Part shown: positions 1 through 13,449 of the stretch, in pieces
Layout: the number at the start of each line of letters is the position of its first letter
Position numbering within the stretch: the first letter of the stretch is position 1
Source: Candidatus Bipolaricaulia bacterium
GTDB taxonomy: Bacteria; Bipolaricaulota; Bipolaricaulia; JBHIAT01
Assembly (NCBI GenBank): GCA_046758705.1
Contig: JBHIAT010000098.1
Coordinates: 1-13,449, forward strand
Reading direction: 5' to 3'
DNA length: 13,449 bases
Notes under the pieces: generated by a model
The model's input: only the letters and a program-made list of their open reading frames with translations
What the model was told of the DNA's origin: nothing
Databases searched by the model: none
Made by a program: the position numbers and the translations under genes

Positions 1-50
1 CCTCGCCGGATGGACCCCACTACCCCTTTTGTCATTTGCGTAAAGACTAT

Positions 51-257
51 CTACACGGTCTTCCATGGAGGAAAGTCATGAGGCAACATACGCCAAGCAA
101 TGCCGCCACGCAGCACGTAGAAGATGGCGTTGATCACCTCGCGCATGTCGGTGCTGCGAGGACGTCCACCAGGTTTGGGGAGAGGGATCAGCGGCTCCAG
201 GAGCGCCCATTCTTTATCCGTCAGGTCGGTGGGGTAAGCTTCTCTCTTTCTCTTCAT
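51..257 (-). pseudogene. IS5-family transposase N-terminal (DUF4096-type) fragment with premature stop
   Basis: [53 protein letters not shown] is the hallmark IS5 N-terminus. TAG (53..51) replaces the expected Tyr. A shifted frame downstream reads LRK*QKG*W, like a decayed FRxWxxxGxW. Confidence 0.88.
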
Positions 258-265
258 GGTGCTCT

Positions 266-274
266 ATTATACCA
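266..274 (-). promoter_or_regulatory. Extended -10 promoter (TGGTATAAT) of the transposase, probably leaderless
   Basis: A perfect TGnTATAAT lies 8 nt upstream of the ATG at 257, and there is no Shine-Dalgarno. Confidence 0.6.
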
Positions 275-292
275 CTTTTCAGACACCCTCTT

Positions 293-472
293 ATATTCAC
301 ATCCAAATTGACCAGAGCATTAAGGTTGAAGACACAGGAGGTTCAGTTTGGGCTTTTTCCAACCATAAGGAGTTTGCCATCTGATGAGGTAGTCCAGCGC
401 TTCGACCAGCTTATTCGAGAAAGTGAACCAGTCCGCACCGTGGAAACGCCGGTCTATGACTCTGCCTCGTAG
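293..472 (+). pseudogene. 3' remnant of a gene cut by the IS5 element (possibly the C-terminus of another transposase)
   Basis: The frame is open from the IS junction to TAG 470-472 (IFTSKLTRALRLKTQEVQFGLFPTIRSLPSDEVVQRFDQLIRESEPVRTVETPVYDSAS*). A plus-strand terminator follows. Confidence 0.4.
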
Positions 473-497
473 ATTTTAGATTGTGAGTGAGGTATTC

Positions 498-528
498 CAG
501 GGGAGCCTTTGGGTTCCTCTGATTTTTT
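498..528 (+). terminator. Rho-independent terminator
   Basis: 10-bp stem CAGGGGAGCC/GGTTCCTCTG with loop TTTG, followed by ATTTTTT. Two G-U pairs work only on the + strand. Confidence 0.7.
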
Positions 529-686
529 ATCCCCAACTTTTCTCTTGACAACTGACAAAGGCAAATTTGGTCGAGAATTGCGGCTTAACAGGGAAGAAGT
601 CGAGAAGCTGGGCTGGACAAAGCAAAATGCCTCAAAGTTCTTTCGTCCTTCCGTCTTTGTCAATGAGCAATGAATCCGTGGCTCTA

Positions 687-2627
687 TCAGTCTCCTGTTT
701 GCTGCCCACTGCCTCCTGCTTCCCGCCCACCCCCGAGCTTCTTATAGATCTGCTCGGCGACGCGGCGCGGCAGTCCGGGCACCTTAAGCAGCTCCTCCAG
801 GTTCGCCTCTCGAACTTCCGCCACCGAGCCAAAGTGTTCAATTAGCATCTGCTTCCGTTTCGGTCCGACACCGGGAATCCCATCCAACGCCGACTGCAGT
901 GCGCGACGCTCCCGTCGCAGCCGATGGTAGCCGAGTGCAAACCGGTGTGCCTCATCGCGAATGTGCTGGAGCAGTTGAAGCGCCCGGGTGTCATGTGGAA
1001 GGACGAGGGGTTCTGAATTGCCCGGTGTAAAAACGTGTTCGAACTGTTTGGCCAAGGCGATCGTCGGGATGCCCTCCAGGTTGAGCTCTTGCAGCACCCG
1101 GCGGGCGACCCCCAATTGCCCCTTGCCGCCGTCGACAACAATCAGGTCTGGCAACACGGCAAACTTCGCCCGTCCAATCAGCTCGCGACGTTCCGCTGCC
1201 TCCCGGCTTTCGATCGCCTCCAGCTCCCTCAAGGCTCGCCACAGACGTCGGCGGAGCATCTCGCCCATCATCGCATAGTCATCGGGACCGGACACCTCAC
1301 GGATGCGAAACCGACGATAGTCACTGCGCGTGGGCAGTCCGTTCTCGAAGACCACCATGGCGCCGACGGCATCACTCCCCTGGATGTTCGAGATGTCGTA
1401 GCACTCGATCCGCCGTGGCTCACTGCCTAAACCTAACCGTTCCTGGAGTTCGTGGAGCGCTGTCTGCCGCTGTTCGCTCAACCGCTCGGCCTTCAGTCCC
1501 TCTTCGAACAGCATCAGCTCCGCGTTGCGCGTCGCCAACCTGACAAGTCGGCGTTTGGATCCGCGTTGCGGGACCCTGAGATCGACCTTGCCACCACGAA
1601 GATGACCCAGCCAGGTGGCAATCACCGTTTCCTCCTCACCGATCGGCTCGGGCAGTAAGATCTCCTTGGGAACGGTGGTCGCCTCGACGTAGAACCTTTT
1701 CAAAAAAGCGGCCAACACCTCGGCGACGCGGGTTCCCTCAGGAGCTTCCATGAGCAGATACTCCCGGCCCCGCACCCGACCATCGCGTACGAAGAAGATC
1801 TGAATGCAGTAGAGTCCGTCCTTGCTGGTCAGACCGATCGCATCCCGTTCATCAAGCTCAGACGAAGAGACACCCTTGGTCTTTCGTTCGCCGACCAGCC
1901 GTTCCAGGTCTGCGATCTGATCGCGCAGGCGGGCGGCCCGTTCGTAATCGAACCGTTCGGCCGCTCCGGCCATCTCCTGCCTCATCTGTTTGAGGATTTG
2001 GCCGGGATGCCCCTCCAGAAAGCCGAACAGCGCCTTGATCTTCTCCCGATACACCGCTTGAGAGATCCTGGCCACGCACGGGGCGGTGCATTGTTCGATG
2101 AAGTAATCCAAGCATGGACGATCCCGGGTCGGACCAGCCTCGATGCGGTCGTTGCAGGTACGGATCGGGAACAGACGGCGGAGCAGGTTGACCGTCTCCC
2201 GCATCCGCTGGACATTGGTGTAGGGACCGAAGTAGCGGGCGCCGTCCTTCTCGACCTCCCGGGTGACCAGCAGCCTCGGGTAAGGTTCGTTTACGGTGAC
2301 CTTCAGGTAGGGGAAGCGTTTGTCATCCTTGAGCCGGACGTTGTAACGGGGCTGGTATCCCTTGATCAGGTTCTCCTCCAGCGCCAGGGCCTCCACCTCT
2401 GAGTCGGTGACGATATACTCCAGGTCGGCGACCGATTCTGCCAGCGCCCGGACCTTGCGATCGGTGCGCTGGTGGTAGACTTGGAAGTAGGAACGGACTC
2501 GGCTCTTGAGCGAAGCCGCCTTGCCGACGTAGATGACCTCGCCTTCGGCATCCCGCATCAAATAAACACCGGGTCGATCGGGAAGCAGTTTCAACTTCTG
2601 GTTCAGCGGTTCGTCCGATCTCATCAT
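687..2627 (-). CDS. uvrC: Excinuclease ABC subunit C
   Basis: GIY-YIG motif (PGVYLM..VIYVGKA..LKSRVRSYF, PRYN), Cys cluster (C..PCL..C.APC), UVR domain (FDYERAARLRD), RNase H-like domain (IECYDISN, DDYAMM, PDLIVVDGGKGQ, RDEAHRFA) and HhH (GIPGVGPKR). The start is set at ATG 2627 (or 2624) because TTG 2645 lies within the predicted promoter. Confidence 0.98.
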   Translation of the reverse strand: MMRSDEPLNQKLKLLPDRPGVYLMRDAEGEVIYVGKAASLKSRVRSYFQVYHQRTDRKVRALAESVADLEYIVTDSEVEALALEENLIKGYQPRYNVRLKDDKRFPYLKVTVNEPYPRLLVTREVEKDGARYFGPYTNVQRMRETVNLLRRLFPIRTCNDRIEAGPTRDRPCLDYFIEQCTAPCVARISQAVYREKIKALFGFLEGHPGQILKQMRQEMAGAAERFDYERAARLRDQIADLERLVGERKTKGVSSSELDERDAIGLTSKDGLYCIQIFFVRDGRVRGREYLLMEAPEGTRVAEVLAAFLKRFYVEATTVPKEILLPEPIGEEETVIATWLGHLRGGKVDLRVPQRGSKRRLVRLATRNAELMLFEEGLKAERLSEQRQTALHELQERLGLGSEPRRIECYDISNIQGSDAVGAMVVFENGLPTRSDYRRFRIREVSGPDDYAMMGEMLRRRLWRALRELEAIESREAAERRELIGRAKFAVLPDLIVVDGGKGQLGVARRVLQELNLEGIPTIALAKQFEHVFTPGNSEPLVLPHDTRALQLLQHIRDEAHRFALGYHRLRRERRALQSALDGIPGVGPKRKQMLIEHFGSVAEVREANLEELLKVPGLPRRVAEQIYKKLGGGREAGGSGQQTGD

Positions 2628-2637
2628 TCCTTTTTTG

Positions 2638-2667
2638 ATTATCAAATACTGGATTCGTATTCGTCAA
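2638..2667 (-). promoter_or_regulatory. Putative sigma70 promoter of uvrC
   Basis: TTGACG (2667..2662), an 18-nt spacer, then GATAAT (2643..2638). Confidence 0.55.
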
Positions 2668-2688
2668 CCGTCCCGGTTCCGGTATAAT
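2661..2688 (+). promoter_or_regulatory. Putative promoter of the nadM-mgtE-trmB-like operon
   Basis: Perfect TATAAT at 2683-2688 with a weak -35 (TCGTCA, 2661-2666). The GGAGGT RBS at 2712-2717 lies downstream. Confidence 0.55.
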
Positions 2689-2725
2689 ATAGCGTGAGTG
2701 CGAATTGGCTCGGAGGTGGAAGACG

Positions 2726-3253
2726 TTGCAGGTGAATGTAGTACGAGGTTTTTACGTTGGCCGGTTTCAGCCCTATCACAACGGCCACCAAGCGATGATT
2801 GCCGAGATTGCTAAGGAAGTCGATGAGCTGATCATCGCCGTCGGGAGCGCCCAGCAGAGCCACGAACTCAACAACCCGTTCACGGCGGGTGAGCGGGTCA
2901 TGATGATCAGCCGAGCCCTGACCGAGCTCGATCTCGACATCGTGACGTACGTGCTCCCGTTCGAAGACATCGAGCGCAACGCCGTCTGGGTGGCCAACAT
3001 TCACGCATTGGCCCCGCCGTTCCATGCGATCTATTCGAACAACCCATTAGTGGTTCGGTTGTTCAAGGAGGCCGGAATCGAGGTACGCAAGCTCCCGCTG
3101 CTCAACCGACAGGAGTACTCCGGCACCGAGATCCGCCGCCGGATCGTGAACGACGAGCCGTGGGAGCATCTGATGCCTGACGCCGTCTGCGGGGTCATCA
3201 AGGAGATCGATGGGGTGGGACGGCTGAAAGAGCTGGCCAAACTCGACTATTGA
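2726..3253 (+). CDS. nadM: Nicotinamide-nucleotide adenylyltransferase, stand-alone archaeal NadM type
   Basis: [10 protein letters not shown] (HxGH), GSAQ.SH...[15 protein letters not shown] and SGTEIR motifs. About 175 aa with no Nudix or kinase domain. TTG 2726 lies 8 nt after GGAGGT. Confidence 0.93.
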
Positions 3254-3281
3254 ATAAAGTGGATCATGATAAGGACTGCGA

Positions 3282-4643
3282 ATGGCCGAAGGGATCAGAC
3301 TGGAAGATGAGGTCGAGCGGATCCGGCTTGAGGTCAAGGTCGGAGATCTCCGATCTCTACGCCGCTACTTTAATGAGAAGCACCCGGCGGAGATCGCCCA
3401 CCTGCTCTCCTTCCTCCGTGAGGAGCATCAGGAGCGCATCTTCTCGAACATCCTCGACGACGAGACGATCGCCGAGTTGGCCGGGTTTATCGACGAGTAT
3501 CGCTACCTGGTCCTGTTGTTCAAGCGGATGCGCGTCAAGCGGCTCGTCCGTATCCTGGAGCTGATGCCGTCCGATGATCGGGTCGATCTGCTTGACGAGT
3601 TTAAAGCCCGGCGGGTGAACCGTCTCCTCGACCTGCTCAGCCAGGAAGATGCCGAGGAGACACGCCAGCTCCTGAGTTACCCAGACGACGTCGCTGGCGG
3701 GATTATGAGCGCCGAGTTCGTCACGGCCGACGAGTTGGAGACGGCCGAGGATGCTCTGGAACGGGTGCGCTGTCTCAAGGGACAGGTGGAGACGCTTTAC
3801 AATATCTATGTGATCACCGAAGACGGTCGGTTGATCGGCGTCGTCTCACTCGCGGAGGTGCTCGTTGCCGATTCCAGCACCACCATCGGTGAGATCATGA
3901 ACCCGGATGTGATCCAGGTGAACGCCTCCGACGATCAGGAACTGGTCGCCGACTTGGTCACCAACTATGACTTGTCGGCGATCCCGGTCGTCGATGATGC
4001 GGGGCGGATTGCGGGGATCGTGACCGTCGACGATGTGATCGACGTGATCCGGGACGAAGCGACTGAGGATACTTACCGGATGGCCGGCATCACCGAGCCC
4101 GACGTCGAACCTCGGGAGATCTTCGATATCGGTGCGCGCGCTCGCCATCGGCTGCCCTGGCTGTTTGTGACGCTGAGCGGTGGGGTCTTAGCTGGGACCG
4201 TCCTCAACCTGTTCGAGGACGTGCTTCAGGTGGCGATCGGGCTCGCCTATTTCGTCCCATTGGTGATGGGAATGGGCGGGAACGTCGGCACACAGGCCTC
4301 GGCTCTGGTGATCCGGGGGCTCGCACTTGGCCGGCTCGATCAGGGCCGGATCACCCGGTTCATTCTAAATCAGGCACGAGTGGGGGCGACCTTGGGGGCG
4401 GTCTTCGGGGCGATCGTGGCTGCCATGGCGACTTTGTGGCACGGGAATTCAACCATCGGCGGAGTGGTCGGCGGAGCGATGTTCGTGGATCTTATCTGGT
4501 CGGCCACCATCGGCAGCTTGCTCCCAATCCTGTTCGACAAGCTGGGCATGGATCCGGCGACCGCCTCGGGACCAATCATCACCACCATGAACGACAGCAT
4601 CGCCCTGTTGATCTACTTCGGCCTGGCAGCCGCCTTTACGTAA
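3282..4643 (+). CDS. mgtE: Magnesium transporter MgtE
   Basis: N-domain (HPAEIA, MPSDDRVDLL), YPDDVAGGIM, a CBS pair, the plug helix (EATED), RLPWL, GMGGNVGTQ, and DPATASGPIITTMND with the conserved TM5 Asp. SD AAGGA. Confidence 0.97.
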   Translation: MAEGIRLEDEVERIRLEVKVGDLRSLRRYFNEKHPAEIAHLLSFLREEHQERIFSNILDDETIAELAGFIDEYRYLVLLFKRMRVKRLVRILELMPSDDRVDLLDEFKARRVNRLLDLLSQEDAEETRQLLSYPDDVAGGIMSAEFVTADELETAEDALERVRCLKGQVETLYNIYVITEDGRLIGVVSLAEVLVADSSTTIGEIMNPDVIQVNASDDQELVADLVTNYDLSAIPVVDDAGRIAGIVTVDDVIDVIRDEATEDTYRMAGITEPDVEPREIFDIGARARHRLPWLFVTLSGGVLAGTVLNLFEDVLQVAIGLAYFVPLVMGMGGNVGTQASALVIRGLALGRLDQGRITRFILNQARVGATLGAVFGAIVAAMATLWHGNSTIGGVVGGAMFVDLIWSATIGSLLPILFDKLGMDPATASGPIITTMNDSIALLIYFGLAAAFT

Positions 4644-4660
4644 GCGAGCGTTCGGTTCAA

Positions 4661-6016
4661 ATGCCCCACCTGATCCTGCAGTATCGAGACGATCACGATT
4701 TTGATGTGCATTCACTCCTTGAGCTTCAGCTTCCGGTTCGCATCCGAACCGATTCCGTTCAGATTGTTTACAGATCCACCTTCCCGTCATATCGTCCGGG
4801 TGAGGGATCACTGGGGCTGGTTGAGATCGAACTTCAGGAGTGCGGGGCCACACGGAGATTCCTGCTCAATCTGGTTTCACAGCCTAATCGCCTGTTGCTC
4901 AAGCTCGATCTGCCCGATCAGGTTGACAAAACGTCCGGGGTGAAGGCTGCGGTGGCCCGGTTCGGAGAACTGCTGGTGCGCGAGTTCCCCGGTCTGTCTA
5001 TCGGTAACACCAACGTCAGAACCACATACGATACCGGGGATGGTCCGGAGATGGAGGCCATCGAGCTCGACCTGCTTCATGAGACCGAGATCCCGGTGGA
5101 TTGGGATCAACGGTGCGAAAATCCCCGGCCGCCGGTCGTCGTCGTCGGCTTCGGTCGCGGAGATTTTCTGATTCACCTGGCAAACCAGACGAAGCCCCAA
5201 GGTCCGATTGTCGGCTTTGAGTTCTCGCGAAGCTCGATGACCCGGGCCAAGCGCCGCGTGATCGCCGCAAGTCTGTTGGGGCAGATTCAGCTGGTCCATC
5301 TGCCCGCTGAGCTCGGGATCGGAGAACTGTTCCGCCCCGAGGGCATCGCTGCGGTCTACATCAACTTTCCCGGGCCTTGGCCCAAGGCCCGCCATGCCGA
5401 TCGCCGACTCATCCGGGCCGGTTTCATTGATCTGTTGGCCGAACAGCTCGAACCGGCCGGCCGGATCTATATCGCGACCGACGATCCGGCCTACGCTGTG
5501 GAGATCGAAGTGCTGTTTCGTGAGTGGAAAACGTTCGTACCGGTGCGAGACGAAACCGCTTACCACGGCTACACGCCGGAGCAAATCACCAAGTACGGGA
5601 AACGCTGGGCCAGACGGGGCAGGAAGATTCACCACTTTATTTATCAGAAAGTGGCTCAACCCGTCCCCCGACCTCAGGATCGATTGCTCCATCCCGGTCG
5701 GCCGGACGCAATCCGGCTTCCTCTGACAGACTCAAAGTTCAACACAAAACGGTCATCTCAGGTGGGTCGATCCCTGCGGGATGATTCAGTGTTCCTGAAG
5801 ATCCTGGCGGCATTCCAGGGGGACGGGTTTGCACTGCTCAAAACCCGGGTGGTCGATATACGGTTACGGTTTGGGTTTCACCAGACGGTCTATTGGAAGG
5901 TGGGGCCGGACGAGATCACCCTCTATCCCACCGGTCGCCCGATTCCCACGGTCGGGCTTCATCGGGCTCCGATGCTGCTCGGTGAACTGTTCGGCGACAA
6001 CCTTACCTCGCCCTGA
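4661..6016 (+). CDS. trmB: TrmB-like (tRNA m7G46 methyltransferase fold) protein, 451 aa, with N- and C-terminal extensions and a degenerate active site
   Basis: GFGRGDFL, GFE, INFPGPWPKARHADRRL, YIATDD..Y and TKY..RW identify the family. ATG 4661 lies 17 nt after the mgtE stop; the upstream GTG 4436 extension overlaps mgtE. Catalytic activity is doubtful (see findings). Confidence 0.8.
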   Translation: MPHLILQYRDDHDFDVHSLLELQLPVRIRTDSVQIVYRSTFPSYRPGEGSLGLVEIELQECGATRRFLLNLVSQPNRLLLKLDLPDQVDKTSGVKAAVARFGELLVREFPGLSIGNTNVRTTYDTGDGPEMEAIELDLLHETEIPVDWDQRCENPRPPVVVVGFGRGDFLIHLANQTKPQGPIVGFEFSRSSMTRAKRRVIAASLLGQIQLVHLPAELGIGELFRPEGIAAVYINFPGPWPKARHADRRLIRAGFIDLLAEQLEPAGRIYIATDDPAYAVEIEVLFREWKTFVPVRDETAYHGYTPEQITKYGKRWARRGRKIHHFIYQKVAQPVPRPQDRLLHPGRPDAIRLPLTDSKFNTKRSSQVGRSLRDDSVFLKILAAFQGDGFALLKTRVVDIRLRFGFHQTVYWKVGPDEITLYPTGRPIPTVGLHRAPMLLGELFGDNLTSP

Positions 6017-6024
6017 AGATCGCT

Positions 6025-6552
6025 TCAGAGTCTCTCCTGATAAAGCTTCTGGCAGTGCTTGATAACGGCTTTGGCCGCTTCCGCGTCTTCCCAGCCCAAG
6101 ACCTTGACCGGCTTGCCTTCGAGCACTTTATACGTCTCAAAAAGATAGGCGATTTCGGTCAAAGTATGTTGTGGCACGTCGTCTAGATTGTGATATTCTG
6201 TGTAGCGGGAATCTCCAACTGGCACGGCCAAAATCTTATCATCTTTCTTATAGCTGTCCAGCATGTGAAGAAGCCCGATGGGCTGCGCGACCATAATGCA
6301 GCCTGGAAACGTGGGATTCGTCACCAACACCATGACGTCGAGTGGATCGCCGTCTTCGTCGTAAGTACGCGGGATAAAGCCGTAGTCGCCCGGATAGTGC
6401 ACGGCGGAATACAGCACACGATCCAGCACCAGCGCTTTCTTCTCCACATCGTACTCGTATTTGTTTTCAGTGCCCTTGGGGTTCTCGATGACCGCGTAAA
6501 TAATCTCGGGCGGCTTCGGCCCGGTCTCTAAGTCACGCCAGTAATCGATCAT
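6025..6552 (-). CDS. ppa: Soluble family I inorganic pyrophosphatase
   Basis: E.PKG..NKYE, LDRVL, YPGDYGFIP, DGDPLDV, DDKILAVP and F.TYK.LE motifs. ATG 6552 follows an AAAGGT SD and lies downstream of a clear promoter. Confidence 0.97.
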   Translation of the reverse strand: MIDYWRDLETGPKPPEIIYAVIENPKGTENKYEYDVEKKALVLDRVLYSAVHYPGDYGFIPRTYDEDGDPLDVMVLVTNPTFPGCIMVAQPIGLLHMLDSYKKDDKILAVPVGDSRYTEYHNLDDVPQHTLTEIAYLFETYKVLEGKPVKVLGWEDAEAAKAVIKHCQKLYQERL

Positions 6553-6574
6553 AGTGCCCAACCTTTCCACCTCA

Positions 6575-6603
6575 AGCCTACGTCTGGAAGCGGGTCTTGT
6601 CAA
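6575..6603 (-). promoter_or_regulatory. sigma70 promoter of ppa
   Basis: TTGACA (6603..6598), exactly 17 nt, then TAGGCT (6580..6575). Confidence 0.7.
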
Positions 6604-6646
6604 TCCCTATAGAAGCGCGGTCGGGTTTCTACGGGAGTGAGGTGTG

Positions 6647-7351
6647 TCAGTAGGACAGGAAAGCTTTCACCAGTTTTTCCGTGCTCAACAGCTCATCACA
6701 AGGCCCGTGGAGCTCCACTTGTCCCTGGTTCAACAGGTAGCCGTAGTCAGCAAATTCCAGGATACGGCGCACGTTCTGCTCGACGATGACCAGGGTGAGG
6801 CGCTCTTCCTCGTTCAAACGTCGCAGCACGGCAAAGATCTCATCGATGACCTTGGGAGCCAGTCCCGCGGAAGGCTCATCCAACAACAGCAGTTGCGGAC
6901 GGATCATCAGCGCGCGACCCAGCTCGAGCATGCGTTGCTCCCCCCCGCTCATCGCCTGTGCCGGGTGATGCTGTTTCTGCTTTAGGACCGGGAAGATTTC
7001 AAAAACGCGCTCGATGTCTGTGGCCACCCCATCGTCGTTCCGGATGAACGCCCCCATCTGCAGGTTCTCATAGACCGATAACTGCGGAAAGACACTGCGC
7101 CGTTGCAGCACGTAAGCGATGCCTTGGCGCAGCAAGTTCCCGGGATCGCGCCCGGTGATCTCTTGACCGCGATAGTGCACCTGTCCCTGCCATGGCTTAA
7201 CCAGGCTGAACAGCGCGTTGAGCAGGGTGGATTTGCCAGAGCCATTGGGCCCGATGAGACAGACGATTTGGCCCGGCTCTACCTCGAGGGAAACCCCATG
7301 CAGGACTTCCAAATCGCCGTATCCGACCACCAGGTCCCTCACCTTAAGCAC
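6647..7351 (-). CDS. livF: Branched-chain amino acid-type (HAAT) ABC transporter ATPase, LivF-like
   Basis: Walker A GPNGSGKST, signature MSGGEQRML, LLLDEPSAGLAP and VEQN. GTG 7351 follows GGGAGG and overlaps the livG stop. Confidence 0.93.
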   Translation of the reverse strand: MLKVRDLVVGYGDLEVLHGVSLEVEPGQIVCLIGPNGSGKSTLLNALFSLVKPWQGQVHYRGQEITGRDPGNLLRQGIAYVLQRRSVFPQLSVYENLQMGAFIRNDDGVATDIERVFEIFPVLKQKQHHPAQAMSGGEQRMLELGRALMIRPQLLLLDEPSAGLAPKVIDEIFAVLRRLNEEERLTLVIVEQNVRRILEFADYGYLLNQGQVELHGPCDELLSTEKLVKAFLSY

Positions 7352-8048
7352 GAGAACCTCCCAGATACGCATCGATGACTTTGGGATCGCTTCTGATGGA
7401 CTCGGGTGGGCCATGGGCGATGACCTGTCCTGCGCTCAGCACGTAGAGGGTATCGCTCAGTCCCAGGATGAAGCGCAGGTTGTGTTCGACGACGACGAAC
7501 GTCGCTTGGCGGGTCTGCCGCAGCGATTGGATGTGCTCGGCTAGCCAACCGATCATCTTCGGGGTGACCCCAGCGGTGGGCTCGTCCAACAACACCATGC
7601 GCGGATCGAGCATGAAGACGCGGGCGATCTCCAGCAGGCGCTGCTGCCCAATCGACAGCTGCCCGGCGAGATGGTCCTTCAAGCGCTGTAGTCCAACCAG
7701 TTCTAGTAACTCCTGAGCTTTTCCGCGATCAAATCGGACGGCCAGCAAGTTGTCCAGCGCGCTCATGCGCTTGAAGACGCGGTTGAGCTGGAACGTGCGC
7801 CCCACACCCAACCGGGCGATCTGATAGGGCTGCAGCCGGTGCAGCGCGTGATCCTGGTCATCCTTAACGAAGTAGATTGTGCCGGCGGTGGGACGCAGCA
7901 GACCGCTGATGCAGTTAAACAGCGTGGATTTTCCGGAGCCGTTGGGTCCGATAATCCCAGTGATCGAGCCCGGGCGCACTTCCAAGGAACAGTTGGCCAA
8001 CGCGGCCATCTTGCCGAACCTCTTGGTCAGGTTGTTTACGCGGAGCAC
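7344..8048 (-). CDS. livG: HAAT ABC transporter ATPase, LivG-like
   Basis: GPNGSGKSTLFN, GVGRTFQ, LSIGQQRLLEIAR, LLDEPTAG, VEHN and a C-terminal VIDAYLG. SD GGAGGG. Confidence 0.93.
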   Translation of the reverse strand: MLRVNNLTKRFGKMAALANCSLEVRPGSITGIIGPNGSGKSTLFNCISGLLRPTAGTIYFVKDDQDHALHRLQPYQIARLGVGRTFQLNRVFKRMSALDNLLAVRFDRGKAQELLELVGLQRLKDHLAGQLSIGQQRLLEIARVFMLDPRMVLLDEPTAGVTPKMIGWLAEHIQSLRQTRQATFVVVEHNLRFILGLSDTLYVLSAGQVIAHGPPESIRSDPKVIDAYLGGSRA

Positions 8049-8057
8049 GAAACCCTC

Positions 8058-9050
8058 CTATGCGCGGTGCATCCGGATATTCTCCAGCAGATAGCGCCAG
8101 CTCAGTCGCTGCCGTCCGCTCAGCAGATCCCACAGGCCACTGGGCAAAAACAGCGTGATCAAGACGATCATCCCGCCGAAGAAGATGACGGGCAAGGTGC
8201 GCAGTTGGGCCGATAACGAGGCCAGATACTCAGACGTTGAGAAGATCAACACCACCCCGATCAACGGTCCAAACACCGTGCCCGCGCCGCCGATCACCGC
8301 CATCACGATCATCGAGATCGTCCGCAGCACGTCAAAAGCGGCCTGAGGGTCAATGAACGTGATATGATAAGCGTGCACGCCACCGACCAAGCCGGTCAGT
8401 ATCCCACTCAAGCAGAAGGCGGTCGTCTTGTACAACCGGGTGTTGATTCCCAACACGGCCGCGGCCTCTTCGTCCTCGCGGATGGCGATGAGGCCGTATC
8501 CAAATCGCGTTTTGGTGATGACCCAGGTTAAGCCGAGGGTCAAGGCCAGCAGCCCCAAGGTCAGAAAGTAGAACAACGGGGGATCATAGATCAACGGCAT
8601 GACCAATCCCCGATTGGCCTCGACGATCTCCAGGTTGCGGATGATCTCGCGCAGCCCCTCGGCCGCGCCCAGTGTGGCGATGGCGAAATAATGCCCTTTA
8701 AGCCGCAGCACGGGCAGACCCAACAGCAGGCCCAAGAGCAGGCACAGCAACGCGGCAAAGACCAAAGCAGCTGCGAAAGGCCACTGGAACTGGACCATGG
8801 CCAGTCCTGTGGCATAAGCGCCCAGGCCAAAGAAGGCCACGTTGCCGAACGAGGGATAACCCGTATATCCTCCGATGAGGTTCCAGGCCGAAGCCAGCGC
8901 GGCCAGCTTGAAGAAGTCGGTAACCGTGCGCATCAACGCGCTGCTGGCCCAGGTGGGCACCCAGAATGCAACGCCCAATGCGCCTAACCCCAGCACGAAT
9001 CCAAGCGCCACGCGCCAGGGAGCTGGCTTCAAACGTGATGGGTCATCCAT
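8058..9050 (-). CDS. livM: HAAT ABC transporter permease, LivM-like
   Basis: WNLIGGYTGYPSFG..AFFGLGAY, LRLKGHYFAIATL, AIREDEEAA..LGIN and GGAGTVFGP motifs; hydrophobic; SD AAGGAG. Confidence 0.93.
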   Translation of the reverse strand: MDDPSRLKPAPWRVALGFVLGLGALGVAFWVPTWASSALMRTVTDFFKLAALASAWNLIGGYTGYPSFGNVAFFGLGAYATGLAMVQFQWPFAAALVFAALLCLLLGLLLGLPVLRLKGHYFAIATLGAAEGLREIIRNLEIVEANRGLVMPLIYDPPLFYFLTLGLLALTLGLTWVITKTRFGYGLIAIREDEEAAAVLGINTRLYKTTAFCLSGILTGLVGGVHAYHITFIDPQAAFDVLRTISMIVMAVIGGAGTVFGPLIGVVLIFSTSEYLASLSAQLRTLPVIFFGGMIVLITLFLPSGLWDLLSGRQRLSWRYLLENIRMHRA

Positions 9051-9075
9051 CCGGCTCCTTTGCTCTCCAGTGCTG

Positions 9076-9939
9076 CTAGACCTCTCGCCTGCCCAACAGC
9101 CCCTGGGGCCGCAACAGCAGCATCAACACCAACAGCCCGAAGCTGATCGCGTTGCGCAACGTGTCGCCGATGTAAAGCGAGCTGAACTCCTCCACGATCC
9201 CCAGCGTCAACCCGCCGACCACCGGACCCCACGCCGTGTTCAATCCGCCCAAGACCGTGATGACAAACGACTTCAACGTTAAGGGACCACCGATCTGTGG
9301 GTTGATTGCCATGATGAGGATCAGCAACGCCCCTGCCCCTCCGGCCAAGGCAGCACCCAAGCCATATGTCACCGCGTACGTTCGACCGAGGTTCACACCC
9401 GACAGACGCGCAGCATCGAGGTCCTGGGACACCGCGCGGATGGCTCGCCCCAGCTTGGTGCTACGCAACAGCCAGAACAACAGTGCCGTGATCCCCAGTG
9501 CCACGACGAACGCACCCAATCGTGCCCAGGGCAGAGCCACCGACCCCAGCTGTAAGCTGGCGGTGAGATAGCTCGGTGTGACGGTACGATAATCCGTCTT
9601 CCAAGCCAACTGTGCCAAGTTCACAATCAAAATATCGATCCCGAAGGTCACCAGCAGGGTAAAGAAGATCTCGGCGCGAACAATGTAATTGATGATGTAT
9701 CTCTGGATGAGGTATCCTAAGATGAACAGCCCTACCATCGCCAACGGCAGGCTCAAGAACGGGTCAATGCCGTAAAGCTCAAACAGCCAGAAGGCGGTGT
9801 ATCCCCCCAGGACAATGTAGGCTCCGTGCGCGATGTTAACGATGTTCATGACCCCCCACACCAACGCCATCCCCAGGGCCATGAGCGCGTAAATGCCGCC
9901 TAATAGCAAGCCATTGAGACCGACCTGGAGCTCAAGCAC
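9076..9939 (-). CDS. livH: HAAT ABC transporter permease, LivH-like
   Basis: NGLLLGGIYALMALG..LVWGVMNIVNIAHG, T.LGRAIRAVSQD..AA.L.GVN, VLGGL and RPQGLLG motifs. Confidence 0.94.
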   Translation of the reverse strand: MLELQVGLNGLLLGGIYALMALGMALVWGVMNIVNIAHGAYIVLGGYTAFWLFELYGIDPFLSLPLAMVGLFILGYLIQRYIINYIVRAEIFFTLLVTFGIDILIVNLAQLAWKTDYRTVTPSYLTASLQLGSVALPWARLGAFVVALGITALLFWLLRSTKLGRAIRAVSQDLDAARLSGVNLGRTYAVTYGLGAALAGGAGALLILIMAINPQIGGPLTLKSFVITVLGGLNTAWGPVVGGLTLGIVEEFSSLYIGDTLRNAISFGLLVLMLLLRPQGLLGRREV

Positions 9940-9965
9940 GATGATCCACCCGACGTTTCAGAGTC

Positions 9966-10005
9966 AAAAAACCTGGAGGCGAGCTGTCACGCTTGCCTCC
10001 AGGTT
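9966..10005 (-). terminator. Intra-operon stem-loop/terminator after the binding-protein gene
   Basis: AACCTGGAGGCAAGC-GTGACA-GCTCGCCTCCAGGTT (15-bp stem, one mismatch) ending in a run of six T on the minus strand. Confidence 0.75.
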
Positions 10006-10039
10006 GCGTTCACAATTCACTGAACAAACGGTGAGATCA

Positions 10040-11233
10040 CTAACGAGACACTTTGAAGATCGCTGTCGCTTCACCCCCGGGCCCGACGGAAACTGCCACA
10101 CCATTCTGGATCTGGATTACGGTCTGACCCTTTGCCACCTGGCCGTTTTCGCCGAACGCTACGGTCCCGTAGAAAGACTCGTAGGAAATGTTGGCCAGTG
10201 CGTCACGAACCGCGTTGCGGTTCAGCGATCCGGCGGCCTCGATCGCCTTTTTATAGGTCAGGATCTCAATCGTGCCGTTGGCGTTGTGATATTCCGGCGT
10301 GTAGTCGAAGCGCATTTCGAACATCCGGGTGTAGTCCGCCGCGCTGCCGAAGACGCCGCCGCTTGTGGATTGCGTAGGCACCCAGGGCGCGACCCCGAAC
10401 ACCCCTTCAGCGACCTGGCCCAATGCCAGAAAGTCCGGATTGGAGACTCCCACGGTGAAGACCATGTCTTTATCCAGTCCTAAGCTCCTGGCCTGCTGGA
10501 CGAAGCCAAGCAACTCGACCAGGTGATTGGCCCCCATGATCACATCGGGATTAACACTTTTGAGCTTGGCGATTAGCGAACCGAACTCCGTTTGACCGTC
10601 GGCGTATTTCTCATCGGCGATGATCCTGACCCCGAGTTCGTTTGCCCACTTGCGCGTCCCGACGGCCACGTCGGTGCTGAAAGCGTCATCGGCGTAAATC
10701 AAGGCTATGGTCCGGACCTGGGCCTCTTCCCTGAACAGCCGGATGGCATCTTTGAGATAATTTTGGCCGGCGGGCAACGTGCCAAATACATATTTGAACC
10801 CGCGATTGAAGATGTTGGTCGATGCGCCACCGCCTTCGACCATCGGCACCCTGAACTTCTCCGCAATCGCGCTCGTGGGAATGACCAACCCGCTGGAGTA
10901 TGGTCCGAGCAGGAAGTCAACATTCTGTTCGGTGATGAGTTGTTCATAAAGACGAACGGCCAAATCGGCGCTGCTTTGATCGTCGAATTGAACCAACTCG
11001 ATTCGATAGGCCGTCCCGCCGACGTTGACCCCGCCCAGTGCGTTGAGGATATCCACACCCAAAGCGCGGCCATCGATGTAAAGTGCCGCCACCCGTGCCA
11101 GCCTGCCCGTCTCGGAGATCGTCCCGCCCAGGCGAATGACAGGTTGAGCCTGTCCGACATCCGCCCACGGGCTCATTCCGACCACCAAGAACAACAACAC
11201 CCCTACCGTCAGAATCCAGCGCATCTGAATCAT
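10040..11233 (-). CDS. HAAT-family (LivK-like) amino acid ABC transporter substrate-binding protein
   Basis: Signal peptide without lipobox, then IRLGGTISETG, N..GGV, DDQSS, LLGPYSS and F..NGQ motifs. SD AAGGAGG. It heads the livHMGF cluster; the ligand is unknown. Confidence 0.92.
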   Translation of the reverse strand: MIQMRWILTVGVLLFLVVGMSPWADVGQAQPVIRLGGTISETGRLARVAALYIDGRALGVDILNALGGVNVGGTAYRIELVQFDDQSSADLAVRLYEQLITEQNVDFLLGPYSSGLVIPTSAIAEKFRVPMVEGGGASTNIFNRGFKYVFGTLPAGQNYLKDAIRLFREEAQVRTIALIYADDAFSTDVAVGTRKWANELGVRIIADEKYADGQTEFGSLIAKLKSVNPDVIMGANHLVELLGFVQQARSLGLDKDMVFTVGVSNPDFLALGQVAEGVFGVAPWVPTQSTSGGVFGSAADYTRMFEMRFDYTPEYHNANGTIEILTYKKAIEAAGSLNRNAVRDALANISYESFYGTVAFGENGQVAKGQTVIQIQNGVAVSVGPGGEATAIFKVSR

Positions 11234-11252
11234 CGGACCCTCCTTCTTAGGA

Positions 11253-11362
11253 CAGATTTGGTTTTGGCTATATTAAACTCCTTTGAGTTATATCTTGTCA
11301 ATACCTGATGAAAAACAGGAGAAGAACTGGCATGGGAGCGCAAATGTGGTTTTGGCCTTATT
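11253..11362. repeat. Pair of imperfect 22-bp direct repeats, candidate operators
   Basis: CAGATTTGGTTTTGGCTATATT (11253-11274) and CAAATGTGGTTTTGGCCTTATT (11341-11362) are identical at 18 of 22 positions. Confidence 0.6.
11272..11301 (-). promoter_or_regulatory. sigma70 promoter of the liv-type operon
   Basis: TTGACA (11301..11296), an 18-nt spacer, then TTTAAT (11277..11272). Confidence 0.65.
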
Positions 11363-13427
11363 GCAGGAACCAGAACTCGGCCGGGCGCAACGGGGAGCTC
11401 AACGCGTTGTGCATGGTCGCATTCCCCACCGAGGGATGGTAGGCCATGGCAAACGAGGGTTCCACCGTGTAAATCACGGGCAGGTGTTCGACCACCAATC
11501 GCTGGAACTCGTCGTAAAGCGCCCGGCGCACGTTGAGGTCGAGGGTCGAAACCGCTTGCTGGAACAACGTATCCACCTGTTGTTCCCAAGCTTCGGGTAC
11601 CGAGCGCAGACGCCACAGGCGCAGCGCACCGCCCAGACGCCACATGTTCACGCCGCCGTGGGGATCAATCCCCCCGGTCAACCCCAGCACGGCTCCCTGA
11701 TAGGCACCGTTGAATACTGTTTGGATCAAGGTGTTAAACTCCATGAGCTTGATCGACACCTCGATACCGAGTTGGCCCAACGCTGCCTGCAATAACTGTA
11801 CAGTCCGCACCCGCAGAGGATTGTTCTGATTGGTAATCAGCTCAAAATGCAATGGCTGCCCCGAGGCATCCTCGCGCAGACCATCGCCGTTACGGTCGAG
11901 GTAGCCCGCGCCGTCGAGCAACGCCGCGGCTCGTTGGGGGTCATGGTCGTAAACGATCAGGCCCTGTGCGTGAAATGGCGAGCCCGGGCATACCGGGCCA
12001 TCCAATACGACACCAACCCTGTGTAACGCCTCTTCGATGAGTCGTGGGCGGTCCAGCGCGTGCGCCACGGCCTTGCGGAATGCCAGGTCTCGAAACACTG
12101 CCCTGAGAGCAGGATCCGGCGTGTCTTGGTTGAACACGATAAAGTTCACCCCGAAGGTGGGCCCGCCGATCGATAATGCAAAGCGCTCAGAGGTGGCTAA
12201 CCGCGGGAGGTCCTCGGTGCGGGGGAAGAAAAGCTGGGTTTTGGACGAGTCGAAATCGGCCAGTGCTTGCTGGGGCTCGTCCACGAAGCGCACGTGTAAC
12301 TCATCCAGATAAGGAAGCACCGTCCCCTGGGTGTCCTGCTTCCAGTAATAGGGGTTGCGCTCTAACACCAGTTCCCTGTGCTCATACACCCTCACACGGA
12401 ACGGTCCCAAGCCGGTGAGTTGATCCAAGGACACGTTTTGAGACCAGGTCTGAGCGAAGGTGTCCTCACGCACGCCGACCGCGTCGAAGTTGTCCGCTTG
12501 GGCCTGGTCCCGGACCTGGTACAGCTCCCGGCGCAGGTTAACGATGGCCAGGCCCAACAGGCTCAGCCGGTACAGCTCGTCATCAGTCAACGCCTGCGCT
12601 TGCTCGCCCTTGGGCAGATTGGCTTCGACCGTGCCCAACGTGGTCTCCATGGAACCGACCACCTCCGCGATGCGAGCGACGTCTTGGGCATCGAGGGCCT
12701 GGGCCAGCTCAGTCAACCCGGTCTCAAGGGCCTGATAGCGATCCTCGCCGACATACACCCGTGCCCGGTCACGGAAGATACTGGTTACGATCACTTTGGC
12801 CTTGCCCAACGCTTGTTTAGCGCCCGGTGGGTGTAAGCGCGCCACATGTTGAGACAAGCGATGTTTGGGCAAGATCGGCACAAAGCTCAGCCAGCGCAGA
12901 AACGGTGCGTACACAGCAGGGGTCACAAACCGCACGGTGTTCGCGTCGACCAACTCGACCGTGGGCAACTGGCCGTTGATCAGAAACAACTCGCGCAACG
13001 GGGTGGGCACGTCAGGGTTGAACACCACATCGCGAAACGTGAACAGCACATCCTCCGCGGTGAACGGTTCGTCGTCAGACCAGCGGACCCCGCGCCGCAG
13101 TGTGAAGGTGTATTCGGTGTCCTCGTGGATCTGCCAGCGGGATGCCAGCGCCGGTTCTAGTTCAGCGGTTGTCAGGTTTTGCTCCACCAGCCGACCGTGC
13201 AGCAGATGCAGGACCTGAAGCACGCCGTTGCTCTGTTCCAGCATCGGGTTGAACCCGGTCAAGCCTCGGCCCACCACGGCGAGAGCCAACGTGCCCCCAC
13301 GGCGCCCCAAAGCAACCCGGGTGGTTTCGTCGATGCGATAATACTCAACTGGAGGGGGTGTATCAACCGCGCCCGCTCCCACGATCACAACCAAAAGAAA
13401 CACCAAAGCCCGGTGTCTGCTTGTCAT
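11358..13427 (-). CDS. Family 5 (OppA/DppA/NikA-like) ABC transporter substrate-binding protein with an internal insertion
   Basis: Signal peptide, GGTL, EPALASRW..YTFTLRRGVRWSD..PFTAEDV.FT, ILPKH, GLGPF, LERNPYYW, PYLD, FRKAVAHALDR and R.ALY...Q motifs. 689 aa is long for the family. Confidence 0.93.
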   Translation of the reverse strand: MTSRHRALVFLLVVIVGAGAVDTPPPVEYYRIDETTRVALGRRGGTLALAVVGRGLTGFNPMLEQSNGVLQVLHLLHGRLVEQNLTTAELEPALASRWQIHEDTEYTFTLRRGVRWSDDEPFTAEDVLFTFRDVVFNPDVPTPLRELFLINGQLPTVELVDANTVRFVTPAVYAPFLRWLSFVPILPKHRLSQHVARLHPPGAKQALGKAKVIVTSIFRDRARVYVGEDRYQALETGLTELAQALDAQDVARIAEVVGSMETTLGTVEANLPKGEQAQALTDDELYRLSLLGLAIVNLRRELYQVRDQAQADNFDAVGVREDTFAQTWSQNVSLDQLTGLGPFRVRVYEHRELVLERNPYYWKQDTQGTVLPYLDELHVRFVDEPQQALADFDSSKTQLFFPRTEDLPRLATSERFALSIGGPTFGVNFIVFNQDTPDPALRAVFRDLAFRKAVAHALDRPRLIEEALHRVGVVLDGPVCPGSPFHAQGLIVYDHDPQRAAALLDGAGYLDRNGDGLREDASGQPLHFELITNQNNPLRVRTVQLLQAALGQLGIEVSIKLMEFNTLIQTVFNGAYQGAVLGLTGGIDPHGGVNMWRLGGALRLWRLRSVPEAWEQQVDTLFQQAVSTLDLNVRRALYDEFQRLVVEHLPVIYTVEPSFAMAYHPSVGNATMHNALSSPLRPAEFWFLQ

Positions 13428-13449
13428 ATAATTAACGCTATTCGATTAG

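Follow-up and report, generated by a model that had tools for sequence, protein, structure and literature searches.

The locus described here raises the question whether a protein of the TrmB family still works as a methyltransferase after three acids of its cofactor pocket have been replaced. The window, i.e. the whole stretch of 13,449 nucleotides that was analysed, is contig JBHIAT010000098.1 of a hydrothermal-vent MAG (Candidatus Bipolaricaulia bacterium, GCA_046758705.1; 93.9% complete, 4.69% contamination, 319 contigs). The first-pass annotation had recognized an intact ORF for a TrmB-like protein and had taken the loss of three of the four SAM-binding or catalytic acids as the mark of a candidate pseudo-enzyme. 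Translation confirmed the uninterrupted frame of 451 codons. The codons given for V161, P215, G238, G313 and E187 proved exact at their coordinates (Table 1), and the strings VVVVGFGRG, HLPA, FPGPW, TKYG, PWPKARH and ATDD were all found.

Table 1. Features of the TrmB-like ORF and of the genes 5' of it. Positions are those of the window and residues those of the TrmB-like protein.
Feature	Position	Strand	Basis
Probable co-transcribed genes 5' of the TrmB-like ORF	2661..4643	+	Pfam/NCBIfam matches and promoter-like site
Promoter-like site	2661-2688	+	10/12 match
Cytidylyltransferase-like ORF	2705-3253	+	Pfam/NCBIfam matches
mgtE	3282-4643	+	Pfam/NCBIfam; 17 bases ahead of the TrmB-like start
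TrmB-like ORF (P0001)	4661..6016	+	451 codons, intact; translation without stop
N-terminal alpha/beta domain, residues 1-121	4661..5023	+	homologous to N-domains of three-domain relatives
Low-confidence linker, to residue 142	5024-5086	+	AF2 pLDDT <50 at residues 122-142
Class I methyltransferase core, TrmB type, residues 143-330	5087..5650	+	AF2 pLDDT ~90; Foldseek
V161 (GTC), motif I acidic position	5141..5143	+	canonical TrmB = E
Glycine-rich SAM loop G163-F-G165-R-G167, kept	5147..5161	+	98-99% Gly columns in 184 relatives
E187 (GAG), kept motif II acid (E. coli E94, METTL1 E107)	5219..5221	+	E in 165, D in 19 of 184 relatives
P215 (CCC), motif III position	5303..5305	+	canonical = D; variable column
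G238 (GGG), FPDPW Asp position (E. coli D144)	5372..5374	+	canonical = D
PWPKARHADRR, P239-R249, kept	5375..5407	+	equivalents of E. coli H151, R154, R155; conserved columns
T273-D274, kept (E. coli T179/D180)	5477..5482	+	T 93%, D 99% in 184 relatives
T310-K-Y312-G313; Thr and Tyr kept, Gly in place of Glu (E. coli E220)	5588..5599 (G313 GGG 5597-5599)	+	T 94%, Y 88% conserved
C-terminal domain of the long-TrmB kind, residues 331-451	5651..6013	+	alignment to long relatives; pLDDT 80-94

The TrmB-like ORF probably forms an operon with mgtE and the cytidylyltransferase-like ORF. Promoter-like and terminator-like sites were looked for in the gap between mgtE and the TrmB-like ORF, and none were seen. 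The start codon is supported by the conserved N-terminus MPH, which is common to 29 three-domain relatives. The possibility of a second, canonical trmB had been raised by the annotation; the TrmB-like ORF was the only TrmB-family gene found in the MAG. Proteins of the same-class relatives of the MAG are named Bipolaricaulota by their sources, and a full-length match to PF02390 was not found in 30 genomes from seven other families of that class.

At 99.1 bits the protein exceeded the gathering cut-off of PF02390 (Methyltransf_4; 24 bits), its residues 157-324 covering model positions 3-171 of 173. Against TIGR00091 it scored 85 bits (87.6 in a six-frame search), below the curated cut-off of 112.65, which was passed by 8 of 10 relatives tested and by 5 of the 7 tested relatives with Cys or Val at position 238. 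A score under this cut-off, where Cys- or Val-238 relatives mostly pass, is in itself an observation against activity. The model NF010719 aligned as a single segment, with its positions 45-390 of 396 set against residues 65-443. Its equivalog cut-off of 402 bits was reached neither by the TrmB-like protein (59.6 bits) nor by eight tested three-domain relatives (110-162 bits). The TrmB-like protein belongs to the long-form TrmB proteins with three domains (N-domain, methyltransferase core and C-domain), each of which was predicted by AF2 to fold with good confidence. Top Foldseek matches of the core were E. coli TrmB (3dxy; E 8e-14, TMt 0.76), B. subtilis TrmB (2fca/7nyb) and METTL1, and matches of the TrmB/METTL1 type ranged from E 8e-14 to 1e-9 and from TMt 0.66 to 0.82. 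In the C-domain, relatives of 300-355 aa align until about residue 440. The N-domain (pLDDT 77.4 in the AF2 model) displays M1, P2, K81, K95 and N118 as invariant residues in an alignment with 29 three-domain relatives (A2). In an Atlas structure search its fold was met again in other PF02390 clusters, likewise N-terminal, and as the whole of some proteins about 120 aa long; an Atlas feature search gave no usable match, and by sequence the domain was not found in the 183 other genomes of the phylum. The best VIA-align matches of the N-domain, the BamC N-domain (Z 7.5) and METTL16 KA1/VCR (Z 7.4), lie at the stated noise level of that tool, and no fold family is claimed.

The residues of the pocket were mapped by HMMER alignments to the solved TrmB proteins of B. 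subtilis, S. pneumoniae and E. coli; the E. coli numbering (chain index + 29) agrees with the residue numbers in PMC10130221. E. coli E69, E94, D121 and D144 correspond to positions 161, 187, about 215 and 238 of the TrmB-like protein, and T179/D180, T217 and E220 to 273/274, 310 and 313. The motif III Asp is placed over P215 by B. subtilis TrmB and over L214 by E. coli TrmB. The equivalence of TKYG with TKYE, as first annotated, was backed by the family alignments, whereas the pairwise E. coli alignment sets TKFE over KRWA. In the alignment of 184 relatives, 28 columns of the core show conservation of 80% or more; the TrmB-like protein agrees with 26 of these, the exceptions being E161V and N208Q. 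The residues for which SAM holding is the only known role (G163/G165/G167, E187, T310 and Y312) are all intact, and G185 is kept beside the glycines of the loop and E187. On the tRNA side H245, R248, R249, T273, D274 and T310 are present, and the reported retention of the substrate-side motifs PWPK.RH..RR and TD was confirmed in the conserved columns. Judged by residue spacing rather than from the A. aeolicus sequence, the AdoMet-binding residues E47, Y95, R108, T165 and Y167 of that organism would correspond to E187, F236, R249, T310 and Y312, all kept. Mean core identity to the relatives was 31.1%, compared with 32.2 +/- 2.2% for the relatives themselves, and by this measure the overall divergence of the protein appears normal.

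Variation at the lost sites was followed in 145 matches of an exhaustive search (an unbiased set) and in 39 locus proteins, the resulting 184 relatives being used for column conservation. In motif I, Glu was found in 138 and Asp in 7 of the 145 matches, and Glu in 39/39 locus proteins. The Glu was also present in 115/115 Bipolaricaulaceae-type matches with a motif regex match, out of 117. Motif I is acidic in 184/184 relatives and in 115/115 further matches, and the presence of V161 there is an observation against activity. Position 238 varies (D115, C24, F3, V2 and E1 among the 145), with a non-acidic residue in 29. At position 313 Glu was found in 100, Ala in 20, Gly in 7, Gln in 6, Arg in 4 and others in the remainder, giving 43 non-acidic cases and a gap in one more; both sites are non-acidic in 9/145. 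At position 215 Asp occurs 71 times and Glu 26 times, besides 48 others (including S12, R6, T6, N6 and P5). Judging from these sequences, V161 is the only unique change among the lost acids. When losses at 161, 187, 238 and 313 were counted together, 102 of the 184 relatives had lost none, 73 one and 9 two, while loss of three was seen in none. The joint loss of three acids is a separate observation that speaks against activity.

The sequence FPCPW was found in 10/10 proteins of one family of the same class as the MAG (f5), each being the sole PF02390 match of its own genome, and in 104 of 117 relatives of one of these proteins, including proteins named as coming from Thermotoga, Pseudothermotoga, Kosmotoga and Jonquetella. 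One Bipolaricaulaceae MAG protein shows LPGPW. The earlier caveat that the Asp is missing also from Helicobacter-type TrmB was tried on three-domain relatives and holds there, as position 238 is Glu in 23, Val in 4, Ser in 3 and Asp in none of 30. On these alignments the FPDPW Asp is not a defining residue of the wider TrmB family. Retention of Glu or Asp by close relatives had been named as a pointer to recent decay or assembly error. Among the relatives found, motif I is acidic throughout (145/145) and positions 238 and 313 in part, and Glu stands at 238 in a related population diverged by about 12%. The best exhaustive-search match had 37% identity. A word-index search returned the protein itself and a 26% match, a 'shorter' search nothing above 38% identity, and a relative of the protein was not found in a scan of metagenome contigs. 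In a FastTree tree built from a set without close kin the terminal branch of the TrmB-like protein was 1.35 long against a median of 0.57, and its position was unsupported.

From these data we give about an even chance to a methyltransferase that still binds SAM and is possibly slow. As a maintained protein it would bind SAM and tRNA and methylate N7 of G46, probably more slowly or with weaker SAM affinity than the canonical enzyme. The cofactor pocket is unusually poor in acids, yet still has the glycine loop, the ribose-binding Glu (E187) and T-x-Y, which would hold the methionine end of SAM; the retained Thr-Asp pair T273/D274 would position G46, and the retained basic residues would bind the tRNA. 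The glycine loop and E187 argue against lost SAM binding. Because losses at 238 and 313 are common among relatives and only V161 is unique, the protein may well still work. Of the earlier argument for a pseudo-enzyme, the reality of the losses stands; its conclusion is weakened by the non-acidic residues at 238 and 313 in 29 and 43 of 145 relatives, by the variability of position 215 and by the conservation of T273/D274. Genomes with such variants showed no other TrmB-family match beside them.

Published work on TrmB and METTL1 bears on this reading. E. coli D144A is reported to be >150-fold slower, to reach the wild-type end level and to bind tRNA 2.5-fold tighter, Ala substitution of D144 or E220 to leave in each case <10% of multiple-turnover activity, and R155A to bind tRNA more weakly (PMC10130221). 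D144, which had been cited as the proposed catalytic residue, is one proposal and not the sole one: in the later mechanism of the Hori laboratory T179/D180 are reported to capture and position the guanine (PMC10130221, PMC6320965), and this pair is kept as T273/D274. Catalysis by METTL1 is described as an SN2 reaction governed by alignment and not by acid-base chemistry; the motif II acid E107 is reported to contact a ribose hydroxyl, E240 to contact SAM through its backbone NH, and motif III to be Asn in the active human enzyme (PMC13492286). The literature search gave no assay of any Asp-less TrmB relative and no m7G46 evidence in organisms with an Asp-less TrmB; the strings FPDPW, FPCPW and FPEPW were absent from the TrmB papers searched, and according to a review no tRNA sequences of T. 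maritima had been reported (PMC6313347).

By analogy with the E. coli variants, E161V combined with the losses equivalent to D144 and E220 could be far worse than a single change, and the TrmB-like protein may possibly have lost catalysis. A pseudo-methyltransferase which binds tRNA, perhaps with SAM as allosteric ligand, and serves as a tRNA-binding chaperone or regulator deserves serious consideration, clearly behind an active enzyme. Two features that occur in none of 184 relatives fit such a protein, namely a motif I without its acid, which is invariant elsewhere, and the loss of three acids together, as do the intact tRNA-side residues (H245, R248/R249, T273/D274 and T310). The tighter tRNA binding of E. 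coli D144A, the reported promotion of tRNA binding by SAM and the suggestion of the same authors that TrmB could be a tRNA chaperone like TruB and TrmA (PMC10130221) point in the same direction, and an m7G-independent role is reported for catalytically inactive METTL1 (PMC13492286). Since full-length PF02390 was not found in the 30 genomes of seven same-class families, m7G46 looks dispensable in the group. However, the SAM-only residues (the glycine loop, E187 and T310/Y312) are kept, although a protein that only binds RNA could do without them; relatives differ freely at two of the three sites of loss, and no active paralogue that could be its partner was found in the MAG. Such a partner is present for known dead methyltransferases such as METTL14 and Trm6. 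The more specific proposal of a natural, maintained, dead sole TrmB acting as chaperone or stabiliser of the tRNA elbow region, perhaps SAM-sensing, in a vent bacterium is tentative and rather unlikely.

The gene could also be in early decay, i.e. dispensable in the lineage and drifting with a frame not yet broken, as the failure to find TrmB in most same-class families searched, the TIGR00091 score under cut-off and the dN/dS estimates given below would allow. This is improbable. Contigs of three runs were identical over 4600-6100 or over the parts covered. A contig of a fourth run, 98% identical and likewise open, kept V161, P215, G238 and G313 with a synonymous change CCC>CCT at P215. All these runs come from a single study, and the window DNA may itself derive from three of them. 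In the population diverged by about 12% (run X4) the portion seen is open and GAA (Glu) stands at 238. The statement that three of the changes need at least two substitutions presumed Asp at this site and is qualified by this finding, a change from Glu (GAG) to Gly (GGG) being a single step. Rough dN/dS values are 0.27, from 13 differences, and 0.50, with bounds of 0.16-1.05. They are built on partial read-derived differences; for contig record 11, which does not reach positions 161 or 215, 24 of 39 differences were listed. Both values lie above the expectation for a housekeeping gene and are compatible with some relaxation. They count against activity, as does the FastTree branch (1.35 against 0.57, in a set without close kin). 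Against decay, dN/dS was <1 on the complete difference list. Decay is also countered by the open 451-codon frame, the three domains with good predicted fold confidence, the 26/28 conserved columns kept and the normal overall divergence. The earlier preference for long-term divergence over recent decay is borne out by these columns, by the ordinary identity of 31.1% and by the presence of the gene in four samples and in the population diverged by about 12%.

A changed cofactor or target, with the less acidic pocket accepting another methyl or alkyl donor or the N-domain redirecting the enzyme to another RNA or position, is still less probable. The pocket has indeed lost three negative charges, and the N-domain model resembles the METTL16 KA1-type RNA-binding domain, at the noise-level Z of 7.4. 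Nevertheless, the N-domain is common to 29 relatives that have the motif I acid and therefore does not explain the changes, a positive sign of another ligand is absent, and for positioning the guanine and binding the tRNA the protein has the residues of TrmB. A sequencing or assembly artefact at the four sites can practically be dismissed in spite of the 319 contigs and 4.69% contamination of the MAG, as four separate codons are affected, the contigs of three runs are identical, and the contig of the fourth run keeps all four residues with the synonymous change at P215, within one study of which three runs are possibly the source.

Compared with known systems, the TrmB-like protein has the same core fold as canonical bacterial TrmB (E. 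coli YggH, 3dxx/3dxy; B. subtilis, 2fca/7nyb; guanine46-N7; Foldseek E 8e-14 to 1e-12, TMt 0.76-0.82) and shares its GxGxG loop, motif II Glu, PWxK.RH..RR, Thr-Asp pair and T-x-Y. It differs from it by Val for the motif I Glu, by Gly for both D144 and E220, by an additional N-domain and C-domain of ~120 aa each and by a TIGR00091 score under cut-off. The long TrmB of Aquifex aeolicus and Thermus thermophilus likewise carries a C-domain after the core, but by its description (not its sequence) has conserved Asp residues and no such N-domain; the long C-terminal region of thermophilic TrmB is reported to aid stability and fidelity (PMC6320965). The same architecture is found in the three-domain TrmB of NF010719 (PRK14121), present in a Hippea MAG and in 34/36 other genomes of its phylum, with an N-domain of 101-136 aa, a core, a C-domain of ~90 aa and the residues MPH, K81, K95 and N118. 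Unlike the TrmB-like protein, these proteins have the motif I Glu in 30/30 and the TKYE Glu in 28/30 cases, and their N-domains are 14-28% identical to the one described here. The Cys-type TrmB (FPCPW) of Bipolaricaulota, Thermotogota and Synergistota is also a sole TrmB homologue with a C-domain and without the 'catalytic' Asp, but has no N-domain, keeps the motif I Glu and is 32-37% identical to the TrmB-like protein. Human METTL1 and yeast Trm8 share the core fold and the contacts to SAM through the motif II Glu, backbone atoms and Thr, but need WDR4 or Trm82 and keep D163 and E240. TruB and TrmA, as catalysis-independent chaperones, offer an analogy for a pseudo-methyltransferase, although those proteins are catalytically active. 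A natural dead TrmB was not described in the papers searched.

The TrmB-like protein is a lone orphan in which a single residue is truly exceptional and, as such, a modest curiosity. Activity of the protein would mean that N7-guanine methylation can do without the motif I Glu, the FPDPW Asp and the TKYE Glu all at once. The clades with Cys, Glu or Val in FPxPW would agree with this, in favour of the view that the reaction is driven by alignment and not by acid-base chemistry. An inactive but maintained protein would offer a natural test of the catalysis-independent chaperone role proposed for TrmB, and a truly dead TrmB would be the first case in nature of a tRNA-modification enzyme retained solely for a non-catalytic role.

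Translation of the TrmB-like gene gave a 451-codon frame without any stop, and a codon check found all residues and codons named in the first-pass annotation exactly correct. The product was recognised by PF02390 in a Pfam profile search, and NCBIfam searches gave scores under the respective cut-offs for TIGR00091 (85 bits, cut-off 112.65), NF001080 (68.8 bits, cut-off 132) and the long-TrmB model NF010719 of 396 positions (59.6 bits, cut-off 402). Alignment to solved TrmB chains placed V161 opposite the motif I Glu, G238 opposite the FPDPW Asp and either P215 or L214 opposite the motif III Asp. The proposed equivalence of TKYG with TKYE was borne out by family alignments. With E. coli numbering taken as the 3dxx chain index plus 29, E69, E94 and D144 correspond to V161, E187 and G238, H151/R154/R155 to H245/R248/R249, T179/D180 to T273/D274, T217 to T310, and E220 to G313.

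Features of the window and residues found at five sites in the 145 exhaustive-search relatives
Feature	Position	Strand	Description
Open frame	2642–3025	−	127 aa; without Pfam or NCBIfam match
Promoter-like site	2661–2688		Heads the three-gene run ending in the TrmB-like gene
TrmB-like gene	4661–6016	+	451 aa
N-terminal alpha/beta domain	residues 1–121 (4661–5023)	+	AlphaFold2 model
TrmB core		+	AlphaFold2 model, pLDDT about 90
C-terminal domain		+	AlphaFold2 model, pLDDT 80–94
NF010719 match	residues 65–443	+	Single stretch
PF02390 match	residues 157–324	+	99.1 bits
Site 161	V161	+	E138, D7, non-acidic 0
Site 187	E187	+	E127, D18
Site 215	P215	+	D71, E26, 48 others including P5
Site 238	G238	+	D115, C24, F3, V2, E1
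Site 313	G313	+	E100, A20, G7, Q6, R4, others
Convergent gene ends	6016–6025		TrmB-like and inorganic pyrophosphatase genes 8 bases apart; no terminator-like hairpin
Open frame	11230–11643	−	137 aa; without Pfam or NCBIfam match
Family-5 solute-binding protein	11358–13427	−	689 aa; PF00496 matched in two stretches

Variation at these sites was followed in an alignment of 184 relatives, made of 145 of the 149 listed exhaustive matches (four under 190 aa were dropped) and 39 of 40 distinct locus proteins (one of 263 aa was dropped). As the locus proteins had been picked by lineage or architecture, only the 145 matches provide unbiased counts. An acid is missing at both 238 and 313 in nine of these (e.g. 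C with G), and in no case are three of the four acids at 161, 187, 238 and 313 missing together. Of the four changes to which the first-pass annotation had drawn attention, only E161V is thus unique; P215, G238 and G313 lie at sites that vary among relatives.

The locus proteins came from f5, a family in the same class as the window's genome, and from long-form, three-domain TrmB proteins reached from the match P0038 through Hippea MAG records to the genomes of that phylum. All ten f5 proteins (nine of them in the alignment) carry FPCPW, and the 30 three-domain proteins, all aligned, carry FPEPW (23), FPVPW (4) or FPSPW (3) and never FPDPW; the motif I Glu is present in every protein of both sets. 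A single PF02390 match was found in each of the ten f5 genomes, and in 35 of the 37 Hippea-phylum genomes the single match is the three-domain TrmB of about 373–412 aa. Among 117 relatives of one f5 protein, FPCPW occurs in 104, among them proteins attributed by name to Thermotoga, Pseudothermotoga, Kosmotoga and Jonquetella; the other states are M, L, P and G, with LPGPW in one Bipolaricaulaceae MAG protein, and the motif I Glu is found in all 115 that could be pattern-matched. In a FastTree phylogeny built from the core, the residue types at 238 form clusters and require at least 11 changes, so that the Asp has been replaced repeatedly.

The AlphaFold2 model (mean pLDDT 79.6) has three parts, and Foldseek matched its core to E. 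coli TrmB, B. subtilis TrmB and METTL1. Most of the best 150 exhaustive-search matches are 300–355 aa long with a C-terminal domain, and all show at most 37% identity to the query; a long C-terminal region is described for thermophile TrmB in the available text of PMC6320965. As judged by alignment, the N-domain and its counterpart in the three-domain relatives are homologous. The MPH N-terminus, K81, K95 and N118 are conserved with 29 of them, and the conserved MPH fixes the start codon at 4661. A structure search of the Atlas located the fold at the N-terminus of other PF02390 clusters (Chloroflexota and Coprothermobacterota) and as stand-alone hypothetical proteins of about 117–125 aa in Nitrososphaerota and Acidobacteriota clusters. 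Modelled alone (pLDDT 77.4), the N-domain gave only noise-level matches to known structures, with BamC-N and METTL16 KA1/VCR on top (Z about 7.5); the best PDB matches, with Z likewise in the noise, are KA1/TBP-like folds.

The assembly comprises 3.70 Mb in 319 contigs (completeness 93.86%) and is the sole member of its family. A second, canonical trmB, which the first-pass annotation advised looking for, is absent from it by PF02390 and TIGR00091 profile searches including six-frame translation; the remaining matches reach at most 27.5 bits, cover the generic SAM-loop region alone and are led by a UbiE/COQ5-type enzyme. Full-length PF02390 matches were obtained in 10/10 f5 genomes (source names Candidatus Bipolaricaulota, Acetothermia or Bipolaricaulaceae) and in 0/30 genomes of seven other families of the class (completeness 84–96%), five of which gave only weak, partial matches; TrmB distribution in the phylum therefore looks patchy. 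A gap of 17 bases, holding neither a promoter-like nor a terminator-like site, separates the gene from the preceding mgtE, and the three-gene run probably forms an operon. Elsewhere in the window, the two-stretch PF00496 match suggests a large insertion or N-terminal extension in the solute-binding protein relative to typical members; the 137-aa frame overlaps the start of this SBP_bac_5 gene region and may be no gene.

The activity data for E. coli TrmB alanine variants reportedly go back to Purta 2005, as credited in PMC10130221. Multiple-turnover activity is below 10% in the R26, D144, H151, R154, R155, D180, T217 and E220 variants; D144A is slowed more than 150-fold, yet at high enzyme concentration its end level equals that of the wild type, and it binds tRNA 2.5-fold tighter (available text of PMC10130221). 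The same text states that bound SAM favours tRNA binding and that, in a mechanism proposed on the basis of A. aeolicus work, T179/D180 (E. coli numbering) hold N1-H and O6 of G46. The accessible part of PMC6320965 terms A. aeolicus D133 the catalytic centre, D133A and D133N being inactive, and lists E47, Y95, R108, T165 and Y167 for AdoMet binding. From residue spacing, D133 would equal E. coli D180, and the AdoMet residues would equal E187, F236, R249, T310 and Y312, each of which the query keeps. For METTL1, the available portion of PMC13492286 describes an alignment-governed SN2 reaction, with the SAM ribose held by E107, the adenine by N140 and backbone atoms, and the methionine carboxylate by T238 together with the E240 backbone NH. 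According to PMC6313347, tRNA sequences of Thermotoga maritima had yet to be reported.

The query is most likely, with confidence about evenly balanced, a still SAM-binding and possibly slow m7G46 methyltransferase. The residues meaningful only for holding SAM are all intact, as is the guanine-positioning pair T273/D274, and many relatives with no other TrmB in their genomes appear to do without two of the three lost acids; it is this combination that favours the methyltransferase reading. A non-catalytic tRNA binder is a possible but less probable alternative, to which two features would point: the motif I acid, invariant in the relatives, is lost in the query alone, and no relative matches its combination of three acid losses. 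A tRNA chaperone function, as for TruB and TrmA, is considered for TrmB in the available text of PMC10130221, and an m7G-independent role is reported for catalytically inactive METTL1 in that of PMC13492286.

Early decay of the gene is unlikely. Among 28 core columns conserved at 80% or more in the 184 relatives, 26 are kept, the departures being E161V and N208Q; mean core identity to the relatives is 31.1% (their own mean 32.2 ± 2.2%), and 59 of the 184 score lower. The terminal branch is 1.35 against a median of 0.57 (FastTree), in a set without close kin of the query. Such a pattern of constraint differs from the one left by neutral decay. A different cofactor or target is highly improbable.

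Logan contigs of three runs from one hydrothermal-vent study, runs which may be the window's own source, are identical to the window across 4600–6100 or the stretches covered. A fourth run contains two diverged contigs of the gene. The longer (622 nt, 13 differences; 7 synonymous and 6 non-synonymous codon changes) retains V161, G238 and G313, as well as P215 through a synonymous codon, with a rough dN/dS of 0.27 against the window. The shorter (341 nt, spanning 5311–5648) has 39 differences, the 24 listed giving 9 synonymous and 13 non-synonymous codon changes; its rough dN/dS is 0.50, within bounds of 0.16–1.05 set by the unlisted differences. At least one further population of the lineage thus has the same gene. 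Given the contigs of all four runs, assembly error behind the four changes is very unlikely, and the chance that they are an artefact is negligible. Codon 238 of the shorter contig is GAA (Glu, against Gly in the window), the state of most three-domain relatives, which suggests that the lineage once had FPEPW and that Gly238 arose from Glu, one step from GAG; codon parsimony weakly favours this (3 versus 4 steps).

The query is a novel variant inside the known TrmB family. No mention of FPDPW Asp replacement across clades was found in the literature searched. That whole clades have Cys, Glu, Val, Ser or another residue in place of the Asp treated as catalytic in E. coli may interest specialists more than the query itself.
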